A stretch of DNA of 64,000 nucleotides. Source: Rivularia sp. T60_A2020_040 (GTDB lineage Bacteria > Cyanobacteriota > Cyanobacteriia > Cyanobacteriales > Nostocaceae). The position numbers and the translations under genes are program-made. Below, in pieces: positions 1-64,000 of this stretch (its first letter is position 1; each line of letters starts with the position of its first letter). The stretch is taken from NCBI GenBank assembly GCA_015272215.1, contig JACYMD010000048.1, positions 4,874-68,873 on the forward strand, given 5' to 3'. The notes beneath the pieces were generated by a model, which was given only the letters and a program-made list of their open reading frames with translations, was not told where the DNA came from and made no database searches.

Positions 1-393
1 AGGAACGCGACGCTGCCATGCTGAACCTAGAAGTACTCCCATAAAAGCATAGGGGATGACAAATAGCAGACTCCTGGTTGGTCCCATTAATACTAATAGC
101 AGTAAACCGGAGGTTAAAGCTGACATCCATGCGGCTCTGCTATTCCACCGTAGATAAACTAAAGCGATGGGGATGGGGAAAAATACTTTAAGAAGACCTA
201 AAGGGAAATAAAAATTAATAAACCAAATCAAACTGCCGGTACTTGCCAAAAATGCCGTTTCCACCATTTGTAATGGTGCATCGACTTGAAACTCTGGAGT
301 TGCCAAATCCTGATTGTTTGAATTGTTGGATGGATTTTGATTAAAGGAATTGTTTCCCTCTTTATCATCCGCAGAAGAACTAAGAATATCCAT
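1..393 (-). CDS. DUF2232-family integral membrane protein (partial, runs off the left edge)
   Basis: Not in the ORF track. Manual translation from the ATG at 393 gives MDILSSSADD...APLQMVETAFLASTGSLIWFINFYFPLG...FFPIPIALVYLRW...GPTRSLLFVIPYAFMGVLLG, open to the window edge and lying directly downstream of crp. Confidence 0.75.
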   Translation of the reverse strand, partial: MDILSSSADDKEGNNSFNQNPSNNSNNQDLATPEFQVDAPLQMVETAFLASTGSLIWFINFYFPLGLLKVFFPIPIALVYLRWNSRAAWMSALTSGLLLLVLMGPTRSLLFVIPYAFMGVLLGSAWQRRVP

Positions 394-415
394 GTGAAAG
401 ACGGTGTGCCATCGG

Positions 416-1114
416 TTAATTTATCATCTGTTCTAACGCTGATACATTGGGAATACAAATAACATCCCCACTACGTTGAATCAATTTTTTCTTTTCTAAC
501 TTAGTTAATACCCTAGTTACGGTTTCTCGTGCCAGTCCGCTCAAACTGCTTAATTCCCGATGTGGTAAATTAGGAATTTCCACACCCGTGGAATTTTTTA
601 TCCCTTGTCCTTCTGCTAAAAATAACAAAGTATCTGCCACGCGAGAAGCTGAATCCGATTCCCGTAATCGTAAGCGTCGGTTAACTTGTCGCAACCGACG
701 AGCCATTAACTGTGCTAATCGAACTCCCGCTAAAGGTTCGGTGTTGAGTAACTTAATAAAATCCTGGGATGGTAAACTACCGATTTGAGTAGAAGTGAGA
801 GTAATCACATCAGTGGAGCGAGGTACTTCATCTAATGCAGCCATTTCACCAAACAATTCTCCTCTACCAAGAATATTTAGGGTTAATTCTTTACCTTCTA
901 GATTGTAAGTGCGAATTTTCACCCAACCTTCCACAATAAAATATACGGAACCACCCCAATCATTTTCTAATAAAATTACCTGATTCGCTGGGTGAGAGCG
1001 ACTAACAAGATTGCTTAAAGCTAATTCAATGGCGGTTTTTGGTAGCCCTTCAAAAAAAGGAGTTGAGAGAGTTACTTCTTTGGCAAGAGGGTGCAAGCTA
1101 TACCTATCTTCCAT
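416..1114 (-). CDS. crp: Crp/Fnr-family cAMP-binding transcriptional regulator (SyCRP1/AnCrpA-like)
   Basis: cNMP-binding motif GELFGEMAALDEVPRS and C-terminal HTH LPHRELSSLSGLARETVTRVL. Confidence 0.88.
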   Translation of the reverse strand: MEDRYSLHPLAKEVTLSTPFFEGLPKTAIELALSNLVSRSHPANQVILLENDWGGSVYFIVEGWVKIRTYNLEGKELTLNILGRGELFGEMAALDEVPRSTDVITLTSTQIGSLPSQDFIKLLNTEPLAGVRLAQLMARRLRQVNRRLRLRESDSASRVADTLLFLAEGQGIKNSTGVEIPNLPHRELSSLSGLARETVTRVLTKLEKKKLIQRSGDVICIPNVSALEQMIN

Positions 1115-1498
1115 TGGGACATTTTGATTTTAGTTGTAATACAAATTACTTTCCAAACCAGCCTGTGGCTCCACCTATCAAAGCACAGCCCCAGGCAAAA
1201 ACAAAACCAAACAAAACTAAACTATGTTACACAAAAAAAATCAGCAAGTAACTGTTAATCAGCCGCACCCTGGGAATCAAGAGTCAACGGCAAACGCAGT
1301 AATTGGGAATGCCTTGATTTTTCTGAGTTTTCGGCAAGCTTTCCAAGTAACTTATGAACTTATTTAAAATTGGGTTTAAACTAAGTACAACTTTGATCAG
1401 AATTTACCAAAACCCAGCAGTACCAAGATAATTACTCGTTATATTTACTATTGATGGGATTTTTCCCAAATCCAACACTAAAAGATACAATTTATAAT

Positions 1499-1570
1499 CT
1501 AAATTCAAATTCAAATTCAAACTTAAACGTAAACTTAAATTCAAACTTAAACTTAAATTCAAACCTCAAA
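1499..1570. repeat. Tandem hexamer repeat (AAATTC/AAACTT)n
   Basis: About 11 degenerate 6-mers in the crp / large-ORF divergent intergenic region. Confidence 0.8.
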
Positions 1571-1728
1571 TTACTTAGTAACAATTATGCCAAACAGCCT
1601 AGGACTGCTCAAAACCCGATTAATTCCCATATTCATATTGTTTCTATTCTACTCTTGACAATAACCTAATAACTACCTGATAGATAATATTACTTTTAGT
1701 AATTCTAAACTGATTGCGTTCACTGTTG

Positions 1729-1736
1729 GCGATCGC
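1729..1736. repeat. HIP1 octamer GCGATCGC (representative of many copies across the window)
   Basis: Exact palindrome, recurring in many CDSs and intergenic regions; a hallmark of cyanobacterial DNA. Confidence 0.9.
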
Positions 1737-1773
1737 CATTACATCCGTAAAGTTCACAATAAGGAAAATCAAC

Positions 1774-4700
1774 GTGACTTCCCGCGCAAACCAAATCCAA
1801 AGCATGATTGCAGACATTGATCAATTACTCGCTCACAAAGGAAAGCGTTTGTGGGGGGTTGTTTCTTCTCAGGAAGAGCCACGTCAGGTTTTACAGCGTA
1901 TTCGGGATTTCCTCGTCAAAGAAGCAGAAGAAAAAGAGACTTCGACGTTTCCAGCACAATTACCTGCTCTGGTGGCAAAATTCGTGGGAGAAGGAAACCA
2001 AGATTCTGTTGAGCGACAAAAAACACAATCTCTCGATCATAATCTTTCTGAGTTAATACAGCCACTTAAAGCAGAATTAACCATGCTGTTGCAAGAAAGA
2101 GCCAATTTAGTGAGTGAAATCCGAGATTTGGAGAAAAAACGGCTGCACGATTATTCTCTAGCGCAACAATTAGCAGTGCAAGAGAAAATCATTTCTGAAT
2201 TTATGCAGGTGTTAAGCAATCGCTTGTCAGATGAAAATGTGGTGAAAGGTTCTGGAAATATTACCAGTCAGAAAGCTCTCAGCGCTTCTGGTAATCAAGT
2301 AGATTCAGCACGGGTAGAAAGTTTAACTCAGTTGACAAATGATTTAGATCAGCGTTTAGTAGCTTTAGATGGTACCGTCAATGTTGTTTTTGAAGGATTA
2401 CAGCGCAATATTCACGCTTATCACGATTCTTTATCCCAAGCATTAGCAAGAATGCATTATAAAGGAGTACAAGGAGAACAGTTACTTGAAGGCTTGATCA
2501 AAAATTTCGCAAACCTTCCACCTGTTCAAGAGCAAGAATTATTACAACAAACTATCGAATATTCTAGCACTCAAGCAGTTGAAGCCGACGGTGGCAATTC
2601 CAATAATTTTGAAAATGTTGAAAATGTTGAAAATGTCGATTCCCAACAAGTTTACACTCAAGACAATCACGAAAAATTAGCAGTTATTCCCGACGAAACC
2701 ATTGATAATATTGAATTTTCTCAAGCTCAAGAGGATGAAGATGATACTTCCATGACATCCGATTTGGAAGCAGTGATTTTTCAACTCGAAAAAGAGTCTG
2801 TAAGTGAGTTAAATCAAGAATTAGAAGAGAATGATTATTTAGAAATAGAATGGACAGAAGAGGCAGAAGAAGTTGAAGAGGAAATCATTGAACAAGAAAT
2901 AGTTGTTGATTCCGAAGCTTTTGATTCCCCGGAAAAAATGCAAGCAGTATTAAATGAGTTAAAAAAAGAATCAATAAATTCCGAAGAATTACTTGCGAAT
3001 ACTACTTCAGAAAGTACCAATGAGGACGAAGTTGATCAACTTTACGCCAGCTTATTTGATCGCGATAATTTAACTATTTCAAATTCTCAAACGGCTTACC
3101 AGCAAAATGTACAGTCCGCAATAAATAATCTAGAAAATCCCCAGAATTCCGACATCAATTCACAATTGCCAGAAACCCAAACAGAGAAAGAAGTTATTTC
3201 TCAAGAAGTAGTTTTTGAATATACACCCCCATCACCAACCGTTGAAACTGTTGAGACTTCTGATTATGAAGATTCTATAGATTATAGTGATCAATTATCA
3301 GTACCAGATTCCTCATTAAATGAGAATAATTCAGGTTTCGACGATGCTAATCAATCTACAAAAAATACAAATACAAATACAAATACATTAGAATCAAATC
3401 AAACTACTTCTTATACTTATAAACGCAAAATACAAGCTGCCAGTGAAGATACAATAACCCAACTGACAGAACTTTTGTTTGAAGAAACACCGTCCGTAGT
3501 TACACCAATACCCGATAATGCCCAATTAAACGTAATTCAAACCAGTAAACCAATTCAACAGCAAGAATTGGCTGCTTCAAGCAAATCTGAAACTATTACA
3601 CAAACCGCTACACCAGAAAAACCCCAATTAAAAGAAATTACCCTGCCGATTACTTTTCAACCTCAACCAGATACAAAAATAGAAGCGAATACCGATTTAA
3701 ACCCACTTCCCCAAACTGAAAAAACTACTACTCCAGAGCAACAAAGCTTCCCAGAAAATAATCCTCCGGTAATTAGTAGTACTGAAATTCCTTCCATAAA
3801 CCCTAGCGAAACAGTTTGGTATTTAGGAATCGATTTAGGAACAACAGGAATTTCCGCAGCCTTGTTAAATCGTTCCAGCCAACTAATACATCCAATTTAT
3901 TGGGATTCACAGCAGCAGCCTCAAACAGCTTCTCAAACCCGAAGTTTCCGTTTACCAGCCGAAGTTTATCTGCCCAAAAGCGCTGCTCATAAAAACACAG
4001 ACGAAAACCCAGCCGAACAAAATATCTATTCAGCATATCTCAAACCATATTTACAAATTTCCCTTCCTTACAAAAATCTTTCCGAAACAGCTTCCACCGA
4101 AATGCGTCAGAAATGGGAACCAATACTGCAACTCAACGAATTTTCCACAGTTCCCTTAGTATGGATTGTCCGCTCCCTCTCAAAACTGCTTTTAACCTTA
4201 AAATCCGACTCCAATAGCACCACTTTAGGATTAACTGCTACTGCCATCGGCATCGAAAAATCCGAATTTGATCGTATTATTGATAACATCGCCGGTGTGA
4301 TTTGCACTTGTCCTTCCAATTGGTCAGAACAATATCGTTTTAACATCCGAGAATCATTATTGATCAGTAAATTAGTCAAACATCCCCAACAAGTATTTTT
4401 TGTTGAAGAAGCCATCGCCACCTTAATAGCAAAACTAGAAGGTGCTAACGGCGAAATAGTCAAACTAATCACCAACGAAAACTCCCCGGCTGTTGCCACC
4501 AGCGATACTCAAATTATAGGTAACACCTTAGTCATTAATATCGGAGCCAACGCCACCGAAATGGCATTAGTAGATTTACCAGAAAACCTGCAAGATTTAA
4601 CACACAACGAATTTATGCTCCACGGCTTTACCTGCGGCGGAAAAGCAATGGAACAAGATATTATCACTCAACTATTACTACCGGAAAAATGGCGAAAATC

Positions 4701-5676
4701 TCGCAACTCCCAATCACCAGAGAACCCTAACGACAACAACCCCCTACATTGGAAGCCAAATATTCCCGGCTTAGACAAAGTACGTTTTTCCAGCTTAGGT
4801 TTAAATAACTTAGAACTACCTCGCGCTGGAGAACCCGACATCAGTCAACGGATTCGCTTACAGCAAAGACTCGAAAGCTCACCCTTGGGTAAAGCATTAT
4901 TAGATGCCGCCATTGCCTTGAAGTTAATTTTGCAGCACCAAGAATCCTTTACCATTGAACTGGCAGATCAAAGATGGGAATTACAGCGACGAGACTTAGA
5001 AAGCCAAGTATTTGTCCCATTCGTTCGTCGGATTAACCGTGAACTGAATAAACTATTAGTAGCACGCGGTATTCCTACAGAAGCCATCAACCAAATTATT
5101 CTGTGCGGTGGTGTTTCATCCATAACCGCTATTAATCGTTGGTTGCGCCAAAAACTTCCCAGTGCCAAAATTATTCAAGAAAAATATCTCGGTGAAAACG
5201 GTACTCCCGCTTGTTCTTCCGTCGCCATCGGATTATGCCTCCTACCCTTACATCCTTTAGTATTAGAAATACCCAGACAACAATACACCGACTACTTCTT
5301 ATTTACCGAATTGCTGCGGCTAGTACCAGAAAAAGCATTATCCTTCGGCGAAGTCATCCAACTATTTGAAGCACGTGGAATCAACACCCGCACTTGTCAG
5401 CAACGCTTATTAGCTTTTCTAGAAGGAGAAATACCACCAGGTTTAGTACCCAATAGCCAAGATATGCAATGGCTCAGCCAAACTTCCGTACAAAACTCCA
5501 ACTACAAAGCGATTGCTGCATCACCATTATTTGACAAACAAGGCAGTCTTTCCTACCGTCCCAACCTACGACAATTGCAGCATTTACGCAATTACCTCGA
5601 CACAATCAAAGCCAGCGCTCATCAGTCCTTAGAAGAGCCTTATATTGTCAATTTTGCAGTAGGAGTTGACAGTTGA
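1774..5676 (+). CDS. Large uncharacterised protein: N-terminal coiled coil, acidic low-complexity linker, C-terminal Hsp70/actin-like ATPase-fold domain
   Basis: Probable GTG start at 1774 after AAGGA. Heptad-rich region ELIQPLKAELTMLLQERANLVSEIRDLE. Actin-fold motifs WYLGIDLGTTG, FFVEEAIA, IILCGGVSSI. Confidence 0.75.
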   Translation: MTSRANQIQSMIADIDQLLAHKGKRLWGVVSSQEEPRQVLQRIRDFLVKEAEEKETSTFPAQLPALVAKFVGEGNQDSVERQKTQSLDHNLSELIQPLKAELTMLLQERANLVSEIRDLEKKRLHDYSLAQQLAVQEKIISEFMQVLSNRLSDENVVKGSGNITSQKALSASGNQVDSARVESLTQLTNDLDQRLVALDGTVNVVFEGLQRNIHAYHDSLSQALARMHYKGVQGEQLLEGLIKNFANLPPVQEQELLQQTIEYSSTQAVEADGGNSNNFENVENVENVDSQQVYTQDNHEKLAVIPDETIDNIEFSQAQEDEDDTSMTSDLEAVIFQLEKESVSELNQELEENDYLEIEWTEEAEEVEEEIIEQEIVVDSEAFDSPEKMQAVLNELKKESINSEELLANTTSESTNEDEVDQLYASLFDRDNLTISNSQTAYQQNVQSAINNLENPQNSDINSQLPETQTEKEVISQEVVFEYTPPSPTVETVETSDYEDSIDYSDQLSVPDSSLNENNSGFDDANQSTKNTNTNTNTLESNQTTSYTYKRKIQAASEDTITQLTELLFEETPSVVTPIPDNAQLNVIQTSKPIQQQELAASSKSETITQTATPEKPQLKEITLPITFQPQPDTKIEANTDLNPLPQTEKTTTPEQQSFPENNPPVISSTEIPSINPSETVWYLGIDLGTTGISAALLNRSSQLIHPIYWDSQQQPQTASQTRSFRLPAEVYLPKSAAHKNTDENPAEQNIYSAYLKPYLQISLPYKNLSETASTEMRQKWEPILQLNEFSTVPLVWIVRSLSKLLLTLKSDSNSTTLGLTATAIGIEKSEFDRIIDNIAGVICTCPSNWSEQYRFNIRESLLISKLVKHPQQVFFVEEAIATLIAKLEGANGEIVKLITNENSPAVATSDTQIIGNTLVINIGANATEMALVDLPENLQDLTHNEFMLHGFTCGGKAMEQDIITQLLLPEKWRKSRNSQSPENPNDNNPLHWKPNIPGLDKVRFSSLGLNNLELPRAGEPDISQRIRLQQRLESSPLGKALLDAAIALKLILQHQESFTIELADQRWELQRRDLESQVFVPFVRRINRELNKLLVARGIPTEAINQIILCGGVSSITAINRWLRQKLPSAKIIQEKYLGENGTPACSSVAIGLCLLPLHPLVLEIPRQQYTDYFLFTELLRLVPEKALSFGEVIQLFEARGINTRTCQQRLLAFLEGEIPPGLVPNSQDMQWLSQTSVQNSNYKAIAASPLFDKQGSLSYRPNLRQLQHLRNYLDTIKASAHQSLEEPYIVNFAVGVDS

Positions 5677-5702
5677 CAGTTGACAGTTGACAGTGGACAG
5701 TT
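5665..5702. repeat. STRR-type heptamer array (TTGACAG)n
   Basis: Five tandem copies; the array supplies the last codons and the TGA stop of the preceding ORF. Confidence 0.85.
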
Positions 5703-5919
5703 ACCATTTATCAAGCATCAACTATCCACCACCAACCACCATCAACTAACTCTTTTCTGCATAAATTCTTACAAAATTTATAAATAAAATATAAATTTTA
5801 AAAAATCAGAGTTTTATTCAAAGATTTGGTAAATTTTTAATATTTAGCCACACTTACGGTTTGGAGTTATCTATATTGGCACTGAGAAGTTTATTTATTA
5901 CGTAATATTACTGTTTGCT

Positions 5920-6624
5920 ATGGTTATCAATAGTACTCCTGCTTTCAAGCGCGATACAAAACAAAACTTAGTATTAGTGAGTCCACCTGACTCCTGGAAT
6001 TTAAGTTACCAGTCTGCTCATCCTTCGCAAATCAGTATTGCGAAAAGATTGATTGACATAGTAGGAGCAATTATTGGTTTAATCATAACTGCCGCGATCG
6101 CGATTCCGGTGGCAATGGTAACTTTACTAGATAATCCTGGTCCGATTTTTTACAGCCAAATTCGCTGCGGTATCAATGGACAAAACTTCCGTATCTGGAA
6201 ATTTCGCTCAATGGTTGTCGGAGCCGATAAACTTAAACATTTAGTCAAAAACGAAGCCAGTGGTCATATATTTAAATGTACAGAAGATCCCCGGATTACC
6301 CGTGTAGGTAAATTTTTACGTCGTACAAGTTTGGACGAATTACCGCAATTTTGGAACGTACTCAAAGGAGAAATGAGTTTAGTTGGAACTCGTCCACCCA
6401 CTCCTGATGAAGTAATGCAATACCAACCGCACCACTGGGAAAGACTCCGAGTCAAACCCGGAATTACCGGAGAATGGCAAGCAAACGGTCGTTCCAGCAT
6501 CAAAGATTTTGAAAAGATAGTCCAAATGGATTTAGATTACCAACGTAAGTGGTCTGTATCTTACGATTTATTTCTCATCTTTAAAACCATTTGGGTAGTA
6601 CTCAATAAAAACGGCGCTTGTTAG
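5920..6624 (+). CDS. Bacterial sugar transferase (WcaJ/WbaP-type polyprenyl-phosphate glycosylphosphotransferase)
   Basis: KRLIDI, KFRSM, DPRITRVGKFLRRTSLDELPQFWNVLKGEMSLVGTRP, KPGITGEWQ. Confidence 0.9.
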   Translation: MVINSTPAFKRDTKQNLVLVSPPDSWNLSYQSAHPSQISIAKRLIDIVGAIIGLIITAAIAIPVAMVTLLDNPGPIFYSQIRCGINGQNFRIWKFRSMVVGADKLKHLVKNEASGHIFKCTEDPRITRVGKFLRRTSLDELPQFWNVLKGEMSLVGTRPPTPDEVMQYQPHHWERLRVKPGITGEWQANGRSSIKDFEKIVQMDLDYQRKWSVSYDLFLIFKTIWVVLNKNGAC

Positions 6625-6742
6625 GGCAATTATCAATCTAGGGGGTTTGATTGTTTAAAAAATGTAGTTTAGCCCTAAAGTGCGGCTCATCTCTCTTTAA
6701 TCTCTTCCCTCTGTGTTCTCTGCGTCTAGTAAGGTTTTTTTT

Positions 6743-7303
6743 TCAGTAATCTTTTACCGAAAAAAGAGTAATTTCCGTACAAATATCATCTAACTTTTTA
6801 TCCCAAACTTCTACAGGAATTTCAGGTAAACAAGCAAAATCAAACACAATACCTATAGTCGGTATTAATTCCCAACCAGGAGAACTTAATAAACGGTCAT
6901 AATATCCACCACCGTAACCCAAACGATAACCTTGATAGTCGCAAGCAACACAAGGAACTAGAATTAAATCAACGCGATCGCAATTAATTCTTTCTGCATC
7001 GGGATGTGGTTCACGAATTCCGTATTTACCAGTAATTACTTGATTTTGAGGTTGCCAAATATGCCAGCTGAGGGATTTTTCAATGCAGCGTGGAAATCCC
7101 CATATTTTTGTATTATCTGAGAATAAATAACTTAAATCGGGTTCTTGACGAAAACTAAAATAAGCAAGAATTGTTTTCGCTTGTTGAAATAACTGTGAAT
7201 TTAAAAGATTTATACAAATAGCTTGACTTTTTTGCCGCCATTCTGATTCTGAAATAAATTGACGTTGTTTGATAATATTACGACGTAATTCTGCTTTTTC
7301 CAA
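6743..7303 (-). CDS. 5-formyltetrahydrofolate cyclo-ligase
   Basis: N-terminal KAELR, DLILVPCVACDYQGYRLGYGGGYYDR, C-terminal WDKKLDDICTE. Confidence 0.92.
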   Translation of the reverse strand: MEKAELRRNIIKQRQFISESEWRQKSQAICINLLNSQLFQQAKTILAYFSFRQEPDLSYLFSDNTKIWGFPRCIEKSLSWHIWQPQNQVITGKYGIREPHPDAERINCDRVDLILVPCVACDYQGYRLGYGGGYYDRLLSSPGWELIPTIGIVFDFACLPEIPVEVWDKKLDDICTEITLFSVKDY

Positions 7304-7325
7304 TTGATGCCCAATATAATTCTAA

Positions 7326-7375
7326 AAAACCCACGCAGGTGGGTTTTGTTTGTGTAGTCGCGACTTATAGTCGCC
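7326..7375. repeat. Small dispersed palindromic repeat (two hairpins)
   Basis: AAAACCCAC-GCAG-GTGGGTTTT followed by GCGACT-TAT-AGTCGC; architecture typical of Nostocales small dispersed repeats. Confidence 0.6.
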
Positions 7376-7411
7376 AGATACTATTAATATATTTTCCCCA
7401 TAACCTAAAAT

Positions 7412-8368
7412 CTAGGCTACAGGTTGAGCGGCATTTTCCCGCCACCATTCAATCGTATTTTTCAAACCTTCCTTGAAGTCTACTTGAGCAGTAAAACCAA
7501 AAGCTTGCTTTGCTCTTTCGGTATCCAAACAGCGACGGGGTTGTCCGTTTGGTTTGTCAGTTTGCCAGACTATTTCACCCTCAAATCCCATTAATTCGCA
7601 AATTGTGGTAATCAAATCGCGGATCGAGATTTCATAACCAGTTCCCAAATTCACAGGTTCAGCGTCATTGTATGATTGAGTACCCATGACAATACCCCGT
7701 GCAGCATCTTCAGAATAGAGAAATTCACGGGTAGGACTTCCATCACCCCAAACCGGAATCTCTTTATCCCCTCTATCTTGGGCTTCCTGAACTTTACGAA
7801 TTAATGCCGGGATAACGTGAGAACTTCTAGGATCAAAGTTATCTTCCGGACCGTATAAATTTACTGGTAGCAAATAAATCCCGTTAAATCCGTACTGTTG
7901 ACGGTAAGCTTGTAACTGCACTAACAGAGCTTTTTTGGCAATACCGTAAGGAGCATTAGTTTCCTCTGGGTAGCCATCCCAAATGTCATCTTCCTTAAAT
8001 GGTACCGGAGTAAATTTAGGATAAGCGCAGATAGTACCGACACAGGTAAATTTCTCCACCCCAGCTTCATAAGCAGCATGAATTAACTGAGTTCCCATCA
8101 TCAAATTGTCGTAGAACAACTCCGCAGGTTTTTCTCTGTTCAAACCGATACCACCAACGTGCGCGGCTAAATGAATTACAATATCTTGTTGGTCAACCGC
8201 ACGCTTACAGTTTTCCATCACACACAAATCATAATCTCGCGATCGCGGTATTGTAATTTTATCGCTGTCTGCCCCTGCTTTAATCAGTTGATCAATTACT
8301 TGACGACCTAAAAAACCAGCACCACCAGTTACTAAAATTCTTTTATTGTTTAACTCTAAGGAATTCAT
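7412..8368 (-). CDS. fcl: GDP-L-fucose synthase
   Basis: [63 protein letters not shown]. Confidence 0.93.
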
Positions 8369-8639
8369 ATTTTTTTTTCGTCCTAGTTAATAATATTCAA
8401 AGCACTCGTGCAGTCAGTTCAATTTTAGATTTTAGATTTTAGATTTTGGATTGAAGATTCTCATATTTTAAAAAGTCTCAAGAACCAAGCATTGAATTCA
8501 TAACCCTTAGCTCTTTAGAATCAAAGCGGCTGTATCATACCGTTTCCATATGAATATGTACCCAGACTTCCAAGAAATATACGTGAAAAACACTCAAAGT
8601 CAACACCAATCTAAAATCTAAAATCTAAAATCCCAAATT

Positions 8640-9719
8640 CTACATATGTAGTGCGCCCAATTCTTGACGAATCATCGCATTATCTTTAATTGCGTCGCCT
8701 ATTTTATCACCAGGAGAAGTTAAACCCAAAGCTTGTAAATCTGCTTCCACCATCAAAGCTACAAGTTGTTCAAAGGTTACTGATGGAGTCCAACCCAACT
8801 TTGTTCTAGCTTTAGAAGCATCTCCAATCAACAAGTCTACTTCCGCAGGACGTAAATAACGCTCGTCAAACTCTACGTATTCCTGCCAATCAAGATTTAC
8901 ATAACTAAATGCTAATTCTAGAAACTCCCGTACAGAATGGGTTTCGTTTGTGGCAATTACATAATCTTCGGGTTGCTCTTGTTGTAACATGAGCCACATT
9001 GCCCGGACGTAATCTTTTGCATAACCCCAATCTCTCTTTGAGTCTAGATTACCCATATAAATGTTCTTTTGCTTACCAGCAACAATCCGAGCAACTGCTC
9101 TAGTAATTTTACGGGTTACAAAAGTTTCACCACGTCGGGGTGACTCGTGGTTAAATAAAATACCATTGCACGCGAACATATTGTAAGATTCGCGGTAATT
9201 AACAGTTTGCCAATGGCTGTAAACCTTAGCACAAGCATAAGGGCTACGTGGATAAAATGGGGTTGTTTCTGTTTGCGGTACTGCTTGTACTAAACCGAAC
9301 ATTTCTGAAGAACCAGCTTGGTAGAAGCGTACTTCAATACCAGTCCGATGTTGATAATCGCGGATTGCTTCTAGTAAACGCAGGGTTCCCATTCCTACAG
9401 CATCTACTGTATATTCAGGGGAATCAAAACTTACTCGTACATGGGATTGAGCGCCTAAGTTGTAGATTTCTACAGGCTGGACTTCTTCGAGAATGCGGCG
9501 TAGCGTGGTACCGTCAGTTAAATCACCGTAATGAAGAAATAACCGCACTCCTTCTTTATGAGGATCTTCATAAATATGGTCGATACGATCTGTATTGAAA
9601 GTAGAAGTACGGCGAATAATACCGTGTACTTCATAACCTTGTTCTAATAAATACTCACTTAGATAAGAACCATCTTGCCCGGTAATACCAGTAATCAACG
9701 CTCGCTTTGGTTGGGTCAT
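8640..9719 (-). CDS. gmd: GDP-mannose 4,6-dehydratase
   Basis: [60 protein letters not shown]. Confidence 0.96.
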
Positions 9720-10017
9720 TCTCGTTTTTTCCTTTGTTCCTTATATATTGTAATGAAATTAATACAGGTAGCCTGGTATAAGTTAACAGGAATACACTTA
9801 CTTGCCCTCCGGGGAAACCTGCGATTTCTCTTTAAGTAATATCGCGGTCTTTTAAGTAAATATACTGTTTGGTATGTTTTTTTAGTAAACCCTTCAAACA
9901 GTAACGAGAGATTAATTATCTATCCAGTATATTTTTTTAATGTTTACAAAAACTTTATATTTTTGCTACGTTTATAAAGATTATATTAATTTTTTAGAAA
10001 TATTTTCAAAATTAATT

Positions 10018-10080
10018 AATTGGTAATTGGGAATTGGGAATTGGTAATGGGTAATTGGTAATGAGTAATGGGTAATTGGT
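10018..10080. repeat. STRR heptamer array (GGTAATT/GGGAATT/GGTAATG)n
   Basis: About 9 tandem heptamers. Similar arrays occur at ~25190, ~25380, ~27120, ~49810, ~53935 and ~62000. Confidence 0.85.
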
Positions 10081-10162
10081 ACTTCGCTAGTAAACGATAT
10101 TCGCGCAGCCGATTTAAATAAAATTAGTATCCAAAAGTGTTTTGTTTATCAAGACAATCTAA

Positions 10163-10226
10163 GTTTTATTTAGTTTATTTAGTTTATTTAGTTTATTTAG
10201 TTTATTTATTTATTTATTTATTTATT
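10163..10226. repeat. AT-rich tandem repeat (TTTATTTAG)n grading into (TTTA)n
   Basis: Read directly from the sequence. Confidence 0.8.
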
Positions 10227-10310
10227 GAAAGTAAAAATAATACACAGTATTTTGTTGTAAAAGGTAGTTTTTAAAACAGTCAAACTTATTTTTTTAGATT
10301 AGATTAATAT

Positions 10311-10410
10311 ATAGGAGTCCTACTTGAATATTGAACAAAACTCAGTACAGTTTCTATTCCCTATTCCCTATTCCCAACAGATCAATTCAAAAATCAAACA
10401 GGATTCTTAT
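10311..10410. mobile_element. Candidate MITE-like element (~100 bp, ~25-bp imperfect terminal inverted repeats)
   Basis: Left end ATAGGAGTCCTACTTGAATATTGAA versus reverse complement of right end ATAAGAATCCTGTTTGATTTTTGAA; TA-rich flanks; an internal heptamer array. Confidence 0.45.
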
Positions 10411-10555
10411 AACAACAATTAAACCGATATAAATAAATAACTTGTTTAAATAATCAGCTTGAATATTAATTATTCTTAAAAAAAACAAATGGCATATAGA
10501 TTTAACGGGGCAACTTTGCTGCCCCTAAAATCAAAATCAAAATCAAGCCTTTTTT

Positions 10556-11290
10556 TTAATAAGCTCCGTTATCTTTCGGTATGACCACAACAGCAACCGT
10601 TTTCAAAATAATCCATAAATCTAGCCAAAAACTTTTAAATTTGACATAGTACAAATCTATTTGAACTCTTCTAGGATAAGGAATATCATTGCGTCCAGAG
10701 ACTTGCCATAAACCAGTAATTCCCGGTCTGATAGTCAAAATTTGATTAATATGACATCCATATTTTGGCAATTCTTCTGCTACTAAAGGTCGAGGTCCAA
10801 CGACACTCATATCCCCTTTTAAAACATTCCAAAACTGAGGAAATTCATCTAAACTGGTAATTCGCAAAAACTTCCCGATTGTCGTAATTCTAGGGTCTTG
10901 TTTGAGTTTAAAACTGTTCTGAAATTCCTGCTTGAACTGGGGTGATGTTTCCATCATTTGGATCAAAAGTTCATCGGCATTAGTCACCATTGTGCGAAAT
11001 TTAATACAATTAAACCGCTGATAATTTTTCCCGACTCTTTCCTGAATATAAAAAATTGGGCCATGGGAGCTTAAAGCAATCAGCAAAGCCAGAATTAAGT
11101 AAACAGGAGAAAACACAATTAGTACTAACAGGGAAAATATTATATCGAACAGTCGCTTAGCTTTCTCTCCGTTTAAAGTTTCAAAAGAAAAACCAAGGGG
11201 CTTAAATTTTGGCTTACTTTTCTGGTGACTGCGCTTAAATAAAGTCCGCGTAATCTTACCGGAGAGAAGTGAGGTCTGTGCCGTCATCAT
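10556..11290 (-). CDS. Undecaprenyl-phosphate sugar phosphotransferase (WbaP/RfbP-like)
   Basis: KRLFDIIFS, KFRTM, DPRITTIGKFLRITSLDEFPQFWNVLKGDMSVVGPRP, RPGITGLWQVSGRN. Start placed at the ATG at 11290, directly after AAGGAGT. Confidence 0.9.
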   Translation of the reverse strand: MMTAQTSLLSGKITRTLFKRSHQKSKPKFKPLGFSFETLNGEKAKRLFDIIFSLLVLIVFSPVYLILALLIALSSHGPIFYIQERVGKNYQRFNCIKFRTMVTNADELLIQMMETSPQFKQEFQNSFKLKQDPRITTIGKFLRITSLDEFPQFWNVLKGDMSVVGPRPLVAEELPKYGCHINQILTIRPGITGLWQVSGRNDIPYPRRVQIDLYYVKFKSFWLDLWIILKTVAVVVIPKDNGAY

Positions 11291-11313
11291 ACTCCTTACA
11301 ATCCACACCACAC
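11291..11313 (-). promoter_or_regulatory. Putative Yfr1 sRNA target site overlapping the RBS
   Basis: The mRNA reads GUGUGGUGUG-GAUUGUA-AGGAGU-AUG. This is complementary (10+6 nt, 7-nt bulge) to the Yfr1 loop ACUCCUCACACCACAC as recalled. Confidence 0.6.
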
Positions 11314-11397
11314 ATAGTCCCAATCTTAAAGCTTATGGAGCTTTTAAAAGTGCTTGGGAAGCAAATTTACTTTATTCTTCCATTCTGAAATAGAGAA

Positions 11398-12558
11398 TCA
11401 AGTTTTTATCTCCCTTTTATTGCTTTTTTGCTCACAGGTATGTACAAAGTCGAGATAACGAGAAGCAAACATTTCCTTGGAGAATTGAGTAGCGTGCTTT
11501 CTAGCATATTCAGGGTTAAATTTTTCTCTGTTAGCTTCAAAAGTTTCTACTGCTTCCATTAGAGATGCTTCTGTTTGCTGATTAAAAAATGTACCCGTTC
11601 CTGTATCCCCATAAGAACGAATATCTCGCACCGTTTCCAAAGCACCACCAGCACCATAGGCAATTACCGGAGTACCACAAGCTTGCGCTTCGACTAAGGC
11701 AATACCAAAGTCTTCACAAGCAGCATAGACAAAACCTCGGGCTTTAGCCATATAATTTTTTACCACATCATCGGGCTGCCATCCTAATATTTGGATGTTG
11801 GATTTCGCTATCTTCTGGATTTTATCCATATCATTTCCAGTGCCAATTATTACCAAAGGTTTTTTTAATTTATTAAAAGCTTCGACAATTAAAGTTACTT
11901 GCTTATAACTTACTAACCGGGAAACGGTAAGGTAAAAATCTTCTTTTTCAGATAAAAAGGGAAACTCTTCGGTATTTACGGGTGGATATATAATTTTTGC
12001 GTCTCTTCTATAACACCTCCAAATTCTCCGGGCAGTATGGGCGCTATTCGCAATAAAGTAATCTACACGATTAGCACTCACTACATCCCACTGTCTTAGC
12101 CGATGCAGTACATAGCGCGTAGCCCATCCAGCCATTCCTTTCCCTAGATTGCTTGCTCGCAAATAATCAAAAGTTAAATCCCAAGCGTAGCGCATGGGAC
12201 TGTGGCAGTAACAAATATGTATTTGGTCTGGAGTGGTCAAAACACCTTTGGCAACTGCATGAGATGAAGACAGGATTACATCATATTCACGTAAATCCAG
12301 TTGTTCGATCGCCAATGGCAGAAACGGCAAGTATTTTTGGACACCTTGTTTTCCTGCGGGAAAATGCTGTAAAAATGTTGTGCCAATTTGACGTTTATAC
12401 AAATAACTTTCCGGATTGCCGGATTCAAAATCAATCAGAGCATACAAGTCAGCATCAATATGATTCAAAATTTCCCGTACTACGAGTTCTGAACCACCTG
12501 TTGCTAATGGTGTAAGCCACTCATGCACCAAAGCATACTTTAAAGGCACAGTTAGCAT
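11398..12558 (-). CDS. Glycosyltransferase family 4 (mannosyltransferase-like)
   Basis: LVHEWL...GGSE, ILSSSHAVAKG, EDFGIALVEAQACGTPVIAYGAGGALETV. Confidence 0.9.
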   Translation of the reverse strand: MLTVPLKYALVHEWLTPLATGGSELVVREILNHIDADLYALIDFESGNPESYLYKRQIGTTFLQHFPAGKQGVQKYLPFLPLAIEQLDLREYDVILSSSHAVAKGVLTTPDQIHICYCHSPMRYAWDLTFDYLRASNLGKGMAGWATRYVLHRLRQWDVVSANRVDYFIANSAHTARRIWRCYRRDAKIIYPPVNTEEFPFLSEKEDFYLTVSRLVSYKQVTLIVEAFNKLKKPLVIIGTGNDMDKIQKIAKSNIQILGWQPDDVVKNYMAKARGFVYAACEDFGIALVEAQACGTPVIAYGAGGALETVRDIRSYGDTGTGTFFNQQTEASLMEAVETFEANREKFNPEYARKHATQFSKEMFASRYLDFVHTCEQKSNKREIKT

Positions 12559-12806
12559 TCATAGATAAAGAACAATTTTTTAGTTAAAAGAAAAGTAAAT
12601 AACCATTTTGCTGACCTATTTCCCACAATATAAGTTCCTGTGAACATACCGCAACCTGATAATCTCAAAAAGGATGAAGTTTTTGTGTCTATGACGTTAC
12701 TCAAGAATTGATTTCAAAAAAATATGTAACTTTTTTGACCGACATTCTTAGTGCTTCATTCTCAGTTTTGTTTTTGCCCACAAGTAATTTATATAGTAGG
12801 GATTCA

Positions 12807-13745
12807 ATGCGAATTTTAATTATGGGAGGCACTCGGTTTATCGGTGTCTATCTAACTCAAATATTAGTAGAACAAGGACATTCTGTAGTACTTTTTAATC
12901 GCGGTAATCGTCCCTTACCTTCTCCACAGTTAACTCAAATAAACGGCGATCGCACTGATCCAAATCAACTAAAAGAAAAGTTAAGCAAGGAAGATTTTGA
13001 TGTAATTTTTGACAACAATGGTCGGGAAATTACTGATACTCAACCATTAGCAGAAATTTTTCAAAACCGTTTGCAGCATTTTGTTTATATGAGTTCTGCT
13101 GGAGTATATCTCAAATCTGATATTCTACCTCATGTAGAAGGAGATGCAGTAGACCCTAACAGTCGTCACAAGGGTAAACATCATACAGAAAGTTATCTTG
13201 CAGAAAATGGCTTTCCTTTTACCTCCATTCGTCCCACCTATATTTACGGACCTCAAAATTACAACGATTTAGAAGCTTGGTTTTTTGATAGAATTATTCG
13301 TAACCGTCCCCTGCCCATTCCCGGTAATGGATTACATATTACTCAATTGGGTCACGTTAAAGACTTAGCTTCAGCAATGGCTCAAGTTATAGGCAATTCT
13401 ACAGCAATACAACAAATTTACAACATTTCGGGAAATCGTTACGTTACCTTTGACGGTTTAGCTCGTGCTTGTGCTGTCGCTGTCGGTAAATCACCCGATG
13501 ATATTCAAATAGTACATTACGACCCGAAAAAGTTTGATTTTGGCAAACGTAAAGCTTTTCCTATGAGAATGCAGCACTTTTTTGCATCGGTTGATAAAGC
13601 CATGACACAATTAAATTGGCATCCAGATTACGATTTAGTTTCTGGATTGAAAGATTCATTTCACAATGACTATTTAACATCAGAACGAGATAAATCAGAA
13701 ATTGATTTTTCAGTTGATGAGGAGATTTTAAAAGCAGTAATTTAG
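12807..13745 (+). CDS. NAD-dependent epimerase/dehydratase-fold protein, CSP41/CRB (chloroplast stem-loop RNA-binding) homolog
   Basis: MRILIMGGTRFIG, SSAGVYLKSD, FTSIRPTYIYGP, FPMRMQHFFAS. Start moved to the ATG at 12807. Confidence 0.8.
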   Translation: MRILIMGGTRFIGVYLTQILVEQGHSVVLFNRGNRPLPSPQLTQINGDRTDPNQLKEKLSKEDFDVIFDNNGREITDTQPLAEIFQNRLQHFVYMSSAGVYLKSDILPHVEGDAVDPNSRHKGKHHTESYLAENGFPFTSIRPTYIYGPQNYNDLEAWFFDRIIRNRPLPIPGNGLHITQLGHVKDLASAMAQVIGNSTAIQQIYNISGNRYVTFDGLARACAVAVGKSPDDIQIVHYDPKKFDFGKRKAFPMRMQHFFASVDKAMTQLNWHPDYDLVSGLKDSFHNDYLTSERDKSEIDFSVDEEILKAVI

Positions 13746-13870
13746 ATAGTTAATTAGTCGCTTGTACGTTGGGTTAGACACGAAAATTAAATTGAATTTC
13801 TAACGAAAATTTCTATTTATATTAATCGTGTCGTAACCCAACATGATGATAGTCGATAAATAGTCACCCA

Positions 13871-14053
13871 GAGAATAAAATTCTCTGTCTCATAGCAAAA
13901 GTCCTCTTAAGAGGACTGTTAAATTTTTGAATGTAATAAATATTAATTATGATTGTATAGTTAGTAAGTTGATTTAAATACATAAAGACTAGATCATTCA
14001 TTTTTTAGTCCTCTTGAGAGGACTTACCCTATTAGACGGAGAATTGCATTCTC
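13871..14053. mobile_element. REP/MITE-like element with two 47-bp inverted arms, each a double hairpin
   Basis: Arm 13871-13917 matches the reverse complement of arm 14007-14053 at 39/47 positions by manual alignment. A related single arm lies at 44476-44523. Confidence 0.65.
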
Positions 14054-14133
14054 CGTCGGGCTAAAATATAAACTCATCCATTTTAATGCGGTTGATTAAT
14101 ACCAACATTCTCTCTACAATAAGACACCTAAAT

Positions 14134-14688
14134 CTAATTGCATTTGCAATAATAGTCGATAAAATCATATAAATCTCCATGAAAGCCCCAATGATTAGAA
14201 TTGAGATTTGAAAAGAGATGAGATAAAAAACTTATTATAAAGACTAGAAAATTTTGATTAATAAACATATTAATATTTGCTGAAGCCTCTTTTATCAAAA
14301 TGCAAATGAAAAAAGCAATAATCACTCTACCGCAACAATATTCTTTATCTTGATTTATTCTAATTAGAAAACCAATCCAAAATAGGATATCTTTATCGTA
14401 AGGCTGATTTTGGTCGCAATTAACCCATGCTTCTGCTATTAAATAGCCATTTTCAAATCTTTCTAAACGTACTTTAAAAATACAAAAACCCATCCAACTA
14501 CGATGGAAATACAGCCAATCGTCTTCAAGATAAATAAACCATTTATCATCCATTGACATGGGAATTAGTCCCCAAGTCAGATATTTATATTCTTCTTTAG
14601 TAAAAATTTCCTCAATCTGTAGCCAAGTTTTTAACTCTGGCATTGGCTGTATTTTCCAATCGCTACGGGTAGCTTTTTTCAGATTCAT
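14134..14688 (-). CDS. Hypothetical protein (Trp/aromatic-rich N-terminal domain, hydrophobic C-terminus)
   Basis: ATG overlaps the pgsA stop (ATGA). The segment ATRSDWKIQPMP...GLIPMSMDDKWFIYLEDDWLYFHRSW resembles a recurrent uncharacterised bacterial domain. Confidence 0.55.
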   Translation of the reverse strand: MNLKKATRSDWKIQPMPELKTWLQIEEIFTKEEYKYLTWGLIPMSMDDKWFIYLEDDWLYFHRSWMGFCIFKVRLERFENGYLIAEAWVNCDQNQPYDKDILFWIGFLIRINQDKEYCCGRVIIAFFICILIKEASANINMFINQNFLVFIISFLSHLFSNLNSNHWGFHGDLYDFIDYYCKCN

Positions 14689-15218
14689 TTCACAACCACT
14701 TGACTTTCTTCCGTAGTCTTTTGCGGTAAAAGATAAATTGCACCACTAATTAAAGTTAAAGCTACAGATACCCAAAAAGCAATTAAAGAAGGTAATTCCC
14801 ATTGTGCAGGTAAAGGAGCAATTAACAGCGCGATCGCAATTATTTGAGTTACAGTTTTGAGTTTTCCCCAAATATTTGCACCGCTGATTTTTGGTTGACT
14901 AACTCTCCAACCAGCAATCGCCAATTCTCGTCCTAATATTAAAAATACTCCCCATGCTGGAATTTGCCCTAGTTCAATTAAAGAAAGCATTGGAGCAAGT
15001 ACCAGTAATTTATCTACTAAAGGATCAAGAAATTTACCTAAATCGCTTACTTGGTTCAACTTTCTAGCTAAATATCCATCTAACCAGTCTGTAGCCGCAG
15101 CAATAATAAAAATTGTTAAGCACACCCATCTTGCTTGGGGTGTCGGGTTATGTAAACCATAAATAATAAACGGTATACCTAACAAACGAGAGAAAGTAAT
15201 CCAGTTGGGAAGAGTCAT
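14685..15218 (-). CDS. pgsA: CDP-diacylglycerol--glycerol-3-phosphate 3-phosphatidyltransferase
   Basis: TLPNWITFSR and the CDP-alcohol phosphotransferase motif DWLDGYLARKLNQVSDLGKFLDPLVDK. Confidence 0.92.
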   Translation of the reverse strand: MTLPNWITFSRLLGIPFIIYGLHNPTPQARWVCLTIFIIAAATDWLDGYLARKLNQVSDLGKFLDPLVDKLLVLAPMLSLIELGQIPAWGVFLILGRELAIAGWRVSQPKISGANIWGKLKTVTQIIAIALLIAPLPAQWELPSLIAFWVSVALTLISGAIYLLPQKTTEESQVVVK

Positions 15219-15221
15219 TCG

Positions 15222-15345
15222 ATTTTAGATTTTAGATTTTGGATTTTGGATTTAGTTGTTGCTTGATAGTTGATAGTGGTTAGTTGTTGGTTGTTGGTTG
15301 TTGGGTGATAACTGATAATTGATAACTGTTAACTGATAACTGAAC
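15222..15345. repeat. Mixed STRR heptamer arrays (GATTTTA, GTTGTTG, TGATAAC types)
   Basis: Fill the divergent pgsA/aspA intergenic region. Confidence 0.8.
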
Positions 15346-15348
15346 ACC

Positions 15349-16752
15349 ATGACTGATTCACAATTTCGCATCGAAAGCGATTCAATGGGCGATCGCCAAA
15401 TTCCTAGTAGCGCTTATTACGGGATTCAAACTCTACGAGCTACGGAAAACTTCGCTATTAGCGGCATTAAGCCTTTATCTACTTACGTAGATGCCTGCGT
15501 CATCATTAAAAAAGCTACCGCTACTGTGAATGGGGAATTAGGTTGTATACCCCAAGATATTAGCCAAGCTATTATACAAGCTGCTGATGAAATACTCGCG
15601 GGTAAGTTTCGTGACCAGTTTGTAGTCGATGTTTATCAAGCAGGTGCCGGTACTTCTCATCACATGAATGTAAATGAAGTGCTAGCAAATCGCGCTTTGG
15701 AAATTTTAGGAGATCAAAAAGGTAACTATAAGCGTGTTAGTCCTAACGACCATGTTAACTACGGTCAGTCTACCAACGATGTGATTCCCACAGCAATTAG
15801 AATTGGTGGACTTTTGGCTCTTTCCAAAACATTGTATCCCGCTTTAGACAATGCCATTATTACTTTGTCACAAAAAGCCTTAGAATTTAAAGATATTGTA
15901 AAGTCCGGTCGAACTCATCTACAAGATGCTGTACCAGTACGTTTGGGAGATACTTTTGCCGCTTGGGAGCAAATTCTTCGAGAACATCAAAATCGAATTA
16001 ACACCGCCGCTGAGGATTTAATGGTACTCGGTTTAGGAGGAAGTGCAGCGGGTACGGGGTTAAACACCCATCCCCAATATCGCGCAAGTGCGGTTAAAAT
16101 TCTTTCAGGATTAATCAATTCTCCTTTAAAAGAAGCTACTCATCTCATGGCTGCAATGCAAAGTATGGCACCATTTGTCAATGTATCTGGTGCTTTACGC
16201 AATCTAGCTCAAGATTTAATTAAGATATCCCACGATTTACGCCTTATGGATTCGGGACCAAAAACTGGTTTCAAAGAAATTCAATTACCACCAGTACAAC
16301 CGGGTTCCTCGATTATGCCTGGAAAATATAATCCCGTGATGGCTGAGATGACATCAATGGTGTGTTTTCAAGTAATCGGTTACGACACTGCGATTAATTA
16401 TGCAGCACAAGCAGGACAATTAGAACTAAATGTAATGATGCCCTTGATTGCTTACGATTTGATTCATAGTATTGAAATACTTGGGCAAACCATTGAAGCA
16501 CTCACTTCTCGTTGCATCCAAGGAATTACTGCTTTTACACAACGTTGTTTAGACTACGCCGAAGCAAGTTTAGCCTTAGTAACAGCATTAAATCCACATA
16601 TCGGATATCTCAATGCAGCAGCCATCGCCAAAGAATCCATGGACACAGGAAAGTCCCTCAGACAGATTGTAATCGAAAAAGGGTTAATGAGTGAACAAAA
16701 ATTAGCCGAAGTATTAAATCTCCAACAAATGAGCAATATTCTCAATAGTTGA
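15349..16752 (+). CDS. aspA: Aspartate ammonia-lyase (fumarase/aspartase superfamily)
   Basis: Signature GSSIMPGKYNP. YQAGAGTSHHMNVNE is AspA-type, whereas FumC has WQTGSGTQTNMN. Confidence 0.8.
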   Translation: MTDSQFRIESDSMGDRQIPSSAYYGIQTLRATENFAISGIKPLSTYVDACVIIKKATATVNGELGCIPQDISQAIIQAADEILAGKFRDQFVVDVYQAGAGTSHHMNVNEVLANRALEILGDQKGNYKRVSPNDHVNYGQSTNDVIPTAIRIGGLLALSKTLYPALDNAIITLSQKALEFKDIVKSGRTHLQDAVPVRLGDTFAAWEQILREHQNRINTAAEDLMVLGLGGSAAGTGLNTHPQYRASAVKILSGLINSPLKEATHLMAAMQSMAPFVNVSGALRNLAQDLIKISHDLRLMDSGPKTGFKEIQLPPVQPGSSIMPGKYNPVMAEMTSMVCFQVIGYDTAINYAAQAGQLELNVMMPLIAYDLIHSIEILGQTIEALTSRCIQGITAFTQRCLDYAEASLALVTALNPHIGYLNAAAIAKESMDTGKSLRQIVIEKGLMSEQKLAEVLNLQQMSNILNS

Positions 16753-16910
16753 CAGTTGACAGTGGACAGTGGACAGTTGACAGTTGACTCAAAACTCATA
16801 ACTCATAACTCCTAACTCAAAACTCATAACTCCTAACTCATAACTCATAACTCCTAATTCCGGTGGCACTAAACTCTCAATCCAAAATCCAAAATCCAAA
16901 ATCTAAAATC
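16747..16910. repeat. Stacked STRR heptamer arrays (TTGACAG, AACTCAT, AAAATCC types)
   Basis: Three different heptamer families in series downstream of aspA. Confidence 0.85.
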
Positions 16911-17015
16911 CGAAAGTCCACATTAAAAAGTGTCCCTAGTTTTTACTGATGGGCATTAGTCAAAATACGATTAAGTTAAGCTGTGACAAAACCACAGAAA
17001 GAAAAAACTACGTCA

Positions 17016-18011
17016 ATGCAGACTCAAACACCATCTGTCAGTTTAATTAGGGCTACTTCTTATGAAGTGGAACGATTAAAAGAATCTTTAGAAACTCTAT
17101 TAGAACCCTTGGGTGGAATTGCAGCATTTGTGAAAAATGGCGTTCAGCCTCGCTGCGCCGAAGGTGTTCGCGTTTTACTCAAACCTAATTTACTTACAGG
17201 TTCGCGTCCTACTTCTGAATGTACCACACGTCCGGAAATAGTTTACGCGGTGGCGAGTATGGTAATTGATGCTGGTGGTAAGCCATTTTTAGGAGATAGC
17301 CCCGCATTTGGTAGCGCAAAAGGAGTCGCCCTAGCCAATGGATATGAATGGGTTTTAAAACAACTTAATCTTCCCATAATTGAGTTTCACTCTCAGCGTT
17401 ACGAAATCGTCAACGATAATTTCAACCACCTGCTGCTGTCAAAAGAGACGATGGAAGCCGATGTAGTTATCAACTTACCCAAAGTCAAATCTCATTCTCA
17501 ATTAGTATTGACTTTGGGAGTGAAAAACTTATTTGGTTGTGTACCCGGTAAAATGAAAGCTTGGTGGCACATGGAAGCAGGGAAAGATGCCAACCGTTTT
17601 GGAGAAATGTTGGTGGAGACTGCCAAAGCTATTAACCCCAATTTAACAATTATAGACGGAATTATCGGTCATGAAGGCAACGGCCCGAGCGGTGGTGAAC
17701 CCCGTGCTTTAGGAATTTTGGGTGCATCAAAAGACGTATTTGCTTTGGATAGAGCCATAATAGAAATACTCAAAGTTGCTCCCGAACAAATATCGACTAT
17801 TGCTGCATCAATGCGGTTGGGAATTTGTCCGCAACTAGATGCGATCGATTTTGTACAGTTACATCCTAACTTACTGCAAATAGATGATTGGCAATTACCC
17901 TCAAAATTGATGCCAATTGATTTTGGAATGCCCCGCGTAATTAAATCTACTTTTAGGCATCTTTACATCAGGTTTATTAAAGAAAAAATCAGCGCTTATA
18001 GCATTCGTTAA
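17016..18011 (+). CDS. DUF362 domain-containing protein (predicted Fe-S)
   Basis: VLLKPNLL, VGDSP-like FLGDSPAFG, INLPKVKSH, TLGVKNLFGCVPG, IIDGIIGHEGNGP. An upstream GTG at 16983 is an alternative start. Confidence 0.8.
   Translation: MQTQTPSVSLIRATSYEVERLKESLETLLEPLGGIAAFVKNGVQPRCAEGVRVLLKPNLLTGSRPTSECTTRPEIVYAVASMVIDAGGKPFLGDSPAFGSAKGVALANGYEWVLKQLNLPIIEFHSQRYEIVNDNFNHLLLSKETMEADVVINLPKVKSHSQLVLTLGVKNLFGCVPGKMKAWWHMEAGKDANRFGEMLVETAKAINPNLTIIDGIIGHEGNGPSGGEPRALGILGASKDVFALDRAIIEILKVAPEQISTIAASMRLGICPQLDAIDFVQLHPNLLQIDDWQLPSKLMPIDFGMPRVIKSTFRHLYIRFIKEKISAYSIR
17143..17166. mobile_element. 24-nt in-frame SDR-like insertion at a former HIP1 site
   Basis: GCG[TTCAGCCTCGCTGCGCCGAAGGTG]TTCGC. 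It converts the expected NGDRVLLKPN into NGVQPRCAEGVRVLLKPN (+8 aa). Confidence 0.65.
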
Positions 18012-18150
18012 ATTAATTGTTTCCAGCGGCGAATTTTATATTGCAAGTGCAAGCTTGGCTACAGCAATTTTATGTACTGCCAGAGTAAGCTGTAAATACC
18101 CTCCGATTGCTTAACCAAACCGCCCTATTTATTTTAGTGGCGGTTTTTTT
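18011..18150 (+). ncRNA. Candidate small RNA, possibly PsrR1 (SyR1)-like
   Basis: About 140-nt non-coding stretch with the core ATACCCTCCGATTGCTTAACCAAACCG (anti-SD-like CCCTCC) ending in an intrinsic terminator. The resemblance to PsrR1 is from memory only and the 5' end is uncertain. Confidence 0.45.
18117..18150 (+). terminator. Rho-independent terminator
   Basis: AAACCGCC...GGCGGTTT stem followed by a T7 tract. Confidence 0.8.
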
Positions 18151-18960
18151 AGTCCGGATTATTGTTAGAAATTGTGAGATTTTGTGATTTTTTATAGTTT
18201 GAATTGATAACACTCAATAGCCGCGATTTAACCTGCATTAAAACAATACTTAATCATCTATAACCCTTTAATAATTTTTGCAAAATTCTCCGGATATTAT
18301 TATCCTATTACTCAGCGTACCCATATTGTCACATCGACTTAATTTTTAATTATTTTTACTGAATTATATGTGAAGATTATTAGCAAATAATGGTCACTTA
18401 CTGTTACTTAAAAACCATTTAATTCTTCTGTAATTATGCGGTATAGAATTATTAATAAACCATTTGATTAAAGCATATTATCGATAATATATTTTGAGTG
18501 TAATTACTGATGAAGATGAAAAAAAACTGAAGTACACTCAAATGCTTTTCAACATTAAATAGCAAATATTCTTCTTTCTATATTGCTAAAAAGCTTACTG
18601 GGGAAGACTTTCTCATTCTGAAGGAAGATGATATTGACCCACTGATGTTTTAAAGTTAATATTAGTAAATAAACAAAATGTATTTTTTTTTGCATGAGAT
18701 TTAATCAATATAAGTTGTCGTCAACCCAGGCAATACGCAATTAAAAAGCGAGATAAGTTACAACTATTTTTAAAAGATATTTATGTATTACTTGGTATCA
18801 AGAGTTTCAAGTATAAATAAATATATAAAGTGAATGGCAAAACTGATTTAAATTATTGAATAATAGGTAGTTTCTAATCATAAAAAAAGCTAAAATAGTA
18901 ACAACTCTCTCTAATCAGAGAGCCGTAGCAACTAGTGATGTAAAGAGCTAAATAATTTAT

Positions 18961-19227
18961 ATGGATTCAAATAGTCAGTCTGCCAATACAGAGGAATTAC
19001 CTTCCCAACGTTTGGCAGACGTTGTAGGAACAGCGATTGCTATGTTAACTTTGACGTTACCGATGTTTGTAATTGGTCATTACTCTTCAAACGACGTTCA
19101 AGATAACCGGCAACCATCAACCTATAACTTACAAACAACTGACAATGATACAAAACTCATAAAAAGTGAAATTTCATCCATTTATAAAATGAATCAGCAC
19201 GCTTCGAGCTTCTCGAAAAAAAAGTAA
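18961..19227 (+). CDS. Small hypothetical protein with one hydrophobic segment
   Basis: ATG start; TM-like segment [19 protein letters not shown]; isolated ORF in a long AT-rich intergenic region. Confidence 0.55.
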
Positions 19228-19426
19228 CTTTTAGCAATTAGTAGAAGTAGTTTTCATGAAAATGATTTTGTTTTTCTACTTATAATTAAATTTTGTCGAG
19301 ATTTGTAGAGACGTAGAATTTTATTTCTCTACAGTTTTTTAGACTCCTATTGGGCATCGTCTCTATAGGGGCGTTTTTATTTATTATTGATATAATTCTC
19401 TTTCCCATGACTTTTTCGTGGGTTGT

Positions 19427-19487
19427 GAAGTCGGGTTTTTAGGACAATTATCTTTTTTCGAGATATTTAACTGAAAAACCCGACTTC
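19427..19487. repeat. ~61-bp dispersed palindromic element AAGTCGGGTTTTT-N-AAAAACCCGACTT (copies also at 22753-22813 and 53298-53357)
   Basis: Three copies with conserved ~13-bp inverted ends, unrelated interiors and near-constant length. Confidence 0.75.
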
Positions 19488-19687
19488 TAAGTCTTGCAAA
19501 TAGTACACTGAAACTATTGACATATAAACTAACTTACTTCTAAGAATGTGAACCCGGTTGTAAATTAGGCTTTTTTTATTTAAAGGGAATAAACTACTTT
19601 ATCGTAACGTCCATATTGACCTAAAATTCTACACGGGGAGACTGCAAACTCTCACCGAGAATTAATCAAAGCTTTAGGAGTACATCT

Positions 19688-20230
19688 GTGGACTTATCTC
19701 GTATCCCATCTCAACCAAAACCCGGTTTAATCAATGTTTTAATTGAAATTGTCGGTGGAAGTAAAAATAAATATGAATATGATAAAGATTTACAAGCATT
19801 TGCTTTAGATAGGGTGCTTTACTCATCAGTGCAATATCCCTATGACTATGGTTTCATCCCAAATACTTTAGCTGATGATGGCGATCCCCTCGATGGTATG
19901 GTAATAATGGATGAACCAACCTTCCCCGGTTGTGTAATTGCAGCACGACCCATCGGTATGTTAGAAATGATTGACGGTGGCGATCGCGATGAAAAAATTC
20001 TTTGTGTACCAGACAAAGATCCACGTTATGTGAACGTGAAATCACTCAAAGATTTAGCTCCCCATAAACTTGATGAAATCGCAGAATTTTTCCGTAGTTA
20101 CAAAAACTTAGAGAAAAAAGTCACCGAAATCCTTGGTTGGCAAGATGTAGATAAGGTAGCACCTTTAGTTGAACAATGCATCAAAGCAGGTAGCGAAAAA
20201 GGTCGAGATAGTGAGTCCGAAACTAAGTAA
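19688..20230 (+). CDS. ppa: Inorganic pyrophosphatase (family I)
   Basis: [40 protein letters not shown]; GTG start after AGGAG. Confidence 0.96.
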
Positions 20231-20304
20231 AATTAAATCAGATATTTCCATCAAGTTTAATTTTTCCTGCAATTACCCCCTTTCCCTTAAAAGCTAATTA
20301 AACA

Positions 20305-20694
20305 ATGCAACGCACGCTTCTCCTAGCCAAAATTCACAACTGTACTCTCACCCAATCTAATCTCAACTATATGGGCAGTATCAGCATAGACCAAACACTT
20401 TTGGATCAAGCTGGTATCTTACCTTACGAGCAAGTACAGGTGGTGAATATAACTAACGGTGAGCGTTTTGTGACTTATGCAATACCGGCTATTGCTAATT
20501 CCGGAGCAATTGAGCTTAATGGGGCTGCGGCACGTCTAGCCATAAAAGGCGATCGCTTGATTATAATGTCTTACGGGCAGTTAACTCCGGAAGAAATCTC
20601 AAGTTTCTCTCCCACAGTTGTCATCGTAGACGACAAAAACAAATTGTTAGAAGTCAGACACTACGATGATTTGCTCGGTAAGACAATTATCTAA
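20305..20694 (+). CDS. panD: Aspartate 1-decarboxylase
   Basis: [14 protein letters not shown] (Gly-Ser autocleavage site), [17 protein letters not shown]. Confidence 0.95.
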
Positions 20695-20699
20695 AAAAA

Positions 20700-21602
20700 A
20701 TGCCAAATATACAGCCGTCAAAGCATCATCCAGATGTTAGCGAATCCCCAAAAAAATCTGCTTCTGAGCAAACCGATCAATTTTTAGTCAAATTTTGGGG
20801 AGTACGAGGTTTAATTCCTACTCCAAGTCAAGAAACTAATGTTTATGGAGGTAATACTGCTTGTGTAGAAATGCAAGTCGGGGGAAAGAATTTGATTTTT
20901 GATGGTGGTACTGGGTTGCGAATGTTAGGAAAAAATTGGTTAGAAAAACAGCAAGAAATATTAGTCCATTTATTTTTTACTAACGCTCAAACAAACCGGA
21001 TTCAGGGTTTTCCTTTTTTTGCTCCTGCATTTGCACCCCAAAACTATTTACATATTTATGGTACCGCTGCTTCTAATGGAGCATCAATTAAGCAATCACT
21101 TTGCGATCAAATGTTATTACCCCATTTTCCTTACCCTTTACAAGTCATGCAGTCACAACTGCAATTTTATCATTTGACTCCGAATCAAGTGGTGGCTATT
21201 GATGATGTAACAGTAGAAATGGGATTAATTAATAATATTCAAAAGTCCATTGGTTATAAAATTACATGGTCTGAATATAGTGTTGCTTACATCACTGATT
21301 TACAATCTAAAATAGATGATTCAGATGTTGAAGGTGTAATTAGATTAACTCAAGGAGTAGACTTACTAATTGTAAATCCTAACTACATTTCCTCGGATTT
21401 TCGCAACTCGGAAACACCAATTGATTCCTATTGGGAAAATGCTCTAGATTTAGCCCGTACAACAGGTGTTAAACAACTTGTATTTTCTAATCATCATCCA
21501 AATGATCGCGATGATTTTTTAGATAGAGTTCAAGCCGCGCTTAAATCTAAGTTAGAACCAGCATTTTTAGCTCGTGAAGGTATGGTTATATCTATTAATT
21601 AA
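20700..21602 (+). CDS. Metallo-beta-lactamase-fold protein with degenerate metal-binding motifs
   Basis: VKFWGVRG, YGGNTACVE, FDGGTGL and IQGFPFFAP are family motifs, but HxHxDH is replaced by NAQTNR. Confidence 0.75.
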   Translation: MPNIQPSKHHPDVSESPKKSASEQTDQFLVKFWGVRGLIPTPSQETNVYGGNTACVEMQVGGKNLIFDGGTGLRMLGKNWLEKQQEILVHLFFTNAQTNRIQGFPFFAPAFAPQNYLHIYGTAASNGASIKQSLCDQMLLPHFPYPLQVMQSQLQFYHLTPNQVVAIDDVTVEMGLINNIQKSIGYKITWSEYSVAYITDLQSKIDDSDVEGVIRLTQGVDLLIVNPNYISSDFRNSETPIDSYWENALDLARTTGVKQLVFSNHHPNDRDDFLDRVQAALKSKLEPAFLAREGMVISIN

Positions 21603-21642
21603 TTGAAACTAAATATTCATTCCAATTCATGACTAATTTTCA

Positions 21643-22101
21643 TTAATTTTTATGGAGTTTGCTGCGGATAATCCAATAACTTATTGATAAAGCAAAAACT
21701 GCGATTGCCAAACCGATTACTTGTATGCCGTCTGTTTTCTCTAAATCTAAAATAATAATCTTTCTAGCTACAGCAATCAAGGAAGTAGCAATTACTAATT
21801 CAACATGAATAACATTTTTTCTCAGATAAGCAGTAATATTTTCTAAAATTTCTAAAGCAATTAAAACATTTAAAAATAATCCAAAAGTTGTAAATAAATT
21901 GTCATTAAAATTTGGTTTATTAATATCCCAAATTAATATTTTGTTTACGACGTAAATTGCTAAATCTATAATTGCAAAGAATATGATCACCACCATAGTA
22001 ATCGATAACAGTTTGGCAATGAGTTCTTCAATCTTTTCAATCAAATACAAACAATTTTCATTGCTATTGTATTTACGAATTTTTCTCAATAGATTTCTCA
22101 T
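21643..22101 (-). CDS. Phosphate-starvation-inducible PsiE-family membrane protein
   Basis: FGLFLNVLIALEILENITAYL...VELVIATSLIAVARKIIILD. Confidence 0.8.
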   Translation of the reverse strand: MRNLLRKIRKYNSNENCLYLIEKIEELIAKLLSITMVVIIFFAIIDLAIYVVNKILIWDINKPNFNDNLFTTFGLFLNVLIALEILENITAYLRKNVIHVELVIATSLIAVARKIIILDLEKTDGIQVIGLAIAVFALSISYWIIRSKLHKN

Positions 22102-22293
22102 GTTTCATGCCTTGTAATAAAACAATTACCAATTACATAAATGAATGTTATTTGTCATGTGTAAACAAATACAATCAAGTAAGAATAAAGTACATAAATT
22201 AAAATCTTACATTTATAACTATAAACAATCATTGGTACATTAATTTAACAATTTTAAACAACCCTTACCTCGCACTACGAGAAAATATCAAGC

Positions 22294-22710
22294 ATGAACC
22301 GTCGTAACTTCTTAAATTGGGTTGGTGTTGGCATGATAGCAACTTCTTTACCCGTCGCTATTGCAGCTTGTTCCTCAAAAGAAACAGCGAATACCCCAAA
22401 ATCTCAAGAATGGCAAAATATTGGTACTTCTAATCAATTAAATACCAATGGTAAACTACTTGCAAAAAATACATCCGTCGGAGAAGTATTAGTCGTCAAA
22501 ACTTCCCTTGCTAATAATTTAGTTGCGGTTAACCCTCGCTGTACCCATGCCGGTTGTACCGTCGAATGGAAAAATGATACTAATAAATTTGTTTGTCCCT
22601 GTCATGGTTCTGAATTTGGGGTTGATGGTAAAGTTATAGCCGCACCAGCCACAACACCTTTAAAAACCTATGCAGTCAAAATTGATGGTGATGCAGTTTT
22701 GATTCAGTAA
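22294..22710 (+). CDS. Rieske [2Fe-2S] protein with Tat/lipoprotein-type leader (PetC3-like)
   Basis: MNRRNFL twin-arginine leader, AIAAC lipobox-like motif, CTHAGC and CPCHGSEF boxes. Confidence 0.85.
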   Translation: MNRRNFLNWVGVGMIATSLPVAIAACSSKETANTPKSQEWQNIGTSNQLNTNGKLLAKNTSVGEVLVVKTSLANNLVAVNPRCTHAGCTVEWKNDTNKFVCPCHGSEFGVDGKVIAAPATTPLKTYAVKIDGDAVLIQ

Positions 22711-23107
22711 ATAGCGTCAGTTCAAAAATTTATTTTTGCTTGGGGGAAAGAAAAGTCGGGTTTTTGAAGATAAATATCTGTAATACAAGATAACCTTGAT
22801 TAAAACCCGACTTCTGTGTTTTTCTTCTATGAATACTATCGTACTTATAAGTTTTGTAAATTAATTTGAATTATCTATACTTCTATTCACAAAGCTAATT
22901 GATAGTTTTTTAATCAAAAATATTGATAAAAATTGACTTAAATAGCGTTGAATACCGATATTAAGGTAGAATTGCCAACACATTTAGATAAATTTTAGCT
23001 CAACTTAAAATCGACAACTAAAAAATATCTGTAGCAAAACTTACTAAAAATTATATAAGGATACGTTAAGTTAAGTTTGCCGTAAATGTAACTACAGCTA
23101 CTTAAAA

Positions 23108-24043
23108 ATGCGGCTAGAACAATTGCAAGCCTTTTTAGCGATCGCAGATAGTGGCAGCTTTCAAAAAGCAGCACACCAATGTAATGTTACCCAATCTACA
23201 ATCAGTCGTCAAATTCAGTCATTAGAAGCAGATTTGGGATTTGAATTGTTTCACAGAACTAGTCAATCTAAATTGACTTTAGCAGGTGAAGCTTTATTAC
23301 CTCGCGCCCGTAAAATTTGTTTAGAGTGGCAAACTGCTAAGCAAGAAATAACCGACTTGATATCAGGTAAACAGCCAGAACTTTGTATTGCCTGTATTCC
23401 TTCCGTATGTGCTTATTATTTTCCACCTTTATTACAATCATTTTGCAAACAATACCCTGATGTACAATTACGGGTAACATCATTAGGTAGCGATCGCGCA
23501 TTGAAAGTTCTCAAAGACGGACTTGTGGATTTAGCAATTGTCATGAACAATCGTTTTCTTACCATGAGCAAAGAAATGGTTGTGCAAACACTTTATGAAG
23601 AACCCATAGAAGTTTTAACATCAGCCAATCATCCATTAACTGAATATGAATCGATTCCTTGGTTGGAATTAATTCGTTATCCTCAAGTAATTTTCAAAGA
23701 AGGTTATGGAATGCAGCGGTTAGTACAAAATCAATTTGATCAAACTGATGCATTACTCAAAGCAGCTTTAGAAGTTAATACCTTAGATGCTTTCCGGGGA
23801 ATAGTACGTCAAGGAGAATTAATCGCTTTATTACCAAGTTCAGCATTAATTGAAGCGCGTTTTGACCCCGGTCTTGCAGTTCGTCCTTTTTATATTAACA
23901 ACAATGGTTCTTCCGTCAACCGTGTATGTTTAACTCGTCAAGTAGTAATGGTAACAACTCAAGACCGATTACAAATTCCTCCCATTCAGTACTTTTGGAA
24001 TCTAGTTTGCCAACACATACCAAAACAGGTAAAGGGATTTTAG
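23108..24043 (+). CDS. LysR-family transcriptional regulator
   Basis: MRLEQLQAFLAIADSGSFQKAA...TQSTISRQIQSLE HTH plus a substrate-binding domain. Confidence 0.92.
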   Translation: MRLEQLQAFLAIADSGSFQKAAHQCNVTQSTISRQIQSLEADLGFELFHRTSQSKLTLAGEALLPRARKICLEWQTAKQEITDLISGKQPELCIACIPSVCAYYFPPLLQSFCKQYPDVQLRVTSLGSDRALKVLKDGLVDLAIVMNNRFLTMSKEMVVQTLYEEPIEVLTSANHPLTEYESIPWLELIRYPQVIFKEGYGMQRLVQNQFDQTDALLKAALEVNTLDAFRGIVRQGELIALLPSSALIEARFDPGLAVRPFYINNNGSSVNRVCLTRQVVMVTTQDRLQIPPIQYFWNLVCQHIPKQVKGF

Positions 24044-24140
24044 ATTTTAGATTTTGGATTAGGAGTTAGCACCACCGGAATTAGTGGTTAATGTTTAATG
24101 GTTGTCAACTGTCAACTGTCAACTGTCAACTGTCAAAATT

Positions 24141-25190
24141 ATGAGCAATTCATTTAGAGATTTACTTAAAAAAATCGGTAGTGGGGAACATACTAAAGAA
24201 GATTTAACTCGTGCTGAAGCAAAATTAGCGACTAGAATGATGCTTTTGGGTGAAGCAACACCAGCACAAATTGGCGCTTTTTTAATTGCACACCGCATCA
24301 AACGACCTACTAGTCAAGAATTAGCGGGAATGTTGGATGCTTACAGCGAACTTGGGCCAATATTACCAGCAATCAACGACGAGCCACCAGCAATAATTTT
24401 TGGTATACCTTACGATGGTAGAATCCGGACTGCACCAATTAGTCCAATCGTAGCTTTATTATTAGCTTATTCTGGACAAAATGTGATCATGCATGGTGGC
24501 GATCGTCTTCCCACAAAATACGGACTTTCATTGGTAGAAATTTGGCAAGGTTTGGGTGTTGACTGGACAAAGTTAGAATTACCCAAAACCCATCAAGTTA
24601 TGGAAAAAACCGGAATCGGTTTTGTTTATACACCACTGCATTTTCCCCTAACAACAAGTATTTGGGAATACCGCGACCAAATCGGTAAGCGTCCGCCCTT
24701 TGCCAGTATGGAATTAATTTGGTGTCCTTATGCTGGTGATGCTCACATCGTTACCGGGTTTGTTCATCCACCGACAGAGGAAAGGTTTAAGGCAGCTTTA
24801 TGTGAAATCGGAATTACTAAATTTACAACAGTAAAGGGTTTAGAAGGTAGTTGCGATTTACCACGTGATCGTACCGCGATTATCGGTTTGGGAAATGGTA
24901 CAAATCCTATAGAAAGATTACTTTTGGTTCCGAGGGAATACGGCTTTACTACTCAAAATGTACCTCTGGGTAGTACTGAAGAATTATTATCAGAAATGAA
25001 ATTAGTCTTGCAAGGTAAACCATCAGCATTGATGGAAACAGCATTATGGAATGGCGGGTTTTATTTATGGCTTTGCGGAATTTGTAGTGATATGTCTTCC
25101 GGTTTAGCAACAGCCAAAGAATTATTCTACTCTGGTGCGGTGTTGAAAAAACTTCAAGAATTGCAGCAAGCGATTAACTCAATATTATAA
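24141..25190 (+). CDS. Anthranilate phosphoribosyltransferase-like protein (TrpD2/YbiB family)
   Basis: IGSGEHT, ATPAQIGAFLIAHRIK, YDGRIRTAP, RDQIGKRPP. Lacks the TrpD GTGGD PRPP motif. The track ORF's upstream extension is heptamer repeat. Confidence 0.8.
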   Translation: MSNSFRDLLKKIGSGEHTKEDLTRAEAKLATRMMLLGEATPAQIGAFLIAHRIKRPTSQELAGMLDAYSELGPILPAINDEPPAIIFGIPYDGRIRTAPISPIVALLLAYSGQNVIMHGGDRLPTKYGLSLVEIWQGLGVDWTKLELPKTHQVMEKTGIGFVYTPLHFPLTTSIWEYRDQIGKRPPFASMELIWCPYAGDAHIVTGFVHPPTEERFKAALCEIGITKFTTVKGLEGSCDLPRDRTAIIGLGNGTNPIERLLLVPREYGFTTQNVPLGSTEELLSEMKLVLQGKPSALMETALWNGGFYLWLCGICSDMSSGLATAKELFYSGAVLKKLQELQQAINSIL

Positions 25191-25379
25191 ATTGGGAATG
25201 GGTAATTGGGAATGGGTAATTGGTAATTGGCAAATCCCCATGATTAATTAATGGGCTTATATGCTTTTTCTTCCGGGTATCAGAGCGCTTCGCTTTCAGA
25301 AAGACATATCCCCAACTAAACTCCCCATAAAAAAACGCCTTCTTCAAGCTTTATTATTTGTGATTAATTCTGTTCTTCT

Positions 25380-25445
25380 CCCTATTCCCAATTCCCAATT
25401 CCCAATTCCCAATTCCCCATTCCCCATTCCCAATTCCCCATTTTC
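25380..25445. repeat. STRR heptamer array (TTCCCAA/TTCCCCA)n
   Basis: About 9 tandem heptamers. Confidence 0.85.
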
Positions 25446-25760
25446 AATTCAGAAGTCAAGACTCTAAATATACAATTAAATCAAACTACATCAAAAAGGC
25501 TTTTTCCAGAACCTTGGCAATGCGTAAAATTTACAATTCAATAAAGCCAAAACACTGATCATTAGCGTAGACTAAGGATTACGGTAGTACTAAGAAGGGA
25601 TTTTTCAATGATAAATAAATTTTCACGAATGAGCAAAGGTTGAACTATAGTGTATTAAACGGCATGGAAAGTTAAAAATACAATAAAAATACAATTGTGT
25701 GGTTAAGTCTTACTGCCTACCAAGACCCATTTATTATAGTTGAGAAATAATACTGACTCG

Positions 25761-27119
25761 ATGACAGGCAAAAACGCAAGACAGAATGCATTTCTGCGGC
25801 TAGTGTCTGGTAAGGAATTAGAAACAGTTGAGCAACGCTACTCGCTAATTCCAACTTCAGAGGCAGTAATTGGACGCGATCCTCACTGTCAAGTTGTATT
25901 AGATGCATTACAGTATCGCATGGTATCTCGCCGTCATGCGGTGATTCGTCCTTTAAGTTTATCTCCCGATGGTGAAATCAGTTGGATACTCTGCGACTTA
26001 AATAGTGCTAACGGTACCTATCTAAATGGAAAACGCTTGCAGGAATGCCAACAAATTTTTCCTGGCGATCGCATCACTTTGGGTTACGATGGACCTGATT
26101 TGGTTTTTGGTAGCGAAATCGTCGAACGAAAAACAACCATTTCTAATCATACATCCTTCCATTCCACTTCAAATTCCTCAAACTATTCCAAACCAGACTC
26201 AGTTAGCTTCACTCAATTATTTCCCATCATTTCTACAGGTAAAGATTTAACTAGCAAAGCTTATCTAATACCTGGAATTTTAACGGTTATTTTTGTAGTA
26301 TTAATGTTTGCTACCGTCGGAAAACCCGAAGCAAACCAAATTATAGTTGCTGTTTATATTGCCTTTGCCGCTTATTATTTTATTTATCAGTTGTGTGGCA
26401 AGCATAAACCTTGGTGGGTTCTATTAGGGGTTGGTTTATCCACAACTTTAATTTTACTTAGTCCCCTATTAGATTTATTTATTTTTATATTTCGCGAGAT
26501 TTTACCCGGTAGTCTACCTTCTGGGCAAGAATCAATTACCTTTACTGAATGGCTGGTGCGGATGTTTTTCGGTGCTGGTTTGATGGAAGAACTACTCAAA
26601 GCATTACCAGTTGCCGGTATATATTTTATCGGTTTAGGATTGTCTTCCCCTTGGCGAGAACGTGTTGGACTTTGGGAACCTTTAGATGGAATATTGCTGG
26701 GAGCAGCTTCTGCTGTCGGGTTTACCCTGTTAGAAACACTAGGTCAATACGTGCCAGAAGTTACTCAGAACGCAGCAATTCAAGCAGGAGTAGAAACAGG
26801 CCAATTAGTAGGTTTACAACTGTTGATTCCGCGCATTCTCGGTTCTGTGGCTGGACATATGGCTTATAGTGGATATCTCGGTTATTTCATCGGTTTAGCC
26901 GTACTTAAACCAAAATTAGCAGGACAAATTTTATTAGTTGGCTACCTTAGTGCCTCAGCGCTTCACGCTTTATGGAATGCAACTGGTGCCATCAGTGGTT
27001 TATTTTTAGTCGTCGTAGGTGTATTATCTTATGCTTTTTTAATGGCTGCAATCCTTAAAGCAAGAGCGCTTTCACCCAATCGCGAACAAAATTTCGCTAC
27101 CCGCTTTTTCGGAAAATAA
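25761..27119 (+). CDS. FHA domain + PrsW-family intramembrane metalloprotease
   Basis: FHA motifs IGRD, VSRRHA, DLNSANGTYLNG. PrsW motifs EELLK, GFTLLE, HMAYS, HALWN. Multiple TM segments. Confidence 0.88.
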   Translation: MTGKNARQNAFLRLVSGKELETVEQRYSLIPTSEAVIGRDPHCQVVLDALQYRMVSRRHAVIRPLSLSPDGEISWILCDLNSANGTYLNGKRLQECQQIFPGDRITLGYDGPDLVFGSEIVERKTTISNHTSFHSTSNSSNYSKPDSVSFTQLFPIISTGKDLTSKAYLIPGILTVIFVVLMFATVGKPEANQIIVAVYIAFAAYYFIYQLCGKHKPWWVLLGVGLSTTLILLSPLLDLFIFIFREILPGSLPSGQESITFTEWLVRMFFGAGLMEELLKALPVAGIYFIGLGLSSPWRERVGLWEPLDGILLGAASAVGFTLLETLGQYVPEVTQNAAIQAGVETGQLVGLQLLIPRILGSVAGHMAYSGYLGYFIGLAVLKPKLAGQILLVGYLSASALHALWNATGAISGLFLVVVGVLSYAFLMAAILKARALSPNREQNFATRFFGK

Positions 27120-27198
27120 CTAATTGGTAATTGGTAATTGGTAATTGGTAATTTTACTGTTGCCTCTTCCCTCTTCCCTCTTCCCTCTTCCCTCTTCC
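27118..27198. repeat. STRR arrays (TAATTGG)n and (CTCTTCC)n
   Basis: Lie between convergent genes. Confidence 0.8.
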
Positions 27199-27375
27199 CT
27201 GATATATGTCTTTTGATAGATGAGGCTGGAGAACAAACTATTATATCTTTTAAATAATCATGGATAAATCTACCCTAAGAAATAAAAATTACAGAAATAG
27301 CATCGCTCCAGCCATCGCAAAAGTAAATTGATTGCATTGGCTTTGCAAATAAAGTAGAAAATGGCGGCAAAAGTT

Positions 27376-28032
27376 TTACTCTTCTGCTTGAAAGGTATTT
27401 AACTGATTTAATGCATGATAAGCAATCGTTAAACCAACTTTTGCTTGTTCAATTTCCGATAAAGCTGCCCATTCACGATTATCCCCTTGATTATAATTAG
27501 CTAAAGTTGACTCCACTTTAGGATGGGAACCACTTCTAGTTGCATACGCTAACGGACGTGCTAAAACCATGATATCGTCAACTTCTAAACTCGGTAATAC
27601 AGCTTGTACGCATTCAATCAGTTGTTCTGTGATTGACTGTTTTGCATTGAAAATTTCTGCTGCTTTCTGAGCAATCAAGTTGATCCAATCTTTTGGCATA
27701 CTATTACAAAACTCTTTTTGTAAATTCTTTTGTAATTTGAATGCTATTGTTTGATTTGTATTACAATTGTAGTGTACTGAAGTCTCGACCTTAGACCAAA
27801 GCGCATCTAATTGGTTGTGAAAAGCTTCACAGCGTGTATCTAGTTCCTCGTCTAGCAAAGCCTGCATCGGGAATTGCTCTTCTATTTGATTAAAATAAGC
27901 TTGGGTATCGTCTTCGTAAGAATTCCAAGGATAAGTATTATCTTCTGGTTCGAGTAAAGTTGCGAGTAAATCCAATTCGACTTGAGAAAGCGAATTGTGA
28001 GAATTTTTTGAACCTTGCATTTTGTCAGCCAT
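27376..28032 (-). CDS. Conserved cyanobacterial hypothetical protein
   Basis: Motifs YPWN, RPLAYATRS, WAALSEIEQAKVGL; third gene of the PP2C-CHAT run. Start set at MADKMQG. Confidence 0.7.
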   Translation of the reverse strand: MADKMQGSKNSHNSLSQVELDLLATLLEPEDNTYPWNSYEDDTQAYFNQIEEQFPMQALLDEELDTRCEAFHNQLDALWSKVETSVHYNCNTNQTIAFKLQKNLQKEFCNSMPKDWINLIAQKAAEIFNAKQSITEQLIECVQAVLPSLEVDDIMVLARPLAYATRSGSHPKVESTLANYNQGDNREWAALSEIEQAKVGLTIAYHALNQLNTFQAEE

Positions 28033-28211
28033 GTGTTGTCTCCCGGTGAATGAATTAGCGGTATTGACAGCTACAGCACCCAATATCTGGTTTCCGCAAA
28101 CTGAAATTTTCTTTTATCTACTGTTATAACTTTTTGATTTGACGTAGCGACGTAGAGTCTATCTTAATAGTTAAAAGATAAATAATACCAAAATACCAAT
28201 TTGATAAATAC

Positions 28212-29777
28212 CTAATTTTCAATCCGAAATTCCCAAGTTTGACTTTTAGTACTACCAAACTTTAAATGCATTCCCGATTCTAAAGGTACTTCGCCTCTGT
28301 AGATTTGTTGCCAGCCACCAGAGCGTAAAATCCAAGTCGTACCATAGGTGGATAAATCTTGTAAATAGTAAGTTTGCACTTGAGTATTACCTACTAAACT
28401 ATTGCGACATAAAATTTCAGCATGACGCTTTGAAACTGAAGGTTCTCGGATTACAATATCATTTTCTCTAGTGCGACCGATACGGGTAACTCCGGGTTTC
28501 AATAACCAAATTTTACCTCCTGGTTGCAAAGAACGTAAGGAAACATTTGCACTACCAGGAATAAAAGTTGTGGGTATTTCTGTAGCACCTTCTTCAAAAC
28601 TCTTGAGCAATTCACCGTCGAAGTGGGGGTGTAAGTAAAGAACTGGTAAAGTCCAAGCGGGCTGATTAAAATGATAAATTGTTAATAATCTTTTTCTACC
28701 TTCGGCAACAGCTTCGTCAATCGGTTTGCGACTACGTAAAGCCAAAGCCATAGTTTGAATAAAACTGTGACTTTCCTCATCAGTAATTTTATCGCGCATT
28801 CCCAGTACCGCAGGTACACCTTGACGTATCAATACTTCTGCTAAACTACTGTGAGCAATAGCCCGATTTTGATTAGAGAAAGGTTGCGCTCCCCAACAAG
28901 CATTGAAAACAGCCAACTTCACATCACTACGGGTTAAAGCTTGTGCCAGTTCCATACCATTAAGAGTCATCTCCTTTTGTAAAAATAGAAACCCCCCGTC
29001 CGGACCTGGCAACCCGTGACCGGCGTAAAAAAACACATTATAAGCTTTAGTATCTAATTCCGAAATTAGCTGTTCTGGAGTTGGTTTTACCAGGGTATTT
29101 ACCATGCAAGGCGCGTATCCGGCAGAGGTACTACCCAGGGAATGACTCCCAGAAAGAGTTTGTTGAAGAATAGCTGCTTCTTTTTCTAATTGCAGGTTTT
29201 CATCTTCTCCTAAAACTAACAAGATATTTAAAGCGTGATCGGTTCCTGAACAAGACAACGGTTCAACTTGAGAAGTAGTGCGACTAAACAACAGATGTTG
29301 AGACAGTGACATTGCAGGTTGTCCGGGTTCGCGCTGCATAATTTCCCAAGGAACAGCAATTAAATCTGGGTCGCGGATTTCCAAACGAAAGCGCAAGCGT
29401 GTATGCTGACCCATAGCAATACCGCGACTCCGTTCCAAGCTGCCCAAAATTTCTCCCTCGAATGTCCAACGCCATAAACTAACTCCCATATATTGCATCA
29501 AACGGCTGCTATAGCTAGTTTTTTGACCGGAAGCTGATGGTAGGGAGTTCAAGGGAAGCGGATTTGCAGTTTCCAACTTATTTTTTGGCGATATATCCAA
29601 CCGGGAATGTCCAGCGAACATTTGTTGCCATTCCAGCCAAGCTTGATTTAGCTCTTGCGACCATACACAATCATGTAAAACATAACCACTCGGATAGGGA
29701 GCATTCACCACCCAAATTGCAAAATTGTCAGTGCCTGTATGAACGAGACGGGCGATCGCCAGGTTAAGGGATGGCAT
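28212..29777 (-). CDS. CHAT (caspase-like) domain protein with C-terminal FHA domain
   Basis: CHAT His/Cys dyad FFYAGHG and VFNACWG. FHA motifs IGRTREND, VSKRHA, DLSTYGT. Confidence 0.85.
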   Translation of the reverse strand: MPSLNLAIARLVHTGTDNFAIWVVNAPYPSGYVLHDCVWSQELNQAWLEWQQMFAGHSRLDISPKNKLETANPLPLNSLPSASGQKTSYSSRLMQYMGVSLWRWTFEGEILGSLERSRGIAMGQHTRLRFRLEIRDPDLIAVPWEIMQREPGQPAMSLSQHLLFSRTTSQVEPLSCSGTDHALNILLVLGEDENLQLEKEAAILQQTLSGSHSLGSTSAGYAPCMVNTLVKPTPEQLISELDTKAYNVFFYAGHGLPGPDGGFLFLQKEMTLNGMELAQALTRSDVKLAVFNACWGAQPFSNQNRAIAHSSLAEVLIRQGVPAVLGMRDKITDEESHSFIQTMALALRSRKPIDEAVAEGRKRLLTIYHFNQPAWTLPVLYLHPHFDGELLKSFEEGATEIPTTFIPGSANVSLRSLQPGGKIWLLKPGVTRIGRTRENDIVIREPSVSKRHAEILCRNSLVGNTQVQTYYLQDLSTYGTTWILRSGGWQQIYRGEVPLESGMHLKFGSTKSQTWEFRIEN

Positions 29778-29873
29778 GGATTCTTTAAAAAAGGCTAAAT
29801 TTTTTTCAAGCAAAATGTTTGCCCAAAATTATCTTTTCAGGCGATTACCTGTATGATTTTAGTTTCTTATAGT

Positions 29874-32294
29874 TTATCTAGTTTTGGAATCAGTGCTGTT
29901 ACCCGTTGGGGGTAATGTTGTTTTATCTCTGATACTACCAGGACTGCTGGGGTTTTGCGAGTCCTCAACAGGTGGTGAAGTTGAAGTATCTTCAATTTTG
30001 GGAGCTGAACTATCTGCTGTAGAACACTCATCTCGTGCAGTCTTTGGCTCGGCAATTGCGACATTTGACGTTGTAAGCTGGGAACTTTTGAGCCATAATT
30101 GTTCGCCCGGTTTGGGTAAGGTTGTATTAGCAGCAGTAGTTACTGTTGGAGTGGGTGAAACTGTTGGCTCCCCCTTTGCATCTCCAACTGAGCATACCTT
30201 AATCTCTAGCCAATAGTCTTGTGATGATGGAATCTGCTCTTTTTGCACGACCTGTAATAAACTAGCTGGTGGTGCAGGAATTGGTATTGGCGATGGGGAA
30301 GCTGTACTCTCCTCGGCAGGCAGTGTCTTACTTCTACTCAGAGTAATTTCTGTTTTCGTATTGATTAACCAACCTCGACCGATTTTATCGAGTCTTGGGG
30401 AATTATCTTCAATGGAAGTTTGGGAACTGTTGGGGTTTCTGGTATTTGTTGCTGCTACTGGTGTGGAGTCAACATTTTTGCCTAATAATGATTGCCTCCA
30501 AAAGTATCCTAATGCACTACCCACTATCGTTAGTAAAGCAATTATTCCCAACATTAGGGGTAATTTAGAAACTTGAGGCGCAACTTTTTTGGTAATTACT
30601 TGGGTTTTCTGGTTGGGAAGATTTTGTGTTGCTGGAGCTATACGGGAAGAATCAACTGCCGGAATTAACGAAACATCCGCAAGACTTGCTTCTAATGGTG
30701 ACTTTGGCTCGGAATATTTAGTTTGGCAATGCATCAAGGCAATAGTCACATTGTCATGACCATTTTGATTGTTAGCAATCTCTAACATTTGCTTAGTAAC
30801 GCTAACTACATCACCCTTGTTGTTGAGTAATGGCAAAATTTCCGTTTCCCAGTATTGTTCGATACGGTCAAAATCACTTAAGCCGTCGGAACATAGTAAA
30901 AACACACAATCTTCATCGAGGATAAATCGCTGTGCTGTTGGATGTAAAGCACTACTTGCATTCATTCCCAATGCTTGGACTAATGAACCAGAAGCAGCTT
31001 GCTGTACAGCATCGCGATAAACTGCGTAGCCCAATCGTACTTCGCGGGAAGCCACATCATCGTCAAGAGTTATTTGATGGCAGTTATTGCGGGTAATTAA
31101 GTAAGCGCGACTGTCTCCGACATGAGTAATATACATGGAATGGGCAACTGGTAATCCGATGACTACAGTGGTTCCCATACGTTGTCGTCCTTGACGATTT
31201 TCGCTGTCGTTACGCTGGCTAATTTTATCGTTAGCAGCAGCAGCAGCCCGTTCTAAGTCCGTAAGTAGGGCAGCCGAATTAATATGATCTCCTGGTAAAT
31301 TTGCTAGTTCCCCTACCTGCTGTTGAATCGTCTCAATCGCTAAATTAGAAGCTACATTGCCTCCTTCATGTCCGCCGATACCATCACAAACAATAGTTAA
31401 AGCCGACTTTGATGGTGGTTTGGAGATAGTAGTACCGCTTTGGGGGTAACAAGCATCTTCATTGCGTTGGCGACTAGTTCCTTTATCAGTCACCGTAAAC
31501 ACTTTGATGGTAGAATCGTGGGATTGACTTAATGATGTTAATCCCCGGTCTAAAACACCAACTAACTGTTCGCTCGAATGTATTTTCCCTTCAATTAACA
31601 AACCACAAACTTCGCCCAGAAAATTGCCAATCGCAGGTTGTGCTTGGGCAAGTAACTGTTGTTGCCAAAACTCTCCTAAAGCTGATAAGGCTGGTGTACT
31701 TTCACCATCAGAACTTAATTCTAATAACCTGACTATTGAACCTTCTACCCGAATCAAATTTTTTGCCAGTAAGCTAGAACCAACACCAAAACTTACCAAA
31801 GGTTGCCATAATTGGGCTATTTGCCACAGCCAATTAAGTTGTCGTAGGGACGTTGCATTTTTCCAAGCATCTGTGAATTTACCACACAATTTTACTTTGA
31901 TCGGCGATTCACTCAAAATAACCGGGGGTTTCTCTAAAAGTAATATTTGTGTAGAGGTGTTACCGACATTTAAAGTCAACAGTCCGTAAACTTGAGGAAT
32001 GTGTAAGCGATAGGGAATTAATCTCAGATAAGATTTAATTTCATCTAACTTTTGTTGTTCGGGTATTTCTGGCAGAATCCCTGGTTTGGTATCTAATAAA
32101 ACATTCTCTTCAATAATTAAGTAACGCTCTTGTAACAATTCCCCAGAATTACCCAAAACCGAATTATCCGCCACAGCCCAGAGATAACGTTTGGGCAGAG
32201 GTGTGGAGCATTGCTGGCAAAACTTGTGGGTAAGGGGGTTAGCAGCTTGACAAAGTTCATTTGGACAGTAGAGCGTTGCCGCGTCATTTTCCAT
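29874..32294 (-). CDS. prpJ: Membrane-anchored PP2C Ser/Thr phosphatase with N-terminal Zn-ribbon domain (PrpJ-like)
   Basis: CPNELC...CQQC; PP2C motifs RNEDA, VCDGIGGH, MGTT, VGDSR, LLCSDGL, GHDNVT; TM LGIIALLTIVGSALGYFW. The symbol rests on architecture and recalled Nostoc synteny with ndhM/asr1734. Confidence 0.7.
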   Translation of the reverse strand: MENDAATLYCPNELCQAANPLTHKFCQQCSTPLPKRYLWAVADNSVLGNSGELLQERYLIIEENVLLDTKPGILPEIPEQQKLDEIKSYLRLIPYRLHIPQVYGLLTLNVGNTSTQILLLEKPPVILSESPIKVKLCGKFTDAWKNATSLRQLNWLWQIAQLWQPLVSFGVGSSLLAKNLIRVEGSIVRLLELSSDGESTPALSALGEFWQQQLLAQAQPAIGNFLGEVCGLLIEGKIHSSEQLVGVLDRGLTSLSQSHDSTIKVFTVTDKGTSRQRNEDACYPQSGTTISKPPSKSALTIVCDGIGGHEGGNVASNLAIETIQQQVGELANLPGDHINSAALLTDLERAAAAANDKISQRNDSENRQGRQRMGTTVVIGLPVAHSMYITHVGDSRAYLITRNNCHQITLDDDVASREVRLGYAVYRDAVQQAASGSLVQALGMNASSALHPTAQRFILDEDCVFLLCSDGLSDFDRIEQYWETEILPLLNNKGDVVSVTKQMLEIANNQNGHDNVTIALMHCQTKYSEPKSPLEASLADVSLIPAVDSSRIAPATQNLPNQKTQVITKKVAPQVSKLPLMLGIIALLTIVGSALGYFWRQSLLGKNVDSTPVAATNTRNPNSSQTSIEDNSPRLDKIGRGWLINTKTEITLSRSKTLPAEESTASPSPIPIPAPPASLLQVVQKEQIPSSQDYWLEIKVCSVGDAKGEPTVSPTPTVTTAANTTLPKPGEQLWLKSSQLTTSNVAIAEPKTARDECSTADSSAPKIEDTSTSPPVEDSQNPSSPGSIRDKTTLPPTGNSTDSKTR

Positions 32295-33014
32295 AGTTTC
32301 CCACCGAGAAGGCGATTGGCAAGTTATTGTTTATTCATAGAGAATGGCTATATGACCATTCGCGTTTACATAAAAGGATATATTACATTTTGACCGGAGA
32401 ATGCCCATCAGCTTACTGTCTGCCGTTGTACGGCGGTGTACCGCTGACTAGCAACTTAGAACACACACGAGAGTAAATAGTATAGCAATTGATCAATTTC
32501 GCCCTTTTAATTAGCCATGATCAGCCTTTTAAAGAAAGTATATAAAAAATTACCAACTCTCGCATGATGTTCATACCATTTTGTAGGCAAACATTCTCTG
32601 AGAAAGAATCTTGCCATACACTTTATTGAATATTATTTCTTAATTATTTATTTGTTTTCTACATATATTTCTACTTTACAAATCATTAGACATTAAAAAA
32701 AAATAAATATTTATATTTTTTTAGTTATCTAATACATTGTCCGAACAATTAGTTCGTGCCTCATTTACTAGCTTAGAAGCTTTGCTCCCCAAAGTGAGGT
32801 TTTGTTTAAATAGTTTAACTTTATACAACTTTAATAATGTACTTCTGCCAATAAAGATAAATTCCAGTGTAACTTTCCGCCGATGCCTTATCATCACAAA
32901 GCATTCGGCAGAAAGGATGATCAACTATACAAAAATTATCTCGGAGCAACCCTTAGATTTTAAGGACTTAAGCATTAATTAAAATTTGTGTACAGTCTCA
33001 GTAAACAAGCAATT

Positions 33015-33371
33015 CTAATTATTTTCATCCGCTGCGAGTCGAGGAAGTCCCATACTGTAATTGCTGACTCGTCCGGAGATATTGTAGCTAATTGAGCCTT
33101 GTTGTAGAAGCGAACGCACCAAATGCTCTAAATCCGAGCCAATACGACGTAAATTATAATCAGTTAAGTCCGCACCGCTGTTAGCTTCGACTAATTCATC
33201 AAATTTACGATACACAGCCTGTAGACTATCCTCACTCCAAGTGAATTCGTTATCTGGGTCAACATCTAAAGTTAACACCTGATTGCTAGGAATTAATTCA
33301 CCATCTTCAACTTCTGCCGCAAAAATACGGATATGGCGAGTTGTTGATTTGAGCAGCATCTGCTTATCCAT
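33015..33371 (-). CDS. ndhM: NAD(P)H-quinone oxidoreductase subunit M
   Basis: [41 protein letters not shown]. Confidence 0.94.
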
Positions 33372-33542
33372 AGGAGCTTTTTTTAATAAAGGTTAAGTAA
33401 CACTGCAATTATTGTAGACTCTAAATTCTTGCTTGAAACTTCAAATACGATCGCAGATTGTTCAGTCAACAAACCCGCTACCATCATAGACTTTAACGTC
33501 CGTCCAAATATGGGTTGAATTCCCCACCGCTCAAAGGTGTAA

Positions 33543-33577
33543 GAATTGCGTTGGGGTTTAAATCCCCATTGCAATTC
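33543..33577. repeat. Strong palindrome/hairpin (14-bp stem, 7-nt loop)
   Basis: GAATTGCGTTGGGG-TTTAAAT-CCCCATTGCAATTC; possible terminator or REP-like element upstream of ndhM. Confidence 0.6.
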
Positions 33578-34338
33578 CAAACTTCTTCCCTCTTCCCTCT
33601 TCCCTCTTCCCTCTTTTTAATCCAAATAGCAAATAAACGCCGATGATTGTTTTAATTCCATTGGTTTAAAAGGACTGGAGTTTTGATTAATTGGGGAACC
33701 AGGAATTTAACATCAAAGTCACTCTGGTAAGCTTGAATCGCCGCTTATTGTAAAGGGATTACAATTACTTAGCCCTCTTATTCATCAAAAATAATTTAGG
33801 AGTGGTGTTAATTGATGCTCCTTTACTAAAATTACCCTCAAAATTTTTGGTCTGAATGGTCAATTGTGTTTTTTTGATGAATAAAACATACATATAGTAG
33901 TTTCACGGAATTGCTAAACAACAACATTAGGCTATAGTCTAATCAAATGATTTCAGCGTTTTTACTTACGTAGTATTACTATTATTTTAGTTAAAAGTAA
34001 AACTGTTATTGACGTGGAGATAAGTTTGATGTAAAAACCTTTAAAAAGCTCTCGCAAGTTCTTACAGAAACTTCATTGTATAGAAGTTTAAAAACTGAAT
34101 AATAGTTTATGGTTTGTTAGAACTGTAAGGAGCGCATGAACATCAAAATTATAGACAATCAAAGTCTACTTAAAAACCACCAACCGGAGAGTGAAATGCA
34201 ACACAAATAAAAATGGATAATTTTTCTTCTTGCTCCCGTCAGACACTACTTTCGATTTCAAACAAAATATAAAGAACTTTTGCTTGAGATAAAACTCCTC
34301 AACCCTTATGAACAACGAGTAAAGGAATCGTAACAACT

Positions 34339-34620
34339 ATGAACTCGAAAGCATTACCACGCCAAATAAACAACGTCGAAGTAGGTGTTTATGAGTGCGA
34401 AATCAATCTCAAATTTCGACTGATTGAAGAAAAGAGTTTACTGAGCGATCGCGAACAACTCTTACAAGTACTGCTAGAAGCACTAACTGAAGGCTCCGAC
34501 GACTTTCTAGAGATATTGCAGCAGGCTGTTAAACTTCATGAGACAACTGAGTTGAAAGCTTCACCGCAAATGCGACGACAGTTAATGCGGTTGCGTAACT
34601 CGAACGAAATGAATCAATAG
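34339..34620 (+). CDS. asr1734: Asr1734/Npun_R1517-family heterocyst differentiation regulator
   Basis: MNSKALPRQINNVEVGVYECEINLKFRLIEEKSLLSDREQLLQVLL...ASPQMRRQLMRLRN closely matches the recalled family sequence. Confidence 0.85.
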   Translation: MNSKALPRQINNVEVGVYECEINLKFRLIEEKSLLSDREQLLQVLLEALTEGSDDFLEILQQAVKLHETTELKASPQMRRQLMRLRNSNEMNQ

Positions 34621-35590
34621 CTAACATTGCTGTACACAGTAGCGGTAAATTGTGTAGCTAAGAAAGAGAGAAGTTTTGGTAAATGTTTAAGTTTAAATTC
34701 GGAACTTAATTTTTTCCCACAACAAACTAACTCGTATCACTCAAGGCTACTGTTTGTTGTTAACCTGGGTTGTGCCGAATCATTCTCCTGCTTCGTCTAC
34801 CCGGCATCTACTTTGTTTGTTACGGGGTTGCGTCTACAAGTAACCTCAATGTTGGTGAAAGTAATGTATGGAAGTAATTGGGTGCCTACTAATCATCATT
34901 CTCGTCTTGCTTCAAGGCAGGGTTACAATCTACGAAGAATATTGACATACCAGGGAAGAAGATATTTAATCGGCGTTGCACGAAAAACTGTAGTATTCGT
35001 ACCCTCCTTTAAGAAGGAATAAAATCAGATAGGCAATTCCAGCATACGTTACCTCGAAAAGCATCTCGTAATTTTTGCTCTTTTTTTCATGGCATCAAGA
35101 TAATAGTTCCCCAATTAAGCTTACCTAGAGTTGAAATAGAAGTAGTGCATGGGATGAGTCAGCATGAGTAAACTTTCATCCCATACATACTTTGATTTAT
35201 CGACTAGATGACTTTATTTTGTTTAGATACACGTAGGAAAGATTTTTTCTACCGGATACGTTTTAAATTCTCGGTATAAATCATCTTGCCCTTATAGTTA
35301 ACTACTTAATGATTACCTATCTTTTCATACCTGTAAATACGGTAAATTACTTAAATTAAATTCAGGTTAATTCAAGCAAATCCTTTTAAAATCAAATACA
35401 GGGATTTAAGTTCAATAATATAAAGGTTAAAAATTTATCTCTTGACACAGGAAAAGGAAAAACAAGCAGAAAAAAACTGAAAGTTACATTTACTGCTTGA
35501 TTCATTAAGTAACTAGCCCAGCAAAATTATTTATTGTTCACTTATACAGCCCTTCCCTATTCCCTATTCCCTATTCCCAAATTGATTTGA

Positions 35591-36286
35591 TTAATTAGCT
35601 AAACCATGTTCTAAAGCAAACCGCACTAACTCAGTACGGCTATTAGTCCCGGTTTTACTAAACAAACGACTAACATATTTTTCGACATTGCGAACACTTG
35701 TCTCTAAGCGTCTAGCAATTTCTTTATTCATTAATCCTTCAGCAACCAGATTTAAAACACTTTGTTCTCTGGGAGTCAAGTCAATATTGAAAGGTGCGCT
35801 TGATTGAATAATGCCAGTTTTTTGAGTCAGCAGCGCCTTGATTTGGGCTATCTGAGAAGCTAGTTCGGCTAAGTCTGGCGTTTCTCCTTCCTCCCCACTA
35901 GAACTTGTTTTGGCAATGCGACGAGCAAGCAAATTCTCTACTATTGCCACTAACTCATCTGGATCGAAAGGTTTGGGTAAATAAGCATCAACACCAGCTT
36001 GATAACCTTGAATGCGATCGCCAGTCATCCCTTTTGCAGTCAAAAATATCACTGGTAATGTTTTAAACCGAGTATCATCTCGGAGTTGCTTGAGAAATTG
36101 ATACCCATCCACTTGAGGCATCATAATATCGGAGATTACCAAATCTGGTGTATTTTGTTGCATCCATTCCCAAGCATCACGAGCGTTACTGGCAACCTGA
36201 ACTTTGAAATTACTCGCTTCTAAGTAATCTTTCACGGCTTCGCGCAATCCGGGTTCATCATCTACCAGTAACAGTTGTGGTGTCAT
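35591..36286 (-). CDS. ycf29: NarL/LuxR-family response regulator (Ycf29/Rre1-like)
   Basis: REC motifs LLVDDE, DLVISDIMMP, FLTAK, YLPKPF. LuxR HTH LTPREQSVL...GLMNKEIARRL...VEKYVSRLFSK. Confidence 0.78.
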   Translation of the reverse strand: MTPQLLLVDDEPGLREAVKDYLEASNFKVQVASNARDAWEWMQQNTPDLVISDIMMPQVDGYQFLKQLRDDTRFKTLPVIFLTAKGMTGDRIQGYQAGVDAYLPKPFDPDELVAIVENLLARRIAKTSSSGEEGETPDLAELASQIAQIKALLTQKTGIIQSSAPFNIDLTPREQSVLNLVAEGLMNKEIARRLETSVRNVEKYVSRLFSKTGTNSRTELVRFALEHGLAN

Positions 36287-36411
36287 CTCGATTGTCCTGT
36301 ATTGTACTTTTCTCAATTTAGCGAAATTTGGTAACAGTTGATAGTTGTTAGTTGATGGTTGATGGTTGTTGGTTGTTGGTTAATGGTTGTTGGTTGATAA
36401 CTGATAACTGT

Positions 36412-37380
36412 TCACAACCATTCAATTTTCTTGGCTTGAGCAGGTAATTGCGCTTGCTGCTGCCCTAAGTAACGCGCTCTGGCGGTGAATAAACCAATTG
36501 GTGTGTTTACTAAGTCTACAAGGCTAGCTTTACCAAATAATGCTTTTAAACTGTTTTTGGGTACTTCTTTAACTAACCAACGCGCTAAGCCATAGTAACA
36601 TTCATTAAGTGTGATCTCTCTCATCAATTCTACGCCGTGTAGCTCATGGAGATAGCTGTTTGAACGCCCATAACGTCGCCATTGACTCTTAAGTTCTTTT
36701 AATGTGGTTCGATGACGGTGCTGCACGATTGCTGAGGGCGCAAATTCTAAACTTCCTATCTCAAGCTGCAAAATTCGCCAACATATATCAGCATCGCCTC
36801 CAGTTGTTAAGTAAGGACGGAATAATCCTGCTTTTTCTAGCGCTAACCGACGAATTGCTAAATTTGCAGTTTGTCCGTAGGCACAAAATTTATTTCCTAA
36901 TGTATGTTTTTGTGATAAAGTTTCCTGTCGGTCTGCGTATTTTTCTAATAAGCTGTTACCAGGTAAGGCTGTAATTTCACCAGCGACAATTAGCACATTT
37001 GGATTGACAAAAGGCTGGATTAATGCATCTAACCACTGTGGTTGAGGGCGGCAATCAGCGTCAGTAAAGGCGATAATTTCCCCTAGGGCTTCACGAATCC
37101 CTGTGTTGCGTGCAGCGTAAGAACTTTGGATATTGTTTTCACTCAAAGCCCGAATTTTAATTGGGCAATTTTCTAACTGGCGTTTTAATAATTCAGATGT
37201 ACCATCGCTACTGTTATTGTCTACCAATAAATACTCTACCCGTTGTTTTGGATAAGTTTGAGCGCCGAGACAATTAATTAACTCTGGTATATCTGTCGTA
37301 CCGTTATAAATAGGAATGACTACCGATACCTGCGGTTTAAAACTATTGGTAGCGCTTGTGTTTAATGGCTCTTTGTTCAT
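36412..37380 (-). CDS. Glycosyltransferase family 2
   Basis: VSVVIPIYN, LVDNNSSD, SSYAARNTG, AFTDADC, GGDADICWR. Confidence 0.88.
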   Translation of the reverse strand: MNKEPLNTSATNSFKPQVSVVIPIYNGTTDIPELINCLGAQTYPKQRVEYLLVDNNSSDGTSELLKRQLENCPIKIRALSENNIQSSYAARNTGIREALGEIIAFTDADCRPQPQWLDALIQPFVNPNVLIVAGEITALPGNSLLEKYADRQETLSQKHTLGNKFCAYGQTANLAIRRLALEKAGLFRPYLTTGGDADICWRILQLEIGSLEFAPSAIVQHRHRTTLKELKSQWRRYGRSNSYLHELHGVELMREITLNECYYGLARWLVKEVPKNSLKALFGKASLVDLVNTPIGLFTARARYLGQQQAQLPAQAKKIEWL

Positions 37381-37440
37381 GAATTGGAGATTTTTAAATA
37401 GGAATTATTACTGAGAAATTAAGGACGGGGTATAAATTGC

Positions 37441-37543
37441 TAAGCTAAAAAGCAGCTAAATTATATATTTGGGCGGGCAGGGATGCCCACTCCACAAGAA
37501 TTAGAATAATTTAGGTTATATAATTTAAATGCACAACAGCTTA
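37441..37543. mobile_element. Candidate MITE-like element (103 bp, degenerate 27-bp TIRs, internal GC-rich hairpin)
   Basis: TAAGCTAAAAAGCAGCTAAATTATATA versus reverse complement of right end TAAGCTGTTGTGCATTTAAATTATATA (20/27); interior GGGCGGGCAGGGATGCCCACTCC. Confidence 0.45.
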
Positions 37544-37775
37544 ATATCATGTCTAGTTAAACACTCGTAATCAAGTTGGTTCGGGAACAATTACCCATTG
37601 CCAATTACCAATTACCAATGGACATGATATAAATCTCTAATTTCAAGTATTCCCAATTAAAAAACCATTATCTATGAATTATTTCCATAAATCGAAAAAA
37701 TTAGCATTGGTAGTGGAATGAACCACCACTAATGCTGGTAAAATTAATAATTGATAGAAATAGGGAATAAATTAT

Positions 37776-39104
37776 TTAAGGCTTGGGTAACACCACAGAT
37801 TTGCGAGAAAGTTGATTCTGCTCCCCAGATGCAAAATAGTTGTTTGATAAAATCGACAGCGCACGCGCATAATGAGGATCTTGATTTGTTCCCAACAATT
37901 TAGGATCGGAAGCAAGTTGACGTTCCTGCGATGCTGTTAAATCCATTTGTATATCGGGTGTAATTCCCTTTTTATTGATATCAGTTCCTTTAGGAGTATA
38001 GTAATGAGCAATCGTAATTGCTACACCAGAACCATCTGCTAGTTGATGGACTGATTGTACTAATGCTTTGCCAAAAGTTTTAGAACCGACTACTGTTGCT
38101 CGCTTGTTATCTTTTAGTGCGCCTGTAAGAATTTCACTGGCACTAGCTGAATTGCCATCTACTAAGACTACTAGGGGAAGATTTGTCAAAGCTGTACTGT
38201 TGGCTTTGGTCAATTCGCTGCCACCTTTACGGTCTTCTGTACGAACAATATCACCTTTATCAAGCCACATCCGAGCAATCTCAATGCTTGCATTTAACAA
38301 ACCACCTGGGTTTCCTCGCAAGTCTAGCACGAAGCCATCAACGTTACTCGCGTTCAATTTACGGATTGCACGCTGCATTTGCTCTGCTGCATGAGCGCTA
38401 AATTCACGCAAACGAATATAACCAACTTGACGATTACCTTCTTTTCTAAGGGTATACATCACGGTTGGTACTTCAATAGTCGATCGCGTCAACTTCACGT
38501 CAAATGCTCTTTGAGTAGGTCTTCCTAAGCGCAAATTGATCGATGTACCCACCTTACCCCGAATTAACTCCGAGGCATCCTCTATTTTCATATTTTTGGT
38601 GGTTTTTCCGTCAATAGCCAAAATCACATCACCTGCTTTGATACCCGCTTTTAATGCCGGAGAGTTTTCTAAAGCCTCTACAACTGTTAAAAGCTGGGTT
38701 TGTTGATTAATTTCCATCCGAATACCAATCCCGGAAACTTCCCCAGATGTCTGAGAAGTCAGAGTTTGATAATCTTGGGGATCCATAAAACGAGTGTATG
38801 GATCATTCAATTTTTTCAAAGTTTGGCGAATTGCACTATAAGCTTGCTCGCGAGTAGTATAGTTATTTTTTAACAAAGTCTTTCTGGTAGCTATCCAGTC
38901 TTGGTTGTTAAATGAGCCATCCACATATTCACGATTTACTAATTGCCATACTTGGTCAACAATGGCTTTAGGGCTATCCTGTAGAGCAGCTTGAACGGAA
39001 CGACACCAAACTGGACCAAATACAGACACTGCCGCTGTGGTGGCTATTGCTCCACTCATCAAAGCCGATTGCAGCGGTGAGTAACGTTTCGCTGATTGTT
39101 TCAT
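37776..39104 (-). CDS. ctpB: Carboxyl-terminal processing protease (S41, PDZ)
   Basis: DPYTRFM, PDZ GIGIRM, LDLRGNPGG, SASASEI, TFGKALVQ. The paralog assignment (ctpB) is less certain than the family. Confidence 0.8.
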   Translation of the reverse strand: MKQSAKRYSPLQSALMSGAIATTAAVSVFGPVWCRSVQAALQDSPKAIVDQVWQLVNREYVDGSFNNQDWIATRKTLLKNNYTTREQAYSAIRQTLKKLNDPYTRFMDPQDYQTLTSQTSGEVSGIGIRMEINQQTQLLTVVEALENSPALKAGIKAGDVILAIDGKTTKNMKIEDASELIRGKVGTSINLRLGRPTQRAFDVKLTRSTIEVPTVMYTLRKEGNRQVGYIRLREFSAHAAEQMQRAIRKLNASNVDGFVLDLRGNPGGLLNASIEIARMWLDKGDIVRTEDRKGGSELTKANSTALTNLPLVVLVDGNSASASEILTGALKDNKRATVVGSKTFGKALVQSVHQLADGSGVAITIAHYYTPKGTDINKKGITPDIQMDLTASQERQLASDPKLLGTNQDPHYARALSILSNNYFASGEQNQLSRKSVVLPKP

Positions 39105-39425
39105 TTATGTTTGCACGAATGATTGTGTTTTTGACGGTTTAGCAATCAGATAATCCTGAAACTGATAAGTTTTGCCATGAGGAATCTGACTTTTTGAGGC
39201 TTATTCTGGAAATTTTTCTTAAAACACGCTTGTTAGCTCTCAACGCCGGTTTTTTAACTTAGTCAATTTCCTCCGCAAGCTTAATTCATTCCTATGCCAC
39301 TTTCATCAGTGTCATACTAGCACTGAATTTTACCTTGTTTAATAGAGAGTATCACTTAGCTATATAAGTTACATTAACTATGGCATTTACCAAAACTACA
39401 ACAAACTATTTTATTCGGGTTTACT

Positions 39426-40133
39426 ATGAATCGTAAAGTAAAAAATCACCGATTTTCTCAAATTAGAAGACAATTTAAAAAATGGTGGCGTTTTTTACAA
39501 AGATTTACGATTGTTATTAGCCTGTTAGTTACTATTTGGTTGTTTTTTACTAGTATAACTATATTTTTTGCCTCTTCCAAGCCTGTAGATGCCTTTTTCG
39601 TTTTGGGTGGTAGCATCAAACGAGAGATATATGTTGCTCAATTGGCAGAAAAATATCCGCAAATCCCCATTTTAATTTCTAGTGGTTCTCTCGATCCTTG
39701 TATTTGGCTGATTTTTCAACGGCAAGCTGCACCTATGGATAATGTTTGGTTAGAAAAATGTGCTGACTCTACTTTTGATAATTTTTACTATAGTATTCCA
39801 ATTTTGCAGAATTGGGGTGTGCATAAGGTGAAGTTAATTACTTCTATGACACATTTACCAAGAGCTAAATGGATAGCACAAATACTTTTAGGAGTTCATG
39901 GAATGTGGGTAGAACCTGACATAATTCAAGAACAAGGTATTCCAGGAAATCGCGAACATTGGTTGAAAACTGGTTTAGATGTTAGCCGTAGCTTAGTTTG
40001 GGCAGGATTAAGTCAAGTCATCAAACCCCAATGTTCTCATGTCATACAGTTAAGTAAAGTTAATTTACAAGAATGGCAAAGTCGTGGTTTTAAATGCGAA
40101 CGTCAAGGGAATTTGAAAGTTACAGTATTTTAG
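39426..40133 (+). CDS. YdcF/DUF218-family protein
   Basis: N-terminal TM, FVLGGS, ISSGS, LEKCADSTFDN, LITSMTHLPRA. Confidence 0.8.
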   Translation: MNRKVKNHRFSQIRRQFKKWWRFLQRFTIVISLLVTIWLFFTSITIFFASSKPVDAFFVLGGSIKREIYVAQLAEKYPQIPILISSGSLDPCIWLIFQRQAAPMDNVWLEKCADSTFDNFYYSIPILQNWGVHKVKLITSMTHLPRAKWIAQILLGVHGMWVEPDIIQEQGIPGNREHWLKTGLDVSRSLVWAGLSQVIKPQCSHVIQLSKVNLQEWQSRGFKCERQGNLKVTVF

Positions 40134-40207
40134 ATTTTAGATTTTGGATTTTGGATTTTGGATTTTGGATTGAGAGTTAGGAGTTACTACTACCGGAGTT
40201 TGGAGTA

Positions 40208-42559
40208 TTACCCATTTCCTCTTAATTGATAATTAATAATTGATATCGGTACTTTATTAAAATAATGTTTCTGAAATTCTTCTTCCCGTATTGCTGCAAT
40301 AAATTTTTCGATGGCATCTGTTCTTTTCTCAGGAGAATTTGTCTCATCTTCATGACTAAATATCAAGTAATTATCTTGCGCTTTGATTGTATATCCTAAA
40401 GTTTTTAAAGCTTGAAAACCTAAATGTAAGGTTTGGTTACTTATTGATAGTTTTTCTAAGATTTTTATGCGGGTAACTACTTGATTAGTACGACACAAAT
40501 ATTTAGCTACTCCTACAAGTTTAAACCAAATTTCTTCTGGTGGTTGGGGATTAGTTTTTGACCATGCTAATGCTAATGGTTGTTGTTTATGAAAGGAACG
40601 TCTTAACCATACCCGTAAGTCATCCCAACGAGTTGGACATTCTTTAACCATCAGGGGAGAATCGGATAATGATGGATAGTTATTCGGGGGCATATTTCGC
40701 CAGTCTAAAATACATGACAAACTGTTATTAACTGGATTAATTGCATTTTCAGTCTGGCGTACTGCTATCAGTCGAATTTCATAACGTTTTTTAAAAGTGT
40801 TATAGTCTAACTCAACTATACAATCGCATTTCTCAGATGGTAATTCATCTTTATAATGTCCCCACCAAATGCCAGGAAAAGTATTTTTGGTAGATTCATC
40901 TCGGATATTAAATTCTGCTTTGATATACTGGATTTTTTGACCCCGTGAATCTTGTTGATTACGATGCCAAGTATTTTCAAACCAACAGTTTTTTATCAAT
41001 AATTTTGGTACTGGATTACCCATTCCGCAGGGTTCAAGTAATTTTAATTCTAAAAATAATTCTTTCCCTAAGTCTGCAACAGTTACGATTAAATCTGCTT
41101 CTACTGTTGGTTTTGGTGTTGTACCTCCGCTTATTTGTCGCAACCGCTGGTTAATTGCTTGTGTAAATAAAGGGATATTTTCTACTGGAATACTCAAACC
41201 TGCTGCAAACGGATGTCCTCCGAAACGATGCAGTAAATGTGCTTGATCTTTGACTAATTGATATAAATCTACTGAGTTAACTGAACGTGCTGAACCTCTT
41301 GCTAAGGTAAGGGATGGGGTAAAATCAATATTCTCTTTGTCGTCTTCTACTACTACTTCTGTACTTAATAAAATTGTCGGTCTTCCTGTATCTTGTGCTA
41401 CTTGCCCTGCAACTAGTCCCAGAACACCAACCGCCCATTGAGGGTCTGAAATAACTATAACACTGGTAGTTGATAAGTCTATTTGAGAAAGCTTTTGTTC
41501 GACGTGACGGGCTACGTCTTTTTGTAAGGATTTACGACGGCTGTTTGCAAGTTCGGTGATTTCTGCTAGTTCACAAACCCGCTGATGGTCCGTACTAGTT
41601 AGTAATTCTACGCAAAAGCTTGCGTCTCCTTGAATACGACTGACTGCATTGATTCGCGGTCCCAAACCAAAGGAAATATCTGTAGGGCGATCGCCATTTT
41701 TCTGGCATAATTCTAGCAGTCTGCCTACACCTGGTCTTCTTCTTGCTGTTGGTGGTTTTTTAAAGTCCTGTTGTAGTTGTCCAATTCCTAATTGTGCTAG
41801 GTAGCGACAATCTCCGCTCAACTGAACTAAGTCGGCGATTAATCCCACTGCTACTAAGTCTAATAAATCTTCTAATGGCTGTTGCGGTATGTGTGGCAAG
41901 CTGATGTAAAGAGCTTCTACTAGTTTATAAGCTACCGCTACCCCGGAAAGGTGAAATAGTTGATGGGATTCGGGTAAATTGCGGGGATTAATAATTGCGG
42001 TTACGGGTGGACGTTCTGGTAATAAGGTATGATGGTCTGTAACAATAATGTCTATGCCTAAGTTGTTTGCATAGATGATTTCATCAATATTAGTGCTGCC
42101 AGTATCGCAAGTAACTATTAGCTGACATTCTTGTTTTTTAAGCCTTTCGATTCCTGAAATATTTAAACCGTGAGATTCTGTTAGCCGATTAGGTATGTAA
42201 TAATTTAACTGCGTATTTTTGGCAAAAAACTGTCCCAAACCATCCCACAATACTGCTGTCGATGTGATACCGTCAGCGTCGAAATCTCCCCAAATTGTCA
42301 CTTTTTCATGGTTATTTCGCGCTTGTTGCAATCTTTTTACAGCTAAGTGCATTTCTTGTCCAAATTCAAAGGGACTTGCACTTTTATAAATTTGGGGATT
42401 AATATAATTTTCTAGCCGAATTTGATCTCTAATTCCTCGTTGCCATAATAATTGTGCAGCAAAATTACCTTTTGAGGTAGAGATGTATGTTTGAACTAAT
42501 TCTAAGAACCATTCGGGTGGTTCTTCGCTTGATTTAAGAATCCATTGTTGTTCGGACAT
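40208..42559 (-). CDS. recJ: Single-stranded-DNA-specific exonuclease RecJ
   Basis: WGDFDADGITS, IVTCDTG, VTDHH (DHH), LIADLV, GPRINA, GSARS, GGHPFAAG, LEPCGMGNP. Confidence 0.93.
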   Translation of the reverse strand: MSEQQWILKSSEEPPEWFLELVQTYISTSKGNFAAQLLWQRGIRDQIRLENYINPQIYKSASPFEFGQEMHLAVKRLQQARNNHEKVTIWGDFDADGITSTAVLWDGLGQFFAKNTQLNYYIPNRLTESHGLNISGIERLKKQECQLIVTCDTGSTNIDEIIYANNLGIDIIVTDHHTLLPERPPVTAIINPRNLPESHQLFHLSGVAVAYKLVEALYISLPHIPQQPLEDLLDLVAVGLIADLVQLSGDCRYLAQLGIGQLQQDFKKPPTARRRPGVGRLLELCQKNGDRPTDISFGLGPRINAVSRIQGDASFCVELLTSTDHQRVCELAEITELANSRRKSLQKDVARHVEQKLSQIDLSTTSVIVISDPQWAVGVLGLVAGQVAQDTGRPTILLSTEVVVEDDKENIDFTPSLTLARGSARSVNSVDLYQLVKDQAHLLHRFGGHPFAAGLSIPVENIPLFTQAINQRLRQISGGTTPKPTVEADLIVTVADLGKELFLELKLLEPCGMGNPVPKLLIKNCWFENTWHRNQQDSRGQKIQYIKAEFNIRDESTKNTFPGIWWGHYKDELPSEKCDCIVELDYNTFKKRYEIRLIAVRQTENAINPVNNSLSCILDWRNMPPNNYPSLSDSPLMVKECPTRWDDLRVWLRRSFHKQQPLALAWSKTNPQPPEEIWFKLVGVAKYLCRTNQVVTRIKILEKLSISNQTLHLGFQALKTLGYTIKAQDNYLIFSHEDETNSPEKRTDAIEKFIAAIREEEFQKHYFNKVPISIINYQLRGNG

Positions 42560-42859
42560 TATCAGATTTTAGATTTTAGATTTTAGATTTTAGGTTTTGT
42601 AGTTGGGCTTTAGCCCTTAATCAGTTATCAAATAAGAGCGTGGTTATCGCAACAAATAACCTTGAGTTATCCATAAAAAGTCAATCCAAATTATTTATAT
42701 ATTTACAACTCAGTTATATAAATGTTTTCCCCAATTCTACTCTCTTTTACATATTTGAGCCGAGAAAAAGTAGTTACACCAATAAATCAATCTAACTTAT
42801 AAATTCTAACTTCTAACTTAGATTAATCCAAAATCTAACATCTAAAATCCCAAATTGTT

Positions 42860-43489
42860 TCAGCTTAATTGATTTTCTTCATCAAATTCTTTCTCTATAG
42901 GTTTAATAATCGTTTCACCACCAATTAGTTCTTGTTTACGTGCGCGGATAGAATTAGAACGTCTATAACCAGCCCTTTCTGCTTTTTGATGTTCGTATTC
43001 TATTAATCTGCCATATTGTTCGTGTTTGCTTAAATTCATCGATAAAAAAATGTGTTGCCGTGTATTACCAAAACCTTTACGATGAAAGAACTTAACCGCT
43101 GGAACATTCGCTGGATCTGTATCTGCAAGCATAAATCTTGCACCGTCTTCAATCATCCGAGCAATCAGGTTATCAACTAATTTATCGGCTACCCGACGAC
43201 GTTGAAATTTCGGATTTACTCCCAACCACAATATATAACCATAAGTCCAAGATGCTTTACTAATAATCGTTCCTAAGATAAATCCTGCTAATTCTTGATC
43301 AACTTCAGAAACCAAACAATATTCTGCATCTGTATTGTAAAGTCCAATTACCTCCCATTCATCCCAGGTTCTATATAAATAAGGATACAAATCACTAGTA
43401 AATAATTGTTCACCTAAATGAAAAACTGGCGCAATGTCATCAATTTTTAATTCACGCACGTAAACTACATTGTTATTTTCTGACTGCAT
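42860..43489 (-). CDS. GNAT-family N-acetyltransferase
   Basis: WLGVNPKFQRRRVADKL acetyl-CoA motif; NVPAVKFFHRKGF. Confidence 0.85.
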   Translation of the reverse strand: MQSENNNVVYVRELKIDDIAPVFHLGEQLFTSDLYPYLYRTWDEWEVIGLYNTDAEYCLVSEVDQELAGFILGTIISKASWTYGYILWLGVNPKFQRRRVADKLVDNLIARMIEDGARFMLADTDPANVPAVKFFHRKGFGNTRQHIFLSMNLSKHEQYGRLIEYEHQKAERAGYRRSNSIRARKQELIGGETIIKPIEKEFDEENQLS

Positions 43490-43507
43490 AAAATAATTAA
43501 GAAGTTA

Positions 43508-44386
43508 TCAACCTTTTATAGGTACTTCTTGAATGTTAGCTAAGTTAACTAAGGTTACATCGACTCCAGGTAAATTTTGAGCCGATGATTTTGTATCAGA
43601 ACCAACAATCTGTCTTTGACAACGAGAAGCATACTGACAATGATTACACGTTTTGTTACCTTCGGATAGTTGAGGAAATTGTTCTCCTTGTTGATAAGCT
43701 TCTAGCCATTGAGTTAACCGATTTAAATGTTGGTTGAGTTTCTTTTTGGTTTGCTGATGCTGGGAAGAATTATAACTAAATTTAATACTGTGTGGTTTGC
43801 TTGGAGACTGCACAAACCAATAAGTCATGGAAATATTTTCTGGTGGATAATCGCTGGTTTCTGCTAATACGTACAGATAAAGACGTGTTTGCCAATTGTA
43901 TTGCAGTTTACGTTTATTTTCCGGTTTGGGATAAGTTTTCCAGTCAAAAATCTCTGCTTGTTCTGGATTTGCAATCAATAAATCGTAAATAGCCGTCAGC
44001 AGATAATTTTCTACTTGCAATGTACGGTAATGTTCGCTTTCGCGAAATATCTCGCTATTTCCATTATTAATTAAAATTTCTGGTGCTGCTATCGCAAAAG
44101 CTTTTATCCAATTTTGCAGTTGCGAAATATCATGATTATTTTTACGATCATCATCATCAGCTTGCAAAAATTTATCAATTTCCAAACCCATTTCTTGCTG
44201 CTGCATCAATAAGTGAAAGCGGCTTCCCTGTAACTGTTTTTCTTGATTTTCTGGCTTTGTTGGGGGACGGAGTTGTTCTAAATAAGTATGTTGAAATTCA
44301 CGCGGACAACGTTCTAATAAGTTAAGTTGTCCTTGAGAAATTCGCAGTAATTGATTTTGTGGCGAATTAGTTATGGAAATCATCAT
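43508..44386 (-). CDS. PD-(D/E)XK nuclease family protein (RecB/AddB/Cas4-like, Fe-S Cys set)
   Basis: LERCPR, GSRFH, YDLL, IFDWKT, YLYVL, C-terminal CNHCQYASRC. Confidence 0.8.
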   Translation of the reverse strand: MMISITNSPQNQLLRISQGQLNLLERCPREFQHTYLEQLRPPTKPENQEKQLQGSRFHLLMQQQEMGLEIDKFLQADDDDRKNNHDISQLQNWIKAFAIAAPEILINNGNSEIFRESEHYRTLQVENYLLTAIYDLLIANPEQAEIFDWKTYPKPENKRKLQYNWQTRLYLYVLAETSDYPPENISMTYWFVQSPSKPHSIKFSYNSSQHQQTKKKLNQHLNRLTQWLEAYQQGEQFPQLSEGNKTCNHCQYASRCQRQIVGSDTKSSAQNLPGVDVTLVNLANIQEVPIKG

Positions 44387-44475
44387 TTGTGATACTTTTA
44401 TTTATTTTAATTATAATTAGCTAAATAATAAAAATATAAATCAAAATATAACTAACCTAAAACTGTAATATTTTT

Positions 44476-44523
44476 AGTCCATTTTAATGGACTTCTGCTA
44501 TCAGACTGGGACTTGCAGTCCCA
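44476..44523. repeat. Double-hairpin REP-like arm related to 14007-14053
   Basis: AGTCCATTTTAATGGACT-13 nt linker-TGGGACTTGCAGTCCCA; same spacing and linker pattern, with compensatory stem changes. Confidence 0.6.
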
Positions 44524-44830
44524 GGCAGGTAAAAAATTACTTTAACCATCGGTTTCTATGATGCAAAATATGAATTAACATATATCAATCACAAATTTTT
44601 ATGCTTAATAATCTCTAAAAATCTATTTATTATATTTAATATATTTAATATATTTAATTTAATTATATTACTCCTATCCCACTCTAAAATTACCTTTCAC
44701 CCATGGAGGGTGCAGTTCATCTAGTTCATCTATTTTTACCTCTTTCCTCTGTCTAGCCAAAGTTTTTCATGGGGGAAACCCCCAAGACTACACTTTATGT
44801 CCTACGGACACGCTCCGCTAACGCTGCGTA

Positions 44831-44883
44831 CTCTGCGTCTAGTAAGGTTTTTTTATCGGTAATCTTCTGCCGCGAAGGGAGTA
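44831..44883. repeat. 53-bp dispersed repeat (second copy at 6718-6770)
   Basis: 45/53 identity by manual alignment; begins CTCTGCGTCTAGTAAGGTTTTTT. Confidence 0.75.
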
Positions 44884-45065
44884 TATTTCATTTAATCTAA
44901 TTTAATTATATTTAATTATATTTAATTTAATTATATTTAATTTAATACAAAATAAGCTCACATAACATTTTTTCAATAAATACAACCTATTTATCAGAAG
45001 AATTGATAATTGCATTTTGTAAATTGATTTATGTTATAAATACATGGTATTCTTCTGTTTGTATC

Positions 45066-45860
45066 ATGAAAAATTTAGTTAGTCGTGTTTGTTTTCTTTT
45101 AGTTGTATTACTTGGAATTCAGTCTTCAAAAGCAAATACTCTTCGACATGATTTTGAAGAAGCTAAATTTCAGAAGGGAGATGTTTGGAATGCTTTAGAA
45201 GCTTGTTGCAAACATTCTTATAAATATTCAAGTACTACGTTTTATCAAGGAAAACAATCGGCTAAATTTGAATTGCGAAGGGATGATAAGGAAATTCATG
45301 ACAGTAAACGTTCCGAACTTGCCACAAGATTAGAAGAGCCTGGGGGTGATAATTGGTATCGCTTGAGAATGTTTATTCCAGATAATTGGGAAACTGATTC
45401 CGATTCATTTGAAATTATCAGTCAATGGCACAGCTACCCTGACTTAGATAAAGGAGAAAATTGGCGAAGTCCACCTTTATCAATGGGTATTAAAGGCAAT
45501 AAAATTAGTATACAAAAACAATGGGATTCTAAGGAAGTAACTGAAAATAACACTCCCGAAGGTAAGTCGGTTTTATGGGAAGGAAATTTAGATGATTTGA
45601 AAGGGAGATGGGTTGAATGGACTTTTCATATGAAATGGTCTTATTTACAGGATGGAATCGTAGAAGTTTGGCAAGATAAACAAAAAATTGTTAACAGTAA
45701 AGGTGCCAATTCTTATAATGATGAAAGAGGTGTTTATTTAAAAATTGGTTTATATAAACCAGATTGGAAATACAATCCCCAAAAATCTGTTGTCGATTCT
45801 CGAATAATTTATTTTGATGATGTAGAAATTGGCTACGGCGAGAAAATTTCTGGTTTTTAA
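45066..45860 (+). CDS. Secreted polysaccharide lyase-like protein (heparin lyase I / Polysacc_lyase fold)
   Basis: Signal peptide; SAKFELRRDD, KRSEL, FEIISQWH, SPPL, YLKIGLYK, IIYFDDVEIG. Confidence 0.72.
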   Translation: MKNLVSRVCFLLVVLLGIQSSKANTLRHDFEEAKFQKGDVWNALEACCKHSYKYSSTTFYQGKQSAKFELRRDDKEIHDSKRSELATRLEEPGGDNWYRLRMFIPDNWETDSDSFEIISQWHSYPDLDKGENWRSPPLSMGIKGNKISIQKQWDSKEVTENNTPEGKSVLWEGNLDDLKGRWVEWTFHMKWSYLQDGIVEVWQDKQKIVNSKGANSYNDERGVYLKIGLYKPDWKYNPQKSVVDSRIIYFDDVEIGYGEKISGF

Positions 45861-46018
45861 TAACACTTAATAATGACTACTTGCAACCTTCAACCTTTGA
45901 CCTTTGACTTTTAACCTCTAACCTATTCCCTGTTTCCATAAAAAATAAAAAGGTAAAAGGTAAAAGAACGAAATTTAGCTTTGTTCCTTTTCCTTTTTCC
46001 TTTATTCGTACCTGATGC

Positions 46019-46225
46019 TTATTTCATATTAGCTCGTGCATCTCGTACTGCGGCAAAGAAAAACAAAATTGTCAGCGGAATGCTAATTCCTAAGATAATC
46101 GCCGTATTTTGCATTCCTAAATCTGGTTGTCCCGAACTGAGTTCAAAAACTGAACCAACTGCTGCGATTGCAGCAATGCAAGAACCAAGTAAAAACAAAC
46201 CCGCAATTGGAGTCATCGTGTTCAT
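46019..46225 (-). CDS. Small two-TM hypothetical membrane protein
   Basis: Follows def by 11 bp; two hydrophobic segments around VFELSSGQPDLG. Confidence 0.7.
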   Translation of the reverse strand: MNTMTPIAGLFLLGSCIAAIAAVGSVFELSSGQPDLGMQNTAIILGISIPLTILFFFAAVRDARANMK

Positions 46226-46236
46226 AAATTTTCCCC

Positions 46237-46800
46237 CTATGCTATTGATTTTACAGCTTGATGGGAAAAACCATACTTGGATAGCTCTTCTGTCAAAGCT
46301 AAACTGTTTTCTACTCTGTCTACAAATACTACACCGTTAAGATGATCCATCTCGTGTTGGATACAACGTCCGAGCAAATCCCCAGCTTTCAAAGTTTGGG
46401 GACGACCATTTTCATCTTTATAGCTAATTTCTACCATTTCAGGACGCTTGACATCCAGATAAACACCCGGAATGCTTAGACATCCTTCTTGTTCTACGCA
46501 GATGTTACCATAGACTTTTTTAATCATTGGGTTAATTAAAATTAATGGCGGATTAGCTGCGTTATCCGGTTCAATATCTATGACGATAAGTTGTTTGTGA
46601 ACTGCGACTTGGGGTGCAGCTAAACCAATACCGTCATTGCTGTACATCGTTTGCAGCATTTCGCGCACCAATTGACGAATTTCGTCATCCACCCTTGATA
46701 TGCGCTTTGCAGGTTGTCTTAAAACCTTATCCCCCAAGTAATGAAGTTCCAAGGGCGGATTTTTTAACTTTTTTTTCTCAACAGCGATCGCAGAGGACAT
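46237..46800 (-). CDS. def: Peptide deformylase
   Basis: GIGLAAPQV, EGCLSIP, CIQHEMDHLNG. Confidence 0.96.
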   Translation of the reverse strand: MSSAIAVEKKKLKNPPLELHYLGDKVLRQPAKRISRVDDEIRQLVREMLQTMYSNDGIGLAAPQVAVHKQLIVIDIEPDNAANPPLILINPMIKKVYGNICVEQEGCLSIPGVYLDVKRPEMVEISYKDENGRPQTLKAGDLLGRCIQHEMDHLNGVVFVDRVENSLALTEELSKYGFSHQAVKSIA

Positions 46801-47122
46801 AGTTTTCTAACTCACAACTATCAACGTGAAATGGTTCCGCTTTACTTTATATTAGCAACCAGGTGCATCGGCAGGAGGAGGATTCGGGAACTCCGGTTCG
46901 GCTATCGTTTGTTTATACATCTTTTTGAGTATCTTAAATCTTTAGTTAGATAATTAGCTAATTAGATATAAATAAGTCATTGGTTATAAGTTTAAAGCAG
47001 GCAAATATCTCACATTAAACCTTGGTTATGACATCTATTTTTGATAATAATTAAAGTACAATAATTGAGATTTGATTTAGATTTGACAGATTATTGAATT
47101 TTACAGGGCGGAAAGTTTATTA

Positions 47123-48577
47123 ATGAATTTAGCTCGTTTTTCTACCGGAATTGTAGGCTTTGATGAAATTCTTCAGGGGGGTTTAATCCCAAAGCGAGCT
47201 TATTTAGCAAGGGGTGGTCCGGGTTGTGGTAAAACTATTTTAGGATTACACTTTTTGGCTGCTGGTATCGCAAAAGGCGAAGCAAGTCTTTATATTACTT
47301 TAGGAGAACCAGCAGCACAAATTAAAACTAATGGTGCAATTCTGGGTTTTGATACTGAAGCGATAAATTTTCTGGATTTAAGTCCCGGTGCAGATTTTTT
47401 CACGCAAATCCAAACTTATGATATATTTTCGGCTGCGGAAGTTGAGCGCGAACCTACGACTCAAAGAATTATTGAGGCAGTACAATCACTGAAGCCAGTA
47501 CGAGTTTTGATTGATTCAATGACACACTTTCGCTATTTGTGTACTGATGATTTTCAGTTTCGTAAACAAGTATTATCATTTGTACAATTTTTATTGCAAG
47601 CTGGCGCAACGGTATTATTTACTTCTGAGAGTAGTCGGGAAGCTCCTGATCATGATTTACAGTTTATTAGTGACGGAGTAATTGACCTGCATAATTCCTT
47701 AGAAGGAAGAAATATTAGCGTTACTAAGTTTCGTGGTTCTGATTTTCTCCCTGGTTTACACTCCCTACGTTTAACTTCTGAGGGAATGCGAGTTGCTCCT
47801 AGATTACAAACACAAATTTTTAAACGAGAATTTAATCTTGAAATAATTTCCTCTGGTGTACCAGAATTAGATGAATTGCTCCATGGTGGTATCGAACGGG
47901 GAACTGTAACAATTGTAACAGGTCCGACGGGTGTGGGTAAAACTACTTTAGGACTCCAGTTTATGAAAGAAGCAGCAGGAAGAGGTGAGCGTTCTGTAAT
48001 TTATAATTTTGAGGAACATGAAGAAACTTTATTGGCTCGTTCTGAAAAGGTAAATATTCCGATTCATGCAATGATTGCAACTGGTAATTTATCTGTTGTC
48101 AGAGTTGAACCTCTAGACTTGACTCCTGACGAATTTGCCAATCTAGTACGTGACGAAGTAGAACAAAATAAAGCCCGTATTGTGATGATTGACAGCATAT
48201 CAGGTTACAGAGTTGCGATGCGTCGTCGTGAAGATTTGGTGACTCATTTGCACGCTTTGTGTAAGTATTTACAAAATATGGGTATTACGGTAATTTTAGT
48301 TAATGAAACAGATAATATCACGGGTGACTTCCGCGTCATTGAATTAGGTATTAGTTATATTGCAGATAATATTATTTTCTTACGTTATTTAGAAATTGAT
48401 GGCAAAATTCAAAAAGCCATTGGTGTATTGAAAAAAAGGTTATCTGATTTTGAAAAAACTTTGCGAGAAATAGAAATTACTCGTTATGGGATTAAAATAG
48501 GTAATCCATTAGTTAATCTCAGAAAAATTCTTAGTGGTAGTCCAGAATGGGTAGATCGAAATGATAGCAAAAAATGA
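47123..48577 (+). CDS. Double-domain KaiC-like (RecA-superfamily) ATPase, non-clock type
   Basis: Two Walker A motifs (GGPGCGKT, GPTGVGKT); STGIVGFDEIL and SSGVPELDELL; VLIDS and VMIDS; ISYIADNII at the phosphosite position; no kaiA/kaiB nearby. Confidence 0.85.
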   Translation: MNLARFSTGIVGFDEILQGGLIPKRAYLARGGPGCGKTILGLHFLAAGIAKGEASLYITLGEPAAQIKTNGAILGFDTEAINFLDLSPGADFFTQIQTYDIFSAAEVEREPTTQRIIEAVQSLKPVRVLIDSMTHFRYLCTDDFQFRKQVLSFVQFLLQAGATVLFTSESSREAPDHDLQFISDGVIDLHNSLEGRNISVTKFRGSDFLPGLHSLRLTSEGMRVAPRLQTQIFKREFNLEIISSGVPELDELLHGGIERGTVTIVTGPTGVGKTTLGLQFMKEAAGRGERSVIYNFEEHEETLLARSEKVNIPIHAMIATGNLSVVRVEPLDLTPDEFANLVRDEVEQNKARIVMIDSISGYRVAMRRREDLVTHLHALCKYLQNMGITVILVNETDNITGDFRVIELGISYIADNIIFLRYLEIDGKIQKAIGVLKKRLSDFEKTLREIEITRYGIKIGNPLVNLRKILSGSPEWVDRNDSKK

Positions 48578-48654
48578 GTTCAAGTTTTTATGCAGCATTA
48601 TTCGTCATTTTGAATTTAGAATTAGTTAATCAATTTTTGAGCAAAGGATTAGGG

Positions 48655-49770
48655 ATGAAAAAGATTTTACTACTTCTCGAACACAAGCAAAATAGATGTT
48701 TGCTATCCCATTCTTTGCAAGAAGCAGGTTATGAAATTTTTTATCCATCTGATAATGATGATTTATTAAAATTAGATAATCCTTTAAAGTTAGATAATTC
48801 TTTTGATTTGTGTATTCTTGGCCCAAGAGCTTTAGATAAGTTCAGTGATTGGGTAGAAGCAACCAAAAAAGCAGAAGAACCTGTTTTTCTACCCTTTCTT
48901 TTAATGACATCCCGTACTGATGTGAAAATGGTAACGCGACATTTATGGAAAATTATTGATGAGTTGATTACTAATCCCATAGAAAAATTAGAATTGCAGG
49001 TGCGTATTGAAGCTTTATTACAAAGACGACAGTTATCATTAAAATTAAAAGCTGCTAACGATAATTTAAGAAATCTCAACGAATTAAAAAGCCGTTTTAT
49101 TTCAGTTGCATCTCATGAGTTTCGCAATCCGCTGCATATTATTTTAGCCTACTCACAAATGCTTTATCGTGGAAGTGAAAAGTTAAGTCCAGAAAAGAAA
49201 CAGGAATTATTTGGGCGCATCAAAGCATCTTCTAGTAAAATGACTAATACTTTAGATGATGTTTTAACATTAACTAAAGGAGAATTGACACAACAAAAGT
49301 GCAATTTACAAAGTTTAGATTTACCTGAGTTTTGCCGTCAACTTATCGCAGAAATTCAGGTAGGTATCGTTACTAACCATAATATTAATTATACAATTCA
49401 CGGTGAATATACAAAAGCTTATTTAGATGAAAATTTACTACGTCAAATTATCACAAATTTGCTCACTAATGCAATCAAATATTCACCATCAAATAGTAAA
49501 GTAGATTTTGATTTGATTTTTGAAAGTAAAGAGATTATATTTAAAATCAAAGATAATGGTATTGGTATACCTTTAAAAGACCAGCCTTATTTATTTGAGT
49601 CATTTCGTCGTGCTTCTAATGTTGGTCAAATCCCCGGTACTGGTTTAGGTTTGGCAATTGTCAAACAATCAGTAGATTTACACGGTGGTCAAATTACTGT
49701 TGATACTCAAGTTGGAATCGGTACCACTTTTACCGTTACTTTACCATGGATTGATACAATTGACGAGTAA
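48655..49770 (+). CDS. Histidine kinase with N-terminal pseudo-receiver domain
   Basis: HisKA ASHEFRNPL; HATPase N/G boxes LLTNAIKYS, DNGIGIP, GTGLGL. The REC-like domain lacks the acidic pair (LEH), the phospho-Asp (DLCILG) and the Lys (ITNP). Confidence 0.85.
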   Translation: MKKILLLLEHKQNRCLLSHSLQEAGYEIFYPSDNDDLLKLDNPLKLDNSFDLCILGPRALDKFSDWVEATKKAEEPVFLPFLLMTSRTDVKMVTRHLWKIIDELITNPIEKLELQVRIEALLQRRQLSLKLKAANDNLRNLNELKSRFISVASHEFRNPLHIILAYSQMLYRGSEKLSPEKKQELFGRIKASSSKMTNTLDDVLTLTKGELTQQKCNLQSLDLPEFCRQLIAEIQVGIVTNHNINYTIHGEYTKAYLDENLLRQIITNLLTNAIKYSPSNSKVDFDLIFESKEIIFKIKDNGIGIPLKDQPYLFESFRRASNVGQIPGTGLGLAIVKQSVDLHGGQITVDTQVGIGTTFTVTLPWIDTIDE

Positions 49771-49993
49771 TATTATTTCCAGGTGATTAGTTATTATTCG
49801 CTGTTGACTGGTAATAGGTAATTGGTAATGGGTAATTGGTAATAGGTAATTGTTGACTGTTCCCAAACCAAGTTTATTATAAGTGTTTAGCCTGAGATGA
49901 TATAATAAGACAAAGAGATGGGTAATCGTTGATTTCTAACTCCTTCAATTCAAAATCTAAAACTTGTGCTGAGCTTGCCGAAGTATCTAAAAT

Positions 49994-51016
49994 CTAAAAT
50001 TGTAAGAGTTTAGAAGGTTGACTTTCTGGTTTGATATCTTTACTTCCAGGAAAAACACCTGCTGCGGATAAAATTTTAATTGCTGATAAAAGAGCTAATA
50101 AACAAACTAAAATTAGAATAATTTTATCGCTTCCTAACTCTGCCTTAGATGAATTGAAATTATTTGGGACACTAACTATTTTTGTTGGAGAATTGGATTT
50201 TAATTGAGATAATTCTTCCAATACTTTATCAACACAAATATACCTACTTCTATAGTCATAACGTACCATATTGTTCAGAATATTTTTCAGCCAATCGCTC
50301 ACTTCTGCTTGATGACACCAAAGGATTTCTCCGTTGATATCTGTTTGAAAATCTTGCGGTTCGATATCTGTTAACATTTGAATTGCAGTTATTCCTAATG
50401 CGTAAATATCGCTGTTGTATTGGGGATTCCCTTGAATTTGTTCTACTGGAGCATATCCCAAAGTATAAATTCTCGTCGGTGGAGTTTGTATTTGAGTAGA
50501 TATTGTAGTTTTTAAAACTTGTTTAATTCCTCCTGCACCAAAATCAATTAAAACTAATTTTTTATCTGAATTACGTCTGATAATATTACTAGGATTAATA
50601 TCGCGGTGAATGATTTGCTTACTATGTATAAACCGCAAAATTGTCAAAATTTCTGTTAATAATTCAACGATATATTCCTCTGATTTTTTACCTTCTTCTA
50701 ACTCTTCTCGGATAAGTTTACCGGAAATAAACTCTTCTACTAAGAAATGTTCTTGATTTTGTTCCCAGTAATCAATAAATTGGGGAATTTGCGAATGTCC
50801 ATTTAAACTTTTGAGAATATCAACTTCTCTAAGAAACAATTTTCGAGCTATAGCGTAATTATTTGGATCATTATTAGGAAAAGTAAAATGCTTGAGAGCA
50901 TAGTGATTTTGATTATCTACTGACTTTACCAAGTAAGTAGTCCCAAATCCTCCTTCCCCCAACTTCTTAATGATTGCATAACCTCTGTGGGTTATTTGTG
51001 ACAATCCCCTCATCAT
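49994..51016 (-). CDS. Hanks-type Ser/Thr protein kinase with C-terminal TM anchor
   Basis: LGEGGFG, YALK, HRDINPSN, LIDFG, GYAPVEQ, SDIYALG; TM IILILVCLLALLSAIKIL; no extracellular sensor domain. Confidence 0.88.
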   Translation of the reverse strand: MMRGLSQITHRGYAIIKKLGEGGFGTTYLVKSVDNQNHYALKHFTFPNNDPNNYAIARKLFLREVDILKSLNGHSQIPQFIDYWEQNQEHFLVEEFISGKLIREELEEGKKSEEYIVELLTEILTILRFIHSKQIIHRDINPSNIIRRNSDKKLVLIDFGAGGIKQVLKTTISTQIQTPPTRIYTLGYAPVEQIQGNPQYNSDIYALGITAIQMLTDIEPQDFQTDINGEILWCHQAEVSDWLKNILNNMVRYDYRSRYICVDKVLEELSQLKSNSPTKIVSVPNNFNSSKAELGSDKIILILVCLLALLSAIKILSAAGVFPGSKDIKPESQPSKLLQF

Positions 51017-51171
51017 GAAAATTCCTAGTTTACATGAAGTTTTTAATTTAACTTTGTAAAATAAATAACTTACCAAATTTTTCTGATTATACTAGTATAA
51101 TTACTGTTACAGTTAATATTTCAACATTAAATATATTACTTAATTAATTTTAACTATTTTGCCACAAAATT

Positions 51172-52428
51172 ATGTTTCAGATGAATAAGAACTTATTGTT
51201 TTATTTAATTATCTTTATCTGTTCTTTGTTATTAGTTTTATCTATATTTTTTCCTAATATTCTTTCTTGGTTAGTGGTAATAATTTTTATCTGTTTGATA
51301 TCTAAGTTATGCTTTGACGGCATACAAACAAGACGAGATATGCTTGATAATCAAAAATTAGATCGCATTATCAACACTCTTAATTCCGATTTAGATATTG
51401 CTTTGAGAAAATTTTCTCCAAATCAACTGTATAAAATTAATAAACTATCTTTACTCGATAAAATTTTTCGCGACAATCAAGAATTACAAATTTGGGAAAA
51501 AAACCAACGTTACTATCACAACTTACCCAATTTATTATTAGCATTTGGCTTATTAGGTACTTTTGTCGGTATCACGATTAATTTATTTCTTTTAAGTCGT
51601 AATACAGGTGGAGAAATACCTTTAGACGAAACTTTAGAAGATATTATTGGTTCAATGGCAATTGCTTTTATCAGCAGTTTAGCAGCATTAGTTAGTAGTG
51701 TAATTATTGCAAAATTTCATCCGGCATACGATTTAGAATTATGCAAAAATAATTTATTTAATCAGTTAGAATATTATTTAGAAAATGAATGTCAAATTTT
51801 ACTAAATTTACCGAGCATTCCAGAAAAAATTGATGATTTAATTCAAAGTTTAGTTAATTTACCCCAAAGTATTAAAGAATTAGAAAAATCAGTATCGGTT
51901 TCTTCTCACAATTTGTTAACAAGTTCTCAGAGTTTTCAATCAAAAATAGAAGATGCTGGTAATATTATCAAAAAAAGTTCTCATGTATTGAATGAAGCAA
52001 CGAGTAATTTAGTAAAAGTAACCCAAGATTTTTCAAATTTTATTTCTATTTTAAAAACATCAACAGTATCTTTGGAAGGAACTAGTACAGCACTAGCAAG
52101 TTATACTGAGAATTTACAAACACTTATTAACGATTTAAATAATAGTTCGTCAAGAATACAAAATTTGATTAAAAGCAATCAAAATGAATTATCCAATGTA
52201 TCTTTACGATTAGAAGAAAATGGCAACTCTCTTTTATCTTCAACTCAAACTTTTAATATCAATGCTTCTCAAGTTAAAGAAGCTTTGAATAATCATACAG
52301 GACAAGTTAGTATACACAATTCCAATTTACAACAATTAGCAATTCAGATTAGCAATAATAGTCAGATTTTAGAACATATTCAGCAGGATTTGCAAAATAT
52401 AGTTAATGCTTTTAAAGCTCAGGATTAA
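51172..52428 (+). CDS. ZorA-like MotA/TolQ/ExbB-family membrane protein with long helical cytoplasmic tail
   Basis: N-terminal TMs, LPNLLLAFGLLGTFVGI, GSMAIAFISSLAALVSS, then about 200 aa of Ser/Asn/Leu-rich periodic helical tail. Confidence 0.72.
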   Translation: MFQMNKNLLFYLIIFICSLLLVLSIFFPNILSWLVVIIFICLISKLCFDGIQTRRDMLDNQKLDRIINTLNSDLDIALRKFSPNQLYKINKLSLLDKIFRDNQELQIWEKNQRYYHNLPNLLLAFGLLGTFVGITINLFLLSRNTGGEIPLDETLEDIIGSMAIAFISSLAALVSSVIIAKFHPAYDLELCKNNLFNQLEYYLENECQILLNLPSIPEKIDDLIQSLVNLPQSIKELEKSVSVSSHNLLTSSQSFQSKIEDAGNIIKKSSHVLNEATSNLVKVTQDFSNFISILKTSTVSLEGTSTALASYTENLQTLINDLNNSSSRIQNLIKSNQNELSNVSLRLEENGNSLLSSTQTFNINASQVKEALNNHTGQVSIHNSNLQQLAIQISNNSQILEHIQQDLQNIVNAFKAQD

Positions 52429-52574
52429 TATGTAAAAAGTATTTAAGAATAAAAACCGCAGAGACGCAGAGTACGCAGAGTTAAGAGATAGAAGAGAATA
52501 AGAGACATATTACGGATTGCTATAGTAGTAGTTGATATACAAAAATTCTTCTATTCCCTTTTACAATATTTTAT

Positions 52575-53288
52575 ATGTCCAGAAAATTTAGAAATAGTCT
52601 ACCTCAAGATACATTTAATATTTGGACTTCCTTTACAGACTTAATGTCTAATGCTTTTATGGTGCTGACGCTACTACTATTATTAAGTATGTCTAAAATT
52701 CCTAGTTTAAATCGTCAGCAACGTTTACAACAGTCAGATAATAGCAAACAAAAAATTATTGTTCTCCCCTCAGAAGAATACAAATTTGCATCTGGTAGTG
52801 CTGAATTACCCAGTAATCTCAGCAAAGATATTCAAAATAATCTTCAGGATGGTAAAATTTTACAAGCAATCAAACAACAACTTGATAATGCTCAAAATAT
52901 AATAGACATTATCGAAGTTATTGGTCATACTGATGGACAAGAAGTTGGTTCTCTTAATTGTCATCAAAAATTCGGCAGACGTGGTAACCTAGATAAAGAA
53001 TTAGAAGCAGTCGCTACTCAAGCCAAAAACGTTTCAATTTTATGTCCTGGTTCTAATACCGATTTAGGATTAATCAGAGCTTTAGCGGTAATTAAGGAGC
53101 TACAAAAAGCCCAAAATCAAGAAAAAACAGGACGATTTAAACAAGTTTCATTTCGAGCATATTCATCAGGGCAATTATTATTACCTCAAAATCTCGGCTT
53201 TGCTAAACCAGAAAGAAAAGAAGATAAACAAAGACGAAGAATTGAAATTAGGTTTACTCAATTAGCTCAGGAAACTACTCCACAATAA
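52575..53288 (+). CDS. ZorB/MotB-like protein (TM with conserved Asp + OmpA-like peptidoglycan-binding domain)
   Basis: IWTSFTDLMSNAFMVLTLLLLL; FASGSAEL; IEVIGHTD; RALAV; RRIEIRF. Confidence 0.8.
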   Translation: MSRKFRNSLPQDTFNIWTSFTDLMSNAFMVLTLLLLLSMSKIPSLNRQQRLQQSDNSKQKIIVLPSEEYKFASGSAELPSNLSKDIQNNLQDGKILQAIKQQLDNAQNIIDIIEVIGHTDGQEVGSLNCHQKFGRRGNLDKELEAVATQAKNVSILCPGSNTDLGLIRALAVIKELQKAQNQEKTGRFKQVSFRAYSSGQLLLPQNLGFAKPERKEDKQRRRIEIRFTQLAQETTPQ

Positions 53289-53434
53289 TTTATGAAAAAG
53301 TCGGATTTTTATCGGAAATATTTGCCATATTAGACAATAATCCTAAAAAACCGACTTATAATTATGATATTTAATACCCAAGTTTAGTTTTTAAAAACCA
53401 GTTTTACGATACTTTTATTAATTATCAAATAGTT

Positions 53435-53926
53435 CTACATTATCGATGCATCAGACAAGATTTCATCCGATTCTGCTACCATAAATTGATTTTTATCAGC
53501 TTGACTTGTAGATTCTAAAGATTTTAATTGTTGGAGAGCGTAACTTTTATCCTGGGGAGATAAATCATTATTGTTTTCGATACTCTTTTGAATTTGAGCA
53601 AAAAGTGCTTTCATTCGCGGTGAAGCTGCTTCTCGTGAACTTTCTATTTCATTGACGACATTCGCAACATCACCACTGGTTTTAGCAAAAACTCCCTCTT
53701 GATAATTATCATCACCAATCGAAATTCCCACCGCATCCCCTTGAGGATTAATCGTGATTCCGTTATCTTCAGACATAATATCTCCTATGTGTTGATAAGT
53801 TTGTATGTACAAATTAGGCTTTTTCAAAGCAGTTTTCAATATTGCTTCTAAATTATGAATACGAGCATTTTTTTCTTTTAGCTCAATTGCTAAAATCAGT
53901 AATATCGCTATGAAAACATATTCCAA
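53435..53926 (-). CDS. Hypothetical protein resembling the C-terminal module of cyanobacterial pentapeptide-repeat proteins
   Basis: KEKNARIHNLEAILKTALKKP, Gly-rich GDAVGISIGD, and LFAQIQKSIENNNDLSPQDKSYALQQL. Confidence 0.55.
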   Translation of the reverse strand: MEYVFIAILLILAIELKEKNARIHNLEAILKTALKKPNLYIQTYQHIGDIMSEDNGITINPQGDAVGISIGDDNYQEGVFAKTSGDVANVVNEIESSREAASPRMKALFAQIQKSIENNNDLSPQDKSYALQQLKSLESTSQADKNQFMVAESDEILSDASIM

Positions 53927-54095
53927 TGAAACAGGTAATTGGTAATTGGTAACTGCTCATCTTTGACTGTCAAATACTACAGTGACTATAAAACTGATTT
54001 CGGAATAAATATCAAATCAATACTCAATTCCCCAACACGGATTTAAACGGATTTTAAGGATTTCACGGATTTAATTACCCATCACCCATTACCTC

Positions 54096-55463
54096 TTAAC
54101 CATAATTTGAAACTTTTAGTAGAGGATTCATTAACTGATTAAATTCACCGTCTTTAAAACTTGCTTCCCAATTAGTAGGTAAACGTTGGGGATTCGGATC
54201 TTCTGGTGTCGGTACCCGTAAAAATATATAATCGCAATTAATCGGATATAATAGAGTTTGAACAGTTATATTCCAATCCTCTACATATGCTCCCGTTAAA
54301 TTGGCATTTCTTAAATCCGCTTTGTCTAATTGCGATCGCACTAGTTTCGCTCTAGACATATCCGCGTTTCGCAAGTTGGTTTCGCTCAGATTCGCTTCGA
54401 TAAAACTTGCATCTTTCAGATTTGCTCCTTGTAAATTTATTCCTCGTAAGTTCCAACCGTCAAATATTTTGTTTTGTAAATTCTTATTGACAACTAACTC
54501 GCGCATCTGAATATTTTCTAAATAAGTCGTATTTACTGCTGCTAAATGTACTTTTTTGATTTCAAACCAATTGGTGCCTTTAACTTTGGCTTTGGTGAAA
54601 TTAGCGCTTTTGAGTTTAGCTTGAGTAAAATCAGCATCTGTTAAATCAGCATTACGAAAACTAGTTCCGTACCTCGTAATTAGAGAAATCGCAATCTTAC
54701 GCACAAAATTCTGCTTTTTATCTTCAAAAATGGCGCAACAACCGATATAAGCAGACAGAATTACCAAGATTAACGATACGGTACCGGCTGCTATTCCCGC
54801 AACCGGGTTTACCATCATCGCATATACCGATATCGTACCAGCAACTAATCCCGCGAACATTACAGTCAGAGTAACCGCGAAAATTCCGGCGATTGCCCCC
54901 GTAATTGCTGCTGTAATTGTGACAAAGACTGCTCCTACCGCAGTGACAATGACGGCTACTGTTCCTGTCGCTACCACAGCGACGATTGGGGCAATTTCGA
55001 TTGCTTCATTAGTGGCGGCTAATCCACTCCAGACAACGGCTACAAAGCCCGCCCAAGCTATTGCCGTAACTACTGCTAAGGCAATAGCTACCGCCAAAAA
55101 ACCGCAAGCTGTCAATAGCCCCTGACGGATGCTTAATAGAAAAAATACTGATAAGATGATTAAACTTGCTACACCCACATAGAGATTTTCGCGAGTGCTA
55201 TCAATTAAAATAAATCCCACCAAAGAGCCACCAACAGCCGACATTAATCCACTCAGCGCCGATAGCAGTAAGGACAATAAAATTATCATAATTGCCCAAC
55301 GACGTTGTAAACCTGCTGTTGTATTGCTGAAATTTGCATCTCTGAGAATAGCATTAGTGAAATCAGCACCGCGAATGTCAGAGCCGGAAAAATCTACACC
55401 CGTTAAATCTTGTCCTTTAAATGATTTTCCTCGAAGTTTTGCACGACGGTATTCTTGAGCCAT
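54096..55463 (-). CDS. Pentapeptide-repeat membrane protein
   Basis: A(D/N)LxxA-type repeats at both ends flanking a long Ala/Val/Gly-rich multi-TM region; ends ...PNPQRLPTNWEASFKDGEF. Confidence 0.85.
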   Translation of the reverse strand: MAQEYRRAKLRGKSFKGQDLTGVDFSGSDIRGADFTNAILRDANFSNTTAGLQRRWAIMIILLSLLLSALSGLMSAVGGSLVGFILIDSTRENLYVGVASLIILSVFFLLSIRQGLLTACGFLAVAIALAVVTAIAWAGFVAVVWSGLAATNEAIEIAPIVAVVATGTVAVIVTAVGAVFVTITAAITGAIAGIFAVTLTVMFAGLVAGTISVYAMMVNPVAGIAAGTVSLILVILSAYIGCCAIFEDKKQNFVRKIAISLITRYGTSFRNADLTDADFTQAKLKSANFTKAKVKGTNWFEIKKVHLAAVNTTYLENIQMRELVVNKNLQNKIFDGWNLRGINLQGANLKDASFIEANLSETNLRNADMSRAKLVRSQLDKADLRNANLTGAYVEDWNITVQTLLYPINCDYIFLRVPTPEDPNPQRLPTNWEASFKDGEFNQLMNPLLKVSNYG

Positions 55464-55775
55464 TTTTAACCAATTACACGTCAAGACAGGACTATGTTTT
55501 TACCGGGAAACGCCGGTTGCCACAGACTCCGCCGAGAATCGGCGGAGTACGGCGACTTTTTTCCCTAAATTATATTTGAAATATGCTCATCTAACTGCCA
55601 GTCGCTTAGAATCCTACCACAGTTATCAGTTATCAAATTCAAAATTATCTTCCCATCTATCTATCTCTTCCCCTTTCTTTGACTCGATAAACCAGCAGTA
55701 TTGCGTAGAGACTTTATACTTACGAGTCTTTACAATAAATTATTCAAATTATTTAAATTTTTACATCCTTCAAAC

Positions 55776-56669
55776 GTGTTGAAATTCCTGACTAAGTTAG
55801 ATTACCTACTCAAAGAAACTTTTTTAGGTTTGCATCGGGGTGGGTGGATGAATTGGGCAGCTATAAGTACTGTCGCCGTGCTACTATTTTTATTCGGTAT
55901 TAGTCTACAAACTTCTTGGCAAGTTGAAAAACTACTCAATCAATTTGGCTCTCAATTGGAGGTATCAGTATATCTCGAACCCGCAATACGTGCAGATAGT
56001 ATTGAAACTTTAATTGCCAAAATGCCAGAAGTTGCCACAATCAAAACTATCACCAAAGAACAAGCTTGGACACAATTACTTCAAGAAATGGGAATATCCG
56101 ATATTGAAGGTGCTACTCAACAGTTAGATGGTAATCCTCTGGTAGATGAAATTAAGGTAAAGGCAAAAAATTCTCAAGTAGTACCAGATTTAGCCACTCA
56201 ATTAGCAAAACTACCTGCCGTCGATACGGTACAGTATGTTGATGAAGCTGTCAGACGTATTGCTCAATTACATCGAGGTTTAAATTGGGTAACGCTGAGT
56301 ATTACCGTCATTTTGACATTAACAGCCGTTGCAGTCACCAGTATTACGATTCGTCTTGTATTGATGGCTCGAAGACGAGAAATCGAAATTATGCAGCTTG
56401 TAGGGGCAACTTCTACTTGGATTTATCTACCGTTTATTTTACAAGGAATTACTTTTGGAATCGCTGGTGGTGCGATAGCTTGGAGTTTTATTAGTCTTGT
56501 TCAACAGTTTCTCAATCGATTGCTAATCAATCAACCCGAATTTATTCAACTTCTTACTAACGGTTTACAACTTACTTCTTCACAAATCTTATTACTACCA
56601 ATTATTCTCTTAAGCTTCGGTGCAACGGTAGGATTAATAGGCAGTTTATTTGCACTGCGACGAGTTTAA
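55776..56669 (+). CDS. ftsX: Cell-division permease FtsX
   Basis: WMNWAAISTV, NPLVDEIKVK, TIRLVLMARRREIEIMQLVGATSTWIYLPFILQG; GTG start. Confidence 0.88.
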   Translation: MLKFLTKLDYLLKETFLGLHRGGWMNWAAISTVAVLLFLFGISLQTSWQVEKLLNQFGSQLEVSVYLEPAIRADSIETLIAKMPEVATIKTITKEQAWTQLLQEMGISDIEGATQQLDGNPLVDEIKVKAKNSQVVPDLATQLAKLPAVDTVQYVDEAVRRIAQLHRGLNWVTLSITVILTLTAVAVTSITIRLVLMARRREIEIMQLVGATSTWIYLPFILQGITFGIAGGAIAWSFISLVQQFLNRLLINQPEFIQLLTNGLQLTSSQILLLPIILLSFGATVGLIGSLFALRRV

Positions 56670-56761
56670 AAGAGTTAGTTGTTGGTTGTTAGTGGTTAGT
56701 AGTTAGTTGATGGTTGTTGGTTGATAACTGATAACTGATTTCCCTGTAATTTTTTTATATT

Positions 56762-57559
56762 ATGATTTCACAATGGAATGCTTTGTTAAAAAATCTTGGT
56801 GAATGGGAAGGTTCTTTTACTCGTTTATCTTCTCAAGGTGAATTATTAGAAGATATCCCCAGCATCGTTTCTTTGCAAGGTTTGAACAATAATCAAACTA
56901 TTCGTCAAATTGTTCGTATTGGAGAAGATGAAAAGGTTTTGGAATATAGTTCCCTAGGAAAGGGAATCATGTTTTTTGAAAATGGTGCTTTTTCTAATGG
57001 CTCTATTCAGTTAGCACCCTTTTCTACTTTTGGTGCTGAATTTGGTTTTATTCACGATCATCATCGTTTACGTTTGGTACAACTGTTTGATCGAAATCTC
57101 AAGTTAGATAAGTTTACTTTAATTCGAGAACATCTTGCTCAAACTCCACCTTTACACAGTCCCATTTTAACCGTCGATGCTTTGTTGGGAGAATGGATTG
57201 GTGCAGCCCTAACTATCTATCCTGATTTACAAAAGCCTGATAGTTATTCTACTCAAATGCTTTTACATCTCGATCAAACCGGAAATTTAACTCAAACTTT
57301 AAATTTTGGCGATCGCACTATTTCTTCTACTGCTACTGTCAAAGACTCTATTCTCTTTTTTGACCAAAATCAAATACAAGTATTACTCCTTCCCAATGGT
57401 GCTTCCGTTACTTCTCCCCTTCAAGCCCGCTTAGGTGAACCTTTGTTTTTAGAAGTCGCTTGGTTAATTAACCCCAATCTCCGTCAAAGAATGATTCGCA
57501 GCTATAACCACAAGGGAGAATGGCTCAGTTTGACTTTAGTTACGGAAACAAAAATTTGA
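56762..57559 (+). CDS. DUF3598-family protein
   Basis: QWNALLKNLGEWEGSFT, FENGAFSNGS, LLGEWIG, RQRMIRSYNHKGEWLSLTLVTE. Confidence 0.8.
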   Translation: MISQWNALLKNLGEWEGSFTRLSSQGELLEDIPSIVSLQGLNNNQTIRQIVRIGEDEKVLEYSSLGKGIMFFENGAFSNGSIQLAPFSTFGAEFGFIHDHHRLRLVQLFDRNLKLDKFTLIREHLAQTPPLHSPILTVDALLGEWIGAALTIYPDLQKPDSYSTQMLLHLDQTGNLTQTLNFGDRTISSTATVKDSILFFDQNQIQVLLLPNGASVTSPLQARLGEPLFLEVAWLINPNLRQRMIRSYNHKGEWLSLTLVTETKI

Positions 57560-58612
57560 AAATTCAGATTTTTTCGTTTTCAAAAGAATTTTCTTGTTTC
57601 CGCTTCCAAAAATGCGCCTTTTTTGCTATACTCTTATAATGGGCATATAATCCAAATTTTTATAGCAGGCAATATTGCCATTATATTAATAATATTCCAT
57701 TATTCTACCATTTTTCCTCGACCCATAGTTAAATATTTTTTTTTGAAATCACTTTTTTAAAAAAACTTAACAATCAACGAAAGAAAGAAGAATTAGATTG
57801 CTCCGGTTTTATCTAACAAAAGAATGTTAGTTAGATGGAACGCGCTGCACAATTATCATTTTCATACCACAAAAGCCGTTTTTTCGGATTTTAAAATCAC
57901 CTTTAAAGCTAAGAATAGCTCAGCTTGACTTGAGTTACGCAAACAAAAATTTGAAAATTCAAGTTTTTTCGTTTTCAAAAGAATTTTCTTGTTTCCGCTT
58001 CCAAAAATGCGCCTTTTTTGCTATACTCTTATAATGGGCATATAATCCAAATTTTTATAGCAGGCAATATTTCAATTGTAAGAATATTATTAAATTATCC
58101 TACCATTTTTCCTCGACCCATAGTTAAATAATTTTTTTTGAAATCACTTTTTTAAAAAAACTTAACAATTAAAGCAAAGAAGAATTAGATTGCAAAGCCC
58201 TATTTAATTGGGAATAGCCGCAATTGTCGGTTGAATGAAATACAAATTAAAGTTGTCGAACAGAGCATGACCACAGAAGCCGGTTTTTTTAGAGTTTAAA
58301 TTAACTTCAAAGCTAAGAATGGCTCAGTTTGACTTTGATTACGGAAACAAAAATTTGAAAATTAAGATTTTTTCGTTTTCAAAAGAATTTTCTTGTTTCC
58401 GCTTCCAAAAATGCGCCTTTTTTGCTATACTCTTATAATGGGCATATAATCCAAATTTTTATAGCAGGCAATATTTCAATTGTAAGAATATTATTAAATT
58501 ATCCTACCATTTTTCCTCGACCCATAGTTAAATAATTTTTTTTGAAATCACTTTTTTAAAAAAACTTAACAATTAAAGCAAAGAAGAATTAGATTGCAAA
58601 GCCTTATTTAAT
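57517..58612. repeat. Three-copy tandem array: ~280-bp conserved cores (57517-57800, 57912-58192, 58316-58596) separated by variable spacers; period 395 and 404 bp
   Basis: Manual alignment. Each core begins with the DUF3598 3' end and ends with the aat 3' end (reverse strand). Unique spacers at 57801-57865 and 58193-58269 are each followed by a semi-conserved ~46-bp segment. Confidence 0.92.
57604..57632 (+). promoter_or_regulatory. Sigma70-like promoter motif TTCCAA-N17-TATACT with extended -10 (copies at 57999-58027 and 58403-58431)
   Basis: Exact 17-bp spacing, TG upstream of the -10, and a second TATAAT just downstream; identical in all three cores. Confidence 0.5.
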
Positions 58613-59148
58613 AAAAGCTGATATTCCTTGTCATCAATAGAGTAAGCACCAAAGCGTTGTAAATGAGGATTCATCATCTGAGCGTCAAAAAAGGTGAATT
58701 GGCGCTGGCGTAATCTTTCGACCAACTTAACCATAGCGACTTTCGAGCCTTCGGGAATACGAAAAAACATAGATTCACCAATAAAAGCACCATTAATAAC
58801 AATACCCAAAATACCTCCAGCAAGTTCGTCACCTTGCCAAGTTTCAAAACTATAAGCCCAACCGCTTTCCCATAGAGAATAATAAATATCCTTTAACTCC
58901 TGAGAAATCCAGGTAGAGTCTCGGTTAGCACATCCATCAACTACCGCTTTAAAGTCGCGGTTAATAGCAGTTGAAAAACGTTCTTGGTTGATAACTCGTT
59001 TTAAAGACTTGGGGTAACGAAACCTGTCATCCAAAGGAATTAAAGTGCGATCGCGACTGCTGTACCATCCCAAGTGATGATTTTGATCAGCCATGAGAAA
59101 ATAGCCTTGAGCGTATGCTTGGATGATAGCGGCGACATCATATTGCAT
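58573..59148 (-). CDS. aat: Leucyl/phenylalanyl-tRNA--protein transferase
   Basis: AYAQGYFLM, FSTAINRDF, WISQE, ETWQGDELAGG, FIGESMF, SKVAMV, FDAQMMNPHLQRFGA. Confidence 0.92.
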   Translation of the reverse strand: MQYDVAAIIQAYAQGYFLMADQNHHLGWYSSRDRTLIPLDDRFRYPKSLKRVINQERFSTAINRDFKAVVDGCANRDSTWISQELKDIYYSLWESGWAYSFETWQGDELAGGILGIVINGAFIGESMFFRIPEGSKVAMVKLVERLRQRQFTFFDAQMMNPHLQRFGAYSIDDKEYQLLLNKALQSNSSLL

Positions 59149-59321
59149 AAAATTTAGAAACAATTAAAATCAGAATACCGGCTAATTTAACCGACTTTCT
59201 TTTTATAAGTTAGTTTTGGGTGATTACTTTTGAAAGGCTATTATCTGCCAACTTGTAGGTTTAGAAAAATTCAAATAAATTAAAACAAATTAAAACAAAT
59301 TAAAAATTAAAAATTAAAAAG

Positions 59322-59651
59322 ATGACTCAACCAATACCACCGATAACTTTACCACCTGCGTCGAATCCTCAACAAGAAGGAAAATGGTTGCAACAGAGCT
59401 TACATTCCTTTTTGGATGAAGAATTTATCCCAGAAACCATTAATCAAACAATAGCCGAACGTGCCGCACAAATTTTCGTTCGACAGCGGATGGAAGGGGA
59501 AAACGATTTAGGAGAATTAGTTCTAGCGATTGTCACCGAAATGCAATCCTTTGACTTTTCCAAAAGCTTCTATGGAGAATTTGCGATCGCGAATGCAGTT
59601 AGCGATCTTCTTTTGGAAAGCTTAGGAATTGATAAATGTTGCGGACAATGA
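59322..59651 (+). CDS. Conserved cyanobacterial hypothetical protein
   Basis: WLQQSLHSFLDEEFIPE...RQRMEGENDLG...SFYGEFAIANAVSDLL; coherent composition and a good ATG start. Confidence 0.75.
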   Translation: MTQPIPPITLPPASNPQQEGKWLQQSLHSFLDEEFIPETINQTIAERAAQIFVRQRMEGENDLGELVLAIVTEMQSFDFSKSFYGEFAIANAVSDLLLESLGIDKCCGQ

Positions 59652-59814
59652 ATTTTAGATTTTAGATTTTAGATTTTAGATTTTGGATTGATTTTGATGA
59701 ATTACGCTAAAAACGTTCAATGTAATACCATTAGCTTCTAGAGATGGGGTTTACTCTCACAAAGTCGGAGCAAATGTGTAATTCAAAATTCAAAATCCAA
59801 AATCCAAAATCGTA

Positions 59815-60117
59815 TTACCAGCTAGACTTAACAACACCAGGTAATAAGCCTTTATGCGCCCAGTCGCGGAGGACATTGCGACATAAACCGAAGTCACGGT
59901 AAACAGCGCGGGGACGGCCTGTAACCCAACAGCGGTTGCGACGGCGATTTGGAGCGCTGTTGCGGGGTAGTTGCTGAATTTTACGGTGGATTTCAAGTTT
60001 TTCCAAGGGGTCTTGCTCTTGTCTAAACTCTTCTAGTAAATTTTCACGCTTATCCCAATACTTATCTACCATTTTGGCGCGTTTTTTATCGCGCTCAATC
60101 ATCGCTTTTTTAGCCAT
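59815..60117 (-). CDS. rpsN: 30S ribosomal protein S14 (long, Zn-independent type)
   Basis: MAKKAMIER...[21 protein letters not shown]...[11 protein letters not shown]. Confidence 0.97.
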
Positions 60118-60154
60118 AAAATTCCTAATTGTTTTTTGAACAGCATTCCCTATT

Positions 60155-60868
60155 CTAGCGAATCGCACTACTTATGATATCAATATTTTCATTTTGACGA
60201 TTTTGACCATAAATTTTAGGTGCGCTAGCACATAGATCGGCTAACTGGCACTCTCCACAAGCGGGATTACGCGCACGACAAACAGCTCGACCGTGATAAA
60301 TCAGCCGAATTGACCAATTTTCCCAATCTGCTTGGGGTAATAATTTCATCAAATCCCGTTCAATACGAACTGGATCTTCATGATCAGTTAAACCTAATCT
60401 TTGACTGAGACGACTGACGTGAGTATCAACAGTCACCCCAGCATTAATTCCAAAACCATGAGCCAAAACTACATTTGCAGTTTTTCGAGCTACTCCGGGA
60501 AGCCGCAATAGTTCTTCCATTCGTTGAGGAACTTGACCGCCAAAATCACTAACTATCATCTGACAGGCGGCTTTGATGTTCTTGGACTTATTCCGATAAA
60601 AACCTGTAGAACGCACCAAGCTTTCCAGTTCTTCAATAGTTGCATTACCCAAACTTTCCGCATCCGGGAATTTACTAAAGAGTTCTGGTGTTACTTTATT
60701 CACCCGTTCGTCCGTACATTGAGCGGAAAGAATAGTCGCTACAAGTAACTGTACCGGAGTTGAATAATTTAAAGAGCAAGTTGCATCTGGATACAACCGC
60801 TGCAAACGCACCAAAATAGAGCGTGCTTGCTGCTTTTTAGTAGAAGATTTTTTTCGGTTAGTACTCAC
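60155..60868 (-). CDS. nth: Endonuclease III
   Basis: [27 protein letters not shown] (HhH), [22 protein letters not shown] Fe-S motif. GTG start overlaps the rseP stop. Confidence 0.95.
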
Positions 60869-61953
60869 TGGAATAACTTTTGTACCCATTCCAACTGGGT
60901 AGTTTCCTTAACGATTAGAAAAAGCCCTAATCCTAAAAGTAGCACTAAACCTGTTTGCATGACACCTTCTTGAATGCGATTTGGTAAAGGCTTACCGCGC
61001 ACACCTTCAATCAACAGAAAAGCAAGTTGTCCGCCATCTAAAGCCGGTAAAGGTAAAATATTGATGAAAGCCAAGTTGATGCTAATTAGTGCCGCAAAAA
61101 AGAACAAACTACCAGTATCGTTTTGAGCAATACTTGCACCAATTTTGACGATTTTAACAGGTCCTGCGACTTGACCTGCTGTTTCACCAAAGTTTGTGAC
61201 TAATTGTCCAAAGCCTTGAACTGTTTGGACGATAATATTTTGAAACTGAGTCGCGCCGATGCTAAAGGCTTCCACAATATTTTTTGCAGAACGATGATCT
61301 ATTTTACGGTTAGGAGAAAGACTAACACCAATACTTCCGCCACCAGGTTTTGCTTCTGGAACTACCGTTAAATTTATATTACGCGAGTCTCTGGCAATTT
61401 TTAATTCAATTGCTTTTCCTGGATGATTTTTGATGATATTCATCAATTTGTCTCTTTCTTGCAGCGATGTCCCAAATTCCTGACCATCCGCTGCTATAAT
61501 TACATCCCCCGGCTTAATTCCAGCCTCTGTCGCTACATTACTCACTTGGGGAGCGAGTTCTGGAATCAAAATTCCTGGTTGAGGAATTGCTTCGGGTATT
61601 CCGACAAAGCCAACCTGAGATACCAACAGAAAATAAGCAAAGATTAAATTTGCGATTACCCCAGCACTAATCACGATCGCCCGATCTAAAACCGGACGGT
61701 TACGCAGTAAATTTGGGTCGGATGGCTCAATTTCACTATCGGGATCGTCATCAGGAAATCCCACAAAACCACCCAACGGAAACGCACGCACCGCATACTC
61801 TGTTTGAGAACCTTGATACTTTAAAAGCACAGGACCAAAGCCCAGTGAAAAGCGGTTAACATAAATACCTTGAGACCGGGCTGCAATAAAATGTCCTAAC
61901 TCGTGTACAAAAATAAGTACAGCCAATACTGCGATCGCCGCTAAAACTGACAT
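60865..61953 (-). CDS. rseP: RIP metalloprotease RseP
   Basis: IFVHELGH, ISAGVIAN, PDZ region, GPVKI, NILPLPALDGG. Confidence 0.94.
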   Translation of the reverse strand: MSVLAAIAVLAVLIFVHELGHFIAARSQGIYVNRFSLGFGPVLLKYQGSQTEYAVRAFPLGGFVGFPDDDPDSEIEPSDPNLLRNRPVLDRAIVISAGVIANLIFAYFLLVSQVGFVGIPEAIPQPGILIPELAPQVSNVATEAGIKPGDVIIAADGQEFGTSLQERDKLMNIIKNHPGKAIELKIARDSRNINLTVVPEAKPGGGSIGVSLSPNRKIDHRSAKNIVEAFSIGATQFQNIIVQTVQGFGQLVTNFGETAGQVAGPVKIVKIGASIAQNDTGSLFFFAALISINLAFINILPLPALDGGQLAFLLIEGVRGKPLPNRIQEGVMQTGLVLLLGLGLFLIVKETTQLEWVQKLFQ

Positions 61954-62027
61954 AGAATTGTGAATTTATTTAAACTATACATTTCTTTATTTTAGATTGG
62001 GCATTGGGAATTGGGGAATTGGGAATT

Positions 62028-63326
<1,299 letters not shown>

Positions 63327-63587
63327 TCAGTTTAGGATTTAATATATTTAAGTTAATACACAATCTCAAATTGTAATATTTGCCTTGAGTTCAGAGCAAA
63401 AAAATTTTCTACTACGCTACAAAATTTAACTTCAACCTTAATCAAGGTGGTTAACAAGCTAATTGCAAAAATACACCAAAAAATTCCGGGTGGAAAAGGA
63501 AAGTCCAAGTAACACTGAACAACAAAGATTGCTTCCTCCAATCTTCAACTTCCTCTTGTACTCCAACCATCGTATTACCATATCCGC

Positions 63588-64000
63588 TCATTTGGTGATC
63601 CGATTTAGCAACCAAATTGATGCTACAAGTCCTACAAAATGGGCTGTAATAGTATTAGTATTTGCCTGCACTACAAACATATCTTGACCGCTAATGATTC
63701 GATTGGGGTCAAATAATTGAGTCGTTACGGCTTGAGGTGATACAGCTCTGACTACTAAAGAGCCGACAATCGCTTGGGCTCCTAACAATGTCAACAGCAT
63801 TCCTACTAAATTAACTATCAGAGCTAATTGTAAAACTTTAACCGTCTCGATTTTGCGAGGACGGTTACTAGGGTTGGTAGATTGCAGTTGTCTACCAATG
63901 TTTTTGCAACGAAATGCTAAATAAATGCTTACTCCTAAAGCAACCAGTCCGCAAATGGCTAAAAACACACCAAAGCCAGTTTCAGCACTGCTAGAAGCAG
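63588..64000 (-). CDS. DUF3611-family membrane protein (partial, 5' end beyond the window)
   Basis: The frame stays open to the window edge (...ASSSAETGFGVFLAICG); NLVGMLLTLLGAQAIVGSL; DMFVVQANTNTITAHFVG. Confidence 0.72.
   Translation of the reverse strand, partial: ASSSAETGFGVFLAICGLVALGVSIYLAFRCKNIGRQLQSTNPSNRPRKIETVKVLQLALIVNLVGMLLTLLGAQAIVGSLVVRAVSPQAVTTQLFDPNRIISGQDMFVVQANTNTITAHFVGLVASIWLLNRITK

What the first reader, a model, noticed from the sequence alone, without database searches (positions are those of the whole stretch)
49994..53288. Effector-less ZorAB-like ion-motor pair divergently linked to a membrane Ser/Thr kinase: candidate new Zorya-related sensing or defence system
Seen: 51172-52428 has MotA-type channel helices (PxxGLLGTxxG; AFISSxxxLxSS) followed by about 200 aa of periodic helical tail. 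52575-53288 has the MotB/ZorB WxSxxDLM helix with the ion-binding Asp and an OmpA-like domain. A TM-anchored Hanks kinase with no sensor domain starts about 155 bp away on the opposite strand, sharing an extremely AT-rich intergenic region. Established: a MotA-like protein with a long cytoplasmic tail plus a MotB-like partner is the ZorA/ZorB core of Zorya anti-phage systems, which normally recruit ZorC/D, ZorE or ZorF/G. Cyanobacteria have no flagella. None of those effectors is adjacent here. Inference: the motor may report envelope perturbation (phage, predator or mechanical stress) to the kinase, giving a phosphorylation output instead of a nuclease.
Basis: partly seen in the sequence, partly recalled or inferred. 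Interest (0 to 1): 0.8.

Follow-up and report, generated by a model that had tools for sequence, protein, structure and literature searches.

The report
ZorAB-like motor with dedicated kinase
A rare three-gene module in filamentous cyanobacteria always pairs a Zorya-type membrane ion motor with its own membrane-anchored protein kinase, which suggests that this kind of envelope sensor can signal by phosphorylation instead of recruiting a nuclease.

Summary
The window holds a tail-anchored Hanks kinase (49994-51016, -), a MotA/ZorA-like protein with a 233-aa heptad-periodic tail (51172-52428, +) and a MotB/ZorB-like protein with the invariant Asp and an OmpA-like peptidoglycan-binding domain (52575-53288, +). 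The kinase and zorA-like genes are separated by a 155-bp intergenic region of 18% GC.

The A and B proteins score as ZorA and ZorB in PADLOC, NCBIfam and the PDB. They do not score as MotA, ExbB or TolQ, and they fall far below the curated Zorya cut-offs. No zorC/D/E/F/G lies in the 64-kb window.

Every assessable locus (45 of 45) whose ZorA-like protein is at least 31% identical to the window's has the same divergent kinase, in at least 10 different genomic contexts. The kinases form one clade of short, sensor-less enzymes, and their divergence tracks that of ZorA and ZorB (r about 0.95). More distant cyanobacterial ZorAB-like pairs lack the kinase. About 40% of those in the genome scan sit in vWA + FtsZl1 (tubulin-like) operons.

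In Nostoc, Calothrix and Tolypothrix the triad borders a variable slot filled with different defence genes.

Best reading: a new Zorya-like variant in which the motor senses envelope perturbation and the kinase is the output, probably for anti-phage defence. The function is untested.

The parts
49994..51016 (-). Tail-anchored Hanks-type Ser/Thr kinase, 340 aa from the ATG at 51016. The longest ORF starts at a TTG at 51076.
   Evidence: Pfam Pkinase 5e-38. The G-loop, VAIK Lys (K42 from the ATG), alpha-C Glu, HRD Asp (D139), DFG Asp (D158) and an APE-like motif are conserved in 33 triad kinases. It belongs to a monophyletic clade of 307-372 aa kinases.
50177..50980 (-). Kinase catalytic domain. 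The catalytic loop reads HRDINPSN (Lys to Asn) in this subclade.
   Evidence: Of 33 triad kinases, 21 have HRDIKPxN and 12, including the window's, have HRDINPxN.
50051..50122 (-). Single C-terminal transmembrane helix of the kinase. It is followed by the conserved AAG[LVI][LF]P motif and an 18-residue outer tail.
   Evidence: Sequence and alignment of C-termini.
51017..51171 (.). Divergent intergenic region, 155 bp, GC 0.18.
   Evidence: The 90 bp nearest zorA are conserved in 7 loci, while the kinase-proximal part is not.
51088..51105 (.). Nearly invariant block TATACTAGTATAATTACT: a 12-bp perfect palindrome overlapping a TATAAT hexamer, about 72 bp upstream of the zorA-like ATG.
   Evidence: Alignment A3. 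Exact matches occur in L008, L009, L010, L012, L014 and L015. It occurs once in the window; with one mismatch allowed the window has 2 matches against 0.22 expected. A role as promoter or operator is inferred.
51172..52428 (+). ZorA-like MotA/ExbB-superfamily channel subunit with a long cytoplasmic tail, 418 aa.
   Evidence: PADLOC ZorA2 PDLC00635 1.8e-14 and 11 other ZorA models. NCBIfam ZorA_2 6.7e-6, below its cut-off. The PDB profile search hits ZorA 8qyk at 4.9e-5 and no other motor. Foldseek top hit is type I ZorA 8vvn_D, with PomA and TolQ close behind.
51523..51717 (+). Core channel helices (residues 118-182) with invariant T130 (GLLGTF) and S168/S169 (AFISS). These align with the ZorA T147/S184 ion-filter region.
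   Evidence: Alignment A1. HMM alignment to ZorA residues 72-195. The roles of T147 and S184 come from PMC11946911. Column conservation is 0.80-0.92.
51727..52425 (+). Cytoplasmic helical tail (residues 186-418), rich in Ser, Asn and Gln. Its most conserved stretch is residues 331-375.
   Evidence: AF2 helices 186-210, 216-296 and 299-417. Periodicity 3.55 residues. Conservation profile. Weak similarity to methyl-accepting chemotaxis protein (MCP) signalling domains 2ch7 and 3ja6.
52575..53288 (+). ZorB-like MotB-family subunit, 237 aa: an N-terminal TM helix with Asp22 (codon 52638-52640) and an OmpA-like peptidoglycan-binding domain (residues 60-228).
   Evidence: PADLOC ZorB1 1.2e-6. PDB profile: Shewanella type I ZorB 8vvn_B 1.3e-7, E. 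coli ZorB 0.015. Foldseek top hit 8vvn_B 3.8e-5. Invariant D22, GHTD, N161/L164/R168 and RRRIEIR.

Best explanation
The three genes form one functional module, a ZorAB-like motor plus a dedicated kinase.

The ZorA-like and ZorB-like proteins most likely assemble into a peptidoglycan-anchored, proton-driven 5:2 inner-membrane motor of the Zorya type. The stoichiometry is inferred by homology.

The kinase is a sensor-less, C-terminally membrane-anchored Hanks kinase. It takes the place that ZorC/D, ZorE or ZorF/G hold in Zorya types I-III.

Proposed sequence of events:
1. Perturbation of the envelope or peptidoglycan, most probably by phage attachment or genome injection, lets the ZorB-like domain engage peptidoglycan.
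2. Ions flow past Asp22, and the ZorA-like pentamer with its coiled-coil tail moves.
3. This activates the adjacent kinase, through its TM helix and short outer tail or through the conserved distal part of the tail.
4. The kinase phosphorylates cellular or phage targets, giving a phosphorylation output, likely growth arrest or a block to phage replication, instead of DNA cleavage.

What is shown: the proteins' family affinities, their intact catalytic and ion-path residues, and the obligate, co-diverging three-gene linkage. What is inferred: complex formation, the direction of signalling and the anti-phage role.
For: Linkage. The kinase lies immediately upstream on the opposite strand in all 36 genome or assembly loci of the clade, in 7 of 7 assessable metagenome loci and in 2 further loci. 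ZorA identity in these loci falls as low as 31%. The loci cover at least 10 unrelated flanking contexts.

Dedicated kinase. All triad kinases form one neighbour-joining clade. The only other members of that clade are kinases of 307-372 aa. None of the longer multi-domain cyanobacterial kinases of equal similarity falls inside it.

Co-divergence. Pairwise-identity matrices of kinase, ZorA and ZorB correlate at r = 0.95-0.97.

Family affinity. ZorA and ZorB models are the best matches in PADLOC, NCBIfam and the PDB. ZorB Asp22, the peptidoglycan-binding motif and ZorA T130/S168 are invariant. All kinase catalytic motifs are intact.

No canonical effector. No Zorya effector is found in the window.

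Defence context. In 13 syntenic Nostoc, Calothrix, Tolypothrix and Aulosira genomes, the slot directly after zorB holds a different gene set in different genomes:
- GmrSD-like/HNH (NsnA 2.6e-58)
- a NACHT STAND NTPase
- reverse transcriptase UG35 (E = 0)
- an RmrA-like HTH + M78 peptidase
- PDC-M09A
- a HEPN/PDC-M34B protein
- an HNH protein
- ParE toxin-antitoxin
PIN/FitA and Uma2 genes lie upstream of the kinase. L168 has a BsuBI/PstI R-M pair nearby.

Rarity. Only 20 clusters at 50% identity reach E <= 1e-30 among 1.84 billion representatives.

Precedent. Modular exchange of partners around a ZorAB core is documented for Zorya I-III (PMC11946911, PMC11890865).
Against: - No experiment has been done, and no RNA data are available.
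- In the window itself the neighbours are a KaiC-like ATPase, a histidine kinase, peptide deformylase and an FtsX-like protein. This is not a defence island.
- The triad is largely vertically inherited at one chromosomal position in 13 genomes, so it may simply be the conserved flank of a hotspot rather than its cargo.
- It is absent from plasmid and viral collections.
- Scores against ZorA and ZorB models are weak, for example 25 bits against an NCBIfam cut-off of 100.
- Foldseek barely separates ZorA from PomA and TolQ.
- AF2 predicts no beta-hairpin, which one paper treats as typical of Zorya A subunits (PMC12505986). Model confidence there is only moderate.
- The kinase is tethered within about 20-40 residues of the membrane, whereas the conserved tail block lies far down the tail. 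The geometry of coupling is therefore unclear.
- In the window's subclade the catalytic-loop Lys is Asn, which may lower activity.
- The PADLOC PD-T4-6 hit of the kinase (7.7e-91) is not evidence of defence. The same label is given to a kinase gene found in every S. thermophilus genome analysed in PMC11514479.
Confidence: 0.5

Rival explanations
1. Same module and same signalling direction (motor as sensor, kinase as output), but the role is physiological rather than antiviral. The module would monitor peptidoglycan or envelope integrity, osmotic or mechanical stress, or filament damage, and would adjust cell-wall maintenance or development in filamentous cyanobacteria.
For: - The module is mostly vertically inherited in Nostocales. 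It sits at a conserved chromosomal position in 13 genomes and among housekeeping or signalling neighbours in the window.
- It is not found on plasmids or viral contigs.
- Cyanobacteria carry thousands of related Hanks kinases with signalling roles.
- The sister ZorAB-like clade sits in vWA + FtsZl1 operons that were proposed to act in membrane remodelling, not defence.
Against: - The distribution is rare and patchy for a basic envelope function.
- A defence-gene hotspot and toxin-antitoxin genes flank the module in several lineages.
- The closest characterised relatives, ZorAB, are defence proteins.
Confidence: 0.3
2. The kinase is the input rather than the output. It would phosphorylate the Ser/Thr-rich ZorA-like tail or the ZorB-like N-terminus to gate a motor whose own mechanical work is the function, for example membrane or envelope remodelling, as proposed for the FtsZl1-linked sister systems.
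For: - The tail is 14.6% Ser and 5.2% Thr, with several near-invariant Ser/Thr residues.
- Related pairs work with non-kinase partners, so the motor may be the effector.
- The divergent gene arrangement fits a regulator-plus-operon layout.
Against: - The kinase has no sensor domain of its own, so it would have no evident input.
- In characterised Zorya systems the ZorAB core is the sensor and the partner is the effector (PMC11946911).
- No further conserved component is present on which the motor could act.
Confidence: 0.13
3. The kinase and the ZorAB-like pair are neighbours only by inherited synteny and act independently. The pair would be an orphan or degenerate Zorya core, or would use effectors encoded elsewhere.
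For: - Shared ancestry alone produces correlated divergence of neighbouring genes (a caveat).
- The rest of the genome could not be searched for zorC/D/E.
Against: - 45 of 45 assessable loci keep the linkage across at least 10 contexts in which every other neighbour has changed.
- The kinase clade is monophyletic, and every member whose locus was examined lies next to this pair.
- Kinase-less relatives form separate clades.
Confidence: 0.05

Closest known systems
Zorya anti-phage systems, types I-III (ZorAB + ZorCD, ZorE or ZorFG)
   Same: - The A subunit belongs to the MotA/ExbB superfamily and carries a long cytoplasmic coiled-coil tail.
- The B subunit has the essential TM Asp and an OmpA-like peptidoglycan-binding domain.
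- The gene order is A then B.
- Variable partner genes surround a constant AB core.
- ZorA and ZorB are the best matches in PADLOC, NCBIfam and the PDB.
   Different: - There are no ZorC/D/E/F/G genes. The partner is a membrane-anchored Hanks kinase on the opposite strand, whereas Zorya genes are typically on one strand (PMC11946911).
- The tail is much shorter: 233 aa, against the E. coli ZorA tail, which spans residues 223-729.
- Scores are far below the curated family cut-offs.
- The module is confined to cyanobacteria.
- Anti-phage activity is untested.
vWA + FtsZl1 (Tubulin_2) operons with an 'OmpA-like' gene (Makarova and Koonin 2010, PMC2875224)
   Same: - The nearest sequence relatives of the window's A and B proteins (25-30% identity for A, about 45% for B) are the last two genes of these operons in 22 cyanobacterial loci.
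- This is also a ZorAB-like core with a non-nuclease partner.
- That paper's figure also lists Ser/Thr kinases among the neighbours of FtsZl1 genes.
   Different: - The window has no vWA or tubulin-like gene.
- These operons have no divergent tail-anchored kinase.
- Their A proteins are longer (about 430-790 aa).
- The function proposed for them is membrane remodelling.
Kinase-based anti-phage defences (my own recall: Stk2 of Staphylococcus epidermidis; from tool output: BREX PglW, MADS MAD6, PD-T4-6)
   Same: - In these systems a Hanks-type kinase is the defence component.
- The window's kinase matches the PADLOC PD-T4-6, MkoA and mad6 models and the NCBIfam MAD6 and PglW models through its kinase domain.
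   Different: - The matches are generic kinase-domain similarity, and all lie below the NCBIfam cut-offs.
[quoted passage not shown]
- None of these systems is associated with a MotAB-like motor.
Flagellar MotAB/PomAB stators and the ExbBD / TolQR motors
   Same: - They share the 5:2 motor superfamily fold (Foldseek hits at E 0.05-0.8).
- They share the conserved Asp in the B subunit.
- MotB and PomB also share the OmpA-like domain.
   Different: - Pfam MotA_ExbB is below its cut-off, and no MotA, PomA, ExbB or TolQ NCBIfam model is hit.
- A long coiled-coil tail takes the place of the rotor- or TonB/TolA-coupling surfaces.
- There is no flagellar, TonB or TolA context.
- The B subunit has an OmpA-like rather than an ExbD/TolR-type periplasmic domain.

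Membership tests
Zorya (ZorAB-based defence systems) | ZorA: a MotA/ExbB-superfamily membrane subunit with a long C-terminal cytoplasmic helical tail | tested here: met
   Twelve PADLOC ZorA models are hit, the best at 1.8e-14. The PDB profile hits only ZorA among motors. The tail is 233 aa, all-helical and has a 3.55-residue periodicity.
Zorya (ZorAB-based defence systems) | ZorB: a TM helix with the essential Asp, plus a peptidoglycan-binding domain | tested here: met
   D22 is invariant, as are N161/L164/R168, GHTD and RRRIEIR. The best PDB matches by sequence and by fold are type I ZorB 8vvn_B. Peptidoglycan binding itself was not assayed.
Zorya (ZorAB-based defence systems) | Type-defining effector genes (zorC+zorD, zorE, or zorF+zorG) in the same operon | tested here: not met
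   None of the 42 other ORFs of at least 120 aa in the window hits a ZorC/D/E/F/G model. The only gene conserved with the pair across loci is the kinase.
Zorya (ZorAB-based defence systems) | Score above the curated family thresholds (NCBIfam antiphage_ZorA_2, ZorA_3, ZorA1) | tested here: not met
   The scores are 25.4, 21.1 and 18.4 bits, against cut-offs of 100, 250 and 750.
Zorya (ZorAB-based defence systems) | ZorA5:ZorB2 complex with a proton-driven rotary mechanism | not testable with these tools
   No multimer prediction or biochemistry is available here. Only the ion-path residues (T130, S168/S169, D22) are conserved.
Zorya (ZorAB-based defence systems) | Protection against phage | not testable with these tools
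   The only evidence is indirect, namely adjacency to a defence-gene hotspot in one lineage.
Hanks-type (eukaryotic-like) Ser/Thr protein kinases | Gly-rich loop, VAIK Lys, alpha-C Glu, HRD Asp, DFG Asp and an APE-like motif | tested here: met
   Pfam Pkinase 5e-38, 131 bits against a cut-off of 31.7. The motifs are conserved in 33 orthologues. The catalytic-loop Lys is Asn in 12 of them, including the window's.
PD-T4-6 single-gene kinase defence | Specific orthology to the E. coli PD-T4-6 protein, acting alone | tested here: inconclusive
   PADLOC PDLC04045 scores 7.7e-91, but 38 PD-T4-6, MkoA and mad6 models hit through the kinase domain. [quoted passage not shown] Here the kinase is never alone.
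Flagellar stator MotAB/PomAB | Membership of the MotA/MotB families and a flagellar gene context | tested here: not met
   Pfam MotA_ExbB scores 15.6 bits against a cut-off of 22.9, and no NCBIfam MotA, PomA or MotB model is hit. No flagellar genes are in the window. That cyanobacteria lack flagella is established knowledge.
ExbBD / TolQR | A B subunit with an ExbD/TolR-type periplasmic domain, and a TonB or TolA partner | tested here: not met
   The B subunit has an OmpA-like domain. No ExbB, ExbD, TolQ or TolR model is hit at E <= 0.1. No neighbour conserved with the pair other than the kinase, so no TonB- or TolA-like partner.
vWA + FtsZl1 (Tubulin_2) system | Adjacent vWA-domain and FtsZl1 tubulin-like GTPase genes | tested here: not met
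   These genes are present upstream of the kinase-less relatives in 22 loci (Tubulin_2 7.1e-106 in L005). They are absent from all kinase-linked loci and from the window.

The most novel reading that the evidence does not exclude
ZorAB-like motors may be general-purpose sensors of envelope perturbation that evolution has wired to interchangeable outputs: nucleases in Zorya I-III, a vWA/tubulin-like GTPase machine in many cyanobacteria, and a dedicated Hanks kinase in this module. If so, the triad would be the first case of an ion-driven rotary (5:2) motor that directly activates a protein kinase. Mechanical or ion-flow sensing at the cell wall would then be turned into a phosphorylation signal.
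Probability: 0.4. Interest if true: 0.85.

Novelty: new variant of a known kind. Interest (0 to 1): 0.7.

Why it matters
How ZorAB detects infection, and how movement of its tail is turned into effector activation, are still open questions for Zorya. A natural version whose only partner is a kinase would offer a simple, quantitative read-out of motor activation, namely kinase autophosphorylation and substrate phosphorylation. That would make the trigger (phage, peptidoglycan damage or membrane deformation) directly testable.

It would also widen the known outputs of the 5:2 motor family from torque, force transduction and nuclease recruitment to protein phosphorylation.

Finally, it would add a candidate defence or envelope-sensing system to filamentous cyanobacteria, whose immune repertoire is poorly known. 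The kinase-less relatives in vWA/FtsZl1 operons point the same way: the 'OmpA-like' gene noted in those operons in 2010 is the B subunit of a ZorAB-like motor.

Tried and rejected
- ExbBD, TolQR or flagellar stator. Rejected on profile scores and on the B-subunit domain type.
- Kinase as a PD-T4-6 defence gene. The strong PADLOC hit is generic kinase similarity, so I did not use it as evidence.
- Canonical Zorya effectors nearby. None in the window.
- Mobile-element carriage. tblastn against plasmids found nothing. The viral-contig scan found nothing.
- Expression evidence. Only stromatolite and lagoon DNA metagenomes hold the sequence, and there are no RNA runs.
- Fold search as a discriminator. 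ZorA ranks first, but PomA and TolQ are nearly equal. It therefore supports the superfamily only.
- Promoter and terminator scans. Counts are no higher than in shuffles, so they are uninformative.
- Literature. Seven full-text searches and reading of the Zorya structure paper, the Zorya modularity paper, the MotAB-evolution paper and the FtsZl1 paper found no description of a kinase-linked ZorAB pair. Subscription-only papers are not covered.
- Pseudogenisation of zorA and zorB in Richelia (L014) as a sign of dispensability. Not relied on, because the frameshifts could be sequencing errors in AT-rich homopolymers.
- A complex prediction for the kinase with ZorA and ZorB.

Full report
**Observation**

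- The 418-aa product of 51172-52428 (+) carries the channel-helix motifs GLLGTFVG and AFISSLAALVSS. AlphaFold2 predicts that everything after residue 186 is helical.
- The hydrophobic pattern of that 233-residue tail has a 3.55-residue period, stronger than in any of 500 shuffles (2.73 against 1.97). The tail is rich in Ser (14.6%) and Asn (13.3%).
- The 237-aa product of 52575-53288 (+) has the WTSFTDLM helix, whose Asp22 is invariant in 21 homologues. Its OmpA-like domain shows invariant GHTD, N161-x2-L164-x3-R168-A and RRRIEIR, modelled at pLDDT above 85.
- The gene on the minus strand (49994-51076 as the longest ORF) is a Hanks kinase (Pfam Pkinase 5e-38). It has one C-terminal TM helix and about 18 residues beyond it.
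- Alignment of orthologues favours the ATG at 51016 as the kinase start. This leaves a 155-bp intergenic region of 18% GC, in a window of 36.75% GC.

**What the two membrane proteins are**

- Pfam's MotA_ExbB and OmpA models match only below their cut-offs.
- Twelve PADLOC ZorA models match the A protein, the best being ZorA2 at 1.8e-14 over residues 98-341. Five ZorB models match the B protein.
- In NCBIfam the only motor families hit are three ZorA families, all far below their cut-offs (25 bits against 100). No MotA, PomA, ExbB or TolQ model reaches E 0.1.
- A family profile searched against all PDB sequences finds only ZorA among membrane motors (8qyk, 4.9e-5; TM region to ZorA 72-195). 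For the B protein it finds Shewanella type I ZorB (1.3e-7) and E. coli ZorB ahead of PomB.
- Fold searches put type I ZorA and type I ZorB first, but PomA, TolQ and MotB domains are close behind. The fold therefore supports the superfamily, and the sequence profiles point to ZorAB.
- T130 and S168/S169 of the A protein lie in the stretch that aligns with the E. coli ZorA ion filter (T147, S184; PMC11946911) and are invariant.

The pair is ZorAB-like. It is a distant relative, not a member of the curated Zorya families.

**The linkage to the kinase**

All detectable homologues of the A protein are cyanobacterial.

I fetched 80 genome loci, 80 metagenome loci and 9 further loci, and annotated them with HMMs built from the window's three proteins.

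- Every locus whose A protein is at least 31% identical to the window's has a kinase of the same family immediately upstream on the opposite strand, followed by A and B. This holds in 36 loci, in 7 of 7 assessable metagenome loci (one contig ends 213 bp upstream of zorA) and in 2 more.
- The flanking genes differ in at least 10 ways. The triad is therefore the only conserved unit.
- A neighbour-joining tree of 150 kinase domains puts all triad kinases in one clade. The only other members are database copies of the same short (307-372 aa) kinases. The multi-domain cyanobacterial kinases that are just as similar in the catalytic domain (44-47% identity) all fall outside.
- Pairwise identities of kinase, A and B across 30 non-redundant triads correlate at r = 0.95-0.97. 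Shared ancestry contributes to this correlation, but it does show that the three genes have stayed together.
- All catalytic motifs of the kinase are conserved. The catalytic-loop Lys is replaced by Asn (HRDINPxN) in 12 of 33 kinases, including the window's.
- The TM helix ends in a conserved AAG[LVI][LF]P motif, followed by a short polar tail. This is a plausible contact site.
- In the A protein the tail is least conserved near the membrane (0.52-0.70) and has a second conservation peak at residues 331-375 (0.76-0.79).

**Relatives without a kinase**

A proteins at 30% identity or less keep a ZorB-like partner but have no kinase.

- In 22 loci the pair is preceded on the same strand by a roughly 384-aa protein and a roughly 1084-aa Tubulin_2 protein (7.1e-106). 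From its sequence I read the 384-aa protein as vWA-like with a TM helix; no Pfam model hit it. This is the vWA + FtsZl1 system of Makarova and Koonin (PMC2875224). The 'OmpA-like' gene described there is thus the B subunit of a ZorAB-like motor.
- Other sub-clades sit among housekeeping genes.

ZorAB-like cores in cyanobacteria are therefore combined with different partners, as in Zorya I-III (PMC11890865).

**Defence or not**

No ZorC/D/E/F/G model is hit by any other ORF in the window. The window's own neighbours are a KaiC-like ATPase, a histidine kinase, peptide deformylase, a pentapeptide-repeat membrane protein and an FtsX-like protein, and they give no defence signal.

In 13 syntenic Nostoc, Calothrix, Tolypothrix and Aulosira genomes the picture is different. 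The slot between zorB and a conserved metallophosphoesterase/nadA pair is variable and holds:
- a GmrSD-like/HNH enzyme (NsnA 2.6e-58)
- a NACHT STAND NTPase
- a UG35 defence reverse transcriptase (E = 0)
- an RmrA-like HTH + M78 peptidase
- PDC-M09A
- a HEPN/PDC-M34B protein
- an HNH protein
- a ParE toxin-antitoxin pair

PIN/FitA and Uma2 genes lie on the kinase side. Other triads have a BsuBI/PstI restriction-modification pair or a PIN toxin nearby.

This is real but imperfect guilt by association, because the triad could be the conserved flank of the hotspot rather than its cargo.

- The clade is rare: 29 of 185,579 species genomes, and 20 clusters at E <= 1e-30 among 1.84 billion representatives.
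- It is AT-rich relative to the window (zorA 26.8% GC).
- It is absent from plasmid and viral collections.
- The kinase's strong PADLOC 'PD-T4-6' hit is generic and was not used as evidence.

**Mechanism**

By homology with E. coli ZorAB (PMC11946911), the A and B proteins should form a peptidoglycan-binding, proton-driven 5:2 motor whose tail transmits activation into the cytoplasm. Here the only conserved partner is a kinase with no sensor of its own, anchored in the same membrane.

The most economical reading is that the motor is the sensor and the kinase is the output. Activation would come either through contacts within the membrane or periplasm, or through the conserved distal tail. The role would most probably be anti-phage.

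My confidence is about 0.9 that the triad is a functional unit. It is about 0.5 for the full statement, which includes the direction of signalling and a defence role.

The rivals are:
- general envelope-integrity signalling (0.3)
- the kinase as regulator of a motor that itself does the work (0.13)
- mere synteny (0.05)

**Novelty**

Seven full-text searches and a reading of the main Zorya, MotAB-evolution and FtsZl1 papers turned up no description of a kinase-linked ZorAB pair.

I class the module as a new variant of a known kind: a Zorya-like core with a kinase in place of the nuclease module. It fails the membership test for Zorya I-III on effector content and on the curated thresholds, but it most likely works like Zorya up to the output step.

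**Other detail**

The 90 bp of the intergenic region nearest zorA are conserved among seven loci and contain a nearly invariant TATACTAGTATAATTACT. This is a 12-bp palindrome overlapping a TATAAT hexamer about 72 bp upstream of the zorA start. It is a candidate shared promoter or operator, but only in the window's subclade.

Noticed in passing
L005:3349-10328 (Fischerella sp. NIES-4106), and 21 further loci such as L045, L046, L055, L059, L062, L078 and L087: Kinase-less relatives of the pair form a four-gene operon: a protein of about 384 aa, an FtsZl1/Tubulin_2 GTPase (about 1084 aa, Pfam 7.1e-106), a ZorA-like protein and a ZorB-like protein. I read the first protein as vWA-like with a TM helix from its sequence, but no Pfam model hit it. 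The 'OmpA-like' component of the FtsZl1 system described in 2010 therefore looks like the B subunit of a ZorAB-like motor.
   Followed up: partly
L005:2861-3103 and L048:7146-7436, with similar ORFs in 9 loci: A small protein of 80-96 aa (motif LPLAVYREVAAHLRQV) recurs just upstream of kinase-less ZorAB-like pairs in two different sub-clades. In the FtsZl1-linked clade it lies upstream of the vWA-like gene. In the Dapis, Trichodesmium and Okeania clade it lies directly upstream of zorA. It has no Pfam or PADLOC match.
   Followed up: partly
L018, L020 and L022-L028, between zorB (ending near 10150) and the metallophosphoesterase/nadA genes: This is a variable integration slot that holds a different defence gene set in almost every genome: GmrSD/HNH, a NACHT STAND NTPase, the UG35 reverse transcriptase, an RmrA-like HTH + M78 peptidase, PDC-M09A, a HEPN protein and an HNH protein. 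In L002, L017 and L021 the same slot holds a ParE toxin-antitoxin pair.
   Followed up: yes
window 51088-51105: A nearly invariant TATACTAGTATAATTACT lies in the divergent intergenic region. It is a perfect 12-bp palindrome overlapping a TATAAT hexamer. It is conserved in loci whose ZorA is 73-94% identical, with one mismatch in L011, and is absent from more distant triads.
   Followed up: partly
window 50591-50617 (kinase catalytic loop, HRDINPSNI): The catalytic-loop Lys of HRDxKxxN is Asn in 12 of 33 triad kinases, including the window's. In these 12 the residues after DFG are mostly AG[GA], whereas the other 21 mostly have AVK. The effect on activity is unknown.
   Followed up: partly
L014:4332-6327 (Richelia intracellularis) and L012:9523-10238 (same sequence as L089): In the diatom symbiont Richelia, zorA-like and zorB-like are broken into three and two ORFs while the kinase is intact. 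In a Calothrix MAG, zorB is split in two. These may be real decay or sequencing errors in AT-rich homopolymers.
   Followed up: no
window 47123-49770: A KaiC-like double-domain ATPase (Pfam KaiC 3.4e-77) overlaps by 4 bp with a HisKA/HATPase_c histidine kinase. The pair lies directly next to the kinase gene and is conserved in L009 and L010. It looks like a KaiC-like/histidine-kinase signalling pair unrelated to the triad in other genomes.
   Followed up: no
window 416-1114 (-): A 232-aa protein with a TIR domain (PADLOC PycTIR 1.5e-12, TIR effector 2.4e-12) sits at the far end of the window.
   Followed up: no
window 43508-44386 (-): A PD-(D/E)XK nuclease of the Cas4/RecB-like type (Pfam PDDEXK_1 2e-36, weak PADLOC Cas4 hits). 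No CRISPR context was examined.
   Followed up: no
window 54096-55484 (-): A 462-aa protein has pentapeptide repeats at both ends and a long Ala/Gly/Val-rich polytopic membrane core. It is conserved downstream of the triad only in the window's closest relatives (L008-L010).
   Followed up: no
window 52429-52574: The gap between zorA and zorB is 146 bp here, and 78-144 bp in the closest relatives. In most other triads it is about 0-30 bp. I did not examine what occupies the gap.
   Followed up: no

What the first reader, a model, noticed from the sequence alone, without database searches (positions are those of the whole stretch)
57517..58612. Three-copy ~400-bp array: long conserved cores containing both flanking gene ends, separated by unrelated spacers
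Seen: three cores of about 280 bp with periods of 395 and 404 bp lie between the convergent DUF3598 and aat genes. Each core starts with the last 13-14 codons of DUF3598 and ends with the last codons of aat. The spacers (65 nt at 57801-57865; 77 nt at 58193-58269) do not align with each other and, apart from the first 16 nt of the second, do not continue either gene. Both are followed by a shared but diverged ~46-bp segment (ACCACA.AAGCCG.TTTTT...AAAGCTA). Cores 2 and 3 are nearly identical in the middle where core 1 differs, while cores 1 and 3 share the 5' end, so the pattern is mosaic. Inference: simple unequal crossover would not add new DNA at each junction. The repeat-spacer-repeat layout suggests repeated insertion with duplication of a long target (att-like scars of integrating/excising elements) or an expanding ncRNA cassette array.
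Basis: partly seen in the sequence, partly recalled or inferred. Interest (0 to 1): 0.7.

Follow-up and report, generated by a model that had tools for sequence, protein, structure and literature searches.

The report
Tandemly duplicated intergenic region, concerted evolution
The whole non-coding gap between two convergent housekeeping genes of a Rivularia-type cyanobacterium has been duplicated head-to-tail to three copies that keep each other alike by gene conversion; it is not a scar of integrating elements, and it matters only if the conserved promoter-like element in each copy proves to be a small-RNA gene.

Summary
The array is real: three units with periods 395 and 404 bp and cores of about 285 bp that are 92-97% alike. 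Each core starts with the last 13 codons of the DUF3598/BFA1-like gene and ends with the aat tail. The two spacers are unrelated to each other.

Both junctions recur in independent assemblies of relatives. Spacer 1 is in L002, L003 and metagenome run X5. Spacer 2 is in L001 and in contigs of X1 and X2. So the array is not an assembly artefact.

Eight of 19 Rivulariaceae loci carry 2-3 copies, with at least four junction types. In L024 and L012 the junctions still hold recognisable DUF3598 3' fragments, and L024 and L002 have small mobile elements inserted there.

Cores are more alike within a genome than between genomes, which indicates gene conversion. There is no phage or plasmid similarity and no integrase. 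The core occurs only at this locus.

Best reading: ordinary, recurrent tandem duplication with concerted evolution and decaying junctions. Each core carries an invariant TATAATGGG motif and other conserved motifs, so it is a candidate small-RNA gene. No canonical terminator, Rfam match or transcript was found. The origin of the spacer DNA is unresolved. Interest is modest.

The parts
56762..57559 (+). DUF3598 / BFA1-like gene (265 aa). Its last 13 codons plus the stop (57517-57559) form the 5' end of core 1.
   Evidence: ORF. Pfam DUF3598_N 8e-63 and BFA1_C 5.4e-57, the latter matching to the last residue.
57517..57801 (+). Core 1 (~285 nt): DUF3598 end, 3' hairpin, A5-N6-T6 element, TATAATGGG, variable middle, TACCATTT, A/T-rich hairpin and a diverged copy of the aat tail.
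57543..57602 (+). Long hairpin (CGGAAACAA...UUGUUUCCG) spanning the DUF3598 stop; repeated in cores 2 and 3. Probably part of the DUF3598 3' UTR or terminator.
   Evidence: strand folding gives -16.7 kcal/mol, z=-2.3. Reading L007 by eye shows arms with changes on both sides.
57607..57625 (+). CAAAAA-TGCGCC-TTTTTTG palindrome (also 58002-58020 and 58406-58424), conserved in all relatives. Candidate DUF3598 terminator.
   Evidence: Alignment A2. In a mat metatranscriptome one contig of a relative ends on the last T of this element, L007:6870. This is a single observation.
57635..57643 (+). TATAATGGG, a -10-like hexamer plus GGG (also 58030-58038 and 58434-58442). A.AATGG is invariant in all 24 aligned cores.
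   Evidence: Ga (L030/L031) and L028 copies read.
57636..57684 (.). Imperfect inverted repeat: ATAATGGGCATAT (57636-57648) and ATATTGCCATTAT (57672-57684), around a conserved AAATTTTTA.
   Evidence: RNAalifold finds only this helix. About 85% of cells pair on the + strand and 81% on the - strand, with little covariation.
57644..57706 (+). Fast-evolving middle segment of the core. It holds the core 1 versus core 2/3 differences.
   Evidence: 67-73% identical to L001-L003, while 4-fold sites of the flanking genes are 90-96% identical.
57802..57865 (.). Spacer 1. The first ~21 nt (TCCGGTTTTATCTAACAAAAG) continue the aat tail. The remaining ~43 nt are unique and include an inverted copy (GTTAGATGGAA) of the preceding TTTTATCTAAC.
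   Evidence: Orthologues at ~90% in L002 and L003 and in run X5.
57866..57912 (.). 46-nt segment, type a (ACCACAAAAGCCGTTTTTTCGGATTTTAAAATCACC...).
   Evidence: 89% identical to the segment that follows spacer 2 in L001.
57913..58193 (+). Core 2, an inner copy. Its DUF3598-derived 5' end has a stop in the gene's frame (GAA TAG).
   Evidence: Its 5' signature CAGCTTGACTTGAGTTACGCAAAC is shared with L001 core 2.
58194..58269 (.). Spacer 2. The first ~15 nt continue the aat tail; ~61 nt are unique.
   Evidence: 91% identical in L001 and present in X1/X2 contigs. Weakly related to the junction of Ga0209911_100032 (z=3.5).
58270..58316 (.). 46-nt segment, type b (GACCACAGAAGCCGGTTTTTTTAGAG...). AGAAGCCGGTTTTTT resembles one arm of a dispersed hairpin element.
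58317..58612 (+). Core 3. Its 3' end is the real aat end.
58573..59163 (-). aat (leucyl/phenylalanyl-tRNA-protein transferase). The last 13 codons lie in core 3.
   Evidence: ORF. Pfam Leu_Phe_trans 2.4e-60.

Best explanation
This is a copy-number-variable tandem duplication of the whole interval between the convergent DUF3598/BFA1-like and aat genes, clipped inside both gene ends.

Shown:
- Duplications of this interval are frequent in Rivulariaceae.
- The copies within one genome are kept alike, which indicates gene conversion and unequal exchange.
- The DNA at the unit junctions is not kept alike.
- In relatives, the junctions contain decaying DUF3598 3' fragments and insertions of small mobile elements.

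Inferred:
- The two unrelated spacers of the window are old junction DNA. It has either decayed past recognition or been replaced by indels, template switching or small insertions.
- The window's three-copy array combines the two junction types that relatives carry singly, reached by unequal exchange and conversion.

Inferred with less confidence (about 0.35-0.4): the middle of each core, between the probable terminators of the two genes, is an independent transcription unit. It would be driven by the invariant TATAATGGG element, that is, a lineage-specific small-RNA gene. The array would then raise its dosage or allow sibling variants.
For: Relatives:
- Syntenic loci were fetched. L001, L002 and L003 each have two cores.
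- Spacer 1 is ~90% conserved in L002 and L003; spacer 2 is 91% conserved in L001.
- Logan contigs of stromatolite metagenomes span a two-copy array with spacer 2 (X1, X2) or carry spacer 1 (X5).

Other duplications of the same interval:
- L024 has two copies. Its second unit begins with a 67-nt DUF3598 fragment at 97% identity. L006 is 97% identical in DUF3598 yet has one copy.
- L012 has three copies. Its junctions are homologous to the DUF3598 3' end (scores 41 and 19.5 against shuffle mean 10, sd 2).
- L028 and L030/L031 each have two copies.

Junctions accept insertions: two hairpin elements in L024 and a ~190-nt MITE in L002.

Concerted evolution: paralogues are 92-97% (window), 99% (L003) and 95% (L002) identical, against 80-90% between genomes.

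The core occurs only at this locus (nhmmer; metagenome scan).

Candidate transcription unit: A.AATGG and the motifs AAATTTTT, CAATATT.CC.ATTAT and TACCATT are conserved across species whose 4-fold sites are only 63-72% identical.
Against: - In the window clade neither the spacers nor the 46-nt segment can be shown to derive from DUF3598 or aat (ungapped 17-18/47, p=0.04-0.09 at best).
- Spacers 1 and 2 are unrelated. A simple 'duplicate, then duplicate again' history therefore does not explain them without a replacement event.
- The partners of spacers 1 and 2 are swapped relative to the two-copy alleles. That needs at least two recombination or conversion steps.
- Against the small-RNA part: the scan found no intrinsic terminator (0 found, 1.2 expected). 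There is no Rfam match. RNAalifold gives only -1.4 kcal/mol. The -10-like motif is one arm of a palindrome, so it may be conserved for another reason. No transcript data were available.
Confidence: 0.62

Rival explanations
1. Neutral by-product. The core is only the two 3' UTRs and terminators of the convergent genes plus filler. The interval duplicates easily, the copies are homogenised by gene conversion, and the array has no function of its own.
For: - The scan found no canonical terminator for a separate gene.
- There is no RNA-family match and only weak consensus structure.
- Eleven of 19 loci manage with one copy.
- A metatranscriptome contig of a relative ends at the A5-N6-T6 element. 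This fits a role for that element as the DUF3598 terminator.
Against: - The ~110-nt middle lies between the two probable terminators. It keeps invariant motifs, including a perfect -10-like hexamer, across species whose synonymous sites are near saturation.
- Duplication has arisen or been kept in at least four lineages.
Confidence: 0.3
2. Scars of repeated integration and excision: a long att-like target duplicated at each event, with the spacers as remnants of the inserted elements.
For: - The spacers are unrelated to each other and to the flanking genes.
- Small mobile elements do land in these junctions in relatives.
- Part of the 46-nt segment resembles one arm of a dispersed hairpin element.
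Against: - No phage or plasmid similarity. IMG/VR gave only chance-level 18-19-mers in unrelated sequence.
- No integrase or transposase within about 9 kb.
- A 285-nt duplicated target is far longer than known att cores or target-site duplications (own knowledge).
- In L024 and L012 the duplication junction is plainly the DUF3598 3' end joined to the end of the core.
- The core is not found anywhere else.
Confidence: 0.04
3. The conserved palindromes act as DNA. They would be a binding platform for a regulator or nucleoid protein, or a cruciform-prone site, rather than an RNA gene. Amplification would multiply the binding sites.
For: - Conservation is at the sequence level and largely symmetric on both strands. 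The reverse strand of the profile hits itself.
- Pairing is similar on both strands, 85% against 81%.
- The CCATT/AATGG motif recurs 3-4 times per core.
Against: - No known cyanobacterial operator consensus fits (recalled from memory, not tested).
- No gene starts nearby that such a site could regulate, because both neighbours end here.
Confidence: 0.08
4. Assembly artefact: a collapsed or expanded repeat in the window's assembly.
For: - No reads of this genome were available.
- Several MAG contigs break at the core (L004, L015, L026, L027). The region is therefore hard for short reads.
Against: - The three cores differ at specific positions and the two junctions are unique sequences.
- Each junction is found independently in other genomes and in Logan contigs.
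Confidence: 0.03

Closest known systems
Tandem segmental duplication with concerted evolution (gene conversion or unequal crossing-over between repeats), as for bacterial tandem amplifications and rRNA or tuf paralogues (general knowledge)
   Same: - Head-to-tail copies.
- Copy number differs among close relatives.
- Paralogues are more alike than orthologues.
- Mosaic sharing of variants between copies.
- Sharp identity boundaries where homology has been lost.
   Different: The junctions in this clade hold 43-61 nt that cannot be traced to either end of the duplicated segment. The two junctions also differ from each other, so an extra replacement or filler event is needed.
NsiR1 array of Nostoc sp. 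PCC 7120: a ~60-nt sRNA in 12 tandem copies upstream of hetF, each with its own DIF1 promoter; central copies identical, peripheral ones diverged (PMC9045159; Ionescu et al. 2010 as cited there)
   Same: - A heterocystous cyanobacterium.
- A tandem array of non-coding units, each with a promoter-like element.
- Some copies are identical and others slightly diverged.
- The end copy overlaps a neighbouring gene in antisense.
   Different: - No sequence or structure match to NsiR1 or any Rfam family.
- Units are ~400 bp, not ~60-nt genes.
- No DIF1 (TCCGGA) motif at -35 of the conserved -10.
- No terminator detected, and no expression shown.
Trichodesmium tandem repeat array giving highly abundant sRNAs: 7 repeats of 736-973 bp, of which a ~250-nt transcribed portion is almost identical and of unknown function (review PMC6596454, citing Pfreundt et al. 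2014)
   Same: Long units in which a ~250-300-nt portion is nearly identical between copies while the rest of the unit varies in length and sequence. Filamentous cyanobacterium. Function unknown.
   Different: Homology to that array was not tested. Here there are only 3 copies, located between two convergent housekeeping genes whose ends are part of the repeat. Transcription is unproven.
att-site duplications flanking integrated elements, and CRISPR-like repeat-spacer arrays
   Same: A repeat-spacer-repeat layout with unrelated spacers.
   Different: - Repeats are 285 nt, against tens of nt for att cores and CRISPR repeats (own knowledge).
- Spacers are conserved between species rather than acquired.
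- No integrase or cas genes.
- No mobile-element similarity.

Membership tests
Tandem duplication with concerted evolution | Head-to-tail direct copies of one segment | tested here: met
   TRF period 404, 2.7 copies, score 1627. Spacing 395 and 404 bp.
Tandem duplication with concerted evolution | The junction consists of the distal end of the segment joined to its proximal end | tested here: inconclusive
   The aat-tail side is present: 15-25 nt. The DUF3598 side beyond 57517 is not detectable in the window clade. It is met in L024 (97% fragment) and L012.
Tandem duplication with concerted evolution | Paralogous copies are more alike than orthologous copies although the duplication predates the species split | tested here: met
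   Within a genome 92-99% identical; between genomes 80-90%. Orthologous spacers are shared between species.
Tandem duplication with concerted evolution | Copy-number variation among close relatives | tested here: met
   Copy numbers of 1, 2 or 3 across 19 syntenic loci. L006 has 1 copy and L024 has 2 at 97% DUF3598 identity.
Tandem sRNA gene array (NsiR1-like) | Each unit has its own promoter | tested here: inconclusive
   TATAATGGG is present in every unit, and A.AATGG is invariant in 24 cores. No -35 lies at 17 nt. The motif is also a palindrome arm. The promoter scan as a whole is not enriched: 7 found against 6.0 expected.
Tandem sRNA gene array (NsiR1-like) | Each unit has an intrinsic terminator | tested here: not met
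   0 terminator-like sites against 1.2 expected. Only A/T-rich hairpins next to T runs were found.
Tandem sRNA gene array (NsiR1-like) | Unit-length transcripts detected | not testable with these tools
   No RNA run holds the window or L001 sequence. The mat metatranscriptome X14 covers the genes of a relative but not the core.
Tandem sRNA gene array (NsiR1-like) | Homology to NsiR1 or another described RNA family | tested here: not met
   No Rfam match at gathering score. None better than E=1.1 in the region.
Integration/excision (att) scars | A recombinase gene or mobile-element remnant adjacent | tested here: not met
   The neighbours are FtsX, ribosomal protein S14, endonuclease III, an M50 peptidase, SerRS, kinases and pentapeptide-repeat proteins.
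Integration/excision (att) scars | Spacer or repeat similar to phage, plasmid or island ends | tested here: not met
   No blastn match in phages or plasmids. The IMG/VR pattern hits lie in unrelated sequence at about the chance rate.
Dispersed repeat / MITE | Copies at several unrelated loci | tested here: not met
   The nhmmer profile of the core hits only the DUF3598-aat interval in all DNA held. All four metagenome matches are syntenic. Whole genomes could not be searched.

The most novel reading that the evidence does not exclude
Each core encodes a so far undescribed, Rivulariaceae-specific small RNA (or another non-coding functional element) driven by the invariant TATAATGGG. The locus has been amplified repeatedly and independently in this family. 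The 63 nt just downstream of the promoter-like motif turn over faster than synonymous sites. The copies would then be sibling regulators under diversifying selection, or subject to palindrome-templated mutagenesis, rather than inert duplicates.
Probability: 0.3. Interest if true: 0.55.

Novelty: new member of a known kind. Interest (0 to 1): 0.35.

Why it matters
As it stands, this is a clean natural example of concerted evolution in a small bacterial tandem duplication. The cores are homogenised, the junctions decay and collect small mobile elements, and copy number changes between near-identical strains. It also explains why short-read MAG contigs break at this locus.

It would matter more if the conserved element in the core is expressed. 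It would then add a lineage-specific multi-copy small RNA to the short list of tandemly encoded cyanobacterial sRNAs (NsiR1 and the Trichodesmium repeat RNAs). It would also carry an unusually fast-evolving segment that could be tested for target diversification.

Tried and rejected
1. **Spacers as decayed gene ends.** I tried local alignments, anchored global alignments with dinucleotide shuffles, and ungapped right-anchored comparisons. Nothing was significant beyond the first 15-25 nt of aat tail. This is not proven and not excluded.
2. **Spacer 1 versus spacer 2.** No similarity. Spacer 2 versus the junction of Ga0209911_100032 is weakly significant (z=3.5).
3. **Mobile-element origin.** No phage or plasmid matches. 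IMG/VR gave one 19-mer and two 18-mer hits, all in unrelated sequence. The junctions have no other copy in the window or in the fetched loci.
4. **The 46-nt segment as half of a dispersed hairpin element.** AGAAGCCGGTTTTTT against the arm AGAAGTCGGGTTTTT matches 13 of 15, but no second arm is present. I kept this only as a lead.
5. **Known RNA families.** None.
6. **Conserved RNA structure.** RNAalifold finds only the palindrome helix, at -1.4 kcal/mol. The G-U asymmetry, 24 on the + strand against 10 on the - strand, is too weak to assign a strand.
7. **Coding potential.** A tiny ORF starts at the ATG inside TATAATGGG. It reads MGI* in the window but gives 8-9 codons ending ..KFL in some relatives. 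It is not conserved, because half the lineages have a stop at codon 4 (read).
8. **Expression.** No RNA runs hold the window or L001. One mat metatranscriptome of a relative covers both genes but not the core.
9. **A chromosomal dif site, an NtcA, Fur or LexA box, or the DIF1 motif.** I considered these from memory and dropped them because the consensus sequences do not fit. They were not formally tested.
Full report
**Observation**

The array is in the sequence as described. Tandem Repeats Finder reports 57517-58612 with period 404, 2.7 copies, 88% matches and score 1627. The repeat finder gives three copies spaced 395 and 404 bp. Two long stretches of the core each occur exactly three times in the 64-kb window, with none expected by chance.

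The left gene (56762-57559, + strand) is a DUF3598/BFA1-like protein, and its Pfam match runs to the last residue. The right gene (58573-59163, - strand) is aat. Each core begins with AGAATGG, 43 nt before the end of the DUF3598 stop codon, and ends in a copy of the aat tail.

The surroundings are housekeeping genes: FtsX, ribosomal protein S14, endonuclease III, an M50 peptidase and SerRS. There is no recombinase, transposase or cas gene.

**Source organism and relatives**

A scan of one genome per species with the DUF3598 protein returned 27 loci, almost all Rivularia or Calothrix-type Nostocales. The closest are:
- L001, 'Richelia sp. SL_2_1' (97% amino-acid identity);
- L002, Plectonema cf. 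radiosum LEGE 06105;
- L003, a Rivularia MAG.

In 19 loci the DUF3598-aat synteny can be read. A profile of the core hits only this interval, once, twice or three times. A pattern scan of metagenome contigs found four more pieces, all syntenic.

Copy numbers are:
- 3 in the window and L012;
- 2 in L001, L002, L003, L024, L028 and the JGI contig Ga0209911_100032 (L030 plus L031);
- 1 in eleven loci.

Several MAG contigs end in or beside the core (L004, L015, L026, L027). This is expected at a repeat.

**The junctions are real and old**

Spacer 1 (57801-57865) is about 90% identical to the inter-core DNA of L002 and L003. Spacer 2 (58193-58269) is 91% identical to that of L001 (sequences).

Logan contigs from stromatolite metagenomes give independent support. 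X1 and X2 each have one contig that spans a complete two-copy array with spacer 2. X5 has pieces with spacer 1.

So an assembly artefact is very unlikely. No reads of the window's own genome were available to confirm three copies.

**Are the spacers decayed gene ends?**

In this clade I could not show it. Only the first ~15 nt of junction 2 and ~21-25 nt of junction 1 continue aat. The junction 1 string TTATCTAACAAAAG is in register with aat and matches the real aat end of L003, TTCTCTAACAAAAC.

The remaining 43 and 61 nt, and the shared 46-nt segment, show no significant similarity to aat or to the DUF3598 coding sequence upstream of 57517. Anchored global alignments give z near 0. Ungapped comparison gives 17-18 of 47 at best, p=0.04-0.09.

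The two spacers are unrelated to each other. Spacer 2 is weakly related to the junction of the more distant Ga0209911 array (z=3.5), so that junction type is probably the older one.

Spacer 1 holds an inverted copy of the adjacent aat tail (TTTTATCTAAC ... GTTAGATGGAA). It forms a 12-bp hairpin, with the whole junction at z=-2.0. This hints at a fold-back or template switch when the junction was made, but it is weak evidence and the hairpin is not kept in L003.

**What sister lineages show**

The same interval has been duplicated elsewhere, with junctions that can be read.
- **L024.** The second unit begins with a 67-nt DUF3598 3' fragment that is 97% identical to the gene. It is followed by two tandem copies of an 83-nt hairpin element and then the rest of the core. 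L006 is 97% identical in DUF3598 and has a single copy. The change is therefore recent.
- **L012.** Both junctions are homologous to the DUF3598 3' end but decayed. Local scores are 41 and 19.5, against a shuffle mean of 10 with sd 2.
- **L002.** A ~190-nt MITE with terminal inverted repeats and a TCTAA target duplication sits inside spacer 1.

The hairpin element of L024 belongs to a dispersed family (GAAGTCGGGTTTTT-N33-AAAAACCCGACTTC). The window has members at about 19.4, 22.8 and 53.3 kb. The start of the 46-nt segment (AGAAGCCGGTTTTTT) resembles one arm of this element, which I keep only as a lead.

Together these loci show the normal life of such a duplication. A join forms between the core end and the DUF3598 3' region, then the junction decays and collects insertions because it is not needed.

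**Concerted evolution and mosaic**

Cores are more alike within a genome than between genomes:

| Comparison | Identity |
|---|---|
| Within the window | 92-97% |
| Within L003 | 99% |
| Within L002 | 95% |
| Within L001 | 84% |
| Between genomes | 80-90% |

Yet the shared spacers show that the duplication predates these species. That is the signature of gene conversion.

Cores 2 and 3 are identical from 57644 onward, and cores 1 and 3 share the 5' end.

The 5' signature of core 2 and the type-a 46-nt segment follow spacer 1 in the window but follow spacer 2 in L001 and in X1/X2. The type-b segment follows spacer 2 in the window but follows spacer 1 in L002, L003 and X5. The breakpoint lies exactly at CAT(G)|ACCACA.

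The flanking genes place L001 closest to the window, whereas the cores place L003 closest. The array has therefore been reshuffled by unequal exchange or conversion, possibly between lineages. I could not derive a unique order of events.

**What the core is**

Twenty-four cores from species whose 4-fold synonymous sites are only 63-72% identical to the window still share the following:
- CAAAAA-(GC-rich 6 nt)-TTTTTG(C/G)TA;
- an invariant A.AATGG, usually TATAATGGGA;
- AAATTTTT;
- CAATATT.CC.ATTAT, the inverted repeat of the ATAATGGGAAT arm;
- TACCATT;
- an A-run followed by a T-run.

The 5' part folds into a long hairpin spanning the DUF3598 stop (z=-2.3). In a mat metatranscriptome, one contig of a relative runs from DUF3598 to the last T of the A5-N6-T6 element and ends there. 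This is a single hint that the element terminates DUF3598.

The 3' part holds an A/T-rich hairpin beside the aat stop. That leaves about 110 conserved nucleotides between two probable terminators, headed by a perfect -10 hexamer followed by GGG.

From my own knowledge, a GGGA discriminator after TATAAT is the optimal contact for sigma region 1.2 and can support promoters that lack a -35 element. This was not tested here.

That is why I consider a small independent transcription unit, most likely a small RNA, plausible. Against it:
- the terminator scan found nothing;
- Rfam has no match;
- the consensus structure is weak and has little covariation;
- the -10-like motif is itself one arm of a palindrome, so the opposite strand carries a similar motif;
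- no transcript data could be obtained.

No conserved ORF is present.

**An unexplained point**

The 63 nt after TATAATGGG (57644-57706) are only 67-73% identical between the window and L001-L003. Synonymous sites of the flanking genes are 90-96% identical and the 5' part of the core is 89-96% identical. The same segment is about as similar to distant species, at 73-77%.

Fixed motifs are thus embedded in positions that turn over faster than synonymous sites. Possible causes are clustered palindrome-templated mutation, diversifying selection on an RNA, or exchange of alleles. None of these was tested.

**Comparison with known systems**

Mechanistically this is a tandem duplication with concerted evolution.

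If the core is expressed, the nearest analogues are two cyanobacterial arrays. One is the NsiR1 array of Nostoc: 12 tandem ~60-nt genes, each with its own promoter, with central copies identical and outer copies diverged (PMC9045159). The other is the Trichodesmium array of 736-973-bp repeats, of which a ~250-nt transcribed part is nearly identical (PMC6596454). The core is not a member of the NsiR1 family, because there is no Rfam match.

The att-scar reading fails its tests: no recombinase, no mobile-element similarity, repeats far too long, and spacers inherited rather than acquired.

**Verdict**

The 'ncRNA cassette array' idea remains possible but unproven.

The best explanation is recurrent tandem duplication of a convergent intergenic region, homogenised by gene conversion, with junk junctions. 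My confidence is about 0.6 for this explanation as stated, and higher for the claim that it is a duplication rather than integration scars.

Interest is modest at 0.35. It would rise if a transcript from the core is found.

Noticed in passing
window 18087-18146 (+): Rfam match to NsiR4 (nitrogen stress-induced RNA 4) at 40.8 bits, just above the gathering score of 40. This fits a cyanobacterial source.
   Followed up: no
window 19426-19488, 22751-22815, 53297-53359; L024 7183-7337; L001 419-611; L002 2461-2523: A dispersed family of ~65-nt palindromic elements: conserved arms GAAGTCGGGTTTTT / AAAAACCCGACTTC around a variable ~33-nt centre. Two tandem copies are inserted in the L024 duplication junction. 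The L001 copy carries a nested insertion.
   Followed up: partly
L002 7054-7240: A ~190-nt MITE-like insertion inside the orthologue of spacer 1. It has terminal inverted repeats GAGCGTGTTTAT... and a TCTAA target duplication.
   Followed up: partly
window 56674-56723, 59267-59305, 59652-59689, 59780-59811: Short tandem heptamer or decamer repeats in intergenic DNA (GTTAGTT, AAATTAAAAC, ATTTTAG, AATCCAA). The last two are inverted relative to each other. From my own knowledge they resemble the STRR repeats of heterocystous cyanobacteria.
   Followed up: no
window 57824-57928 (+): A small ORF in junction 1, MLVRWNALHNYHFHTTKAVF... (34 aa). It stays in frame for about 20 codons in L002 and L003, and 5 of 10 window-L003 differences are synonymous. 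The C-terminus is frameshifted in the window. It is probably not a gene.
   Followed up: partly
window 57644-57706 and the equivalent parts of cores 2 and 3: The segment just after TATAATGGG differs from close relatives by 27-33%, although synonymous sites of the flanking genes differ by 4-10%. The cause is unknown.
   Followed up: partly
L007 6854-6870: In mat metatranscriptome X14, a 240-nt contig of a relative runs from inside DUF3598 and ends on the last T of the AAAAA-GGGGCG-TTTTTT element, 75 nt after the stop. This is a possible transcript 3' end.
   Followed up: partly
L004, L015, L026, L027 (contig ends): Short-read MAG contigs stop inside or right next to the core or within DUF3598, as expected where a repeat breaks assembly.
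   Followed up: no
window 59322-59651 (+): A 109-aa ORF next to aat has no Pfam match.
   Followed up: no
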